From Escherichia coli (GTDB lineage: Bacteria > Pseudomonadota > Gammaproteobacteria > Enterobacterales > Enterobacteriaceae), in NCBI RefSeq assembly GCF_050920415.1, contig NZ_CP169309.1: a stretch of 64,000 nucleotides of DNA; one strand, 5' to 3'. Shown one piece after another: positions 1 to 64,000 of the stretch. The notes under the pieces are model-generated. The model did not search any database. It was not told the DNA's origin and saw only the letters and a list, made by a program, of their open reading frames with translations. The position numbers were made by a program, and so were the translations under genes. Position 1 is the first letter of the stretch; each line of letters begins with the position of its first letter.

Positions 1-411
1 GCCGGTCATACCACCGGCCCCAATGGCTGCCCCCCATGCTGCAAGGGTGGCTCCGGCGGTAAAGAATGATCCGGCAATGGCGGCAGCCCCCAGGACAATC
101 TGGAATACGCCACCTGACTTGGCCCCGGCGACTCTGGGAACAATATGAATCACAGCGCCATCAGGCAGAGTCTCATGTAACTGCGCCGTTAACCCGGACG
201 TGCTGACGTCCCGCCCGGCAATCCGTACCTGATACCAGCCGTCGCTCAGTTTCTGACGAAACGCCGGGAGCTGTGTGGCCAGTGCCCGGATGGCTTCAGC
301 CCCCGTTTTCACACGAAGGTCGATGCGGCGACCAAATCGTTGTAAATCCCCGTAAAGGCAGATGCGCGCCATGCCCGGTGACGCCAGAGGGAGTGTGTGC
401 GTCGCTGCCAT
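1..411 (-). CDS. I: tail tip assembly protein I (lambda gpI-like); partial, 3' end beyond window start
   Basis: Minus-strand translation from ATG at 409-411 reads MAATHTLPLASPGMARICLYGDLQRFG... to ...FTAGATLAAWGAAIGAGGMTG at the window edge; overlaps the 3' end of K by ~100 nt as in lambda. Confidence 0.85.
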   Translation of the reverse strand, partial: MAATHTLPLASPGMARICLYGDLQRFGRRIDLRVKTGAEAIRALATQLPAFRQKLSDGWYQVRIAGRDVSTSGLTAQLHETLPDGAVIHIVPRVAGAKSGGVFQIVLGAAAIAGSFFTAGATLAAWGAAIGAGGMTG

Positions 412-1052
412 TTGTCGGTGTACCTCTCTCGTTTGCTCAGTTGTTCAGGAATATGGTGCAGCAGCTCGCCGTCGCCGCAGTAAATTGCGGCGTGATTCGG
501 CACCGATGAACCAAAACAGCACAGCAGCACATCGCCCGGCTGTGCCGCTGACAACGGCACCTGATACAGCCCCGTCGCCTCCAGATTATCCAGATAGAGA
601 TTCTGGCCGTTACGCCACCAGTCATCCTCACGATGAAAGTCCGGCATCTCAATCCCCGCCAGATGATAAGCATCCCGGAACAGTGTGTAACAGTCCGTCA
701 CACCGTGCTCAAAGCGCCGCCCGGTGAGATGCGGCACACAGCGGAACTTATGAATCGTCCCCCGGCAGACCAGCCACCACGGCAAATCACTCTGCACCTG
801 CAGCCGCCGGTCGGCCTCACTCAGCCAGGGCAGACCACCGGGGTGGCTGTGGACCAGCGCCACAATCTCACCCTGCATTTCTGCCTGCAGCCAGTCTTCC
901 GGCGACATACGGAAATACGCCTCCGGCTCACCGGAGATATTCACGCAGGGGAAATATCTTTCCCCCTCCGGCGTGCTTACCACGAAGCCGCACGACTCCG
1001 CTGGCGCACATCGCCGGGCGTGCGCCAGAATCGCTGATTCTGTCTGTGTCAT
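309..1052 (-). CDS. K: tail tip assembly protein K (lambda gpK-like, HSHPGG JAMM/MPN-like motif)
   Basis: Track ORF 247 aa MTQTESAILAHARRCAPAESCGFVV...; the start could instead be the internal Met (MSPEDWLQ...). Confidence 0.85.
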   Translation of the reverse strand: MTQTESAILAHARRCAPAESCGFVVSTPEGERYFPCVNISGEPEAYFRMSPEDWLQAEMQGEIVALVHSHPGGLPWLSEADRRLQVQSDLPWWLVCRGTIHKFRCVPHLTGRRFEHGVTDCYTLFRDAYHLAGIEMPDFHREDDWWRNGQNLYLDNLEATGLYQVPLSAAQPGDVLLCCFGSSVPNHAAIYCGDGELLHHIPEQLSKRERYTDKWQRRTHSLWRHRAWRASAFTGIYNDLVAASTFV

Positions 1053-1057
1053 GGGAT

Positions 1058-1756
1058 TTACTGCGAAAGTTTGTTAATGGAAAGGAAGCCGCCAAAGTTG
1101 CCGACGTTATTGCGGAACTTACAACCGCTCAGGCATTTGCTGCATTTATCCTTCGTGATATCGGACGTTGGCTGGTCATATTCATCCGCGACAGCCGGAC
1201 CGCTATAACCGCACTCGTCACCGCGATAGGTCCAGGTGCAGGTGTTGGCCAGCATGATACGTCCCGGAAAAACAGCGCCATCCGTTTCCGTCGGCGTGGA
1301 CAGTACAAAGGAGGCACTCACCGCGCTCAGTTCGCTGCACTGCTCAATGCGCCAGCGGCTGATCACCTCCTGCTCCGGATCGGCATAACTGTTTCCGTTG
1401 ACGAAGTTCACCGCATCCAGAAAACGGGCGTAAACCTTACGCCGGACCACCGTTCCGCCGACCAGACTCTGCATATCTTCCGCCATCCCGGTGACCATAC
1501 CGTACAGGTTAGAAACCGTCAGCGTGGGGCGCGTACTGGTGCCTTTGCCATTCAGTTCAAAACCGCTCCCCTGAATGGGATACGGCTGATACTGTCGCCC
1601 CTGCCAGGTGACCGGCTCACCTTTTTCGTTCTGCTCATTACAGAAAAAATAACGTTCTCCACCGACCTCTGTCAGGTCGATTTCCCAGAGCACCACGCTG
1701 GCCGACTGCTCCGCACGGGTGCATTCATTCAGTGTTTCCTGCCGGATATCCTGCAT
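1058..1756 (-). CDS. L: minor tail protein L (lambda gpL-like)
   Basis: Track ORF 232 aa MQDIRQETLNECTRAEQSASVVLWEIDL...; length and sequence as recalled for lambda L. Confidence 0.9.
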   Translation of the reverse strand: MQDIRQETLNECTRAEQSASVVLWEIDLTEVGGERYFFCNEQNEKGEPVTWQGRQYQPYPIQGSGFELNGKGTSTRPTLTVSNLYGMVTGMAEDMQSLVGGTVVRRKVYARFLDAVNFVNGNSYADPEQEVISRWRIEQCSELSAVSASFVLSTPTETDGAVFPGRIMLANTCTWTYRGDECGYSGPAVADEYDQPTSDITKDKCSKCLSGCKFRNNVGNFGGFLSINKLSQ

Positions 1757-2085
1757 CAGTTCACCACCTGTTCAAACTCTGCGCTGAACTCAACACGCAG
1801 CATACTGACCCGCGACGACCATTTTGCGCAGGTCACCTTTATCTGCCGCCACTCATAAGGCGGCGTCCACAGAAAGGATTTCCAGCCCCCGTGCTCTTCC
1901 AGAAACGACTCCAGTACCGTGGCCTCCTCACGGGGGACAGAAAGCGTCACGCTGTACGTTTTCAGGTTGGCATTCAGCCCGGCAGGCGCTCGCTGAGAAT
2001 AGCCATCACCAAAGCGCACCTTTCTTACAGAAGGGACCGAAGCCACATCCATACCGGGTTTCACTTTCCAGCGGAAGGTCTTCAT
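1756..2085 (-). CDS. M: minor tail protein M (lambda gpM-like)
   Basis: Track ORF 109 aa MKTFRWKVKPGMDVASVPSVRKVRFGDGYSQRAPAGL...; abuts L and H. Confidence 0.9.
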   Translation of the reverse strand: MKTFRWKVKPGMDVASVPSVRKVRFGDGYSQRAPAGLNANLKTYSVTLSVPREEATVLESFLEEHGGWKSFLWTPPYEWRQIKVTCAKWSSRVSMLRVEFSAEFEQVVN

Positions 2086-4643
2086 CGTCCACCTCCGGAG
2101 AACAGGCCACCATCACGCATCTGTGTCTGAATTTCATCACGGGCACCCTTGCGGGCCATGTCATACACCGCCTTCAGAGCAGCCGGACCTATCTGCCCGT
2201 TCGTGCCGTCGTTGTTAATCACCACATGGTTATTCTGCTCAAACGTCCCGGACGCCTGCGACCGGCTGTCTGCCATGCTGCCCGGTGTACCGACATAACC
2301 GCCGGTGGCATAGCCGCGCATCAGCCGGTAAAGATTCCCCACGCCAATCCGGCTGGTTGCCTCCTTCGTGAAGACAAACTCACCACGGTGAACAATCCCC
2401 GCTGGCTCATATTTGCCGCCGGTTCCCGTAAATCCTCCGGTTGCAAAATGGAATTTCGCCGCAGCGGCCTGAATGGCTGTACCGCCTGACGCGGATGCGC
2501 CGCCACCAACAGCCCCGCCAATGGCGCTGCCGATACTCCCGACAATCCCCACCATTGCCTGCTTAAGCAGAATTTCTGTCATCATGGACAGCACGGAACG
2601 GGTGAAGCTGCGCCAGTTCTGCTCACTGCCGGTCAGCATCGCTGCCATATTCTGTGCAATACCATCAAAGGTCTGCGTGGCTGCACTTTTTACCTGCGAC
2701 ATACTGTCCGTGGCGCTCTCTTCCCACTCACTCCAGCCGGACTTCAGGCCTGCCATCCAGCTCCCGCGAAGCTGGTCTTCAGCCGCCCAGGTCTTTTTCT
2801 GCTCTGACATGACGTTATTCAGCGCCAGCGGATTATCGCCATACTGTTCCTTCAGGCGCTGTTCCGTGGCTTCCCGTTCTGCCGGCCGGTCAGTCAGCCC
2901 CCGGCTTTTCGCATCAATGGCGGCCCGTTTTGCCCGTTGCTGCTGTGCGAATTTATCCGCCTGCTGCGCCAGCGCGTTCAGGCGCTCCTGATACGTAACC
3001 TTGTCGCCAAGTGCAGCCAGCTGGCGTTTGTACTCCAGCGTCTCATCTTTATGCGCCAGCAGGGATTTCTCCTGTGCGGACAGCTGGCGACGTTGTGCCG
3101 CCTCCTCCAGTACCGCGAACTGACTTTCTGCCTTCCACAAATCCCGGCGCTGCTGGCTGATTTTCTCATTTGCTCCGGCATGCTTCTCCAGCGTCCGGAG
3201 TTCTGCCTGAAGCGTCAGCAGGGCAGCATGAGCACTGTCTTCCTGACGATCGCCCGCAGACACCTTCACGCCGGACTGTTTCGGCTTTTTCAGCGTCGCT
3301 TCATAATCCTTTTTCGCCGCCGCCATCAGCGTGTTGTAATCCGCCTGCAGGATTTTCCCGTCTTTCAGTGCCTTGTTCAGTTCTTCCTGACGGGCGGTAT
3401 ATTTCTCCAGCGGCGTCTGCAGCCGTTCGTAAGCCTTCTGCGCCTCTTCGGTATATTTCAGCCGTGACGCTTCGGTATCGCTCTGCTGCTGCGCATTTTT
3501 GTCCTGTTGAGTCTGCTGCTCAGCCTTCTTTCGGGCGGCTTCAAGCGCAAGACGGGCCTTTTCACGATCATCCCAGTAACGCGCCCGCGCTTCATCGTTA
3601 ACAAAATAATCATCCTTGCGCAGATTCCAGATGTCGTCTGCTTTCTTAAACGCAGCCTCTGCCTTAATCAGCATCTCCTGCGCGGTATCAGGACGACCAA
3701 TATCCAGCACCGCATCCCACATGGATTTGAAGGCCCGCGCAGTCCTGTCTGCCCAGGTCTCCAGCGTGCCCATGTTCTCTTTCAGGCGGCGGGTCTGGTC
3801 ATCAAACCCTTTCGTTGCGGCCTCGTTCGCCGCCTGCAATGCCCCGGCTTCATCGCCGGAACGCTGCAACTGAGCAACATACGCAATCTGCTCCGCCGTC
3901 ACGTTATGGAACTGGCGTGCCATCGCCGTCAGCCCCGACGTCGGGTCTGTGGTCAGCTTCCCGAAGGCTTCAGCGACCTTGTCCACCTCCACGCCGGATG
4001 CAGAGGAGAAACGCGCCACACTCTGGCTGATGGACGCAATCTGAGCCTCACCGCTTACCCCCGCCTTAACCAGTGCGCTGAGTGACTCGCTGGTCTGGTT
4101 AAACGTCAGCCCTGCCGCCTGCCCGGCTCTGGACAGGACCAGCATGCGATCTGCCGTCAGACCCGACTGATTGCCGGAAAGGACCAGCGTTTTGTTGAAA
4201 TCGGACAGGGTTGAGTTGCCCTGATACCAGGCATACGCCAGCGCACCGGTCGCCACCGCCAGCGAGGTGGCCCCCACCATCGGCAGGGTGATCGCACCGG
4301 CAAGCCCCCTGAACATGGGGATCATCCCGCCGAAGGAGTCCTTCACCTGCCCCCCCTGTTGCAGCAGGATCAGCCACGGACTTTGCCCGCCTGCAAGCTG
4401 CGTGGCCACGTCGGTGAACTGTGCAGGCAGCATACGCATGGCGGCTTTATACTGCCCGACGGAAATCCCCGCTTTCTGTGCAGCCAGCGCCTGTCGGCTC
4501 AGCGACTGTTCAACGACTGCCGCTGTTTTTTTCGCATCACTTTCCGTACCGGAAAAATGACGCCTGACTCTGGCCATCTGCTCGTCAAATCTGGCCGCAT
4601 CCAGACTTAAATCAACGACCAGATCGCCTACCGGTTCAGCCAT
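2082..4643 (-). CDS. H: tail tape measure protein (lambda gpH-like)
   Basis: Track ORF 853 aa MAEPVGDLVVDLSLDAARFDEQMARVRRHFSG...; Ala/Gln-rich coiled-coil body with a Gly-rich C-terminal region. Confidence 0.95.
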   Translation of the reverse strand: MAEPVGDLVVDLSLDAARFDEQMARVRRHFSGTESDAKKTAAVVEQSLSRQALAAQKAGISVGQYKAAMRMLPAQFTDVATQLAGGQSPWLILLQQGGQVKDSFGGMIPMFRGLAGAITLPMVGATSLAVATGALAYAWYQGNSTLSDFNKTLVLSGNQSGLTADRMLVLSRAGQAAGLTFNQTSESLSALVKAGVSGEAQIASISQSVARFSSASGVEVDKVAEAFGKLTTDPTSGLTAMARQFHNVTAEQIAYVAQLQRSGDEAGALQAANEAATKGFDDQTRRLKENMGTLETWADRTARAFKSMWDAVLDIGRPDTAQEMLIKAEAAFKKADDIWNLRKDDYFVNDEARARYWDDREKARLALEAARKKAEQQTQQDKNAQQQSDTEASRLKYTEEAQKAYERLQTPLEKYTARQEELNKALKDGKILQADYNTLMAAAKKDYEATLKKPKQSGVKVSAGDRQEDSAHAALLTLQAELRTLEKHAGANEKISQQRRDLWKAESQFAVLEEAAQRRQLSAQEKSLLAHKDETLEYKRQLAALGDKVTYQERLNALAQQADKFAQQQRAKRAAIDAKSRGLTDRPAEREATEQRLKEQYGDNPLALNNVMSEQKKTWAAEDQLRGSWMAGLKSGWSEWEESATDSMSQVKSAATQTFDGIAQNMAAMLTGSEQNWRSFTRSVLSMMTEILLKQAMVGIVGSIGSAIGGAVGGGASASGGTAIQAAAAKFHFATGGFTGTGGKYEPAGIVHRGEFVFTKEATSRIGVGNLYRLMRGYATGGYVGTPGSMADSRSQASGTFEQNNHVVINNDGTNGQIGPAALKAVYDMARKGARDEIQTQMRDGGLFSGGGR

Positions 4644-4685
4644 ACCGGACTCCTCCTGCGATCCCTTCTGATACTGTCATCAGCA

Positions 4686-5069
4686 TTACGTCATCTCCGT
4701 CATGTCCGCCACATCCGGGGAAGCGGGGATAACTTCATTCCCGTCCGGGCCAAAGCGGACACCTCCGGCAAGCCCTGCCGCTTTCTGCATCAGCACATCA
4801 TCTTCAGGCTCTTCGTCAGCCTCGCGCCGGTTCAGCAGACTGAAATCCAGCGGATGCATATCCGGATCGCTGAAAAACAGGCTGAGCACGGTGTACGTCA
4901 GCCCGGAAAAGTGCATATCCAGCAGAACATCATGAAAATAATGGGTACTGTAAAAGCGGTGCCAGTCGGCATACTCCGTGGATGACATCCCGGCAAGCAT
5001 GGCACGCCAGTCAGGTCGCCCCATCTCACGCGCCAGTTTCAGGGCAAAACTCAGCTCACCGTCGAACAC
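4686..5069 (-). CDS. T: tail assembly chaperone T-frame segment (partner of G in the G-T fusion); C-terminally truncated relative to lambda T
   Basis: Track ORF 127 aa ...FDGELSFALKLAREMGRPDWRAMLAGMSSTEYADWHRFYSTHYFHDVLL...; ends ...DMTEMT* 43 nt upstream of the H start instead of overlapping it. Confidence 0.75.
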   Translation of the reverse strand: MFDGELSFALKLAREMGRPDWRAMLAGMSSTEYADWHRFYSTHYFHDVLLDMHFSGLTYTVLSLFFSDPDMHPLDFSLLNRREADEEPEDDVLMQKAAGLAGGVRFGPDGNEVIPASPDVADMTEMT

Positions 5070-5472
5070 TTTCCCGCAGAAACAGGCTCTGCGGGCCCGG
5101 CGTCCTCTGTCTGTTCAGGGCATTATTCACCACAAACTCATACATACCAGACAGCCGGTACACCACGTTTTCAGCATGAGAAATTGCCTCCGTGGGCCAG
5201 GTGGTAAGCACTTCCTGCTCAATCTGTTTAACGGCTTCATTCATGGACGGCAGCTTTGTCTTCTGCGGATGGTTATGCCACAGGGACATCGCCACCAGAA
5301 ACGCGCCGGTTCTGATGGCGTCTTCCACAGTAAACTTCCGGTTGCTGTCTGACTCCGCCTGTTCTGCCTGCCGTTTCATCAGGGCGAGATGCTCAATGCG
5401 CTGCAGGGCTGACAGTTCAGAAAGCGTGACGGTCACACCGTTATGTTCAAATGATTCGGTTTTCAGGAACAT
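5056..5472 (-). CDS. G: tail assembly chaperone G (lambda gpG-like) with frame-changed C-terminus
   Basis: Track ORF 138 aa MFLKTESFEHNGVTVTLSELSALQRIEHLALMKRQAEQ... ending ...VVNNALNRQRTPGPQSLFLRESVRR; slippery heptamer GGGAAAG at 5069-5075 (minus strand). Confidence 0.8.
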   Translation of the reverse strand: MFLKTESFEHNGVTVTLSELSALQRIEHLALMKRQAEQAESDSNRKFTVEDAIRTGAFLVAMSLWHNHPQKTKLPSMNEAVKQIEQEVLTTWPTEAISHAENVVYRLSGMYEFVVNNALNRQRTPGPQSLFLRESVRR

Positions 5473-5487
5473 CGCTGACTCTCCGGA

Positions 5488-6227
5488 TTAACTGTCGGTG
5501 ACAGTGATTTCTGCAACCGCAGCAAGTTCACCATTACCGGATAAAACCGGAATGTTGACCTTACCTGCAGCAACGCCTTTCACGGTGATGGTCATACCAC
5601 TGACCGACACGGTGGCTTTTGTTTTATCCGCTGACACCGCACGGAAGCTCTTGTCAGTTGCGCCCTCCGGCTGGAATGCCACGGTCAGCGTGGTGCTCTG
5701 CCCTTTCACCACCGAGGAGCTGGCAGGCGTCACGGTCATACCGGTTGCCGCTGTTACCGTGCTGCGATTTCTGCCATTGACGGACGGCCCACATTGGTGA
5801 CCTTCACCGTACGGGTGATCACTTCCTTCGCCGTCACCGCCTTACCGATACTGCTGACCCAGCCACGGAACACATCGACCGTGCCGTTCGGGAAGCGGAT
5901 TTTATAGGCACGGGTATCACCTTCATTAAACCACGCCAGCAGCGCCTGCTGCCCCTGCTCTCCGGGCATCCACGCCAGCGTGAAGCTGGTATCTCCGGCG
6001 GATTTCTGCCCCTGCCCGGTCGCGGTCCAGTCCGCATCTTCATCATCGAGATAACTGTCGTCATAGGACTCAGCGGTCAGTTCGCCGGGCGTCAGGTCTT
6101 TAACTTTAGCCAGACGCGACCAGTCAACGTCTGAAAGCGGGTTCGCATAAGGGTCGCCGCTCCCGTTATAAACCCACAGGGTGGTCCCGGCACCTTTCAC
6201 CGGTATTGCTGGATTTGGTACAGGCAT
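5488..6227 (-). pseudogene. V: major tail tube protein V (lambda gpV-like) split by a single-base frameshift into a tube-domain ORF (5754-6227) and an Ig-like C-terminal domain ORF (5488-5739)
   Basis: ORF 5754-6257 contains [20 protein letters not shown]...[11 protein letters not shown]; ORF 5488-5739 ([26 protein letters not shown]...ITVTDS) is in a different frame; the two are contiguous in lambda V. Confidence 0.75.
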
Positions 6228-6234
6228 ATCGTCC

Positions 6235-6630
6235 TCACATTTCATAGGTAATGACATAAGTCAGATCGGCAGAACTCCACAGGCCCGCATCATCGTCGCG
6301 CCGGTAGTCATAGCCACTGGCCACCATACTGGTGATCAAATCTGACAGTGCCGGGATATCGCTCATCACCGGATAAATCCGGGACTCCATCCACGCATCC
6401 AGCTCTGAATCCGGCACCTGAGCAGGCAGGAAAACTTCGATATGCAGTTCCGCCTGCCAGGTATCGCTGTCCAGCTCTTCGCCCGTGTATTCAGCGCCGG
6501 TGAGATAAACGGCAACTGCCGGAAAATCCGCCTCATCAAAAACAGCGGGGCGACCATCAAAAAACGTCGCCCCGGTGTCATGCTTCTCCAGTGCATCCAG
6601 TACGGCTGCACGGAGTTCAGTATGTTTCAT
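6235..6630 (-). CDS. U: tail terminator protein U (lambda gpU-like)
   Basis: Track ORF 131 aa [31 protein letters not shown]... Confidence 0.9.
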
Positions 6631-7205
6631 CGCTTTATTACCATCCTCAGTTGATGCTGCAGCGCATAGCCCAGCTCTTTCGGAAGACGCTCACGCCGTA
6701 TCCGCTCAATATTCTGTTTAAACGCCGTGGTCAGCGGCACCGCCATCGGGATTTTCACCACATCAATGGGGTAACGGTTTTTCCCGGCCACACGCTGCAT
6801 GACATGCCAGCGGCCATTTTTCAGTTGCTGAATAAACGCGCCGGGAATACGACGGTTTCCCACCACAAGCACGCTGCCGCCACCTTTCAGGGCTGAACGC
6901 TGCCCCTTTTTACGACGCCTGCGTCGGGACAGGACAATCCGCGCGTTACCCAGCTTTATTACGGGCAAATCCCCCCGGTTAACCTTGATTCTGGCCTGCG
7001 GATTTTTGACCGTGGCCCTTTTCAGCCTGGCCCTTTCCTTTACCAGTTTCCGGCGTACCTTTGTCTCACGGGCAACCTGTGACGCCGACTGCGATATCGC
7101 GGATGAAGCAACGCGGTTAATGGCCATTGCGGCAGCACCGGGCACCGCCGTTCTGCTGATACGGCTGAGGTTTTCAACGGCCTGCTCAAGACCTTTTATG
7201 GCCAT
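6627..7205 (-). CDS. Z: tail completion protein Z (lambda gpZ-like)
   Basis: Track ORF 192 aa MAIKGLEQAVENLSRISRTAVPGAAAMAINRV... Confidence 0.9.
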   Translation of the reverse strand: MAIKGLEQAVENLSRISRTAVPGAAAMAINRVASSAISQSASQVARETKVRRKLVKERARLKRATVKNPQARIKVNRGDLPVIKLGNARIVLSRRRRRKKGQRSALKGGGSVLVVGNRRIPGAFIQQLKNGRWHVMQRVAGKNRYPIDVVKIPMAVPLTTAFKQNIERIRRERLPKELGYALQHQLRMVIKR

Positions 7206-7216
7206 ACATCCCCCTT

Positions 7217-7570
7217 TCAGCGGCGACGGTTAACGGCAGGCGGTACGCCCCGCCCAAGCCAGAGATGACAGCTTCCGCCATCATCCGGCGAAATCCGGTC
7301 TATCCAGAAGTTTTCCTCACCGATGGTCAGCGTGTCGCCGCGCCGCAGCTGCCGCACATCATCAGTCCGGACAAACATGGACGGGCTGGAGCCTTCAACG
7401 CGCACGCCCGGTCCGGCATAGCTGATATTTTCAGGGTCATCAAAAACACCACGTATCACAGCACCGGACTGCTCACCGGATGTCATGGTGGCTGACGTTC
7501 CCATGTACCCGCGTATCGTTTCATCGGCGCGGGCAATGGCAGCATCGAACAGGTTATCGAAATCAGCCAC
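7217..7570 (-). CDS. FII: head-tail connector protein FII (lambda gpFII-like)
   Basis: Track ORF 117 aa MADFDNLFDAAIARADETIRGYMGTSATMTSGEQSG... Confidence 0.9.
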   Translation of the reverse strand: MADFDNLFDAAIARADETIRGYMGTSATMTSGEQSGAVIRGVFDDPENISYAGPGVRVEGSSPSMFVRTDDVRQLRRGDTLTIGEENFWIDRISPDDGGSCHLWLGRGVPPAVNRRR

Positions 7571-7581
7571 AGCGCCTCCCG

Positions 7582-7977
7582 TTATTGCATTCTGGCCAGG
7601 CCGCGCTCTGTCATTTCGGCTGCCACACCGGCAGAGACACGGAACGCCGTTCCCGGCAGCACAAATGCCACAGGTTCATCCCGCGTGGCGTGAAGTGCAT
7701 CAGTATGCAGCGTCACCAGTGCCACAACCGTGACCAGATCAGCCGTATCAGTCACGGTATCCGGCTGCGCTGATACCACCTCATTTTCATGTCCGGTCAG
7801 CGCATTTTCCGGGCTGACAGATGTGTCCTGACCGGCAGCGTCATCCGTGTCATCAAGCTCCTCTTCCAGCTCTGCCACACGGAGCGCCAGTTCTTCTTTC
7901 GTCCCCGTCAGGCTGACATCACGGTTCAGTTGTTCACCCAGCGAGCGGAGACGGGCAATCAGTTCATCTTTCGTCAT
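7582..7977 (-). CDS. FI: DNA packaging protein FI (lambda gpFI-like)
   Basis: Track ORF 7582-8016; start chosen at internal Met (MTKDELIARLRSLGEQLNRDVSLTG...), giving 131 aa. Confidence 0.85.
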   Translation of the reverse strand: MTKDELIARLRSLGEQLNRDVSLTGTKEELALRVAELEEELDDTDDAAGQDTSVSPENALTGHENEVVSAQPDTVTDTADLVTVVALVTLHTDALHATRDEPVAFVLPGTAFRVSAGVAAEMTERGLARMQ

Positions 7978-8018
7978 GGACTCCTCCACAGAGAGAAAAT
8001 GGCCCCGAAGGGCCATGA

Positions 8019-9044
8019 TTACGCCAGTTGTACGGACACGAACTCATCAGGGTCAGCCAGCAGCATCAGCGGTGCTGACTGAATCATGGTGAACTCACGC
8101 GCCGGATCGCCGGTGGTCACCCAGTTTTTCGGGTAACGGGCAGAGGCGTTAATGCCTTCGCGCTGTGCGTCCGCATCCTGAATGCAGCCATAGGTGCGCA
8201 GACCGCGTGCCTGAGTGTTACCCAGCACCATCGTGTTGTCCGGCAGGAAGTTCTTTTTGACGCCGTTTTCCACGTACTGTCCGGAATACACGACGATGGC
8301 CACATCGCCATACATCCCCTTATAGGACACCGCTTTGCCCAGGTCTTTCACCGCTGTCTCCAGCTCGGAATTAGAGCCACGACGGGTATCCAGCTTCTCC
8401 CTGACGGCTTTGAAGGAACGGAACAGCGCCCAGCCTTTCGGATCGAACACGATGATATTCACCACACCGCTGGCGTTCAGCGCGTAGGCTTCGATATCGT
8501 CGGTCGGGTCATACGTGGACTTGTCACGCTTGCTCCACTCCGTGCCGCCGGACTGCGTGATGTTATTCTCCTCACTGCGGCCCATATCCACCTCAACCGG
8601 ATCGAAGGCTTCACCGGTCATGGTGTATTTGCCCTTAAGCACGGCAGAAACTGCCTGCATCTCTTCGACCTGAGCAATGGCCAGCTCTTCGTCACGCATG
8701 TTCTGCATGATGATGCGACGGCGGCGGTAAGCCGGGTCCGCCAGATTCTGCGGATCTTCATCCGGCAGGCGACGCAGGGTCATCTGCGGATTCACTTCAT
8801 GCTTCGGCTTGACATATCCCGGCGTAAATTCAGAGGTGGAGCCGCCACGGGAACGGATAACCTCACCGGAAACAATCGGCGAAACGTACAGCGCCATGTT
8901 TACCAGTCCCGGAATTTGTGAGAGATAGACTTTCTCCGTGGTGAAGGGATAGCTCTCACGGAAAAAGAGACGCAGAAACAGCGGATCAAACTTAAATTTC
9001 TGCTCATTTGCCGCCAGCAGTTGGGCGGTTGTGTACATCGACAT
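8019..9044 (-). CDS. E: major capsid protein E (lambda gpE-like)
   Basis: Track ORF 341 aa MSMYTTAQLLAANEQKFKFDPLFLRLFFRESYPF... Confidence 0.95.
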   Translation of the reverse strand: MSMYTTAQLLAANEQKFKFDPLFLRLFFRESYPFTTEKVYLSQIPGLVNMALYVSPIVSGEVIRSRGGSTSEFTPGYVKPKHEVNPQMTLRRLPDEDPQNLADPAYRRRRIIMQNMRDEELAIAQVEEMQAVSAVLKGKYTMTGEAFDPVEVDMGRSEENNITQSGGTEWSKRDKSTYDPTDDIEAYALNASGVVNIIVFDPKGWALFRSFKAVREKLDTRRGSNSELETAVKDLGKAVSYKGMYGDVAIVVYSGQYVENGVKKNFLPDNTMVLGNTQARGLRTYGCIQDADAQREGINASARYPKNWVTTGDPAREFTMIQSAPLMLLADPDEFVSVQLA

Positions 9045-9100
9045 AAAAAAATCCCGTAAAAAAAAGCCGCACAGGCGGCCTTTAGTGATGAAGGGTAAAG

Positions 9101-9433
9101 TTAAACGATGCTGATTGCCGTTCCGGCAAACGCGGTCCGTTTTTTCGTCTCGTCGCTGGCAGCCTCCGGCCAGAGCACATCCTCATAACGGAACGTGCCG
9201 GACTTGTAGAACGTCAGCGTGGTGCTGGTCTGGTCAGCAGCAACCGCAAGAATGCCAACGGCAGCACCGTCGGTGGTGCCATCCCACGCAACCAGCTTAC
9301 GGCTGGAGGTGTCCAGCATCAGCGGGGTCATTGCAGGCGCTTTCGCACTCAATCCGCCGGGCGCGGTTGCGGTATGAGCCGGGTCACTGTTGCCCAGCGG
9401 CTGGTAATGGGTAAAGGTTTCTTTGCTCGTCAT
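9101..9433 (-). CDS. D: head decoration protein D (lambda gpD-like)
   Basis: Track ORF 9101-9439; start at second Met gives 110 aa [27 protein letters not shown]... Confidence 0.9.
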
Positions 9434-9442
9434 AAACATCCC

Positions 9443-10742
9443 TTACACTGGTGTGTTCAGCAAATCGTTAACGGCATCAGATGCCGGGTTACCTGCAGCC
9501 AGCGGTGCCGGTGCCCCCTGCATCAGACGATCCAGCGCAGTGTCACTGCGCGCCTGTGCACTCTGTGGTGCTGCGGCCAGAATGCGGCGGGCCGTTTCCA
9601 CGGTCATACCGGGGGTTTCTGCCAGCACGCGTGCCTGTTCTTCGCGTCCGTGAGCCTCCTCACAGTTGAGGATCCCCATAATGCGACTGTTTTCTGCCGC
9701 AACCGCTGCGGTGATCTGCGCGTTCACGTCCGGCTGCGCCGCGCTGGCGTTTTCGCCCTCCGTCGCTGGCACCACGTCAGTAACGTCAGCCTGCGAAGCA
9801 GTGGCTGAAACAGTTGTTGATTGAGTCTCTTTGGTCATTCGCCCTCCTGAGAGACGGGATTTACGTGCATCCAGTGCATCACGCATGACGGTGATCGCAT
9901 CGGTGCTGTTAACAAGTTCATCAGCCAGTCCGGCATCAATGGCCTCCTGACCGCTGTACACTGCAGCCTCGGTATCCAGCACAGCCTGCACGGACAGGCC
10001 GGTATATGCCGACACCTTCTGCGCAAACATCTGGCGGGTTGCGTCCATCCGGGACTGCAGTGTCTCCCGGACGTCATCCGGAAGATGGCTGTAGGGGTTG
10101 CCATCCACCTTATGGCTGCCGCTGTAAATCAGCGTGATTTCCACACCCTGTTTCTCCAGCGCAGCACCGTAATTACTGTGAGCCATCATGACGCCGATGG
10201 AGCCTGTCCGGGCGGTCTGCGTGACCAGACGCCGGGAGGCGGCACTGGCAAGCAGCTGACCTGCACTGCAGTTCATGTCGTTGGCCAGCGCCCATACCGG
10301 TTTTATGTCACGCACACGGGCGATGATGTCAGCGCAGTCAAATGCCCCCGCCACCATCCCGCCGGGCGTGTCCATATCGAGCAGAATGCCGTCCACCATC
10401 GGATCGCTGGCAGCCTGTTGCAGACGGGCGATAATGCCGTTGTAACCGGTCATCCCCGAATACGGCTGCAGCGCCCGCGTCCGGCTGACCAGCGTGCCGG
10501 AAACCGGCAGCACGGCGATGCCGTTCATGACCTGATAACTGCGGGCCTGTCGTGGTCCGTCATCATCACCGGATAACGCCAGCGTCGCGGGTGTCTCCGG
10601 GGCAGTCAGGCTGTCACCGGACACCGCATCTGTCAGGCGGCTGATCCCAAGCTGGCCTGCAAGCGCACAAAAGAAAACCCGCGCATAGGCGGGTTCAAGC
10701 ATCAGCGGCTCATTAAAGGCCATACTGGCAATATGCGGGAGA

Positions 10743-10762
<20 letters not shown>
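9443..10762 (-). CDS. C: head maturation protease/scaffold C (lambda gpC-like; Nu3 scaffold expected nested in-frame in its 3' part)
   Basis: Track ORF 9443-10897; product from the in-frame GTG at ~10760-10762 is 439 aa (VTAELRNLPHIASMAFNEPLMLEPAYARVFF...), overlapping the portal gene end as in lambda. Confidence 0.85.
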
Positions 10763-14443
<3,681 letters not shown>

Positions 14444-14469
<26 letters not shown>

Positions 14470-14989
14470 TCAGCAACCCCGGTATCAGTTCATCCAGCGC
14501 GGCTGCTTTGTTCATGGCTTTGATGATATCCCGTTTCAGGAAATCAACATGTCGGTTTTCCAGTTCCGGAAAACGCCGCTGCACCGACAGGGGGATCCCG
14601 TCGAGAATACTGGCAATTTCACCTGCGATCCGCGACAGCACGAAAGTACAGAATGCGGTTTCCACCACTTCAGCGGAGTCTCTGGCATTTTTCAGCTCCT
14701 GTGCGTCGGCCTGCGCACGCGTAAGTCGATGGCGTTCGTACTCAATAGTCCCTGGCTGGAGATCTGTCTCGCTGGCCTGCCGCAGTTCTTCAACTTCCCG
14801 GCGCAGCTTTTCGTTCTCAATTTCAGCATCCCTTTCGGCATACCATTTTATGACGGCGGCAGAATCATAAAGCACCTCATTACCCTTGCCACCGCCTCGC
14901 AGAACGGGCATTCCCTGCTCCTGCCAGTTCTGAATGGTACGGATACTCGCACCGAAAATATCAGCCAGCTGCTTTTTGTTGACTTCCAT
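14444..14989 (-). CDS. nu1: terminase small subunit Nu1 (lambda gpNu1-like)
   Basis: Track ORF 181 aa MEVNKKQLADIFGASIRTIQNWQEQGMPVLRGGGKGNE... (winged-HTH N-terminus). Confidence 0.95.
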
Positions 14990-14999
14990 TGTTCATTCC

Positions 15000-15200
15000 A
15001 CGGACAAAAACAGAGAAAGGAAACGACAGAGGCCAAAAAGCTCGCTTTCAGCACCTGTCGTTTCCTTTCTTTTCAGAGGGTATTTTAAATAAAAACATTA
15101 AGTTATGACGAAGAAGAACGGAAACGCCTTAAACCGGAAAATTTTCATAAATAGCGAAACCCCGCGAGGTCGCCGCCCCGTAACCTGTCGGATCGCCGGA
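15000..15200 (-). other. cos: cos site (cosB-cosN-cosQ); 12-nt cohesive-end sequence GGGCGGCGACCT present as reverse complement at ~15167-15178
   Basis: Reverse complement of 15001-15200 matches the lambda cos region as I recall it (GGGCGGCGACCTCGCGGG...TTTATGAAAATTTTCCGGTTTAAGGCGTTTCC...; other side ...CGGGTCCTTTCCGGCGATCCGACAGGTTACG); sits immediately upstream of Nu1. Confidence 0.8.
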
Positions 15201-15377
15201 AAGGACCCGCAAAATGATAATAATTATCATCTACATGTCACAACGTGCATCTACGCCATCAAACCACGTCAAATAATCAATTATGACGCAGGTATCGTAT
15301 TAATTGATCCGCATCAACTTAACGTAAAAACAACTTCAGACAATACAAATCAGCGACACTGAATACGGGGCAACCTC

Positions 15378-15572
15378 ATGTCAACGAAGAACAGAACCCG
15401 CAGAACAACAACCCGCAACATCCGCTTTCCTAACCAAATGATTGAACAAATTAACATCGCTCTTGATCAAAAAGGGTCCGGGAATTTCTCAGCCTGGGTC
15501 ATTGAAGCCTGCCGTCGGAGGCTAACGTCAGAAAAGAGAGCATATACATCAATTAAAAGTGATGAAGAATGA
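15378..15572 (+). CDS. ylcI: DUF3950-family small protein (DLP12 YlcI-like)
   Basis: Track ORF 64 aa MSTKNRTRRTTTRNIRFPNQMIEQINIALDQKGSGNFSAWVIEACRRRL...; recalled as YlcI-like, ribbon-helix-helix-like. Confidence 0.6.
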   Translation: MSTKNRTRRTTTRNIRFPNQMIEQINIALDQKGSGNFSAWVIEACRRRLTSEKRAYTSIKSDEE

Positions 15573-15736
15573 ACATCCCGCGTTCTTCCCTCCGAACAGG
15601 ACGATATTGTAAATTCACTTAATTACGAGGGCATTGCAGTAATTGAGTTGCAGTTTTACCACTTTCCTGACAGTGACAGACTGCGTGTTGGCTCTGTCAC
15701 AGGTTAAGTAGTTTGAATGATTAGCAGTTATGGTGA

Positions 15737-15943
15737 TCAGTCAACCACCAGGGAATAATCCTTCATATTATTATCGTGCTTCACCAACGCTGCCTCAATT
15801 GCCCTGAATGCTTCCAGAGACACCTTATGTTCTATACATGCAATTACAACATCAGGGTAACTCATAGAAATGGTGCTATTAAGCATATTTTTTACACGAA
15901 TCAGATCCACGGAGGGATCATCAGCAGATTGTTCTTTATTCAT
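15737..15943 (-). CDS. ybcW: hypothetical protein (DLP12 YbcW-like)
   Basis: Track ORF 68 aa [40 protein letters not shown]... Confidence 0.6.
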
Positions 15944-16186
15944 TTTGTCGCTCCATGCGCTTGCTCTTCATCTAGCGGTTAAAATATTACTTCAAATCTT
16001 TCTGTATGAAGATTTGAGCACGTTGGCCTTACATACATCTGTCGGTTGTATTTCCCTCCAGAATGCCAGCAGGACCGCACTTTGTTACACAACCAATACT
16101 ATTAATTGAAAACATTCCTAATATTTGACATAAATCATCAACAAAACACAAAGAGGTCAGACCAGATTGAAACGATAAAAACGATA

Positions 16187-16639
16187 ATGCAAACTACGCG
16201 CCCTCGTATCACATGGAAGGTTTTACCAATGGCTCAGGTTGCCATTTTTAAAGAAATATTCGATCAAGTGCGAAAAGATTTAAACTGTGAATTGTTTTAT
16301 TCTGAACTAAAACGTCACAATGTCTCACATTATATTTACTATCTAGCCACAGATAATATTCACATTGTGTTAGAAAACGATAACACTGTGTTAATAAAAG
16401 GACTTAAAAAGGTTGTAAATGTTAAATTCTCAAGAAATACGCATCTTATAGAAACGTCCTTTGATAGGTTGAAATCAAGAGAAATCACATTTCAGCAATA
16501 CAGGGAAAATCTTGCTAAAGCAGGAGTTTTCCGATGGGTTACAAATATCCACGAACATAAAAGATATTACTATACCTTTGATAATTCATTACTATTTACT
16601 GAGAGCATTCAGAACACTACACAAATCTTTCCACGCTAA
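16187..16639 (+). CDS. ybcV: DUF1398-family protein (DLP12 YbcV-like)
   Basis: Track ORF 16106-16639; start chosen at internal Met [32 protein letters not shown]... Confidence 0.6.
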
Positions 16640-16929
16640 ATCATAACGTCCGGTTTCTTCCGTGTCAGCACCGGGGCGTTGGCATAATGCAATACGTGTA
16701 CGCGCTAAACCCTGTGTGCATCGTTTTTAATTATTCCCGGACACTCCCGCAGAGAAGTTCCCCGTCAGGGCTGTGGACATAGTTAATCCGGGAATACAAT
16801 GACGATTCATCGCACCTGACATACATTAATAAATATTAACAATATGAAATTTCAACTCATTGTTTAGGGTTTGTTTAATTTTCTACACATACGATTCTGC
16901 GAACTTCAAAAAGCATCGGGAATAACACC

Positions 16930-17223
16930 ATGAAAAAAATGCTACTCGCTACTGCGCTGGCCCTGCTTATTACAGGATGTGCTCAACAGACGTTTACTGT
17001 TCAAAACAAACAGACAGCAGTAGCACCAAAGGAAACCATCACCCATCATTTCTTCGTTTCTGGAATTGGGCAGAAGAAAACTGTCGATGCAGCCAAAATT
17101 TGTGGCGGCGCAGAAAATGTTGTTAAAACAGAAACCCAGCAAACATTCGTAAATGGATTGCTCGGTTTTATTACTTTAGGCATTTATACTCCGCTGGAAG
17201 CGCGTGTGTATTGCTCAAAATAA
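16930..17223 (+). CDS. bor: Bor lipoprotein (serum-resistance lysogenic conversion protein)
   Basis: Track ORF 97 aa MKKMLLATALALLITGCAQQTFTVQNKQTAVAPKET...; lipobox LITGC; opposite strand to late genes as in lambda. Confidence 0.85.
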   Translation: MKKMLLATALALLITGCAQQTFTVQNKQTAVAPKETITHHFFVSGIGQKKTVDAAKICGGAENVVKTETQQTFVNGLLGFITLGIYTPLEARVYCSK

Positions 17224-17254
17224 TTGCATGAGTTGCCCATCGATATGGTCAGCT

Positions 17255-17716
17255 CTATCTGCACTGCTCATTAATATACTTCTGGGTTCCTTCCAGTTGT
17301 TTTTGCATAGTGATCAGCCTCTCTCTGAGGGTGAAATAATCCCGTTCAGCGGTGTCTGCCAGTCGGGGGGAGGCTGCATTATCCACGCCGGAGGCGGTGG
17401 TGGCTTCACGCACTGACTGACAGACTGCTTTGATGTGCAACCGACGACGACCAGCGGCAACATCATCACGCAGAGCATCATTTTCAGCTTTCGCATCAGC
17501 TAACTCCTTCGTGTATTTTGCATCGAGCGCAGCAACATCACGCTGACGCATCTGCATGTCAGTAATTGCCGCGTTCGCCAGCTTCAGTTCTCTGGCATTT
17601 TTGTCGCGCTGGGCTTTGTAGGTAATGGCGTTATCACGGTAATGATTAACAGCCCATGACAGGCAGACGATGATGCAGATAACCAGAGCGGAGATAATCG
17701 CGGTTACTCTGTTCAT
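17255..17716 (-). CDS. Rz: spanin inner-membrane subunit Rz (i-spanin)
   Basis: Track ORF 17255-17728; contains [39 protein letters not shown]...; lambda Rz-like. Confidence 0.9.
17314..17496 (-). CDS. Rz1: spanin outer-membrane lipoprotein subunit Rz1 (o-spanin), embedded in Rz in the +1 frame
   Basis: Track ORF 60 aa [46 protein letters not shown]...; lipobox VVGC and Pro-rich segment. Confidence 0.85.
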
Positions 17717-18210
17717 TGCTGACCCCACAAACAGATTTCACGCTCAATCTCACGACGAGTCATGAGACCTTTCCATTGCTTACCGCCAGCATATGTCCAG
17801 CGACGTAGCTGATCACATGCGCCTTTGATATCGCCCTGGTTTATTTTGCGAAGAAGCGTCGATGTTCTGAAATTGCCAGCACCCACGTTGTAAACGAATG
17901 AGTAAAGAGCGCCGCGCATTGTTTCCGGTATATCGACTTTGATGTACGGGTTAATTTGTCTGGCGACCGTGGCAAGGTCTTTATTCAGGAGGGCTTTGCA
18001 TTCTGCTTTGGTATACGTTTTACCGAGCATGATGTCTTTTCCTGTATGCCCGTGACATACAGTCCATACACCAACAATATCTTTGTATGGTATGTAGCTG
18101 ACACCTTCCAGACCATCGTTACCACTTGGGCCAGTGATTAACACTGATGCTATAGCAATTGCTCCGCCACCAATAGCAGCAGCAACGGCTTTTCGTAATG
18201 ATGGAGGCAT
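17713..18210 (-). CDS. R: SAR endolysin (phage-21 R / DLP12 RrrD-type lysozyme)
   Basis: Track ORF 165 aa [44 protein letters not shown]...; N-terminal Gly/Ala-rich signal-arrest-release helix followed by a T4-lysozyme-like catalytic region. Confidence 0.85.
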
Positions 18211-18425
18211 TATTCACCTCTCGCAGCCTTGCGCTTATCTTCTTTAATCTTGAAATAAAGGTTTGTCAGGTACGTCAGCAGGCCAAATACCAGGCTACCC
18301 AGCACACCTATTGCTGCCCACTGTGAGGGCGTGACTTTATCGAGCAGCTGTAAAAACCAGTAACCGGCACTACCTGCTGAGGTGCCATAGGCGACACCCG
18401 TTGTTAACTTATCCATGGATTTCAT
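18210..18425 (-). CDS. S: pinholin (phage-21 S21 / DLP12 EssD-type holin)
   Basis: Track ORF 71 aa [71 protein letters not shown]; two TM segments and a charged C-terminus. Confidence 0.8.
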
Positions 18426-18532
18426 AACCCCACCTCGCAGACAAAGCGGGTGTAAATTGAGGGAATACTACGAAACGTAACAGACTCGGAGTCAGTGAAT
18501 AACTCAGGTATTGGGTTATCAGCTAATATCGA

Positions 18533-18570
18533 GACTCAAAAAATGGAAAAACCCGCTCGACGGCGGGTTT
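18533..18570 (-). terminator. putative rho-independent terminator on the late-gene strand, upstream of S
   Basis: Minus strand reads AAACCCGCCGTCGAGCGGGTTT followed by TTCCATTTTTTGAG (GC-rich stem plus T-run). Confidence 0.45.
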
Positions 18571-18998
18571 AAGCTGTGTGACGAAGTAACCACTCTTAAC
18601 AGCATAACCAATTTTTTACGTACGTAAACCACTAAATGATATTTGCGAGAATGCTACCGAGTATTGAAAACACCACTACAAATACATAAGCAAATCTCAA
18701 CAAATAACCAACAAATAATTTCCAGTGTTATTTTTAGCCGATTTAAATTGAACCTTCAAATTATAGAGCACTTATAAATAACAGCCGTTAATATAAATTG
18801 GCTAATAGATTTATTTTTATTCAGCCAAGAGCTATAAATAGGATTCGATAGAAAAAAGTTCAGATAAAAATAGAGATCTACTTCACAAATCAAACGAGAA
18901 ACCAAAACTTACATCTTGAAATAATCACATTGATTAGATGAATATTTATCGCGCAGTGACATCATTTTTTAATAATAGTTCAAAAAAAAGGGCTCACG

Positions 18999-20096
18999 AT
19001 GAAAAAATTAACAGTGGCAATTTCTGCTGTAGCTGCATCAGTACTGATGGCGATGTCTGCTCAGGCAGCTGAAATTTATAATAAAGACAGTAACAAGCTG
19101 GATCTGTACGGGAAAGTTAATGCTAAGCACTACTTCTCCTCTAATGATGCAGATGATGGTGATACTACTTATGCCCGTCTTGGCTTCAAAGGTGAAACCC
19201 AAATCAACGATCAGCTGACTGGTTTCGGTCAGTGGGAATATGAATTCAAAGGCAACCGCGCTGAATCTCAAGGTTCCTCCAAAGACAAAACCCGTCTTGC
19301 ATTTGCAGGCCTGAAATTCGGTGACTACGGCTCAATCGATTACGGCCGTAACTACGGTGTAGCATACGACATCGGTGCGTGGACTGACGTTCTGCCAGAA
19401 TTCGGTGGCGATACCTGGACCCAAACAGATGTGTTCATGACTGGTCGTACCACTGGTGTTGCAACCTATCGTAACAACGACTTCTTTGGTCTGGTTGATG
19501 GTCTGAACTTTGCTGCTCAGTACCAAGGCAAAAACGATCGTAGCGATTTCGATAACTACACTGAAGGTAACGGTGATGGCTTCGGTTTCTCTGCTACCTA
19601 TGAATACGAAGGATTCGGTATCGGTGCAACTTATGCGAAATCTGATCGTACCGACACTCAAGTTAATGCAGGGAAAGTTCTTCCTGAAGTATTTGCTTCC
19701 GGTAAAAATGCAGAAGTTTGGGCCGCAGGTCTGAAATATGACGCTAACAACATTTACCTGGCCACTACCTATTCTGAAACCCAGAATATGACTGTATTTG
19801 CTGATCACTTCGTTGCTAATAAAGCTCAAAACTTCGAAGCTGTTGCACAATATCAGTTCGATTTCGGTCTGCGTCCGTCCGTTGCTTACCTGCAATCTAA
19901 AGGTAAGGATCTTGGAGTATGGGGCGATCAGGACTTAGTCAAATATGTTGATGTAGGTGCAACCTATTACTTCAACAAAAATATGTCTACTTTCGTTGAT
20001 TACAAAATCAACCTGCTTGACAAAAATGACTTCACTAAAGCACTCGGTGTAAGCACTGATGACATCGTTGCTGTAGGTCTGGTTTACCAGTTCTAA
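18999..20096 (+). CDS. nmpC: outer membrane porin (NmpC/Lc-type general porin), apparently intact
   Basis: Track ORF 365 aa [46 protein letters not shown]...VGLVYQF; signal peptide and C-terminal aromatic residue typical of OmpC-family porins; lies between Q and S on the opposite strand as in DLP12/PA-2. Confidence 0.9.
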
Positions 20097-20104
20097 TCTG
20101 ATTA

Positions 20105-20146
20105 CGAAAAAGATATGTTGCGGGAGGCTTTGCCTCCCCAACATAT
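20105..20146 (-). terminator. putative late terminator tR' (minus strand), also usable as convergent terminator for nmpC
   Basis: Palindrome ATATGTTGGGGAGGC-AAAG-CCTCCCGCAACATAT followed on the minus strand by CTTTTTCG; ~100 nt downstream of a promoter-like sequence after Q. Confidence 0.45.
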
Positions 20147-20233
20147 AAGTGGCTCCCTCAAGCCACTTCCTTTAGGAGCACAACCTTGCTTCTAACTATA
20201 TAAACCTTCTGTTATATATTACCCTTTATTTTT

Positions 20234-20259
20234 GGGGGCGTTGCAACGCCCCATTTTTA
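20234..20259 (+). terminator. putative rho-independent terminator on the plus strand downstream of nmpC
   Basis: GGGGCGTTGCAACGCCCC followed by ATTTTTAA. Confidence 0.5.
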
Positions 20260-20285
20260 ATAACTTTTAGTAAACAACTGGCATA

Positions 20286-20669
20286 TTAATTAGAGTTATT
20301 AACAACGATATCCATCTCTAACCGGATATCTAATGCCATTAACATCCCTTCAATTATACCCTCAGCCTTCTGTAACCTTTTCCCGATATAACCATCAGAG
20401 CAGCAATGCTTACCTGCCAGTGACATGAATGTCATACCGACTACATAATAATCTACTAATAAATCGTGCAAATCGCTGTTGTTCTTTTTCAGACGGGCCA
20501 TGCACCCGCAAATGATCATCGCGTCATCGTCACAACATTGCGGGCGAGATTTTACTTTTGAAGTAATTAATCCCTTAAAACCGGCGGCAATGGACGACCA
20601 GGTCACATCTTCATGATTATTAGCCGCCCACGCTCCCCAACGCTCAAGAACCATCTGAATATCACGCAT
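20286..20669 (-). CDS. Q: late-gene antiterminator Q (phage-82 / DLP12 QuuD type)
   Basis: Track ORF 20286-20684; contains [34 protein letters not shown]...[18 protein letters not shown]... (127 aa from this Met); Cys cluster consistent with a zinc-binding Q. Confidence 0.8.
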
Positions 20670-20751
20670 CAACTTACTCCACAAAAATCAGACCAGAACG
20701 CCAATTACAAGCAAAAATCAACAAAATAGTATTAGTTGATTGTTATCTCTG

Positions 20752-20892
20752 ACTTCATACTCCTGCTCCTGTCAGGGTTTTGGCGTAATTCTTCAGTATC
20801 CGGTAATCGGTCAAAACAGAACCAGGAAAACGATATAAGCGCAGGCGCACCCAGCGGCGGCGAAGACGCTCTGCCATATAAGACTCAAACAT
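20752..20892 (-). CDS. ylcG: small DUF3927-like protein (DLP12 YlcG-like)
   Basis: Manual minus-strand translation [45 protein letters not shown]; start overlaps the rusA stop; below track size cutoff. Confidence 0.5.
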
Positions 20893-21254
20893 CATTCATT
20901 CCCCATTTCGGTGATGGTCAGTTCCAGCCTCCCACCTTTGGTAACAGGCATCTTCACAACGCGGTAATCAACGACCTGAGCATCATCCAGCCAGAAACCT
21001 GCTTTGGTGAGTGCGTCAAAAGCGGCCTTTTGCAGATTATCCAGGTCACGGCGACGGCGATCCGGCATGTGGCACTCAATACGGATTTTCACTGGCATAG
21101 CCAGGCCGATATCCAGCATTGCGTTTTTAATGATTCGGGTGACGTTATCGCGGTATGCCTGCCCTTCTGCGCTGATGTGTGTGCGCCCGCGATTATGGCG
21201 GTAATAGCGGTTATTGCTCGGAGGCCAGGGTAGTGTGATGTGGTAAGTATTCAC
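20892..21254 (-). CDS. rusA: Holliday junction resolvase RusA
   Basis: Track ORF 20892-21317; 120 aa from the GTG at 21252-21254 ([37 protein letters not shown]...); start overlaps the ybcO stop. Confidence 0.85.
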
Positions 21255-21541
21255 GCCTTGATTACCCCCTCTTTCAGCCAGATAACCTGCGTTCTCGCCA
21301 TACCTTCCAGCGCGCATTCTTTTGCGTACTCAGCATCGACAAAATGCGTGCGGCGGTCGATTTCGTCGTGACAGGCAGAACAGGCAATGGTGGCAATAAG
21401 GTCTGGCGGTTTAATACCGGTGCCGCACAATCCAGCCAGCCGGATATGTGCCAGTACAGACGTTTCAGGGTTGCCATTACATACGCCAGTGATTCTTACC
21501 TGGCATTCCCGACCACGCGCTGCTTTTCTCAAATCAGCCAT
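21251..21541 (-). CDS. ybcO: DUF1364-family protein (DLP12 YbcO-like, Cys-rich putative nuclease)
   Basis: Track ORF 21251-21580; start chosen at [35 protein letters not shown]... Confidence 0.7.
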
Positions 21542-21704
21542 GATTCCTCCTTGCTGCCAGTCGCAACCATTTTTTATCAACCAGGCTAGCGGTATATCCG
21601 AGCAGTGTTGGTATTTCGGATGGCTTCAGCTCAGGCTTACGCTTACGACGATTTGGTACTCTGTAGATGTGTCCGTTCATGACACGAATAAGCGGTGTAG
21701 CCAT
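21534..21704 (-). CDS. ninE: NinE-like small protein
   Basis: Manual translation [56 protein letters not shown]; ATG overlaps the ybcN stop (TAATG); below track size cutoff. Confidence 0.6.
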   Translation of the reverse strand: MATPLIRVMNGHIYRVPNRRKRKPELKPSEIPTLLGYTASLVDKKWLRLAARRNHG

Positions 21705-22159
21705 TACGCCTCCTGCTTGTCGCGCAGCAGCTGGAACTCGCAGCTCTGCGGAATAGTCAGGTGGCAGCCAATATTCATCGCCCAGGCTTCAACCTTACAC
21801 AGGAAGACATACATCTCTCCGGTATCAAGATCGGAAGTATGGCGTAACGACTGGATAGTAGTGATTTCGCCGGTTACGACATCAACCAGGTCCTTGGTTT
21901 CATAACCGAGGTATGTGTGTTTGAGAGCATCTTTTACCCAAGCTGGAGTGGCGAACGTTTTACCCCTGCTGATGAGGTATTCACTGATTTCGCTGTACCA
22001 CATGTGGCTGAGTGCATTCTGGGAAAGACTGCGTTTCTCACGCCACGGTTTAAGCACCATGCGAAAGCATTTGCCTTCCTCCAGATAAGGCTGGATCTGC
22101 TGGCCGATAGCGGTGAAGTTACCACGATGCAATTTGATGCCGTCTTGTGGGAGGTTCAC
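21704..22159 (-). CDS. ybcN: NinB-position protein (DLP12 YbcN-like)
   Basis: Track ORF 151 aa, GTG start preceded by [47 protein letters not shown]... Confidence 0.75.
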
Positions 22160-22193
22160 GCTTCACCTCCGCAGAGGTCAAACGCTGGATGCA

Positions 22194-22278
22194 AAAAATC
22201 GCAGGTGCATCTCTGCATCTGTGAAGGGAGAAGAGAGTTTGGATTGTATGTGCGCATAAACGTCCCCGTTTAGCGCAG
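22194..22278. repeat. ~85-bp direct repeat, copy A (partner at 24128-24211, ~93% identical)
   Basis: AAAAATCGCAGGTGCATCTCTGCATCTGTGAAGGGAGAAGAGAGTTTGGATTGTATGTGCGCATAAACGTCCCCGTTTAGCGCA; contains imperfect hairpin GCGCATAAACG-TCCCC-GTTTAGCGC. Confidence 0.75.
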
Positions 22279-22353
22279 AAGTCACCGGAGTTGTTCAAGC
22301 TCCAATGGCATGATTATGGCTGGTTGATTATTGGAAATCAAATGTGCTGAAAA

Positions 22354-22863
22354 TTAGTCTGCCAAGTCTTCCTCAGTCGCAACTGGGTAATTCCAAATAT
22401 CAAAAAAAGCTATAGCCTCCTGCCATTTGCTCCATAAGTTATCAAGTACTTGTGTAGGTTCCGTACTTTTAAAAACAGAATCAGCCGCATCACCGTTATG
22501 AACTTCCTCGTACAGTTCCATTATTAGCAGATTAACAAAGTACTGTTTCAACATTAATGCCTGATTACCTTCTTTCTGCTGGCTATCCTGCTTGATGAGC
22601 TCCATCGCCCGTACTAGGCACCTGATGATATCCGCTGCATCATTAACGCTCCATTCAGATCCGCGCTTATCTTTAGCTGATGAATTGGCTCTCTCAGCGC
22701 AAGCCTTTAAAGACTCATAAAGGTAAACTCTATTTTGTAGCTGCAGCGCTTTTTTTGACGTGCACCAACTTGCAAGCGCCGACCCCGCTGCGGCTAATGT
22801 GCCAAACGCAGAAATGCCTGCTGCTATTGCACTTAAGTCGGCACTGTCAAAGTTCCACATCAT
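22354..22863 (-). CDS. hypothetical protein with one N-terminal hydrophobic helix; no family recognised
   Basis: Track ORF 169 aa MMWNFDSADLSAIAAGISAFGTLAAAGSALASWCTSKK...; AT-rich upstream region; lies inside the repeat-bracketed cassette. Confidence 0.6.
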   Translation of the reverse strand: MMWNFDSADLSAIAAGISAFGTLAAAGSALASWCTSKKALQLQNRVYLYESLKACAERANSSAKDKRGSEWSVNDAADIIRCLVRAMELIKQDSQQKEGNQALMLKQYFVNLLIMELYEEVHNGDAADSVFKSTEPTQVLDNLWSKWQEAIAFFDIWNYPVATEEDLAD

Positions 22864-23036
22864 CGTTACACCTTATATAAACACCCCTCAGTAATATCCA
22901 ATAAGGTATGTGAACAATCAATATAATTTATATCCGTATCGGCACATAGCGATTTTAATGCTACTGATAATGGTATCTTTTAGATTATATCGTCCAGTTC
23001 CAGTACCCGTATTTTATGAAATGGACTCGCACATTA

Positions 23037-23078
23037 CCAAAAAAAATGCCAGCACTTCCGTCATCGCAGAATGCTGGC
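23037..23078 (-). terminator. putative rho-independent terminator downstream of the Bro-N-like gene
   Basis: Minus strand: GCCAGCA...TGCTGGC stem followed by ATTTTTTTTGG. Confidence 0.45.
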
Positions 23079-23098
23079 AGTATTTCTAACTAGTGACT

Positions 23099-23707
23099 TT
23101 ATTGCAACAGATTCTGACGGAAATATGGTAACACACGACTCCACTTATCATCCTGCCACGGTTGGAATTTTACATGCGCCGTTTCTCTGGCAAGGATTTC
23201 TCGCGCCCTGTTGAGTATCCGAGGATATTCTTGTTCGATTGAAGTGAATCTACCTGCTTCGCGATGCTCTGCGACCTGAAGAAGGGGCGTAACGTTCTGG
23301 CAGGCGGTTAACATCGTATCACTTGCTCGCCATAACCAGGCGAGTGTGCAAAGTTCGTTATCAGTGAATTGTTTTGTGATTGGGGATTGTTGAACTTCTC
23401 GATCGAGAATATCCAGAACCCAGCGGCGGAATTCTTTGGCCACAGGAGTACGAGCAAACATGGCGATCAAATGGGCTCCGCGAAGGCTAAATACTCGAGA
23501 CTCCTGCATTCCACGAGGGGTGGTCACTTTGACCACCCTTGTCATCATATCTGTGAATTCATCTGAGTGCCGAGAGTAAATGCGCTGAACTGCTTTATCG
23601 TCCGCATATTCCAGTGCTAAACCAACTTCAGTGGCAGTAAGCCAAATTCTGTTATTGTGGCAAATCGGGGTAAACGTCGTTTTGTGGAATGCTAATTGAG
23701 TAGTCAT
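23099..23707 (-). CDS. Bro-N / antirepressor-like domain protein
   Basis: Track ORF 202 aa MTTQLAFHKTTFTPICHNNRIWLTATEVGLALEYADDKAVQRIYSRHSDEFTD...; N-terminal region resembles Bro-N/KilA-N phage regulatory domains (pattern recognition only). Confidence 0.55.
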   Translation of the reverse strand: MTTQLAFHKTTFTPICHNNRIWLTATEVGLALEYADDKAVQRIYSRHSDEFTDMMTRVVKVTTPRGMQESRVFSLRGAHLIAMFARTPVAKEFRRWVLDILDREVQQSPITKQFTDNELCTLAWLWRASDTMLTACQNVTPLLQVAEHREAGRFTSIEQEYPRILNRAREILARETAHVKFQPWQDDKWSRVLPYFRQNLLQ

Positions 23708-23970
23708 AGTATCACCTCATCAGGTTAACCATCACCACCAACGACGCCAATCGACTGGTGGTGAACTGTGTAAGGTTGGCGTAACCGGCTACTCAAACCC
23801 GGCGCTTCCGAAGAAGCCCTCACACAGCCCACCATAATTTGGGCATAGCCGTGCTTAGCGCACAAAAAAACCGCTTAACGCGGTATGCGTTGAGTAGTAT
23901 CCCGGGACGCCAATCCCGTGTGCCGATTTTGCGGCAACGCACAGAATATAGCGCCGGATAAATCATGTCG

Positions 23971-24060
23971 TCAACCCCAGTAAATGGACACCATGATGAT
24001 CACAGCCATAGCTGCTACAACAGTTACAACTACCTCAGGCCAAAACATAACGATTTCCAT
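23971..24060 (-). CDS. candidate 29-aa hydrophobic micro-protein
   Basis: Manual translation MEIVMFWPEVVVTVVAAMAVIIMVSIYWG*, preceded by AGGTGA about 5 nt upstream; single predicted TM helix; below track size cutoff. Confidence 0.3.
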   Translation of the reverse strand: MEIVMFWPEVVVTVVAAMAVIIMVSIYWG

Positions 24061-24127
24061 ATCACCTTTAGCCGCCAGACGAATAGAGACTCCCAATTCT
24101 GGCTGTCGAAGTAAAACACCGAATGTA

Positions 24128-24211
24128 AAAAATCGTAGGTGCATTTCTGCATCTGTGAATGGAGATGAGAGTTTGGATTGTGTGTGCGCATAAACGTCCC
24201 CGTTTAGCGCA
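24128..24211. repeat. ~85-bp direct repeat, copy B (partner at 22194-22278)
   Basis: AAAAATCGTAGGTGCATTTCTGCATCTGTGAATGGAGATGAGAGTTTGGATTGTGTGTGCGCATAAACGTCCCCGTTTAGCGCA; about 6 mismatches versus copy A. Confidence 0.75.
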
Positions 24212-24519
24212 ACCCCACCACCGGGTGTTCAGGCCGACAGTAACTATATTATTCCCTACTGATTTTTGAAAATCAAAGGTCTTTATACGTCACACGAGAG
24301 CAAATATTTCCGAAGAAGAAACCTTTCGCCTTGAAAGGATAAAGAGTTCATTTCATAAATTGAAATATTCAATAAGAATATTGCAAAAAATGAAATTATT
24401 TACTAGCGAGTCTATCTAACTGATAATTATGAAGATTGTAAGCGGTAGCAATCACCCGCATACACATTGAACAGGATTTAATACAAAACGTCTTAAATTG
24501 TCCGTAAGGAATAGCACGA

Positions 24520-26022
24520 ATGACTCAAACTCCTCTATTACTTGCAATCATATTTTTATTGGTTGTTCTTGTTCTTTATATAGCTGCAATCAAACGCATC
24601 AAAAAAATACAATTAGAATTAAGTGATAGCAATCAAAAAAATGAAGAATACAAATCTCGCTTTGCAGATTATTTTAATGTAGAAGAAGAATGTAAGAAGC
24701 TTATTGAGAAAACAGAGCAAGAATGCTCCATAATAAAAGAAGAATCCCTAAAAGTAAAAGAAAATGCCAATAATGAACTAACAAACACCATTGAAAAAAT
24801 GGATGGTATCAATAAACAAATCCAAGAGCTAAGAAGAACTTATAAAGAGAAGAAAGAAATATATGATAAACTAGTAAGGCAAATTTCTATTTATTCAGAA
24901 GATGTTGAGCTAGCCGAACTAGGATTTTACGAACCTCATTTTAATTTTGAAGATTCAGAGCAATTTAAAAACAAAATAAAATCCATCAGGGATGAACAGA
25001 AATTAATGCTGCGGGATAAAACCCACTCTGGCGCAGTATATTGTACAACCCAATGGACTGTTGAAGGCTCTCGAGCAGAGGGTAAAAAAATGACAGACAG
25101 AAATATCAGGCTAACTACTAGAGCATTTAATAATGAATGTGATGCTGCAATTAGCAATTGCACGTGGAAAAACATCACTAAAATGGAAGAACGCATCACA
25201 AAGGCATTTGAGGCCATAAATAAACTAAACGAGCAAAATCACATATATATAAACACTAAATACCTCAATAAAAAACTTGAGGAATTGTGGCTTACCCATG
25301 AATATCGTGAGCAAAAACAGAAAGAAAAAGAAGAACAGGCAGAAATAAGGGCACAAATGAGAGAGGAGGAGCGTGCACAACGAGAAATAGAAAAGGCCAT
25401 GCAAGACGCAGAGGCAGAAGAGCGCCGTTATAAAAAAGCAATTGAAGCTGCAAGAAAGGAAATGGAAAAAGTTACTGGTGACATGAAGCAGCGCCTCGAA
25501 AATCGCATTGCCGAACTAGAACAGAGTTTGTCGCAGGCTGAATCAAAGCATCAAAGAGCATTATCCATGGCACAACAAACCAAACAAGGTCATGTTTATA
25601 TTATTTCGAACATAGGTTCTTTTGGGGAGAATGTTTATAAAATAGGCATGACACGACGTCTTGATCCGCAAGACCGTGTAAATGAGCTCGGTGATGCATC
25701 TGTTCCTTTTATTTTTGATGTACATGCCATGATTTATTCGGAGGACGCTCCATCATTAGAAAAAAAACTACATGATGTCTTCGATAAAAAGAGAGTCAAT
25801 CTTGTAAATCGTAGAAAAGAGTTTTTCTATGTTACTCTGGATGAGATCAAAGAAGCTGTTAAAAAACACTCTGATTCAGAAATTGAATTTATTGAGACAG
25901 CAGTCGCAAAAGACTTTAATGAGTCATTGGCTATTCGTAATCATGAAAATAAAAAAAGTGACAACAGCAACTCATCAATTATACCTGAGCGAAAAACCCC
26001 AGAGTTTGCAGATGCAATTTAA
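24520..26022 (+). CDS. membrane-anchored coiled-coil protein with C-terminal GIY-YIG/T5orf172-like domain (DUF4041-like architecture); candidate defence moron
   Basis: Track ORF 500 aa: N-terminal TM helix (LLLAIIFLLVVLVLYIAAI), ~300 residues Lys/Glu-rich coiled coil, then GHVYIISNIGSFGENVYKIGMTRRLDPQDRVNELG...EKKLHDVF...RKEFFYV; RBS AAGGAA; strongly AT-rich; opposite strand to flanking phage genes. Confidence 0.8.
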   Translation: MTQTPLLLAIIFLLVVLVLYIAAIKRIKKIQLELSDSNQKNEEYKSRFADYFNVEEECKKLIEKTEQECSIIKEESLKVKENANNELTNTIEKMDGINKQIQELRRTYKEKKEIYDKLVRQISIYSEDVELAELGFYEPHFNFEDSEQFKNKIKSIRDEQKLMLRDKTHSGAVYCTTQWTVEGSRAEGKKMTDRNIRLTTRAFNNECDAAISNCTWKNITKMEERITKAFEAINKLNEQNHIYINTKYLNKKLEELWLTHEYREQKQKEKEEQAEIRAQMREEERAQREIEKAMQDAEAEERRYKKAIEAARKEMEKVTGDMKQRLENRIAELEQSLSQAESKHQRALSMAQQTKQGHVYIISNIGSFGENVYKIGMTRRLDPQDRVNELGDASVPFIFDVHAMIYSEDAPSLEKKLHDVFDKKRVNLVNRRKEFFYVTLDEIKEAVKKHSDSEIEFIETAVAKDFNESLAIRNHENKKSDNSNSSIIPERKTPEFADAI

Positions 26023-26270
26023 TTAATTTGTAGTAGCAATAAAGCAGGCATCGTTGAGAATATTTTGTCAGCGATGCTTACTTCTCTAACAAAAACGGTG
26101 ATTACCAACGAACTAACGGACTTCAGGTAATCATAAGACAAATGGAACGACTCTCCGGTGATTAGATCCCTGCAATAACAGTAATTTTCTACTAACTGAA
26201 AAATCTTTAACTGCCGCTCCTATTTCTAAGCTGACTGCTAGATTACATGGTGTGTTACCGATGAAAACCG

Positions 26271-26573
26271 TCACAGCAAGTTTAAGTTCATATCTCCATA
26301 CACTGCCAACACTCGTTTCATCGCGGCACTCTGGCGACACTCCTTGAAAATCAGATTCGTGCTCACCTTTCCTTCCCGTTCTTCCCTGGTAGCGAACCGG
26401 TAATACACCGTTCGCCAGACCTTACCATCAACGACCAAGATTCCTGCCCGTGCCATTTTAGCCGCAGCCTGATTTATACTGGTTACTGTTGCGCCTGTTA
26501 CCGCAGCAACGTCCTGCGCACAGAAGCTCTTATGCGTCCCCAGGTAATGAATAATTGCCTCTTTGCCCGTCAT
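26271..26573 (-). CDS. ren: Ren protein (lambda Ren-like)
   Basis: Track ORF 100 aa MTGKEAIIHYLGTHKSFCAQDVAAVTGATVTSINQAAAKMARAGILVVDGKVW... Confidence 0.85.
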   Translation of the reverse strand: MTGKEAIIHYLGTHKSFCAQDVAAVTGATVTSINQAAAKMARAGILVVDGKVWRTVYYRFATREEREGKVSTNLIFKECRQSAAMKRVLAVYGDMNLNLL

Positions 26574-27271
26574 ACAGTTGCTCCTTTCAGTCCGAACTTC
26601 GCTTTGATTTCTGCGATCTTCGCCAGAGCCTGTGCACGATTTAGAGGTCTACCGCCCATGACAGGAAGTTGTTTTACTGGTTCAGGTATCGCCTCACCAC
26701 GGTTAATTCGCGCGGTCATACAAGTCAGTTCATCGGCAGCCTTGCGCCGTAATTCCGCATCAGTAAGCGCATTGGCCCGCATGTTCTGATACAGGTTGGT
26801 AACCAGCCAGTAGTGCGCGTTTGATTTCCACGGATAAGACTCTGCATCTGGATACAGGCCACGTTTCCGGCAATACTCGTAAACCATATCAACCAGCTCG
26901 CTGGCGTTTGGCAGCCCGGCGGTAACGGATGCTTCTTCCCGGCACCAGGCAACAAACTGCCCGGGTGATGGCAGGAATGGTCGATTCTGCCGACGGGCTA
27001 CGCGCATTCCTGCGTCAACCTGTTCCATCGTGGTGATCCCGTTTTCCCGGAAAGCCAGAACCCACTGGCGGCGGATTTCGTTCAGTTCGTTCTGGTCCCG
27101 GTTAGCCAGGCTCGCCGGGAAAGTTGCCAGTAACTGGCTGAACACACCATTGATGATCTGCGCTACCTGTTGTACCTGCGGCTTTTCGTCGTACTGTTCC
27201 GGCATGTTGTTGGCGATCCGGCGCATCTGCTCACGGTCAAAGTTAACCATCTGTGCGGCGATGTTTTTCAT
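26570..27271 (-). CDS. P: replication protein P (DnaB helicase loader, lambda P-like)
   Basis: Track ORF 233 aa MKNIAAQMVNFDREQMRRIANNMPEQYDEKPQVQQVAQIINGVF... Confidence 0.9.
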   Translation of the reverse strand: MKNIAAQMVNFDREQMRRIANNMPEQYDEKPQVQQVAQIINGVFSQLLATFPASLANRDQNELNEIRRQWVLAFRENGITTMEQVDAGMRVARRQNRPFLPSPGQFVAWCREEASVTAGLPNASELVDMVYEYCRKRGLYPDAESYPWKSNAHYWLVTNLYQNMRANALTDAELRRKAADELTCMTARINRGEAIPEPVKQLPVMGGRPLNRAQALAKIAEIKAKFGLKGATV

Positions 27272-28287
27272 AAATCCACCCCGTAAATCCAGTCAGTGTT
27301 TGTCAGGTCGAGTTTTGATTTTCCGGCTATCACGCCAGCCTGTTGCTTGTTACGGTTGATTTCGAGTTGGGTCCACTTGTCGCGGAGTTTGGCCGGACTT
27401 AGCACGTTACCGGACCAGAAGTTGTCCTGGCATGCCCAGCGGAACAGCACGCACATGTCGCGGTGGTTACGGCCGTCACGTTCACGCATCAGGCGGATAT
27501 CGTTAGCCCACCCTGCAAAATTCGGTTTTCTGGCTGATGGCGCGATGGTCTTCACCATGTCAAACATCCACTCTGCGGCGGTCAGGTCTTCTGCTGTCCC
27601 CCACCTGCTGCCGCTCTGAATTGCAGCATCTGGTTTCTCCACAGGAAGATCGTTTTCTGGTTGGTCAGAGGATTCGCCAGAATTCTCGGACGAAAAAGGT
27701 TTTATATTGTCTTTTGTTAGTTTGTCTTTTGTGTTTACCTGATTCGGGTAAGTGCCTTTACCTGATTTGGGTAAACTTTTCTTACCTGATTCAGGTAAAT
27801 TTACCTCTTTCAGGTAAACTTTATTTTTCTTACCTGATTCGGGTAATGTTGACCATTCACTGACCACATTATTAATGCCGATATTCCGCCCGCTCTGAAT
27901 AAAAATCCCACGCTTTACCAGAACACTTTTTGCAGCAGAACACTTGTGCGGCAATATCCCGGTCAACTCGGAAAGTTGCTCGTTGCTCACCCAATCCAGT
28001 TTTTTATTAAAGCCATATGTTTTGCGCATGACAGCCAGGAAGACCAGAAGCTGGTGCTGTGTTAATCCGGCCAGCATCACAGCTTCCAGCAACTCATTTG
28101 CAATGCGCGTATAACCATCATCGAGATCTGCCACGCGCGGCTCCTTTTGTGCCGCATCCGGCACTGGAAAATTGAATATCTCAGCAGTGTTTGCCATAAT
28201 TCCTCCCGCAATGAGTGTGTTACGATTTGCACCTGAAAGTCGGTTCTGTTCCCGCAGACCGACTTTCGCCATTTCTGAACCTGTCAT
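27268..28287 (-). CDS. O: replication initiator O (lambdoid O-like; origin iterons inside the gene)
   Basis: Track ORF 339 aa (start uncertain; internal Met at MANTAEIFNF...); C-terminal part resembles the lambda O P-interaction domain; iterons at 27735-27846 lie within the coding sequence. Confidence 0.8.
   Translation of the reverse strand: MTGSEMAKVGLREQNRLSGANRNTLIAGGIMANTAEIFNFPVPDAAQKEPRVADLDDGYTRIANELLEAVMLAGLTQHQLLVFLAVMRKTYGFNKKLDWVSNEQLSELTGILPHKCSAAKSVLVKRGIFIQSGRNIGINNVVSEWSTLPESGKKNKVYLKEVNLPESGKKSLPKSGKGTYPNQVNTKDKLTKDNIKPFSSENSGESSDQPENDLPVEKPDAAIQSGSRWGTAEDLTAAEWMFDMVKTIAPSARKPNFAGWANDIRLMRERDGRNHRDMCVLFRWACQDNFWSGNVLSPAKLRDKWTQLEINRNKQQAGVIAGKSKLDLTNTDWIYGVDL
27698..27846. 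repeat. ori: replication origin: five palindromic iterons (TACCTGATTCGGGTA-like) plus adjacent AT-rich segment
   Basis: Copies at ~27736-27750, 27759-27773, 27783-27797, 27802-27816, 27831-27845; AT-rich stretch 27698-27734 on the downstream side relative to O. Confidence 0.65.
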
Positions 28288-28823
28288 ATTGCCCCCAGCA
28301 TGGTGGTCACCATCGCCATTAATGGACCAGCCAGATCCGGGTCCACACGAAACATCGACACAATACCTTCACTCATTTCCTTCAGTTTCTGGTGGCGTGG
28401 TGCGTTGAGAATGACAGCCTGTTTTGCCTCACTGAGTTCCTTTTCCATTTCAGCCAACCGAGTCATGAAGCTATCCTGCTCAACCAGGTAACCGCGATAT
28501 TCCAGCGGTAGTACCGCCAGAATTGCCGGGGTCAGTTCACGCACGTTATTTCGGTATTTTTCAGAATCGAATTTGTTATCGAGGAAGCGGAACAGCTTCT
28601 GGCGTGCACGGCTGACATCATCAGGGAAATCGATGGTGCCGTCGCCCTGCTCCCGATACTCATTCACAATGAGTGCGGCAACGACATCCTGATTATCTAC
28701 AGCCGACCAGGCGCGGACGGCATCACGGATTTTTTCGTGGCCTGGAGCTTGTTTTGTTTGAGAACGATTTATCACCGCAGTCGGAATAAATCCGCTAGTC
28801 TGTTGGTATGTAAGTGGTTGCAT
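28284..28823 (-). CDS. YdaT-family protein (occupies the cII position)
   Basis: Track ORF 179 aa MQPLTYQQTSGFIPTAVINRSQ...ALIVNEYREQGDGTIDFP...RELTPAILAVLPLEYRGYL; resembles Rac YdaT by recollection. Confidence 0.5.
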   Translation of the reverse strand: MQPLTYQQTSGFIPTAVINRSQTKQAPGHEKIRDAVRAWSAVDNQDVVAALIVNEYREQGDGTIDFPDDVSRARQKLFRFLDNKFDSEKYRNNVRELTPAILAVLPLEYRGYLVEQDSFMTRLAEMEKELSEAKQAVILNAPRHQKLKEMSEGIVSMFRVDPDLAGPLMAMVTTMLGAI

Positions 28824-28892
28824 AATTGACTCCTTTAGTTTGAATTGACTGTTAAGTTGATTGCTTATTGTTAAAGAGCGTGAAATGGAAAT

Positions 28893-29123
28893 TTAAGCTG
28901 CGTTCTTTTCGGTGTGTGGAAACAACTTCGGAAGATCCGGGCGAATCTGGTATGCCTTCACAACTCCACCAGTAGCCGTAACAATGCTGCCGACATGTTC
29001 AGGGGATACCTTTGCTTTGTTGTGAAGCCACTTATAGACGGCCTGCTGTGAAACTTCGCAGGCATCGCCTAGTTTCTTTTGTGAACCAACGATATTGATC
29101 GCTGTTTTGATTGCTGGGTTCAT
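28893..29123 (-). CDS. cro: Cro/YdaS-type HTH regulator (cro analogue)
   Basis: Track ORF 76 aa MNPAIKTAINIVGSQKKLGDACEVSQQAVYKWLHNKAKVSPEHVGSIVTATGG...; divergent from the repressor gene. Confidence 0.65.
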   Translation of the reverse strand: MNPAIKTAINIVGSQKKLGDACEVSQQAVYKWLHNKAKVSPEHVGSIVTATGGVVKAYQIRPDLPKLFPHTEKNAA

Positions 29124-29227
29124 AACAACCTCCGTGGTTAATCCGAATCAAGATTAAAACTATGGTTGTTTTTAGTCAACAACCATTTTCGTTTGATGAA
29201 ATAAAACCTTGGTTGTACATTTGATCT
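29124..29227. promoter_or_regulatory. immunity-region operator/promoter region between divergent cro-like and cI genes
   Basis: Inverted repeats with half-site TGGTTGT/ACAACCA (e.g. ATGGTTGTTTTTAGTCAACAACCAT); same half-site recurs in the putative OL/PL region. Confidence 0.5.
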
Positions 29228-29917
29228 ATGAAAACAACACTCTCAGAAAGACTTAAAGAAGCCAGATTAGCGCGAGGCCTTACACAAAAGGCGCTTGGGG
29301 ATTTGGTCGGGGTTAGCCAAGCTGCTATTCAGAAAATCGAAACAGGGAAAGCTAACCAAACAACTAAAATCGTGGAGATCGCGAACGCTTTGGGTGTGCG
29401 CGCAGAATGGTTATCTTCTGGCGTTGGAAATATGTCAGACAGTACAGTGCAACCAATACAATCAACTGTCAGCCATTCCAAATACTTCAAAATTGACGTT
29501 CTTGATATAGAAGTCAGTGCCGGGCCAGGTGTAATCAACCGTGAGTTTGTAGAAGTTCTACGCTCGGTTGAGTACTCGTTTGACGATGCTCGTCACATGT
29601 TCGATGGCAGGAAGGCGGAAAATATCCGCATCATTAACGTGCGAGGTGACAGCATGTCAGGGACGATCGAACCAGGTGACCTGCTGTTCGTTGATATCAC
29701 TGTTAAATCTTTCGACGGTGATGGCATCTATGCGTTTCTGTACGACGACACTGCCCATGTAAAACGTCTTCAAATGATGAAGGATAAGCTGCTGGTTATC
29801 TCTGATAACAAGAGCTACTCGCCGTGGGACCCGATCGAGAAAGACGAGATGAACCGGGTGTTCATATTCGGTAAGGTCATTGGAAGCATGCCGCAGACGT
29901 ACAGGAAGCATGGTTAA
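29228..29917 (+). CDS. cI: CI-type repressor (XRE-family HTH + S24 LexA-like autopeptidase domain)
   Basis: Track ORF 229 aa MKTTLSERLKEARLARGLTQKALGDLVGVSQAAIQKIETGK...GDSMSGTIEPGDLLFVD...KRL; HTH and Ser/Lys-dyad motifs. Confidence 0.85.
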   Translation: MKTTLSERLKEARLARGLTQKALGDLVGVSQAAIQKIETGKANQTTKIVEIANALGVRAEWLSSGVGNMSDSTVQPIQSTVSHSKYFKIDVLDIEVSAGPGVINREFVEVLRSVEYSFDDARHMFDGRKAENIRIINVRGDSMSGTIEPGDLLFVDITVKSFDGDGIYAFLYDDTAHVKRLQMMKDKLLVISDNKSYSPWDPIEKDEMNRVFIFGKVIGSMPQTYRKHG

Positions 29918-30146
29918 TTTATCTACGACTTAAGGGAGCGAAGGTTAAGGTTTATACCACTCGGATTAGATATTGCACTAAATTCTCTATAAGAACGCCA
30001 AATCTGTTTGCATATTTCAGTAAATATTCTCGTTGTTAGCTGAGATTTGTTGCTACTGTCAGCAAAATGTCCCCCTATCTCGTAGCGGTTTTTATTTCGA
30101 ATCATTATGTTAAGATGTTTCTGATTATAATGAATGGAAACATAAA

Positions 30147-30527
30147 ATGAGAAAAATCCTAATCGCTGCCATGATGGCATCTGTATTGGCTGGGTGTGCT
30201 TCTTCAGGCAACCAGCAACTCAAAAATGAAACTGAAATTAGTGTCCAGTCTAAACTTCAGGAAGGTAAAACAACCAAGAATGAGGTTAAATCTTACTTTG
30301 GTTCTCCTGATGCTGTTTCATATACTGACAGTGGAAACGAGATCTGGAAGTACGCCTTTGCAAAAGTAAAAGTTAATGGCACCACTTTTATTCCATTCTA
30401 TGGATTATTCCATAATGGAACGAACGGTACGAAAAAAGAACTTACTATTCTTTTTAACGATGACACGATTAAGAAATACACAATGTCAGAAACCCAAATA
30501 AACTCGAAATCAGGTTGGGCTGACTGA
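30147..30527 (+). CDS. lipoprotein of unknown function, located directly downstream of cI (rex position)
   Basis: Track ORF 126 aa MRKILIAAMMASVLAGCASSGNQQLKNETEISVQSKLQEGK...; lipobox LAGC; AT-rich; followed by a terminator. Confidence 0.7.
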   Translation: MRKILIAAMMASVLAGCASSGNQQLKNETEISVQSKLQEGKTTKNEVKSYFGSPDAVSYTDSGNEIWKYAFAKVKVNGTTFIPFYGLFHNGTNGTKKELTILFNDDTIKKYTMSETQINSKSGWAD

Positions 30528-30535
30528 TAATCATA

Positions 30536-30560
30536 CCCGGCAACCGCGCCGGGTTTTCTT
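30536..30560 (+). terminator. putative rho-independent terminator after the lipoprotein gene
   Basis: CCCGGCAACCGCGCCGGG followed by TTTTCTTTTCC. Confidence 0.55.
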
Positions 30561-30684
30561 TTCCTCCCCCTCATAACTCATACCGTCCAAAAAACCACCA
30601 CACCTCACTTCAGTTATCGCTATGCGATGCAAGTCACAAAATAAATCCATCCTAAATACAACCAGTTATATTTAAAACAACCGA

Positions 30685-30731
30685 CAAAACAACTTTTGTT
30701 GTTGACGATAAAACAACTATAGTTTTAAATA
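30685..30731 (+). promoter_or_regulatory. putative PL promoter with overlapping OL operators
   Basis: TTGACG (30702-30707), 17-bp spacer, TTAAAT (30725-30730); flanked by AACAACTTTTGTTGTT and AAAACAAC matching the OR half-site. Confidence 0.4.
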
Positions 30732-30803
30732 AATTCATCGCAACGACACAACGATACGGTAACCACCTGTTTCACCGTGGCGATGACCGCTTAGATCCGC
30801 AGT

Positions 30804-31214
30804 TTGAATTTCAGCAGGCTTCGGGGAGTGCGAGGGGTGAAACGGACGCGTGAACGTCGGTGTGACCAGCTGAAATCAACACAACACTTTATACCTCAGT
30901 CGCTTCAACGAGGCGGCTTAGTTATGACAACCGGCGGCCATCCACCGCCTGAATACGCGCAGAAGTCTCTATATGTTCAGCAGCCCAGCTTACGGGCAGG
31001 AGTTTTTATGGTTCATCAACATTACGGAACGCAGACCGTTAATCGCGGTGCGGTCATGCCAGGAATGCTGGTCAAACACAAAGATGGTACCTGGACTGCA
31101 TCAGCTAATTTACGCGGACGGCTTTATCTGCATCGCGGCATCGAGCGCACTTATACCCGTGATTTGCTCGTGGAAGTTTTTCTCGACGGACGCGGTAACG
31201 GCCTCAATCACTAA
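30804..31214 (+). CDS. hypothetical early-left protein; possibly an N-type antiterminator if a non-ATG start is used (ATG-initiated product would be 30924-31214)
   Basis: Track ORF 136 aa with TTG start; in-frame arginine-rich segment [12 protein letters not shown] resembles N-protein ARM motifs; first ATG ([14 protein letters not shown]...) has GAGG about 10 nt upstream; ends 75 nt before gam. Confidence 0.4.
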
Positions 31215-31289
31215 TCCCCTTTCCTGTTTTCCTAATCAGCCTGGCATTTCGCGGGCGATATTTTCACAGCCATTTTCAGGAGTTCAGCC

Positions 31290-31586
31290 ATGAACGCTTA
31301 TTACATTCAGGATCGTCTTGAGGCTCAGAGCTGGGCGCGTCACTACCAGCAGATCGCCCGTGAAGAGAAAGAGGCAGAACTGGCAGACGACATGGAAAAA
31401 GGCCTGCCCCAGCACCTGTTTGAATCGCTATGCATCGATCATTTGCAACGCCACGGGGCCAGCAAAAAAGCCATTACCCGTGCGTTTGATGACGATGTTG
31501 AGTTTCAGGAGCGCATGGCAGAACACATCCGGTACATGGTTGAAACCATTGCTCACCACCAGGTTGATATTGATTCAGAGGTATAA
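31290..31586 (+). CDS. gam: Gam (RecBCD inhibitor), short GamS form
   Basis: Track ORF 98 aa [52 protein letters not shown]... Confidence 0.9.
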
Positions 31587-31591
31587 AACGG

Positions 31592-32377
31592 ATGAGTACA
31601 GCACTCGCAACGCTGGCAGGGAAGCTGGCTGAACGTGTCGGCATGGATTCTGTCGACCCACAGGAACTGATCACCACTCTTCGCCAGACGGCATTTAAAG
31701 GTGATGCCAGCGATGCGCAGTTCATCGCATTGTTGATCGTCGCCAACCAGTACGGCCTTAATCCGTGGACGAAAGAAATTTACGCCTTCCCTGATAAGCA
31801 GAACGGCATCGTTCCGGTGGTGGGCGTTGATGGCTGGTCCCGCATCATCAATGAAAACCAGCAGTTTGATGGTATGGACTTTGAGCAGGACAATGAATCC
31901 TGCACATGCCGGATTTACCGCAAGGACCGCAATCATCCGATCTGCGTTACCGAGTGGATGGATGAATGCCGCCGCGAACCATTCAAAACCCGCGAAGGCA
32001 GAGAAATCACGGGGCCGTGGCAGTCGCATCCCAAACGGATGTTACGTCATAAAGCCATGATTCAGTGTGCCCGTCTGGCCTTCGGATTTGCTGGTATCTA
32101 TGACAAGGATGAAGCCGAGCGCATTGTCGAAAATACCGCATACACTGCAGAACGTCAGCCGGAACGCGACATCACTCCGGTTAACGATGAAACCATGCAG
32201 GAGATTAACACTCTGCTGATTGCCCTGGATAAAACATGGGATGACGACTTATTGCCGCTCTGTTCCCAGATATTTCGCCGCGACATTCGCGCATCGTCAG
32301 AACTGACACAGGCCGAAGCAGTGAAAGCTCTCGGATTCCTGAAACAGAAAGCCACTGAGCAGAAGGTGGCAGCATGA
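31592..32377 (+). CDS. bet: Bet (Red-beta single-strand annealing protein)
   Basis: Track ORF 261 aa [48 protein letters not shown]... Confidence 0.95.
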
Positions 32378-33054
32378 CACCGGACATTATCCTGCAGCGT
32401 ACCGGGATCGACGTGAGAGCTGTCGAACAGGGGGATGATGCATGGCACAAATTACGGCTCGGCGTCATCACCGCTTCAGAAGTTCACAACGTGATAGCAA
32501 AGCCCCGCTCAGGAAAGAAGTGGCCTGACATGAAAATGTCCTACTTCCACACCCTGCTTGCCGAGGTTTGCACCGGTGTGGCTCCGGAAGTTAACGCTAA
32601 AGCACTGGCCTGGGGAAAACAGTACGAGAACGACGCCAGAGCCCTGTTTGAGTTTACTTCCGGCGTGAATGTTACTGAATCCCCGATCATCTATCGCGAC
32701 GAAAGTATGCGCACCGCCTGCTCTCCCGATGGTTTATGCAGTGACGGCAACGGCCTTGAACTGAAATGCCCGTTTACCTCCCGGGATTTCATGAAATTCC
32801 GGCTCGGTGGTTTCGAGGCAATAAAATCGGCTTACATGGCCCAGGTGCAGTACAGCATGTGGGTGACGCGAAAAGATGCCTGGTACTTTGCCAACTATGA
32901 CCCACGAATGAAGCGTGAAGGCCTGCATTATGTCGTGATTGAGCAGGATGAAAAGTACATGGCGAGTTTTGACGAGATGGTGCCGGAGTTCATCGAAAAA
33001 ATGGACGAGGCACTGGCTGAAATTGGTTTTGTATTTGGGGAGCAATGGCGATGA
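32374..33054 (+). CDS. exo: Exo (Red-alpha 5'-3' exonuclease)
   Basis: Track ORF 226 aa [49 protein letters not shown]... Confidence 0.95.
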
Positions 33055-33233
33055 AGCATCCTCACGATAATATCCGGGTAGGCGCGATCACTTTCGTCTA
33101 CTCCGTTACAAAGCGAGGCTGGGTATTTCCCGGCCTTTCTGTTACCCGAAATCCCCTGAAAGCACAGCGGCTGGCTGAGGAGATAAATAATAAACGGGGA
33201 GCTGTATGCACAAAGCATCTCCTGTTGAGTTAA
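33045..33233 (+). CDS. small hypothetical protein (lambda orf60a-position)
   Basis: Track ORF 62 aa [50 protein letters not shown]...; start overlaps the exo stop. Confidence 0.55.
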
Positions 33234-33397
33234 GAACGAGCATTGAGATGGCACATAGCCTCGCTCAAATTGGAGTCAGGTTTGTGCCAATACCAGTAGA
33301 AACAGACGAAGAATTTCATACGTTAGCCGCATCCCTTTCACAAAAGCTGGAAATGATGGTGGCGAAAGCAGAAGCAGATGAGAGAGACCAGGTATGA
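33206..33397 (+). CDS. small hypothetical protein (lambda orf63-like)
   Basis: Track ORF 63 aa [50 protein letters not shown]... Confidence 0.55.
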   Translation: MHKASPVELRTSIEMAHSLAQIGVRFVPIPVETDEEFHTLAASLSQKLEMMVAKAEADERDQV

Positions 33398-33473
33398 CAA
33401 CCACTGAATGCATTTTTCTGGCAGCGGGCTTCATATTCTGTGTGCTTATGCTTGCCGACATGGGACTTGTTCA

Positions 33474-33689
33474 ATGACACATCAGCAAGAAAACGCCCTT
33501 CGCAGTATTGCCCGTCAGGCTAATTCTGAAATCAAAAAAGCCAGACAGCAGTTCCCGGATAAAAACGTCGATGATATTTGCCGTAGCGTACTGAAGAAGC
33601 ACCGCGAAACGGTAACGCTGATGGGATTCACACCGACTCATTTAAGCCTGGCGATCGGCATGTTAAACGGCGTCTTTAAGGAACGGTGA
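33474..33689 (+). CDS. small hypothetical protein (lambda orf61-like)
   Basis: Track ORF 33408-33689; start chosen at internal ATG 33474 (MTHQQENALRSIARQANSEIKKARQQFPDKNVDD...). Confidence 0.5.
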   Translation: MTHQQENALRSIARQANSEIKKARQQFPDKNVDDICRSVLKKHRETVTLMGFTPTHLSLAIGMLNGVFKER

Positions 33690-33787
33690 GCATGAAAAAC
33701 AAAATCATCATGGAGCTACAGGCTCCTTTTTTATTATTCGCATTCACCCTCAAGCGTATTAACCAACAATTCAGGGATTAATGAAAG

Positions 33788-34006
33788 ATGGCAGACATCA
33801 TTGATTCAGCATCAGGAATTGAAGAATTACAGCGCAACACAGCAATAAAAATGCGCCGCCTGAACCACCAGGCTATATCTGCCACTCATTGTTGTGAGTG
33901 TGGCGATCCGATAGATGAACGAAGACGCCTGGCCGTTCAGGGTTGTCGGACTTGTGCAAGTTGCCAGGAGGAGATCGAACTTAAGAACAAACAATGGGGA
34001 CTGTGA
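33788..34006 (+). CDS. DksA/TraR-family C4 zinc-finger protein
   Basis: Track ORF 72 aa MADIIDSASGIEELQRNTAIKMRRLNHQAISATHCCECGDPIDERRRLAVQGCRTCASCQEE...; CxxC...CxxC motif. Confidence 0.75.
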   Translation: MADIIDSASGIEELQRNTAIKMRRLNHQAISATHCCECGDPIDERRRLAVQGCRTCASCQEEIELKNKQWGL

Positions 34007-34053
34007 TGGCCTCAAAGCAGCAAATTTCAACATCGTCCAACTGAGGTGTAAAA

Positions 34054-34332
34054 ATGTTCAGAATCATTTTTCCTAACACCTGGTACGTCGACCACCACGG
34101 CACTCCCTGCAAAATCCTGCGTTCTACCCACAACAAAGTTCACTACATCCGAAAAGGCAGAACATGTATCGCCAGCATGTTCCGCTTTAATCATGACTTT
34201 GAACCTGTGAATAAAGCTGATGCAGATCGGATAGCAGAAGAGATCGAAACGGCAGAACACATTAAGAAGTTACGTGACATGCGTTCAAAAAGCAGAGGTA
34301 ACCATGGAATCATACAGCCTCACACTCGATGA
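34054..34332 (+). CDS. hypothetical protein
   Basis: Track ORF 92 aa MFRIIFPNTWYVDHHGTPCKILRSTHNKVHYIRKGRTCIASMFRFN...; no family recognised. Confidence 0.4.
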   Translation: MFRIIFPNTWYVDHHGTPCKILRSTHNKVHYIRKGRTCIASMFRFNHDFEPVNKADADRIAEEIETAEHIKKLRDMRSKSRGNHGIIQPHTR

Positions 34333-34675
34333 GGCCTGTCAGTTTCTTAAGATATCCAGACCAACCGCCACCAACTGGATACGAACAGGCCGCCTACAGG
34401 CAACACGTAAAGATCCAACCAAGCCAAAATCTCCTTACCTCACAACACGGCAAGCCTGCATTGCGGCGCTTCAGTCTCCGCTGCATACTGTCCAGGTGAG
34501 CGCGGGTGATGGCATAACAGAGGAAAGAAAATGTCACTCTTCCGCAGAAATGAAATATGGTATGCCTCGTATTCGCTCCCGGGCGGGAAACGAATTAAGG
34601 AATCTCTTGGCACAAAGGACAAGCGGCAAGCTCAGGAGTTGCACGACAAGCGAAAAGCAGAACTCTGGCGAGTAG
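34304..34675 (+). CDS. xis: excisionase-like protein (AlpA/Xis-type HTH), overlapping int start
   Basis: Track ORF 34274-34675; [37 protein letters not shown]... has the HTH pattern of AlpA/Xis-family excisionases; the open frame runs ~145 nt into int. Confidence 0.5.
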
Positions 34676-35694
34676 AAAAGCTAGGGGATTTACCTGATGT
34701 CACTTTTGAAGAGGCCTGCCTAAGATGGCTTGAGGAAAAAGCTGATAAAAAATCTCTCGATTCAGATAAAAGCCGGATTGAGTTCTGGCTTGAACATTTT
34801 GAGGGTATAAGGCTTAAAGATATCTCGGAGGCAAAGATTTACTCTGCTGTAAGCAGAATGCATAACAGAAAGACGAAAGAAATATGGAAACAGAAAGTTC
34901 AGGCCGCCATCAGGAAAGGTAAAGAACTGCCTGTTTATGAACCAAAGCCAGTATCAACTCAGACAAAGGCAAAGCATCTTGCCATGATAAAGGCCATTCT
35001 CCGTGCTGCAGAACGCGACTGGAAGTGGCTGGAAAAAGCGCCTGTCATCAAGATACCAGCGGTCAGAAACAAGCGAGTCAGATGGCTGGAAAAGGAGGAA
35101 GCAAAACGCCTTATTGATGAGTGCCCCGAACCACTGAAATCTGTCGTCAAGTTTGCGCTGGCAACTGGTCTGAGAAAGTCGAACATCATAAATCTGGAAT
35201 GGCAACAAATCGACATGCAGCGACGAGTTGCCTGGGTGAATCCAGAAGAGAGCAAATCAAACCGCGCCATTGGTGTGGCGCTAAACGATACCGCCTGTAA
35301 AGTGTTGCGTGATCAAATAGGCAAGCATCACAAATGGGTGTTTGTACATACCAAGGCGGCTAAGCGAGCAGATGGAACATCAACGCCTGCGGTCAGGAAG
35401 ATGCGCATCGACAGCAAGACATCATGGCTATCAGCTTGTCGTCGTGCAGGAATTGAAGATTTCCGTTTCCATGACCTCAGACACACCTGGGCAAGCTGGC
35501 TGATTCAGTCAGGCGTCCCATTATCAGTGCTTCAGGAAATGGGCGGATGGGAGTCCATAGAAATGGTTCGTAGGTATGCTCACCTTGCGCCTAATCATTT
35601 GACAGAGCATGCGAGGAAAATAGACGACATTTTTGGTGATAATGTCCCAAATATGTCCCACTCTGGAATTATGGAGGATATAAAGAAGGCGTAA
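34531..35694 (+). CDS. int: tyrosine site-specific integrase
   Basis: Track ORF 387 aa [47 protein letters not shown]...[39 protein letters not shown]; catalytic R..HxxR..Y signature; ends 15 nt from the tRNA 3' end. Confidence 0.95.
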
Positions 35695-35730
35695 CTGATT
35701 GAATTGTAATGGCGCGCCCTGCAGGATTCG
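35695..35730. other. prophage-host junction (att site overlapping the 3' end of argU); exact core not determinable without the distal copy
   Basis: int stop at 35694 and tRNA 3' end (CCA) at 35710; the second att copy is off-window. Confidence 0.5.
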
Positions 35731-35786
35731 AACCTGCGGCCCACGACTTAGAAGGTCGTTGCTCTATCCAACTGAGCTAAGGGCGC
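35710..35786 (-). tRNA. argU: tRNA-Arg (anticodon UCU)
   Basis: Reverse complement reads GCGCCCTTAGCTCAGTTGGATAGAGCAACGACCTTCTAAGTCGTGGGCCGCAGGTTCGAATCCTGCAGGGCGCGCCA; D- and T-arm consensus, anticodon loop CUUCUAA, 3' CCA. Confidence 0.9.
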
Positions 35787-36028
35787 GTTGATACCGCAAT
35801 GCAGTGTAATCGCGTGAATTATACGGTCAACCCTTGCTGAGTCAATGGCTTTTGATCTGGTTGCTGAACAAGTGAACGACCACGTCTGATTTTCTGATTT
35901 ATTTCGCTATAGCGGCAAACAAACGCACCCCGCTGCGCATCTGAATCAAGAAAACCCGTATTTTCATGTATCAAAGTACAATTTCCAGCCCTAACGGAAA
36001 ATTGTCCTACCCTGTGAGACTGGTAACT

Positions 36029-36661
36029 ATGAAACCAACGTCGGTGATCATTATGGATACCCATCCTATCATCAGAATGTCCATTGAAGTTCTGTTGCAA
36101 AAAAACAGTGAATTGCAGATTGTCCTGAAAACGGATGATTACCGCATAACCATCGATTATCTCCGAACCCGTCCTGTTGATTTAATCATTATGGATATAG
36201 ACTTGCCCGGTACAGACGGTTTTACCTTCCTGAAAAGAATCAAACAAATCCAGAGTACGGTGAAGGTATTATTTTTATCATCAAAATCAGAATGCTTTTA
36301 TGCGGGCAGAGCGATACAAGCGGGTGCTAACGGTTTTGTCAGTAAATGCAATGATCAGAATGATATTTTTCATGCCGTCCAGATGATTCTCTCTGGATAC
36401 ACTTTTTTTCCCAGTGAAACGCTCAACTATATAAAAAGTAATAAATGCAGCACCAATAATTCAACAGCTACGGTGCTATCTAATCGTGAAGTGACTATAT
36501 TACGCTATCTGGTTAGCGGATTATCTAATAAAGAAATTGCCGACAAACTATTACTTAGCAATAAAACAATTAGTGCGCATAAATCTAATATTTATGGCAA
36601 ACTCGGTTTGCATTCAATTGTAGAACTTATCGACTACGCCAAATTATATGAATTAATATAA
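36029..36661 (+). CDS. fimZ: fimbrial response regulator FimZ (receiver domain + LuxR-type HTH)
   Basis: Track ORF 35966-36661; start at ATG 36029 gives 210 aa MKPTSVIIMDTHPIIRMSIEVLLQKNSELQIVLKTDD... Confidence 0.9.
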   Translation: MKPTSVIIMDTHPIIRMSIEVLLQKNSELQIVLKTDDYRITIDYLRTRPVDLIIMDIDLPGTDGFTFLKRIKQIQSTVKVLFLSSKSECFYAGRAIQAGANGFVSKCNDQNDIFHAVQMILSGYTFFPSETLNYIKSNKCSTNNSTATVLSNREVTILRYLVSGLSNKEIADKLLLSNKTISAHKSNIYGKLGLHSIVELIDYAKLYELI

Positions 36662-36663
36662 TA

Positions 36664-37179
36664 TTAATTATAATTGATCATAAATATCGCATCCGCTTTC
36701 GCCACACCTGGTTGGACACCGCTGGCTAACGCTCGATAATTGGCAAAAAAGTTTAGCGTTACATTGCCATTTGCATCTACCTCCTCAGTCGGGCTCGCCT
36801 CGCCCAGCGCAAGCCGGGAGCGATCGCTCTTGCGTAATTCGATGGCGACGGTTTGTGCCATTGCGGGATCGTCCAGGGCCAGCAGGTTGGCATCGGATGC
36901 CGGCGTTCCCGTAAATAAAATCGCGACTGATCCCGGAGGACATCCTTCCAGGCGCAGACTAAAAGGAACAGGTGCCGTGGTATCGCCAGCGGTCAGTAGT
37001 TGTGTCGTAGGCCATCTGCCTAAATCTACCGTCTTATCAACATCCGCTGTGTTTACGGTACAGGAGAAATCAACAACGTTACCGTGCAAATTGATATTAA
37101 TCGTTCCTAAAGGGTCAGCTGCCCATCCACTGGAACTCCACAGTAGCCCGCAGAAACAGCTAAAGATTACTCTTCTCAT
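36664..37179 (-). CDS. sfmF: fimbrial minor subunit SfmF
   Basis: Track ORF 36664-37374; start at internal Met gives 171 aa MRRVIFSCFCGLLWSSSGWAADPLGTININLHGN... Confidence 0.85.
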   Translation of the reverse strand: MRRVIFSCFCGLLWSSSGWAADPLGTININLHGNVVDFSCTVNTADVDKTVDLGRWPTTQLLTAGDTTAPVPFSLRLEGCPPGSVAILFTGTPASDANLLALDDPAMAQTVAIELRKSDRSRLALGEASPTEEVDANGNVTLNFFANYRALASGVQPGVAKADAIFMINYN

Positions 37180-37189
37180 TCTCCGTACC

Positions 37190-38197
37190 TCATTGATAAT
37201 CGACGCGTAAATACCCCAGCGCGCTAAACGGCCCTTCGGTCGGTTTTTGACCGGTAATACTGATAGGCCAGGCGCGAAGTGTGACATTGGCTGCCGCAGC
37301 TGCATCCAGACGGAAAGGAATAACGCTATTGAGATCGTTAGGCGTGATCGGCGTATCGTTCTGATCGGCGACAATAAAACCTAAATCCTGATTGTCCGAC
37401 ACCATCGCCTGACCAGAAACGGCACTGGCTTCCAGACGCATTGTTAAATAAGCCTGCGCAGCAACATTCGTACATTTGATCGCAATATTCTTGGTTTGTG
37501 GCATGACACCATTAGGTCGATTCCCCGGCCCTGCCGCACTAAATAACGATGCACCGATATCACCAAAATCAAATTCAACAATTTGCCCGGCATTTAATTC
37601 GCAGTTTTGCGGTACTTCAACCCGGCCACCAAAACTAATGGTATAAACAGGTGTAACCAACGGATCGTAAGGCGTTGATGTCACATACACGGTAAACATC
37701 ACCTGTCTGGGGATCTCCACCATGTTAATAAAAGGACGAATAACCTTTAAACGAAATATCAAACGAGAATCCATCACCCCGAACGGAAGGTTTTGCGAAA
37801 CGTTAGGATCTGTTCCCATACGGATATAATTTTGCGGGGGAAACTGAATATCCATCACGCTATCAACCAGACTCATCGCACCTAATAGATAATCATTTAA
37901 TTGCATATATTTATAATTATCGATAGTTTCCTGAACAACAAAGTTGGTGACATAACTACGGTATGTATAATTCACCAGCGTACCGGGTGGGCAAATTGCT
38001 GACACACCTACCCAGCCGGATTTTTCCGGTAAAACAACAATCTGACCTGGCTGGTTATTGGTGCTATTAAAGACATTTGAGAGATCATAGTGTTCATCTT
38101 CTGCTACGCCAGTACTATTTGCACAAACAGTAGCCCACGATATGTTCGTTAACCACAAACATGCCATTGCCAATAATGACCTGCAGATTATCTTCAT
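37190..38197 (-). CDS. sfmH: fimbrial adhesin-like subunit SfmH (FimH-like)
   Basis: Track ORF 335 aa MKIICRSLLAMACLWLTNISWATVCANSTGVAEDEHYDL... Confidence 0.85.
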   Translation of the reverse strand: MKIICRSLLAMACLWLTNISWATVCANSTGVAEDEHYDLSNVFNSTNNQPGQIVVLPEKSGWVGVSAICPPGTLVNYTYRSYVTNFVVQETIDNYKYMQLNDYLLGAMSLVDSVMDIQFPPQNYIRMGTDPNVSQNLPFGVMDSRLIFRLKVIRPFINMVEIPRQVMFTVYVTSTPYDPLVTPVYTISFGGRVEVPQNCELNAGQIVEFDFGDIGASLFSAAGPGNRPNGVMPQTKNIAIKCTNVAAQAYLTMRLEASAVSGQAMVSDNQDLGFIVADQNDTPITPNDLNSVIPFRLDAAAAANVTLRAWPISITGQKPTEGPFSALGYLRVDYQ

Positions 38198-38209
38198 TGA
38201 TAATTTCCT

Positions 38210-40819
38210 TTATGAGCCAGGATGTGTGCAAACTGCCGAAATAACAGTGACGGCTTGCTGTAAGCTTTGCTTCGGCAATACATAGTGCGCAATGCAGCGT
38301 GAGTTCGCGCCGTCTCCCCACTGAACCAGTAATTCACCAGACAATGGCGCACCACTTAAATAAACTTGCCCGTCATCACCCACCATACTGGTTATTCCGG
38401 TACTGTTTTCCCGTACCAGTGATCCAAACGGCACCGGTTTTCCGCCCTGGGTAACGGTAATGAGCGCCCGCACGCCTATGCGGGTATCAAAATTGGCACG
38501 AACCAACGCGCCTTGCGTCGGCACAACGCTGCTAATATTTTTTTCAACATCGATGGAATTCCCCATCGTATTGGTATCAAGCGCGATACGGTTATACCGA
38601 TAAACCGTGGCATACGGCATCACCGCATAGCCGCGCCAGTCGGTTAAAATTCCAGTTTGATTTTCAATGCGTACACCGCCTGCGCCAGGCGCTTTAATCA
38701 AAACATTGGTATCCCCTAAAGGCTGGCTCAGCGTTATACCATTTTCATGCCCGACCACACCGCCAGACAGCTGCCAGTTAACGTCATGTTGATCGCGGTC
38801 GTAGTTATACCCGACCCCCAGCGTACCGTAAGCGGCCTGCCAGTTTGCCGTGGCGCTGCCCGTGTACCCATTATTCGAGGTATCGCCCTGGCTTACGTGA
38901 TAACTCAGGTTGTGGCCTTCCAGTAAGGTCCCACCAACGCCTGCCAGCCAGCTATTTTGCCCGTTGCTGTTACGGTTGGCGTTAAAGGAGGCATAAGCGC
39001 GATCGAGCGCATTTTCCCGGGTGTAGCGACGTTTGGTCAGAACATTGAAAGGCACTGAAACATTAAGTCCGACAATACGTTCGTTATCGGGGATCCCTAC
39101 AGATTCATTCCACGAAAATGAGAGTGAATAACTGATGCCAACCCAGCTGCTGGTATACCCCACCTGATACCAGGTATCTGAATCCGAAGTATTCCAGTAT
39201 TTTTGATGGGTACCAGAAATATAAAGCGAGCCAAAGTCATTAAGTGATTGTGAAATATTTAACTGCAAACGGTCTTTACGACTAAAGCGTAAATTGTGGT
39301 AATTCACGATTATCGGTTCATCGCGATGCTCACCGTCATAATCGTAATCATATTCGTACCCCTCCATTCGACGATACGCAACATCATCAAGGGTATAAAA
39401 ACCTTGTGTCGAATAGCGGTAACCCATTAACTGAAAATTGGTGCCGAAAGTGTTCATTGATTTCGCATAGAGGAAGCGAATGGAATCCCCCTCATGACGA
39501 CTGTCGTCGGCTAACTGACTGCGCGCATGCGTTACATCCAGCGACACTGCGCCCCAGTTCCCGAGGTTGCGCCCCAGCCCTAACAAAAAGGCGGTGTAAT
39601 TTGCAGATAATTGCGTCCCGCCGTAGGCAGTAAATTCCTGTGGTAAACCGCCGAGTGCCGTGCCCTGAAAAAAGAAAGGCGACGATTGCTGACTATTACC
39701 GCTACGAAAATCGCCCGCCGTCAGGTCAAATTTGAAACGCCCTTCGCGTTGTAAAATTGGCACTGTTGAATACGGAATAGTGTAATTCTGCTGATTACCA
39801 TCGCGTTCGTCGATGGTGACGTCCAGATCGCCATTTGAAGATGTCGGGTGCAAATCTGTAATTTCGAAAGCGCCGGGGGAAACATAGCTTTGATAGATAA
39901 TAAAACCATTTTGCCGAATCGTTAGCTGGGCCGCCGTACGGGCAATCCCACGTACCGTTGGGGCAAACCCTTGCTGGCTATCTGGATACATATTATCAGA
40001 AGAATAAAGCCGTACACCTCGAAATCCGACGCCATCGAAAATATCACTCCCTGTATTACCGTCTCCCATTACCAGTTCACTTTTCAGCGGAATAATGGCG
40101 CGCTGTACCCAGGTGCCAATATTATTCCACTGTTCTGAATGATATCCATTTCCGCGAAAATAGTTCCAGGAACCATTGTTGCGTAAACGCCACGGGCCAA
40201 TATTAATCCCACTAAGTTCACTAAAAAAATAGCTATCGTTACCATTACCTCTGTTACCGGTGAAATTATAATTCAGGAGTAAAGCAGGAATACCTTCATC
40301 CCACTCTTCAGGCGGAATGTAACCGTGAGCGCTACTCAACAACGCTATCTGAGGAATAGTGATGTTCAGGCGCATCGCTGCAAAATCAAAGTTAATTGTG
40401 GCATCAGGTACAGCTTTCAGTAAATTAATGCATTTATTATTTTGCTGCTGGGCTAACTCGGGGAATGCACTGCTATTAAGGCCAATTCGTTCAAGGAGTG
40501 CCTGGTTAAAACAAGGCATTAACCCACCTGATTTATCACCTGTATTTACTGTCGTCGATTCAAATACGATATCCTGTGAACCAATGAACTCATCATTACG
40601 CCAGAGATCCACCCGATACACACCCGCAGGTTGATGATTACCTCTCTCAAAGCGCGATAAATCAGCAACGGATGTGCCATTCTCTAATAAAAATGCCGGG
40701 TTGAAATAACTTTCCGCATAACTTAAAAAGGAGGGTAAAATGGCAAGAGATGAATAACAAATTCCGGCCAGACACCAGGTATACCTCTGCGGAATATCCG
40801 TAGTAGTGGGTATTTTCAT
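38210..40819 (-). CDS. sfmD: fimbrial outer membrane usher SfmD
   Basis: Track ORF 869 aa [45 protein letters not shown]... Confidence 0.9.
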
Positions 40820-40849
40820 AATTAGCTCTGATATTGTCAGATGATTCGG

Positions 40850-41542
40850 TTAGTTTAAGTTCACTTCTCTGACCGGAGTTACTGAACCATAATCATTAAC
40901 GGTCTGAAATTTCAGTTTTCCCCGCACTCCTGAGGGTAAGGGAATTTGTGAATTAACTCTGGGTGCAGCCATAGCATTCCCCAACTTTTGGCTGCCCACT
41001 TGCAGGTTAACCAGGGTGACATAAAAAGGTGATGGATTATGAACATTGATATAGTTACCGGATCGCGAAAACTTGAGTGTGTCCGGCGCTTCTGCGGGTA
41101 ATTCTTGTAGCTGAATTGGACGGAGAAATAACTTCATGCGCGATAAAATCGCCAGTTGCAAAACATTCCTGCCGTTCAATGCATTTTTATCTACCGAAGG
41201 GATCGTCTTAACATTCATCCAGAACAAAGACTCACGATCTGCCGCCAGCGGTGGACCGGTGTAAATAATACGCAAGGTATTTTCGCTTTTGGGTTCACTA
41301 ACAAACAGTGGCGGTGTAATGATGAATGACTTTTCTTTTACACCGCTACTGTTTTCAATCCACGAATTGACCAGAAAGCGCTCATTGGTATGGCTATTTC
41401 TAATCCATACCGCAGTCTGTTTAGCATCAGCGGGATAAATAATACGCGTGGCACCTAATGCGATCCCTCCGGCAGCATGGGCGCTGGCCGAAATGATTAA
41501 ATAAAATATAATGGGCATCAATAACTTTATTTTAGTCATCAT
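40850..41542 (-). CDS. sfmC: fimbrial periplasmic chaperone SfmC
   Basis: Track ORF 230 aa [49 protein letters not shown]... Confidence 0.9.
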
Positions 41543-41761
41543 AGTTAATACGCCTTGTGTATTCCTGACGGCAAAAATAAGGAGTATAAAGAAATGATTG
41601 CTTTGGTTTATTACAACACATCATTCCCTTTTCATTTAATAAAGCGGCATGATACAAAGTGAGCGTGATTTCGATTTACATTGCCACCATACCGCTTCAG
41701 ACAACCGGTACATTACTTTGTTATAAGACGTGATATATAATTCAAAACTACGTAGTTTTGA

Positions 41762-42304
41762 TTATTCGTATCTCATAATAAAAGTCGCGTCAGCATTTGC
41801 TTGCCCTGCTGATGCACTTGTACCGGTGCCTTTATAACGCGCAGAAAAATGAAGAACGTTGGTCCCGGGGATCAAGTTCTGGTTGGTTGAGAAGCTATTC
41901 CCATCAGGTTTGAGAATTGCGGATGTATTATCAAGTATTTCAATACCGACACCCGTTGCTGTTGTTGTATTGGTACTGGATGCAATGGCCAATAAATTAT
42001 CATTGATTGCATCCGCCTGACCAGAAAATGCAACGGCAGCATTAGCGGCAACAACAGGATCGCAGTCGTTCAACTGTATAGTGAATGGAATTAATGCAGA
42101 GGTATTACCAACAGCATTGAAAATATCGGTACGATATTGACCGAGTGTGACAACCTGGTCTGCCGAGTCAGTATTCACTGAACAGGCAGCATTCACCAGT
42201 TCGCCTTCAAAGTGAATTGTACCGCCATCTACAACGGCAGCATAACTACCCGTAGCGGCGAATAGTGCGGCAGCCAGCGCAGACGAAATAAATCTTAATT
42301 TCAT
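41762..42304 (-). CDS. sfmA: fimbrial major subunit SfmA
   Basis: Track ORF 41762-42337; start at ATG 42302-42304 gives 180 aa [43 protein letters not shown]... Confidence 0.9.
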
Positions 42305-42775
42305 ATATATTCCTTCAATCTCATTTATCGACTCCACATCCGTATATAACCGATTACTTTATTTAAGACACTGATAGTAGTAAAATTCCTTTTTATCCTC
42401 TAAGAATGTCTTAATTGAAAATATGCACTCTATTCTAAAAAATAGAGAGCCCCGTTAGATGAATATTTCCGCGCAAAATATATTCAACACAAATATAGAC
42501 CTGAAGCGGTAAATTACCAGGCTGAAAATTCTTTTTATATTGTCAGGTATTTCTTAAATTATCTTAATCCTTAGACAAGGAAATAAATCAGTTCCAGATT
42601 TACAACGTCATCATGGACGAAAAATGAAGCTTTCAATCTCAGCGACGGTGCGCCTCACCTTCGCAAGAGGTCGCTTCACGCGATAAATCTGAAACGAAAC
42701 CTGACAGCGCGCCCCGCTTCTGACAAAATAGGCGCATCCCCTTCGACCTACGTAACAGATGGAATCCTCTCTCTG

Positions 42776-43642
42776 ATGGCAGCAAAGATTATTGACGGTA
42801 AAACGATTGCGCAGCAGGTGCGCTCTGAAGTTGCTCAAAAAGTTCAGGCACGTATTGCAGCTGGACTGCGGGCACCAGGACTGGCCGTAGTACTGGTGGG
42901 TAGCAACCCTGCATCGCAAATTTATGTCGCAAGCAAACGCAAAGCTTGTGAAGAAGTCGGGTTCGTCTCCCGTTCTTATGACCTCCCGGAAACCACCAGC
43001 GAAGCGGAGCTGCTGGAGCTTATCGATGCGCTGAATGCCGACAACACCATTGATGGCATTCTGGTCCAACTGCCGTTACCGGCGGGTATTGATAACGTCA
43101 AAGTGCTGGAACGAATTCACCCGGACAAAGACGTTGACGGTTTCCATCCTTATAACGTCGGTCGTCTATGCCAGCGCGCGCCGCGTCTACGTCCTTGCAC
43201 CCCGCGTGGTATCGTCACACTGCTTGAGCGATACAACATTGATACCTTCGGTCTTAACGCCGTGGTGATTGGCGCATCGAATATCGTCGGTCGCCCAATG
43301 AGCATGGAACTGCTGCTCGCAGGTTGCACCACCACCGTGACTCACCGCTTCACTAAAAATCTGCGTCATCACGTAGAAAATGCCGATCTACTGATCGTTG
43401 CCGTCGGTAAACCGGGCTTTATTCCTGGTGACTGGATCAAAGAAGGCGCGATTGTGATTGATGTTGGCATCAACCGTCTGGAAAATGGCAAAGTTGTGGG
43501 CGACGTGGTGTTTGAAGACGCGGCTAAACGCGCCTCATACATTACGCCTGTTCCGGGCGGCGTTGGCCCGATGACGGTTGCCACGCTGATCGAAAACACG
43601 CTACAGGCGTGCGTTGAATATCATGATCCACAGGGTGAGTAA
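42776..43642 (+). CDS. folD: bifunctional methylenetetrahydrofolate dehydrogenase/cyclohydrolase
   Basis: Track ORF 288 aa [51 protein letters not shown]... Confidence 0.95.
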
Positions 43643-43643
43643 C

Positions 43644-43856
43644 ATGGCGACATTTTCTTTAGGTAAACATCCGCACGTTGAGCTGTGCGACTTGCTGAAA
43701 CTGGAAGGCTGGAGCGAAAGCGGTGCGCAGGCGAAAATCGCGATTGCCGAAGGCCAGGTGAAAGTCGACGGCGCGGTTGAAACGCGCAAACGCTGCAAAA
43801 TCGTCGCCGGTCAGACAGTGAGTTTTGCAGGTCACAGCGTACAGGTTGTTGCCTGA
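43644..43856 (+). CDS. ybcJ: S4-like RNA-binding protein YbcJ
   Basis: Track ORF 43614-43856; start at ATG 43644 gives 70 aa MATFSLGKHPHVELCDLLKLEGWSESGAQAKIAIAEGQVKVDGAVETRKRCKIV... Confidence 0.85.
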   Translation: MATFSLGKHPHVELCDLLKLEGWSESGAQAKIAIAEGQVKVDGAVETRKRCKIVAGQTVSFAGHSVQVVA

Positions 43857-43863
43857 TCCCTTT

Positions 43864-43895
43864 CCCGGCCTGTATCAACAGGCCGGTTCTCTTTT
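43864..43895 (+). terminator. putative rho-independent terminator after folD-ybcJ
   Basis: CCCGGCCTGTATCAACAGGCCGG followed by TTCTCTTTT. Confidence 0.55.
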
Positions 43896-43963
43896 CAGAC
43901 TTTTGCCCTCTACGCCCCGTTCATCCATGCTGATAGCATCGACATTTTGCCGAAGCGACCATC

Positions 43964-44485
43964 ATGCCAACCGTTATTACGCACGCCGCCGTTCCCCTTT
44001 GCATTGGTTTAGGGTTGGGTTCGAAAGTCATCCCTCCGCGCCTGTTATTTGCCGGAATCATCCTGGCGATGCTGCCCGATGCTGATGTATTGACATTTAA
44101 ATTTGGCGTTGCTTACGGCAATGTTTTTGGTCATCGCGGGTTCACCCATTCGCTGGTGTTTGCGTTTGTTGTCCCGCTGTTATGTGTGCTGATTGGACGT
44201 CGATGGTTCAGGGCTGGGCTGATTCGCTGCTGGCTGTTTTTAACCGTTTCGTTGCTATCGCACAGCTTGCTGGATTCGGTAACCACTGGCGGTAAAGGCG
44301 TTGGCTGGCTGTGGCCGTGGTCAGATGAACGCTTTTTCGCTCCCTGGCAGGTGATTAAAGTCGCGCCGTTTGCATTGTCTCGTTACACCACGCCGTACGG
44401 GCATCAGGTGATTATTTCTGAATTGATGTGGGTGTGGTTGCCGGGGATGCTACTGATGGGAATGTTGTGGTGGCGCAGACGATAA
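43964..44485 (+). CDS. ybcI: inner membrane protein YbcI (membrane-bound metal-dependent hydrolase family)
   Basis: Track ORF 173 aa MPTVITHAAVPLCIGLGLGSKVIPPRLLFAGIILAMLPDADVL... Confidence 0.85.
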   Translation: MPTVITHAAVPLCIGLGLGSKVIPPRLLFAGIILAMLPDADVLTFKFGVAYGNVFGHRGFTHSLVFAFVVPLLCVLIGRRWFRAGLIRCWLFLTVSLLSHSLLDSVTTGGKGVGWLWPWSDERFFAPWQVIKVAPFALSRYTTPYGHQVIISELMWVWLPGMLLMGMLWWRRR

Positions 44486-44520
44486 CCGGATGCGAAAACT
44501 CGCATCCGGCAATAGCGCAA

Positions 44521-45906
44521 TTACTTACGACGCCAGGTGGTCCCTTGCGGGCCATCTTCCAGCACGATCCCCATCTCGTTAAGACGGTCACGCGCCGCAT
44601 CTGCCGCCGCCCAGTCTTTCGCTTTACGGGCATCCAGACGCTGTTGAATTAAGGCTTCAATCTCAGCCACTTCGCTGTCGTCTGCCTGCGCGCCGCTTTG
44701 CAGGAACGCTTCCGGTTCTTGCTCCAGCAGGCCCAGCACGGCTGAAAGTTTACGCAGATGAGACGCCATCGCGTTTGCCGCTGCCATATCTTCTGCTTTC
44801 AGACGGTTCACTTCACGCGCCATATCAAACAGCACGGAATAGGCTTCCGGGGTGTTGAAATCGTCGTCCATCGCTTCAATAAAGCGCGCTTCAAACGCTT
44901 CGCCACCGGCAGGCGCAACGGTTTTATCTGTGCCGCGCAGCGCAGTGTAGAGGCGCTCCAGCGCCGCACGCGCCTGCTTCAGATTCTCTTCGCTGTAGTT
45001 CAGCTGGCTGCGATAGTGGCCCGACATCAGGAAGTAACGCACGGTTTCCGCGTCGTAGTATTTCAGCACATCACGCACGGTAAAGAAGTTACCCAGCGAT
45101 TTGGACATCTTCTCTCGGTCAACCATTACCATCCCCGAGTGCATCCAGTAGTTCACATACTGACCATCATGGGCACAGGTGGACTGCGCGATTTCGTTCT
45201 CGTGGTGCGGGAACATCAGGTCTGAACCACCGCCGTGGATATCAAAGTGGTTACCCAACTGCTTGCAGTTCATTGCCGAACATTCAATGTGCCAGCCTGG
45301 ACGGCCTGCGCCCCACGGAGACGGCCAGCTCGGTTCGCCCTCTTTCGACATCTTCCACAGAACGAAGTCCATCGGGTTGCGTTTGTCGTCGACCACGTCA
45401 ACGCGCGCGCCTGCCTGCAGCTGGTCGAGATCCTGACGCGACAGCACGCCATAAGTTGGATCGGTCGGTACGTCGAACATCACGTCGCCGTTGTCCGCCA
45501 CATAAGCGTGACCTTTGGCGATCAGTTGTTCAGTGAGTTCAATGATTTCTGCGATATGGTGCGTCGCGCGCGGCTCCATATCCGGGCGCAGAATGTTCAA
45601 AGCATCAAAATCTTTGTGCATTTCGGCGATCATGCGATCCACCAGCGCTACAAAGCTTTCGCCATTTTCATTGGCACGCTTGATGATTTTGTCGTCGATA
45701 TCGGTAATGTTGCGCACATACTTCAGCTTATAGCCGAGGAAACGCAAATAGCGTGCAACCACGTCAAAGGCAACAAAGGTACGCCCGTGACCGATATGAC
45801 AGAGATCGTAAACGGTGATTCCACACACGTACATGCCGACTTCCCCGGCGTGAATAGGCTTAAATTCCTCTTTTTGGCGTGTCAGAGTATTGAAGATTTT
45901 TAGCAT
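44521..45906 (-). CDS. cysS: cysteine--tRNA ligase
   Basis: Track ORF 461 aa [48 protein letters not shown]...KMSKSLGN; class I HIGH and KMSKS motifs. Confidence 0.95.
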
Positions 45907-46079
45907 CGAAGATTCCGTTTAGACATGTGTGGGTAATTGAGTTGCGTATAATACCCATATTTCCCGCGCGAATCAGCATACATTGCGTGATGATCCGATC
46001 GTGCGGTTATGCTATAACACCACCCTATATATGACCCGAATCGGGTTGAAGCACCAATCAAACGGAACAGGATGCAAAA

Positions 46080-46574
46080 ATGGTTACTTTCCACACCAAT
46101 CACGGCGATATTGTCATCAAGACTTTTGACGATAAAGCACCTGAAACAGTTAAAAACTTCCTGAACTACTGCCGCGAAGGTTTTTACAACAACACTATTT
46201 TCCACCGTGTTATCAATGGTTTCATGATTCAGGGCGGCGGTTTTGAACCGGGCATGAAACAAAAAGCCACCAAAGAACCGATCAAAAACGAAGCCAACAA
46301 CGGTCTGAAAAATACCCGTGGTACGCTGGCAATGGCCCGTACTCAGGCACCGCACTCTGCAACTGCACAGTTCTTCATCAACGTGGTTGATAACGACTTC
46401 CTGAACTTCTCTGGCGAAAGCCTGCAAGGTTGGGGTTACTGCGTGTTTGCTGAAGTGGTTGAAGGCATGGACGTGGTAGACAAAATCAAAGGTGTAGCAA
46501 CCGGTCGTAGCGGTATGCACCAGGACGTGCCAAAAGAAGACGTTATCATTGAAAGCGTGACCGTTAGCGAGTAA
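46080..46574 (+). CDS. ppiB: peptidyl-prolyl cis-trans isomerase B (cyclophilin)
   Basis: Track ORF 164 aa [54 protein letters not shown]... Confidence 0.95.
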
Positions 46575-46576
46575 TC

Positions 46577-47299
46577 GTGGCGACACTCTTTATTGCAGAT
46601 CTTCATCTCTGCGTGGAAGAACCGGCGATCACCGCCGGTTTTCTGCGTTTTTTAGCGGGGGAAGCCCGCAAGGCCGACGCGCTGTATATTCTTGGCGATC
46701 TGTTTGAAGCATGGATTGGCGATGACGATCCCAACCCACTCCATCGCCAGATGGCCGCAGCGATCAAAGCGGTATCCGATTCCGGCGTTCCCTGTTATTT
46801 CATTCATGGCAACCGTGATTTTCTGCTCGGCAAACGCTTTGCCCGTGAAAGCGGGATGACGTTATTGCCGGAAGAAAAAGTGCTCGAACTTTATGGCCGT
46901 CGGGTGCTGATTATGCATGGCGACACGCTGTGCACCGATGACATCGGTTATCAGGCTTTTCGCGCCAAAGTCCACAAGCCGTGGCTGCAAACGCTATTCC
47001 TCGCCCTGCCGTTGTTTGTGCGCAAACGCATTGCCGCGCGAATGCGAGCGAACAGCAAAGAAGCCAACAGCAGTAAATCGCTGGCGATCATGGACGTTAA
47101 CCAAAACGCGGTGGTCAGTGCGATGGAAAAGCATCAGGTGCAATGGTTGATTCACGGGCATACGCATCGCCCGGCGGTGCATGAACTGATCGCCAATCAG
47201 CAACCTGCTTTTCGTGTCGTGTTGGGTGCCTGGCATACGGAAGGTTCGATGGTGAAAGTCACGGCAGATGACGTTGAGTTGATCCATTTTCCATTTTAA
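46577..47299 (+). CDS. lpxH: UDP-2,3-diacylglucosamine diphosphatase
   Basis: Track ORF 240 aa, GTG start, [50 protein letters not shown]... Confidence 0.95.
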
Positions 47300-47328
47300 A
47301 AAACGCGCAACTTTGCTGATTTCATAGC

Positions 47329-47346
47329 CGCGCAACCGTTTTCCTT
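47329..47346 (+). promoter_or_regulatory. putative PurR operator (PUR box) upstream of purEK
   Basis: CGCGCAACCGTTTTCCTT resembles the PurR box consensus ACGCAAACGTTTTCNT; ~70 nt upstream of purE. Confidence 0.45.
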
Positions 47347-47416
47347 GCTCTCTTTCCGTGCTATTCTCTGTGCCCTCTAAAGCCGAGAGTTGTGCACCAC
47401 AGGAGTTTTAAGACGC

Positions 47417-47926
47417 ATGTCTTCCCGCAATAATCCGGCGCGTGTCGCCATCGTGATGGGGTCCAAAAGCGACTGGGCTACCATGCAGTTCGCCGCCGAA
47501 ATCTTCGAAATCCTGAATGTCCCGCACCACGTTGAAGTGGTTTCTGCTCACCGCACCCCCGATAAACTGTTCAGCTTCGCCGAAAGTGCCGAAGAGAACG
47601 GTTATCAGGTAATTATTGCGGGCGCAGGCGGCGCAGCGCACCTGCCGGGCATGATTGCCGCCAAAACGCTGGTGCCAGTGCTGGGTGTGCCAGTACAGAG
47701 CGCCGCACTGAGCGGTGTCGATAGCCTCTACTCCATCGTACAAATGCCGCGCGGCATTCCGGTGGGTACGCTGGCGATTGGTAAAGCTGGCGCGGCAAAC
47801 GCGGCGTTACTGGCAGCACAAATTCTTGCGACTCATGATAAAGAACTGCACCAGCGTTTGAATGACTGGCGCAAAGCACAAACTGATGAAGTGCTGGAAA
47901 ACCCGGACCCGCGAGGTGCGGCATGA
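47417..47926 (+). CDS. purE: N5-carboxyaminoimidazole ribonucleotide mutase
   Basis: Track ORF 47390-47926; start at ATG 47417 gives 169 aa [49 protein letters not shown]... Confidence 0.95.
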
Positions 47927-48990
47927 AACAGGTTTGCGTCCTCGGTAACGGGCAGTTAGGCCGTATGTTGCGCCAGGCAGGCGAACCGTTAGGCATTGCT
48001 GTCTGGCCGGTCGGGCTGGACGCTGAACCGGCGGCGGTGCCCTTTCAACAAAGCGTGATTACCGCTGAGATCGAACGCTGGCCGGAAACCGCATTAACGC
48101 GCGAGCTGGCACGCCATCCGGCCTTTGTGAACCGCGATGTGTTCCCGATTATTGCCGACCGTCTGACTCAGAAGCAGCTTTTCGACAAGCTTCACCTGCC
48201 GACTGCACCGTGGCAGTTACTTGCCGATCGCAGTGAGTGGCCTGCGGTGTTTGATCGTTTAGGTGAACTGGCGATTGTTAAGCGTCGTATTGGTGGCTAT
48301 GACGGTCGCGGTCAATGGCGTTTACGCGCCGATGAAACCGCACAGTTACCAACTGAATGCTACGGCGAATGTATTGTCGAGCAGGGCATTAACTTCTCTG
48401 GCGAAGTATCGCTGGTTGGCGCGCGCGGCTTTGATGGCAGCACTGTGTTTTATCCGCTGACGCATAACCTGCATCAGGACGGTATTTTGCGCACCAGCGT
48501 CGCTTTCCCGCAGGCCAACGCACAGCAGCAGGCGCAGGCCGAAGAGATGCTGTCGGCGATTATGCAGGAGCTGGGCTATGTGGGCGTGATGGCGATGGAG
48601 TGTTTTGTCACGCCGCAAGGTCTGCTGATCAACGAACTGGCTCCGCGTGTGCATAACAGCGGTCACTGGACACAAAACGGTGCCAGCATCAGCCAGTTTG
48701 AGCTGCATCTGCGGGCGATTACCGATCTGCCGTTACCGCAACCGGTAGTGAATAGTCCGTCGGTGATGATCAACCTGATTGGTAGCGATGTGAATTATGA
48801 CTGGCTGAAACTGCCGCTGGTGCATCTGCACTGGTACGACAAAGAAGTGCGTCCGGGCCGTAAGGTGGGGCATCTGAATTTGACCGACAGCGACACATCG
48901 CGTCTGACCGCAACGCTGGAAGCCTTAATCCCGCTGCTGCCGCCAGAGTATGCCAGCGGCGTGATGTGGGCGCAGAGTAAGTTCAGTTAA
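47923..48990 (+). CDS. purK: N5-carboxyaminoimidazole ribonucleotide synthase
   Basis: Track ORF 355 aa [49 protein letters not shown]... Confidence 0.95.
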
Positions 48991-49007
48991 CCTGGTGCTC
49001 AAATTCT

Positions 49008-49205
49008 TGCCGGATGCAGCGTGAACACCTTATCCGACCTACTAATCCGGTACCCATTGTAGGCCTGATAAGACGCGTCAAGCGTCGCATCAGGCATGGT
49101 GCGCCGATTACCGGATGCGGCGTGAACGCCTTATCCGACTACCAATCCGGTACCCATTGTAGGCCTGATAAGACGCGTCAAGCGTCGCATCAGGCATGGT
49201 GCGCC
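49008..49205. repeat. REP/BIME element: two tandem ~95-bp units of paired REP palindromes
   Basis: GCCGGATGCAGCGTGAACACCTTATCCGACCTAC...TGTAGGCCTGATAAGACGCGTCAAGCGTCGCATCAGGCA repeated twice with few mismatches, between convergent purK and ybcF. Confidence 0.75.
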
Positions 49206-49223
49206 ATATGCTGGATGCTCCCA

Positions 49224-50120
49224 TCACGACAGCGAAATACAGGTCCCCGCTTCGCCCGCCAGCGTCTCTTCAATCCGCGATAAAGCCCCAATCCACGCAG
49301 GTTTACCACGGCTTCTGACATAGCCACTCACCGCCGTTACCTTCGGCCCCATCGCCCCATCGGCTTTGGCAAATGGCGCTAACTCATCCGGTGTGGCATG
49401 GCGAATGGCGCGTTGCTGCGGCGTTCCCCAGTTTTCATAAACCGCGTCAGCATCGGTGAGGATCACCAGTCCATCGGCATTAATCTGCTCGGCAAGCAAC
49501 GCCGCGGCGAGATCTTTATCAATCACCGCTTCACTCCCTGCTCCGTCATCCGTCACCGGAACACCGCCGCCGCCACTGCAAATCACCACATGCCCCTCTT
49601 TGAGCAACAACTCGATGGCTTCGCTGTCGAGAATTTTACGAGGCTGGGGAGATGCCACCACCCGGCGTAAATATTTGCCATCACGCTTCATTTTCCAGCC
49701 GTAAGCCGTTTCCAGTGCCTCTTGTTCTTCTGGCTGATAAACCGGGCCGATAAACTTCTCTGGCTGCAAAAACGCCGGATCATCAGACGAAACTTCAATG
49801 CGTGTCAGCACCGTCGTCACAGGCGGCATCTGCGGCTGTGCGCTCAAACTCTGCGCCAGCATATAGCCAATCATCCCCTGACTTTCCGCCACCAGCACAT
49901 CCAGTGGATACGGTTCGACCTCTTTCCACGCCAGATTCTGTAACGCCAACAACCCCACCTGCGGCCCGTTGCCGTGAACAATCGCCAGCCGATAAGCACG
50001 CGCCAGGCGCGCCAGCGCGGGAACAGCACTGGCAATATTGCGATATTGATTTTCTGCCGTCAGCGCCTCACCGCGCTGGAGTAAGGCATTGCCCCCAAGA
50101 GCTACAACCAGTGTTTTCAT
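49224..50120 (-). CDS. ybcF: carbamate kinase-like protein
   Basis: Track ORF 298 aa [56 protein letters not shown]... Confidence 0.9.
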
Positions 50121-50932
50121 GGTGTTCCTTGTAATAATTGTTGACCAAGCCAGAACCCCAGCAGCGTATCAGCCCCTGACGTATGCCCCAGCGCCAGCAG
50201 CGAATCAATCGCAACAGCGGTACGTTTCGGGCAACTCAGAGCATGAACAAAGTGCAGGAGTGGCGAGGCGAAGTATCCTTGCGCGGCATAACGTAAATAA
50301 TTAACGCTCACCGCTGTGGTAACGAGTTGAAGATTGTCGGAACAGGCAAAAAACGGGCGACCGGAGCGCGCATCTAAAGCGCCATAATACCAGGCTGCCA
50401 GCAGCATTCCCGTTAGCGTGTCATCATGACTCGGCGTTAATCCCGGCCCTTTACCCAGCCAGTGCCGCCAGTCGGTCTTAACGCCATTGAGCGCGGCCTG
50501 AAAACAGTGACGAAACTGGCGTAATTCAGCGGGAAGCGGATCGCCTGCCGCCAACGCCAGCGGCCCGAAAAGCCCGGTTTCCTCCGCGCGTTGCATCCAT
50601 GCCGCTGCAAGTGGTTGAGGATGCGCAGGCGGCGTAATACGCAGCAAACAATAACGCTGTGGCTGTTTAACCGTGAAACGCCCGAGGCGAATCCCTTGAG
50701 CCATAACCTGTGGTCGTTCATTGCCGCATAATCCACCGCATAACGCATCGAATTGCGCGCGGCGAAGCACCCATCCTCCGGGACCGAAACCACTTCCCTG
50801 ACGATGCAGCGTTAACAATTCACCGCTTTCCGTCATCAGGTTAATCGCCCGCCGCCACACGCCCGCTAACCGCCAGGACTGGCGATAATTCGGTGCACTA
50901 CGGCTGGCAAGCAGAGGATGGATGATCGTCAT
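50117..50932 (-). CDS. ylbF: YlbF protein (uncharacterised, allantoin-cluster associated)
   Basis: Track ORF 50117-51025 overlaps ylbE; start chosen at internal Met [32 protein letters not shown]... (271 aa), leaving a 10-nt gap to ylbE. Confidence 0.8.
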
Positions 50933-50942
50933 TGCGCGTTCC

Positions 50943-52202
50943 TCAACCAATCCCCATGCTTTCAGCCAGAGCTTCCAGCGCCTGTTCAAAGCACGCCAGC
51001 GGTGCCCGCACAGTGCCTGCACCAATCTGCCCGATCCCCGCCTCTTTATGGGCGATACCCGTATTGATGAGTGGTGTAATGCCGGTTTCTACCACGCGAC
51101 GAATATCCAGCCCCAGGCACGCGCCCTGGAAATCCCAGCCAGGGATCTGCAACTGCATATTGCGCTCAAGGAAGATTTCTGCCATCTCTTCAGATACCGC
51201 TCTGGCTGCTTCCATGCCACCCGCACCGACAAAGCGCGTTACGCCAGGCGCTGCGATCATCGCGGCACCACCGATACCAAAGGTTTCGGTAATCGCGCTA
51301 TCGCCCATATCCGGGTTCGCCTGCTCCTGCGAGAAGCCGGTGAAAAACAGACCTTGCGGAGTGTTAACTGGCGCAGTAAACCAGCGCTCGCCCAGCCCGC
51401 TGACCCGAATCCCGAACATATTGCCGTTGCGGGTCATAGCCGTGACGATGCTGCCCGCGCGGATCATCGCGCCTGCATCCATCGCCGCCTTGCAATAGGC
51501 CATCGCGAGGTTGAGGAAGAACTGATCGGTCACGCTGAGGAAATCCATCACTTCCGCGATGTGCTGTTTATCGTGATTGAGGCGAGCAATTTGTGGGGCC
51601 AGCGCACGCATTAACAGTGCTGAGGAAGCAATATTGCGCTGATGGAATTCATCGCCCATCGTAATGCCCTGCGCCATCATCGCGGTGAGATCGATACCGC
51701 GCTCCATGCGCCCCAGCGCCGCGCTTAATACCGGCATTAACACATCACGCATCCAGCGATGGCGAGTCAGGACATCTTCGCCGTAAGCGCCAAAACGCAT
51801 CACTTTACCGATACCTTCATTGAGGTTGCAGTACGCCCGGTTACCGTCGGTCACGTTCTCGACCACCAGCATCGGCATACTGGCAGAAGTAATTCCGCCC
51901 ATTGGCCCGACGGCATTCACATGGTGACAAGGAATGAAGTTCACTTCCCCCTGCTCCAGCATCGCCAGTGCCTGCGCTTCATCTTTCGCCCAGCCTTCAA
52001 ACAGACACGCACCCACGCACGCCCCTTTCATGGGGCCGGTCATCTCCTGCCAGCGCATCGGCGGCCCGGCGTGAAGCAGTGTTTTACCCTGATTTAATTC
52101 ATTAATGAGTGAAGACGCCGGTTGCACATCCAGCCAGTGTGGACGAGCGCGACGAATTTGTTCGATAACCGCAGCATTGGCTTGCGCCACTGATGTAAAC
52201 AT
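50943..52202 (-). CDS. ylbE: YlbE protein (DUF1116 family), uninterrupted here
   Basis: Track ORF 419 aa [51 protein letters not shown]... Confidence 0.85.
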
Positions 52203-52211
52203 GGGAACCCC

Positions 52212-53879
52212 TTATTGCAAACATTCTAATAAACGAGCCAGTTTTTTATTGCCGCCAGCGACTGGTGACCATTGGTAATGCACAACCGGTTTGCTGGCGC
52301 TTTGTAGTTCCAGCGCAAAGCTGCGTAATCCGATGTTAATCACGGCGACGTTTTCCAGTAATGACGGTGTGTGTGGCTGTGTGGCAGGCGAGAGCGGATG
52401 AATTAACGCCGCCGCCAGCAAGGTGGCTTCCGGCAGCGAACTCACTACCGCGATCCCTGCATCTTCCAGCGTGGCGATTTGTTGCGAGCGGCATTGCGGG
52501 TCACGTTCAGTGCCTGTCACCGTGGCAATGGCATACAGTGGTTGATTGTCTGGACGCGCGGCACAGGCTTTTTGCCAGGCGCTTACCAGCGAGGCTGCAG
52601 GATCGGTGGTCGCACCGAAGCCAATCACCACATCAAGCAGCAATACGCGCACTTGCGGTTTAGCGCCGAGATCGGCAATTAACTGGTTGCGTAAGGTTGG
52701 GTCGATCATCGGATGGGGACGCCCGACGGTGTAAAAATCATCGCCGAGGTCAATAATCTGGTGACCATCGGCGTCGAGCATCATGCCGTGATGATGGGTA
52801 TCGTCGGCTACCACGCCAAGATGCGCGGCAAGTAATCCCGCCGCTTCGGCGGCTAACGTACCGCCGGTATACAAGCCGCAAATAAGTCCGCTGCTGACAG
52901 GTGCTATTGCGTTACGTCGCGCCGTAACGCGTGAAAGCAGGCAAGCCAGGCGTGCAGCCTCATCCAGCGAGGAGGCAAACCAGACATTCTCGTCGCGGGC
53001 CACCGCCGGGATATAACCTAAAAACAGCGCCACCGTTGGTTTGCCGGTTGCTTTCATGGCATTAACAATTTTCAGACGCACAGCTTCGGCAGGCGGTTTT
53101 GAAACAAACGCCAGCACTTCGCTTTTCTCATCTACACTGAGCATTTCCAGCGCCGTTAGCGCACTGATGCCGCCCACGTCACGGCTGAGGTCGCGCCCGC
53201 CAAGACCAATCGCGTGAGTAATTCCCTCACCTGCCAGTGCAATCTGCGAACACAGTTCCTGAATCCCGGTACCGGAAGCGCCAATGACGCCAATGTTGCC
53301 TTCCGGCATCACGTTAGCAAAAGCCAGCGGCGTGGCGGCAATCATCGATGTACCGCAGTCCGGCCCCATCACCAGCAAACCTTTTTCCCGCGCGTGGGTT
53401 TTAAGTTGGATTTCATCTTCCAGCGTGACGTTATCGGAGAACATCATCACGTTGAGGTTGCGATCCAGCGCCTGGTTCGCCAGTTCCGCCGCATACTCGC
53501 CAGCCACTGAAATCAGCGCCAGATTGGCATTGGGTAATTTCTGACAGGCACTGTCCCAGCGACGCACCAGCGTCAACGCCTGGCTGCTGCCCGTTCCCTG
53601 CGCCAGTTGCTTTAGCGCCTCTTCAAGCTGCTGCATAATCGCCTGCGCGATCCCCGCATCCGCCGCTTCGCTACGAATTGCCACGCAAATATCGTTCGGC
53701 GTGGCGTTATTAAAATCGTCATGCCAGAAACCTGTGGTATCTAATAACGCTTTATTGGCGGGCGTACCCATCATTACGGAAACATCATCAACATTTTCTG
53801 ATTCGCTGAGTTTTCGTGAAATAATCATTAAACTGACCGAATCCTGAAAACACCCTTTTTTAATAAAGGCGTGGATCAT
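52212..53879 (-). CDS. fdrA: FdrA (succinyl-CoA synthetase alpha-like CoA-binding protein)
   Basis: Track ORF 555 aa MIHAFIKKGCFQDSVSLMIISRKLSESENVDDVSVMMGTPANKALLDTTGF... Confidence 0.9.
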   Translation of the reverse strand: MIHAFIKKGCFQDSVSLMIISRKLSESENVDDVSVMMGTPANKALLDTTGFWHDDFNNATPNDICVAIRSEAADAGIAQAIMQQLEEALKQLAQGTGSSQALTLVRRWDSACQKLPNANLALISVAGEYAAELANQALDRNLNVMMFSDNVTLEDEIQLKTHAREKGLLVMGPDCGTSMIAATPLAFANVMPEGNIGVIGASGTGIQELCSQIALAGEGITHAIGLGGRDLSRDVGGISALTALEMLSVDEKSEVLAFVSKPPAEAVRLKIVNAMKATGKPTVALFLGYIPAVARDENVWFASSLDEAARLACLLSRVTARRNAIAPVSSGLICGLYTGGTLAAEAAGLLAAHLGVVADDTHHHGMMLDADGHQIIDLGDDFYTVGRPHPMIDPTLRNQLIADLGAKPQVRVLLLDVVIGFGATTDPAASLVSAWQKACAARPDNQPLYAIATVTGTERDPQCRSQQIATLEDAGIAVVSSLPEATLLAAALIHPLSPATQPHTPSLLENVAVINIGLRSFALELQSASKPVVHYQWSPVAGGNKKLARLLECLQ

Positions 53880-54195
53880 AACAACTCCTTAAAAATTGCA
53901 CCCATGGCAATTGCACGAGCAGTGTTAATGTGGCGATTACGGTATCGATGGATGGTGACAAATAAGGTGATGAATATCACACGGAGATTATTAGCAAAAG
54001 AATTCAAATAACCGCCAGACTATTACGCGTTATTTTTTAATAAGCATAGTTGTTTTAAAAACCAGGTTAAAAGCGAGCGGATTATCAAATAAATTCTAAC
54101 TATATTTTTTTGCCTGTCTGGATCACATAATCCAGATATTTTCCCTGTATGTTAATTGCAGTCATGCTTCACACCGTCGTTAAAAAGGAAGACAG

Positions 54196-55245
54196 ATGAA
54201 AATCAGTCGGGAAACACTCCACCAGCTAATCGAGAATAAACTCTGCCAGGCTGGGTTAAAACGTGAGCACGCTGCAACCGTGGCTGAAGTATTGGTTTAC
54301 GCCGATGCCAGAGGGATCCACTCTCATGGCGCGGTGCGCGTTGAATACTACGCAGAGCGCATATAAAAAGGCGGCACCAACCGCGAACCAGAGTTTCGTC
54401 TTGAAGAAACCGGACCGTGCTCGGCAATTTTACATGCCGACAATGCCGCCGGACAGGTCGCGGCAAAAATGGGTATGGAACATGCCATCAAAACCGCCCA
54501 GCAAAAAGGCGTTGCGGTGGTCGGTATCAGCCGGATGGGTCACAGCGGCGCAATCTCTTATTTTGTGCAGCAGGCAGCCCGCGCCGGATTGATTGGCATT
54601 TCGATGTGCCAGTCCGATCCAATGGTGGTGCCGTTTGGCGGCGCGGAAATTTACTACGGCACTAACCCACTGGCCTTTGCCGCGCCGGGAGAAGGCGACG
54701 AGATTCTTACTTTTGATATGGCGACTACCGTACAGGCGTGGGGGAAAGTTCTCGATGCACGCTCGCGCAATATGTCTATCCCGGATACTTGGGCGGTCGA
54801 TAAAAACGGTGCACCAACAACCGATCCCTTCGCGGTTAACGCCCTGCTCCCGGCTGCCGGACCGAAAGGTTATGGCCTGATGATGATGATCGACGTCCTC
54901 TCAGGCGTCTTACTCGGCTTACCGTTCGGGCGTCAGGTCAGTTCGATGTATGACGATTTACACGCCGGACGTAATTTGGGGCAATTACATGTAGTTATTA
55001 ATCCGAACTTTTTCTCCTCCAGCGAATTATTCCGTCAACATCTTAGCCAGACCATGCGCGAATTAAATGCCATTACCCCCGCGCCCGGTTTTAACCAGGT
55101 TTATTATCCCGGACAGGATCAGGATATTAAACAACACAAAACCGCCGTCGAAGGTATCGAAATTGTTGATGATATTTACCAGTATTTAATTTCCGACGCG
55201 CTTTATAACACGTCATACGAAACGAAAAATCCCTTTGCGCAATAA
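54196..55245 (+). pseudogene. allD: ureidoglycolate dehydrogenase gene allD interrupted by an in-frame TAA at codon 57 (54364-54366)
   Basis: ATG 54196 reads MKISRETLHQLIENKLCQAGLKREHAATVAEVLVYADARGIHSHGAVRVEYYAERI-TAA-KGGTNREPEFRLEETGPCSAILHADNAAGQVAAK and continues in the same frame into the 258-aa track ORF 54469-55245; total 349 codons; the stop is confirmed by the antisense track ORF reading ...LFI... across it. Confidence 0.75.
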
Positions 55246-55266
55246 TTGTTGAGACAGGACTTTCTT

Positions 55267-56502
55267 ATGATTACACATTTCCGTCAAGCCATAGAAGAAA
55301 CGCTGCCCTGGCTTTCCTCTTTTGGCGCTGACCCAACGGGTGGAATGACCCGTTTACTTTATTCGCCGGAGTGGCTGGAAACCCAGCAGCAATTTAAAAA
55401 AAGAATGGCAGCAAGTGGGCTGGAAACACGTTTCGATGAAGTGGGGAATTTATACGGCCGCCTGAACGGCAGCGAATACCCCCAGGAAGTGATTCTGAGC
55501 GGTTCGCATATTGATACCGTGGTTAACGGCGGTAACCTCGACGGACAATTCGGCGCACTGGCGGCGTGGCTGGCGATTGACTGGCTGAAAACGCAATACG
55601 GCGCGCCGCTGCGAACGGTCGAAGTGGTGGCAATGGCGGAAGAAGAAGGCAGCCGCTTCCCGTATGTCTTCTGGGGCAGTAAAAATATCTTTGGGCTGGC
55701 GAATCCTGACGACGTGCGGAATATCTGTGATGCCAAAGGAAATAGTTTTGTCGATGCAATGAAGGCTTGCGGATTTACTCTGCCGAACGCCCCACTAACT
55801 CCGCGTCAGGATATTAAAGCCTTTGTCGAACTGCATATCGAACAGGGCTGTGTGCTGGAAAGTAATGGGCAGTCAATTGGCGTGGTGAATGCAATTGTCG
55901 GGCAACGTCGCTATACGGTGACGCTGAACGGCGAATCAAACCATGCAGGCACCACGCCGATGGGTTATCGTCGTGATACGGTTTACGCTTTCAGTCGCAT
56001 TTGCCATCAGTCAGTTGAGAAAGCGAAAAAGATGGGCGATCCGCTGGTGCTGACCTTTGGCAAGGTGGAGCCGCGCCCGAATACGGTGAATGTAGTGCCG
56101 GGTAAAACCACGTTCACCATTGATTGTCGTCATACCGACACTGCCATGTTGCGCGATTTTACCCAACAGTTAGAAAACGACATGCGGGCGATTTGCGATG
56201 AAATGGACATTGGTATTGATATCGATTTATGGATGGACGAAGAACCCGTGCCGATGAACAAGGAGCTTGTCGCCACCCTGACAGAATTGTGTGAAAGCGA
56301 AAAACTGAATTATCGGGTAATGCACAGTGGTGCCGGGCACGACGCACAAATTTTCGCGCCTCGCGTGCCGACCTGCATAATTTTCATTCCCAGCATCAAC
56401 GGGATCAGCCATAACCCGGCGGAACGCACCAATATTACCGACCTTGCCGAAGGGGTCAAAACGTTGGCACTCATGCTTTATCAACTTGCCTGGCAGAAAT
56501 AA
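55267..56502 (+). CDS. allC: allantoate amidohydrolase
   Basis: Track ORF 55246-56502; start at internal Met gives 411 aa MITHFRQAIEETLPWLSSFGADPTGGMTRLLYSPEWLETQQQFKK... Confidence 0.9.
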   Translation: MITHFRQAIEETLPWLSSFGADPTGGMTRLLYSPEWLETQQQFKKRMAASGLETRFDEVGNLYGRLNGSEYPQEVILSGSHIDTVVNGGNLDGQFGALAAWLAIDWLKTQYGAPLRTVEVVAMAEEEGSRFPYVFWGSKNIFGLANPDDVRNICDAKGNSFVDAMKACGFTLPNAPLTPRQDIKAFVELHIEQGCVLESNGQSIGVVNAIVGQRRYTVTLNGESNHAGTTPMGYRRDTVYAFSRICHQSVEKAKKMGDPLVLTFGKVEPRPNTVNVVPGKTTFTIDCRHTDTAMLRDFTQQLENDMRAICDEMDIGIDIDLWMDEEPVPMNKELVATLTELCESEKLNYRVMHSGAGHDAQIFAPRVPTCIIFIPSINGISHNPAERTNITDLAEGVKTLALMLYQLAWQK

Positions 56503-56512
56503 GGAGTTATAA

Positions 56513-57298
56513 ATGGGATATTTAAATAACGTCACCGGTTACCGCGATGATTTACTGGCTAACCGTGCGATTGTTAAACACGGTAATTTCGCGCTGCTAA
56601 CCCCGGACGGTCTGGTAAAAAATATTATTCCGGGCTTTGAAAATTGTGACGCGACAATCCTCTCCACGCCAAAGCTGGGGGCCTCTTTTGTTGATTATCT
56701 GGTCACACTGCATCAAAACGGCGGCAACCAACAGGGCTTCGGTGGTGAAGGAATTGAAACGTTCCTGTATGTGATTTCTGGAAATATCACTGCCAAAGCC
56801 GAAGGGAAAACATTTACCTTAAGCGAAGGTGGCTATCTTTATTGCCCGCCGGGTTCCTTAATGACGTTTGTTAATGCTCAGGCCGAAGACAGCCAAATAT
56901 TCTTGTATAAGCGCCGCTATGTTCCGGTAGAAGGCCATGCGCCGTGGCTGGTTTCTGGCAATGCCAGCGAACTGGAACGCATTCACTATGAAGGTATGGA
57001 CGATGTGATCTTGCTGGACTTCCTGCCCAAAGAGTTAGGTTTTGATATGAACATGCATATCCTCTCTTTTGCGCCAGGTGCCAGCCACGGTTATATCGAA
57101 ACTCACGTCCAGGAACACGGTGCCTATATTCTTTCCGGTCAGGGGGTTTATAACCTCGACAATAACTGGATCCCGGTGAAAAAAGGCGATTACATCTTTA
57201 TGGGCGCTTATTCCTTACAGGCCGGTTATGGCGTAGGGCGTGGTGAAGCGTTTAGTTATATTTATTCGAAGGATTGTAACCGCGACGTTGAGATTTAA
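56513..57298 (+). CDS. allE: (S)-ureidoglycine aminohydrolase (cupin)
   Basis: Track ORF 261 aa MGYLNNVTGYRDDLLANRAIVKHGNFALLTPDGLVKNIIPGFENCDATIL... Confidence 0.9.
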   Translation: MGYLNNVTGYRDDLLANRAIVKHGNFALLTPDGLVKNIIPGFENCDATILSTPKLGASFVDYLVTLHQNGGNQQGFGGEGIETFLYVISGNITAKAEGKTFTLSEGGYLYCPPGSLMTFVNAQAEDSQIFLYKRRYVPVEGHAPWLVSGNASELERIHYEGMDDVILLDFLPKELGFDMNMHILSFAPGASHGYIETHVQEHGAYILSGQGVYNLDNNWIPVKKGDYIFMGAYSLQAGYGVGRGEAFSYIYSKDCNRDVEI

Positions 57299-57340
57299 GT
57301 CATACCACACGCCTGATTATTTTTAGCTATGTTGGATTTT

Positions 57341-57367
57341 GCCACGGTTTATACCGTGGCTTTTTTT
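57341..57367 (+). terminator. putative rho-independent terminator after allE
   Basis: GCCACGGTTTATACCGTGGC followed by TTTTTTT. Confidence 0.6.
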
Positions 57368-57382
57368 GTAGTCAATTCAGGT

Positions 57383-57410
57383 AAAAAAAAGATGCGATAT
57401 AAATCGCATC
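57383..57410 (-). terminator. putative rho-independent terminator after glxK (convergent)
   Basis: Minus strand: GATGCGATTTATATCGCATC followed by TTTTTTTTACC. Confidence 0.55.
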
Positions 57411-57427
57411 CGCTTTAAAGGTAAGAG

Positions 57428-58573
57428 TCAGTTTTTAATTCCCTGACCTATTTTAATGGCGCAGGCAATATTTCGCGCACTGTTGAAGAGATTGGTTTCA
57501 CCGCTGGCGAGCACTTCGGCTAAAGGTGCCAGACGTGGCAAAATGCTGAATACCGCGTCAATGCCGTACTGGTGCACCACTTCCACGCCATCACCCAATA
57601 CACCAGCAATCCCAACCACCGGGACATTAAACTGCTTCGCCACCGACGCCACACCCAGCGGCGCTTTACCGCCTGCCGTTTGCGAGTCGATGCGCCCTTC
57701 CCCGGTGATCACCAGTGCTGCACCCTGCACCGCCTGCGCAAGATTGACCGCATTCAACACAATCTCAATACCCGGTTTAATATCCGCATTGAGGAATACC
57801 GCCGCCGCAATGCCCATACCGCCCGCCGCACCGCCGCCCGCCATCTGGCAGACGTTGATTTCAGTTAGCTGTTGTAAAACACGGGCGTAATTTTGCAGCC
57901 CCTGTTCCAGCTCTTCGACCATTTCTGGCGTTGCCCCTTTTTGCGGGCCAAACACCGCCGCCGCGCCGCGTGCCCCTACCAACGGATTATCTACATCGCA
58001 CGCTACTTCAATATGGCAGTTCGCCAGGCGCGGATCGCACTCCTCCATCTCAATGCTTGCCACGCGCGCTAAATTGCCACCGTTAGCCGCCAGCGCCTGA
58101 CCGTCGGCATCAAGGAAACTCGCACCAAGCGCCTGCGCCATGCCCATACCGCCGTCGACCGTCGCGCTACCACCAATGCCGAGAATAATATGGCGAATAT
58201 CGTTATCCAGCGCATGGCGAATTAACTCCCCCGTACCAAAACTGGAGGCCAGCAACGGATTACGCTTTTCAGGCTCGACCAGCATCAGGCCACTTGCCGC
58301 CGCCATCTCAATCACCGCCGTTTTCCCGTCGCCGGTAAGGCCATAAAAAGCATTCACTGTTTCCCCCGTCGGCCCACAGACTTCAAGCGTCACGATTTTG
58401 CCGCCCGTCGCTGCGACCATCGCATCCACCGTTCCTTCGCCGCCATCCGCTATCGGCAAACAGATATAGTGCGCATCGGGAAATATGGTCGAAAACCCGG
58501 CTTTAATTGCCTGACAACATTTTTCTGCACTTAAGCTCTCTTTAAACGAGTCTGGCGCAATGACAATCTTCAT
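57428..58573 (-). CDS. glxK: glycerate 2-kinase
   Basis: Track ORF 57428-58579; start at [48 protein letters not shown]... (381 aa). Confidence 0.9.
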
Positions 58574-58594
58574 TATCAATCCTTTTTCAACAAA

Positions 58595-59902
58595 TTATTC
58601 GATGCGTTCCCACGGAATAAGATTATCCATAAGAACAGCCAGTAAAATTCCGACCAGTAAGCCGTTACTGAGCAGAGGACGAAGCGTTAATGGAAGGTCT
58701 TGCAGATACACAGGCGGTAATGCCATTAAAAATATGCCGACAAATAACGGCAATGCGAGTCGATAAATATTGCGAGCGGTAAACGTTATTTGCTGACTAA
58801 ACACCAGCGCGGAAAAGAGTAAAGGCAGATAAGAAACCAGCATGACCGCGCTACTCACTGGTAAGGGGATACTGCAAAACAGTCGCGTGAATGCCGGAAC
58901 CAGTGCCACCAGCAGGCAAATAACGCTGCCATAAATAAACGAACGCCGCGTGTAATCGCCAGTCTGGGTTAATAAACCAATGGATGAAACGAACGGTGAA
59001 AATGGAATTACCGCCAACGGCACGGTTATCAGCGTCATAAATCCGGTCGCCACAAAGCTGCGCCGGTAACGCGAATTCCCCGCGCCCTGTTGCGGATAAA
59101 AAACATCCGTTCCGCGAATCGCACCGTAGGTATTACTGATATTTACCAGACCTGTAATCACCGCCGTCAGAATAATCCCCGGCGACAAAGCACCGCCACT
59201 GCCGAGCGGGAACCACTGCCAGTGCAACTCACCGGAGAGCGAATGCGAAGAAGGAAAGCAAAAGTACCACAACAACCAGCCGGTTATGGTACCGACCAGC
59301 AGGCCATAACGGGCAAAACGTTGCGGCAGGAAGATAATCATCGCCAGTACCAGGCACATCACCGCCACCGAGAGCGCGAACGGCGGTAACTGAATTTTAA
59401 AATTCGGGTCGGCTATGCCAAACGGCAGGCCGAGCATACCTTTGAAAAAGATAGTGGTCAGCTGCGCGCCCAGCATCAACATAAACAAGACCATCACAGA
59501 CGGCGTAAATAACCACGCCAGGCGATGACCTAATCCGCTAAAACCAATCAACATCGTCAGCACGCCAGAGAGCGCAATTCCCACCGCCAGGCTGGTAGCA
59601 ATATCGTTGATCGGTGTCCCGCGCGATGCTTCGCCAAGGGTGATAGTAAGGATGGTTCCCCACCACAGGCCACCCGGCCCTTCCATAATAGCGCGACGAT
59701 GACCGCAGAACGCCTGAGCGAAGCAGGCCAGTGCGGTAGCAAGAAAAGCATATTGCGTGAGCGTAAGCAGGCTACTTTGCGGCAACTGAAAAGCAGAAAG
59801 TAGCGTAGGAGGAACCACAACAGTGTTGCAAAAAATAAAGAAAAACCACTGAAATCCTGATAACAGGCTTTCGCGGCTGACTGCAAAATTGAACATAAAC
59901 AC
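58595..59902 (-). CDS. ybbY: putative purine permease (nucleobase:cation symporter-2 family)
   Basis: Track ORF 435 aa, multi-TM, MFMFNFAVSRESLLSGFQWFFFIFCNTVVVPPTLLSAFQLPQSS... Confidence 0.85.
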   Translation of the reverse strand: MFMFNFAVSRESLLSGFQWFFFIFCNTVVVPPTLLSAFQLPQSSLLTLTQYAFLATALACFAQAFCGHRRAIMEGPGGLWWGTILTITLGEASRGTPINDIATSLAVGIALSGVLTMLIGFSGLGHRLAWLFTPSVMVLFMLMLGAQLTTIFFKGMLGLPFGIADPNFKIQLPPFALSVAVMCLVLAMIIFLPQRFARYGLLVGTITGWLLWYFCFPSSHSLSGELHWQWFPLGSGGALSPGIILTAVITGLVNISNTYGAIRGTDVFYPQQGAGNSRYRRSFVATGFMTLITVPLAVIPFSPFVSSIGLLTQTGDYTRRSFIYGSVICLLVALVPAFTRLFCSIPLPVSSAVMLVSYLPLLFSALVFSQQITFTARNIYRLALPLFVGIFLMALPPVYLQDLPLTLRPLLSNGLLVGILLAVLMDNLIPWERIE

Positions 59903-59952
59903 ACCTTAACCGGAGAATGCCCGCCGCAAGGACGGGCATTGCAGGGGCCAGA

Positions 59953-61314
59953 TTACTGCTGATGTTTAAGGATAAATTGACCTTTCGGCGCAACAGGGAA
60001 GCCCTGTTCGATGTCGTAAATCACATCACCACGTAAGAGGGTTTTCGTGATACGCGCGCCAATGGTACGGCCAACATACGGGCTGACTTTGTGGCGATAT
60101 TCCAGATCGTCATTGGTAAGAACATAGCTGCTATTCGGCTGAATGAAGACGAAGTCGGCATCTTTTCCTGGGGCGATCCGGCCTTTTTGCTGCAAACCGA
60201 AAATATCTGCTGCGTTAGTTGCCATTAATTTGCCGAACATCGGCAGAGACATACCACGTTTCTGTACTGCTTCATCGAACATCACGTCCATGCAGCTTTG
60301 CAGACCGGCGATACCGCCCCATGCTTTCATGATGTTGCCTGCTTTCATTTCCGGCGGGCATGGAGAGTGGTCGGAAACCAGGCAGTCGATTTCACCGTTA
60401 AACAGTTTTTCCCACATGCCTTTCTGGTTTTCCAGATCGCGGATCGGTGGTGAACACTTCGCCAGAGTACCGATTTCTTCGAACTGATCGGTATCCAGTA
60501 CAAAGTAATGCGGGCAGGATTCACAGGTAACGTCCTGGCCTTCCTGACGCGCACGAGTCACCTCTTCAACACCTTCCGGGCTGCTGATGTGGCAAACGTG
60601 CAGACGGCAACCGGCGACTTTCGCCAGGTACAGTACGCGGCGAATCGCTTCCACTTCGGTAAACACCGGACGCGAAGCCACATAGTCATGAGCGGTTACG
60701 CGACCTTCGCGCTTCGCTTCTTCGCCCAGTTCGTCACAGATCAGCGCATTTTCGCAGTGCACCAGCACTGGCTGACCCAGTTCGCCCAGCTTCTGTGCGC
60801 CTTTGAAAAACTGCCAGTCGTTTACGTCACGGAAGTCGTTGTCGATACCGCGATCGCCACAGGTTGCAACGAAGCATTTGAAGCCGACAACGCCCACTTC
60901 ATCCAGCTCATGCAGACGGTCGATGTTGTAAGACACCAGGCCACCGAGTTGCGCCGCATCGATAGTCAGCTTGCCTTTAGCGGCATCAAACTTCAGTTCA
61001 ATCGATGCGCGGTCAACCGTTGCAGGCAGCTGGTTGAGCGGCATTTCGATCATGGTGGTGATACCCCCTTTTGCCGCTGCGCGAGTACCCGTTTCATAAC
61101 CTTCCCAGTGGCTACGACCCGGTTCAGAAATATGGGTGTGCGCATCAACCATGCCTGGCGAAACCACCAGACCAGACGCATCCATAACTTCTTTTGCATC
61201 GCCCAGATCCTGACCGATAGCAGCAATTTTTCCGCCTTTAACGGCGATATCTACAACGCGAGCTTCGTTTTCTAAAATAACGGTGCCGTTTTTAATGATT
61301 AAATCAAAAGACAT
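59953..61314 (-). CDS. allB: allantoinase
   Basis: Track ORF 59953-61362; start at internal Met gives 453 aa [61 protein letters not shown]... Confidence 0.9.
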
Positions 61315-61374
61315 AACAAACTCCTTGTAAAATACAGATTGGTTTTTTAACTCAATGTTCAATATCGGGATTAA

Positions 61375-62829
61375 TTAACCTGTGACTTTTTGTTCTCCTG
61401 TTTTTTCTGCTGCAGTACGTTTCTTTAATAAGGCGTAGGCCGCAAAGGCGACAATAACGCCGACAAACCATGAAATGCGTGATAAAGGCTCCATGAACGG
61501 AATAAATTTACCACCGAGAGATAAAATAACGGCGACCAAAGTTACTGAGAACGCGGTGAGGTTAAAGCCGTTATCATAATATTTATAATCGCCTGCTGCG
61601 GTGTACAGCTCATCAAGATTAATTTGCCCACGCATCACCACAAAATAATGCGCCATCATCACACCAATGACCGGACCAAGCATTCCGCCGATAATATCGA
61701 GGAACAGATAAATACTGTCCTGATTTTCCATTAACTTCCACGGGCAGATCAGCAGGCTAATAATACTGGCAATCAGTACGCCATTTTTATAAGTCAGTTT
61801 CGTCGGCGCAATAGCGGCAATCTGATATCCGGCTGGAATAATATTACCGGTGGCATTAGTGGAAATGGTCGTCATCAGAATAACCAGTACCGCAAAGAAC
61901 GAGGCAAACAGGCTATCCCAACGCTGAACAATATCCAGCACGTTCCAGGTGTCAGCGCCGTAGTGAATACTGGCTCCGGCAATAATACATACCCCGGCGA
62001 CCGCAAACAGAATATAGGCCACAACTAAACCCAGCGTTTGCCCCAGCGCCTGCTCACGAAACGAGTGGGCGTTTTGCGTAAAGTCGGATGCGCTCACCGC
62101 CGGTGCCGCCCAGACCGCAACCACCGCGTTGATCACCACCAAAAACAGGAAGCCACTGTTTTCTGCTTTCTGAATACCGCTCGGGATGTAGTCAAAGATG
62201 GGACCAATCCCGACGAGCGAAATCGCCCAAATTGCCATGCCGCCGAAAACGATATAGATACACGGATTAAGAATAGCGGTGAATTTATTTAAAACTTTGC
62301 CACCACCGAAACCGATTCCGACGTTCACCAGCCAGAAGAGTACGAAAGTGATTAAGCCCGGTAGAGAAAGCCCTAACAGGGTAAAATCACCACCGAGAGT
62401 TAAAAATCCCGGCCAGATTTTGCCAATCAGGATCAAGCAGGCCAGCGATCCGGCGTAACATTGCAGGCCAAACCACATAATGGCAGCAATCCCGCCTCTT
62501 AATAATCCGGGAAACAGTGCACCACGTACGCCGTAAGAAGCACGCAGGATCATGGCAAACGGTACGCCGTATTTACTGCCCGTAGCACCGTTTAATACCA
62601 TTACCGCGGCAATGAAAAAGGCACTGAGGATAATTGCCAGCATAATACTAAAGGTAGACAAGCCGAGAATAAAAAAGCCGCCAACCATCACATAATTGGG
62701 AACGTTATGAACCGAACCCATCCATAAGGTAAAATAGTTAAATGTTTTCCAGGTCCGCTGGCTTTGCGTTTTCGGCAATAGATCTTCGCTATAGCCGCGT
62801 TGCTGGAATAGTTTTCTCTGATGTTCCAT
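61375..62829 (-). CDS. allP: allantoin permease (NCS1 family)
   Basis: Track ORF 484 aa MEHQRKLFQQRGYSEDLLPKTQSQRTWKTFNYFTLWMGSVHNVPNYVMVGG... Confidence 0.9.
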   Translation of the reverse strand: MEHQRKLFQQRGYSEDLLPKTQSQRTWKTFNYFTLWMGSVHNVPNYVMVGGFFILGLSTFSIMLAIILSAFFIAAVMVLNGATGSKYGVPFAMILRASYGVRGALFPGLLRGGIAAIMWFGLQCYAGSLACLILIGKIWPGFLTLGGDFTLLGLSLPGLITFVLFWLVNVGIGFGGGKVLNKFTAILNPCIYIVFGGMAIWAISLVGIGPIFDYIPSGIQKAENSGFLFLVVINAVVAVWAAPAVSASDFTQNAHSFREQALGQTLGLVVAYILFAVAGVCIIAGASIHYGADTWNVLDIVQRWDSLFASFFAVLVILMTTISTNATGNIIPAGYQIAAIAPTKLTYKNGVLIASIISLLICPWKLMENQDSIYLFLDIIGGMLGPVIGVMMAHYFVVMRGQINLDELYTAAGDYKYYDNGFNLTAFSVTLVAVILSLGGKFIPFMEPLSRISWFVGVIVAFAAYALLKKRTAAEKTGEQKVTG

Positions 62830-62998
62830 AAATCCCTCTTAATTTCACGTATCGAATAACGCTGTTTTTAATCTAGCTATGAGGAACAAATAAAAAACAA
62901 ATATTATTTTAAATACTGAAGCAACATCTTTGGCTGCTTTCTTTTTTAATATTGCTGGCCGATTCATTTTCTGATATCGGCCATTTTTATTGCGGGTA

Positions 62999-63877
62999 TC
63001 AGGCCAGTTTATGGTTAGCCATTAATTCCAGCGCCTGCACTAACGCAGAGTGATCCAACTGGCTGCCACCGTTTGCCGCACAGGTATTAAACAATTCCTG
63101 GCAGGTCGCGGTGTTTGGCAGGTTCAGCGCCAGTGCTTTCGCACTTTGCAGTGCCAGGTTGAGATCTTTCTGGTGCAGCGCAATTTTGAAACCTGGATTA
63201 AAGGTGCGTTTAATCATGCGCTCACCGTGAACTTCCAGAATACGTGAGGAAGCAAAGCCGCCCATCAGCGCCTGGCGCACACGTACCGGATCCGCTCCGG
63301 CTTTTGAAGCAAACAGCAGGGCTTCAGAAACCGCTTCAATATTGAGCGCCACGATAATCTGATTTGCCACTTTGCAGGTCTGGCCGTCGCCGTTACCGCC
63401 CACGAGGGTGATATTTTTACCGAGCAATTCAAACAGCGGTTTAACACGTTCAAATACCGCTTCGTCGCCGCCAACCATAATCGACAACGTCCCTTCACGC
63501 GCGCCGATTTCACCGCCGGAGACGGGCGCATCGAGATAATCGCCGCCCAGTTCATTCACCTGACGAGCGAAACGCTTAGTTTCAATCGGGGAAATGGAGC
63601 TCATATCAACAATGGTTTTGCCCTTCAGCGAGGCTTTGGTACAACCATTTTCACCAAACAGAACTTCTTCAACCTGTGGCGTATCCGGCACCATAATAAA
63701 AATGATGTCCGATGCTTCCGTTACCTGGCGCGCAGTTTCAACACTGACGGCACCCAGTGACAGTAATTCATCAACAACCGGACCAATGGTTGTGACATGC
63801 AGTTGATGACCGGCACGCGCCAGATTAATGGCCATCGGTGTACCCATAATGCCTAAGCCAATAAATCCCAGTTTCAT
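62999..63877 (-). CDS. glxR: tartronate semialdehyde reductase
   Basis: Track ORF 292 aa MKLGFIGLGIMGTPMAINLARAGHQLHVTTIGPVVDELLSLGAVSVETARQV...; Rossmann GxGxxG at N-terminus. Confidence 0.9.
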   Translation of the reverse strand: MKLGFIGLGIMGTPMAINLARAGHQLHVTTIGPVVDELLSLGAVSVETARQVTEASDIIFIMVPDTPQVEEVLFGENGCTKASLKGKTIVDMSSISPIETKRFARQVNELGGDYLDAPVSGGEIGAREGTLSIMVGGDEAVFERVKPLFELLGKNITLVGGNGDGQTCKVANQIIVALNIEAVSEALLFASKAGADPVRVRQALMGGFASSRILEVHGERMIKRTFNPGFKIALHQKDLNLALQSAKALALNLPNTATCQELFNTCAANGGSQLDHSALVQALELMANHKLA

Positions 63878-63976
63878 AATTAACCTCTTTTAAATTTCGA
63901 TTTTCCTGAATTCAGACAACACGATCCCCTGCCAACTTAGCGGCCTAAAAAAGCATTGCCTGAACAGCGTTACGTT

Positions 63977-64000
63977 TTAACGGTACGGATCCATCCAGCG
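63977..64000 (-). CDS. 3' end of an upstream minus-strand gene (by K-12 synteny possibly hydroxypyruvate isomerase hyi); only ~7 codons in window
   Basis: Minus-strand frame reads ...RWMDPYR* with stop at 63977-63979; identity rests on gene order only. Confidence 0.25.
   Translation of the reverse strand, partial: RWMDPYR

Follow-up and report, generated by a model that had tools for sequence, protein, structure and literature searches.

The window analysed here (the whole stretch of 64,000 nucleotides) contains allD, the gene of (S)-ureidoglycolate dehydrogenase, in the form of a pseudogene (54196..55245, plus strand), recognised by its translation, by profile and PDB matches, and by the PGAP flag in NZ_CP169399.1. 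Its context inside the ALL cluster is as expected: allD is divergent from allFGHK and is followed by allC and allE. The allF-allG-allH-allK genes (fdrA, ylbE, ylbF, ybcF; 49224..53879, minus strand) have no internal stops and encode oxamic transcarbamylase and carbamate kinase, responsible for the steps after AllD (PMC11326118). The spacer between allF and allD (53880..54195, as delimited by the gene positions) is the control region with the shared promoter, where AllS and ArcA control is common to both divergent genes (PMC12535856). On the other side, allC (allantoate deiminase, 411 aa; 55267..56502, plus strand) and allE ((S)-ureidoglycine aminohydrolase, 261 aa; 56513..57298, plus strand) are also free of internal stops; together with allD they form the allD-allC-allE operon, of which allD is the promoter-proximal gene (PMC12535856) and allE the last one. 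A consensus scan for promoters and terminators in 53850-55400 yielded nothing relevant above the shuffle expectation.

The initial annotation, which was made from the sequence of the window, held that the remaining genes of the allantoin cluster were intact, and both translations without internal stops and the annotation of a sister genome agree with this. The intact genes in the window are allK, allH, allG, allF, allC, allE, glxK, ybbY, allB, allW and glxR, while hyi, gcl, allR, allA and allS, which extend beyond the window edge, are intact in the sister genome MFDS1022581. The intergenic spacer between purK and allK (ybcF) comprises a tandem repeat (49007-49218) with a period of 100 nt, 2.1 copies and 92% matches, which holds the REP-like motifs GCCGGATG / CATCAGGC.

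Positions 1-35707 of the window (junction at 35708) belong to a prophage of at least 35.7 kb, situated at the 3' end of tRNA-Arg(TCT) (35710-35786, minus strand), an argU-type site. The prophage encodes a tail tape measure protein, terminase, portal, S49 peptidase, porin and integrase (34531-35694); its left end lies beyond the window, and copies with about 99% identity are present in E. coli 20KM2222 and MS 85-1. Two kinds of repeats were observed in it. Three copies of the 22-nt element TTTTCTTACCTGATTCrGGTAA, with an inverted repeat inside and a spacing of 47-48 nt, are located at 27730-27846, and this array resembles an operator or an iteron. A 104-nt direct repeat with 89% identity occupies 22174-22277 and 24108-24211, 1,934 nt apart. 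The tRNA-Arg(TCT) site of MFDS1022581 is empty and adjoins envY.

The allD frame extends from ATG 54196 to TAA 55243-55245 and comprises 349 sense-codon positions with one internal stop. This stop, TAA at 54364-54366 (plus strand), is in frame with ATG 54196 and corresponds to codon 57 of allD, the frame translation being MKISRETLHQLIENKLCQAGLKREHAATVAEVLVYADARGIHSHGAVRVEYYAERI*KGGTNREPEF... The list of open reading frames accordingly contains a 56-aa N-terminal stub with Ser43, His44, Arg48 and Tyr52 (54196..54366, plus strand) and a 258-aa frame starting at Met92 (54469..55245, plus strand), while the antisense frame 54203-54466 reads ...CRLFICAL... over the stop site. Thus, the sequence and its translation agree with the in-frame TAA at codon 57 and with the antisense LFI reported in the initial annotation.

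The gene was also identified there as allD with the expected length of 349 codons, and the family comparisons bear this out. The protein with Ser57 restored matches two equivalog models over positions 1-349 of 349, namely NF011599 (711.3 bits, cut-off 356) and TIGR03175 (656.3 bits, cut-off 496.2), whereas the 258-aa fragment by itself scores 483.3 bits, under the TIGR03175 cut-off. The restored protein matches PDB entries 4FJS/4FJU, 1XRH and 4H8A end to end (E = 9.5e-233, about 1e-232), and the crystallised E. coli AllD spans residues 1-349, the same length as the frame in the window. As the AllD models match from profile position 1, the real start is not downstream of the stop; a true start 3' of the stop was the alternative that a check against orthologues had been proposed to address, and it is ruled out, since both the equivalog models and the crystal structure begin at residue 1 and the stop lies inside the gene. 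The gene in the window is allD by homology, yet it is predicted not to be a functional member of the AllD equivalogs.

The ancestral state of codon 57 can be read from other alleles. In the nearest intact alleles among complete genomes (RMDEC465, N96 and EC42405) the codon is TCA (Ser) and not TAA, in line with the comparison to other E. coli allD genes that had been suggested, and Ser57 is also present in the crystallised E. coli AllD. Judging from these alleles, the allD lesion is a single C-to-A transversion (G:C-to-T:A) at 54365, converting Ser57 TCA to the ochre codon TAA. This substitution does not shift the frame, and no homopolymer indel is involved. A sense codon occupies position 57 both in close relatives and in the wider family, as is characteristic of a nonsense pseudogene.

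Around allD, a 21.9-kb block of the chromosome is nearly identical to that of one complete genome and shares 97.6-98.4% identity with about seven further relatives, while its identity to all remaining complete E. coli genomes does not exceed 96.6%. This fits a rare divergent Escherichia lineage as the origin of the window strain. The allele is shared with M863, which serves as a reference for cryptic clade I of Escherichia (PMC4182557), and from this, together with the divergence from mainstream E. coli, we infer that the window strain belongs to clade I. The nonsense allele, hereafter S57*, would then mark a sub-lineage of a rare divergent group that includes M863.

The frequency of the stop depends on the background against which it is counted. 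The 41-mer centred on TAA occurs in one of 5,426 complete RefSeq genomes, a figure that is uninformative alone because the flanks are polymorphic and the wild-type control 41-mer matches only 17 genomes. Among complete genomes with the local haplotype of the window, the stop is present in one of 18. On the mainstream haplotype, the wild-type codon 57 is found in 3,571 complete genomes, and S57* in none of them.

The window allele also bears on the age of the lesion. All its amino-acid differences from the alleles of RMDEC465, N96 and EC42405, apart from the stop, are found in at least one intact allele, and the search for scars of relaxed selection in comparison with these three alleles gave no sign of long decay. 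Because the stop is the sole amino-acid change unseen in the compared intact alleles and the partner genes are intact, the data point to a recent inactivation of allD. The gene further contains six synonymous differences within 52 bp (54738-54789, allD nt 543-594; codons 181, 183, 185, 187, 188 and 198), which none of the other alleles in the 11-allele comparison has, and this cluster looks like a short imported recombination tract.

The stop at codon 57 is also found on a different background. In GCA_965254525.1 (3001-4050), S57* resides on a mainstream allD haplotype with 40 nucleotide differences from the window allele, and the polymorphic sites flanking the stop change differ as well, both upstream (allD nt 168 and 162, at 2 and 8 nt) and downstream (nt 195, at 25 nt). 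Either the mutation recurred independently here, or it was transferred in a recombination tract of less than 27 bp. The allC gene of the same locus (4072-5262) has a 45-nt in-frame deletion, encoding 396 aa vs 411.

Other null alleles at allD codons 54-75 were collected from public assemblies and Logan contigs (loci L008-L015). E54* (G160T) is seen on at least three local haplotypes, including that of the complete chromosome OZ038812.1, and its 53-aa stub has entries in 117 indexed blocks; C75* (C225A), one -1 frameshift and one +1 frameshift are among the other early alleles. S57*, E54* and C75* are all G:C-to-T:A transversions. One explanation of such recurring early nonsense alleles is that loss of allD is positively selected, as it would redirect ureidoglycolate to the glyoxylate/glycerate branch or avoid dead-end oxamate. 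The occurrence of S57* on a mainstream haplotype, the multiple haplotypes with E54*, and the presence of C75* and two frameshifts speak for such selection, and Touchon et al. (2009, PMC2617782, Table 6) list allD among genes with convergent inactivation in Shigella, considering positive selection possible for them. The null alleles, taken one by one, are nevertheless very rare: neither S57* nor E54* turns up in any of the 3,571 complete genomes of the mainstream haplotype, and the second E54* haplotype had no match in the complete-genome search. Moreover, given the many public assemblies, recurrent single G:C-to-T:A nonsense changes would be expected in any weakly constrained gene, and the downstream allFGHK genes are kept intact. 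The sample is also biased, as the clusters were seeded with the 56-aa and 258-aa fragments and can recover only truncations before codon 92, and several of the recurrent cases come from single assemblies or Logan contigs. Selection for the loss is therefore an unlikely explanation. Together with Shigella, the collection shows that allD is dispensable and repeatedly lost; selection for the loss is not demonstrated. A related conjecture, in which the recurrence of early nonsense alleles reflects either positive selection for closing the oxamate branch in some niches or a local hotspot of oxidative-damage mutation, seems quite unlikely; if it were true, the window allele would be one case of repeated adaptive loss and not of neutral decay.

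The consequence of the stop for the enzyme can be assessed against published data on AllD residues. The R48A and H116A mutants are fully inactive, and in S43A, H44A and Y52F kcat/Km falls roughly 400-500-fold (Kim et al. 2012, PMC3527362); Domain I is formed from both N- and C-terminal regions, by helices alpha1-3 and alpha10 (PMC3527362). The TAA at codon 57 places Arg48 and His116 on separate open reading frames, and no single uninterrupted polypeptide contains both. The first in-frame ATG, GTG or TTG past the stop is ATG 54469, codon 92, that is, exactly the Met92 at which the initial annotation had considered re-initiation; no in-frame start was found between codons 57 and 92, ATG 54445 being out of frame. 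The SD-like sequence GGACAGG is located 9 nt upstream of ATG 54469, with a duplex energy of -5.1 kcal/mol vs -5.6 at the native allD site, and a 258-aa fragment may well be made from Met92. This fragment keeps His116, Ser140, Asp141, Met251 and Arg259, and does not include residues 1-91, hence Ser43, His44, Arg48 and Tyr52. As the essential Arg48 is 5' of the stop, no alternative start restores a complete catalytic unit. Since the Met92 product has none of these four residues, and R48A alone abolishes activity, AllD activity is almost certainly lost. The published point mutants thus argue that the 258-aa fragment would be inactive, and they support the earlier opinion that an N-terminally truncated enzyme is unlikely to function.

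Could allD still be functional, through a restart at Met92, a split enzyme assembled from the 56-aa and 258-aa parts, or read-through or ochre suppression yielding full-length AllD? The SD-like GGACAGG before ATG 54469, the open and unmutated frame past the stop and the intact allFGHK partner genes are compatible with this; an open downstream frame, however, is equally expected of a recent pseudogene. A restart product would come without Arg48, His44, Ser43 and Tyr52, whereas a split enzyme would still miss residues 57-91, as there is no start codon between codons 57 and 92. Suppression finds no support in the window, where the only tRNA is Arg-TCT and no suppressor tRNA is present. As for recoding, none of the 3,571 mainstream-haplotype genomes has the stop, nor do 17 genomes that share the window haplotype, and so it is not a conserved recoding site. 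Selenocysteine recoding uses UGA, and UAA is not known to be recoded in E. coli. The codon in allD is UAA, unlike the recodable stops UGA (with a SECIS element) or UAG (with Pyl machinery), and it is not conserved across orthologues, in contrast to what programmed recoding or read-through would imply. Retention of AllD function by any of these routes is thus highly improbable.

The allele is present in several assemblies besides the window. The complete RefSeq genome of MFDS1022581 (NZ_CP169399.1; animal-source food, Korea) contains an identical allD allele (100% over 1,221 bp), and its allD (locus ACE00D_RS18080) is called a pseudogene by PGAP with the note 'internal stop'. The two sequences are collinear over 35708-64000 of the window (28.3 kb) with one SNP, at 44983, a synonymous change in cysS Asn308 (AAT in the window vs AAC). 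Owing to this SNP and to the prophage at tRNA-Arg, which is absent from MFDS1022581, the window strain is distinct from the latter, and therefore the stop is seen in independent assemblies. In GCA_001650555.1, a third assembly, 6,171 bp match the window without a single difference, TAA included. The exact 56-aa stub occurs on 73 contigs and the exact 258-aa product on 39 contigs; the two products have neighbouring accession numbers in M863, 1.2741 and two BDI genomes, the split fragment proteins being identical in M863 (EGB60534/EGB60533) and 1.2741 (EGE66481/EGE66480). For a single codon, recurrence in other assemblies is a more telling check than the odds of a TAA by chance. As the same TAA occurs in separately deposited assemblies that differ elsewhere, the stop is a heritable allele and not an artefact, and the base reported initially is real. 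Although single-base errors do happen and the 41-mer with the stop is found in just one of 5,426 complete RefSeq genomes, a sequencing or assembly error in a really intact allD is barely conceivable, given the same base in at least three assemblies that differ elsewhere (the window, MFDS1022581 and GCA_001650555.1), the records of split products from M863, 1.2741 and two BDI genomes, the stub on 73 contigs and the frame-preserving nature of the change at codon 57. The allele is already known, being flagged in RefSeq and, in clade I strains, deposited in split form years ago.

Taken together, these data favour, with a probability of about 0.9, the view that allD in the window is a genuine, vertically inherited loss-of-function allele that arose via a single G:C-to-T:A transversion. 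Ribosomes would stop after 56 residues at the codon 57 ochre, and the product of the sole in-frame restart, at Met92, would have lost the N-terminal portion of Domain I together with the essential Arg48 and three second-shell residues (Ser43, His44, Tyr52), so that no active (S)-ureidoglycolate dehydrogenase would be produced. Ureidoglycolate is a branch point, from which AllD leads to the oxamate branch and AllA to the glyoxylate/glycerate branch; in the former, oxalurate is converted to oxamate and carbamoyl phosphate by AllFGH, and the latter compound yields ATP and NH3 via AllK (PMC12535856). With a loss-of-function allD, the oxamate branch of anaerobic allantoin catabolism would be shut at its first step, and ureidoglycolate would exit only via AllA to the glyoxylate/glycerate branch.

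The initial annotation went further and supposed that the stop specifically breaks the step from ureidoglycolate to oxalurate. Loss of AllD is indeed favoured, but specificity is not guaranteed, as allD is promoter-proximal in allD-allC-allE. With allD at the head of the operon and up to 900 nt between the stop and allC going untranslated, Rho-dependent polarity could possibly lower the expression of allC and allE, although this is speculative; it is the products of these two genes that set free the first two NH3. The 3' part of allD includes a C-rich, G-poor stretch (54977..55115, plus strand), which would be a candidate Rho loading region if untranslated; its 20-27 C vs 10-14 G per 78 nt is a heuristic count of composition and not evidence of function. 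Translation restarted at Met92 might protect the mRNA from polarity, and allC has its own weak SD.

Growth on allantoin had been proposed as a test of the lesion, but it may not be decisive. In anaerobic K-12 about 90% of allantoin is converted to oxamate, and a delta-allFGH mutant, blocked one step past AllD, still grew on allantoin and used 25.5 of about 40 mM (PMC11326118). As two NH3 are released before AllD acts (PMC11326118), an allD-null strain should fail to form oxamate, yet it could still grow on allantoin. The literature search on growth of allD mutants retrieved results for delta-allFGH, delta-allS and delta-arcA and, within the literature covered, no direct delta-allD phenotype.

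Compared with AllD of E. coli K-12 (b0517; Pfam Ldh_2 PF02615), the window has the same gene with the same length and position (divergent from allF and followed by allC and allE), and there are seven amino-acid differences in residues 92-349. The decisive difference is TAA in place of Ser57, which divides the catalytic residues between the stub (Arg48, His44) and the possible fragment (His116, Ser140, Asp141). The allD genes of MFDS1022581, M863 and 1.2741 have the identical allele or fragment proteins, whereas the strain background differs. The E54*, C75*, -1 and +1 frameshift alleles are likewise early truncations that leave the same 258-aa frame starting at Met92, but they affect other codons on other haplotype backgrounds and are of independent origin. 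In Shigella, the same gene and pathway step have been lost within the E. coli species complex; there, however, the loss is a part of genome-wide reductive evolution, while in the window, from a non-Shigella lineage, a single clean point mutation is the only lesion of the cluster.

Thus, the allD allele is an ordinary nonsense pseudogene, specific to one lineage and affecting a catabolic gene that is not essential; it is of little import beyond strain-level annotation; it opens no long-standing question, and the NCBI pipeline already marks allD as a pseudogene. The SNP is a handy marker for a sub-lineage of the rare divergent Escherichia group. Its carriers are expected to form neither oxalurate nor oxamate from allantoin and to lack the oxamate branch with its yield of ATP and NH3, and hence a carrier would be a natural allD-null background for the study of the ureidoglycolate branch point.
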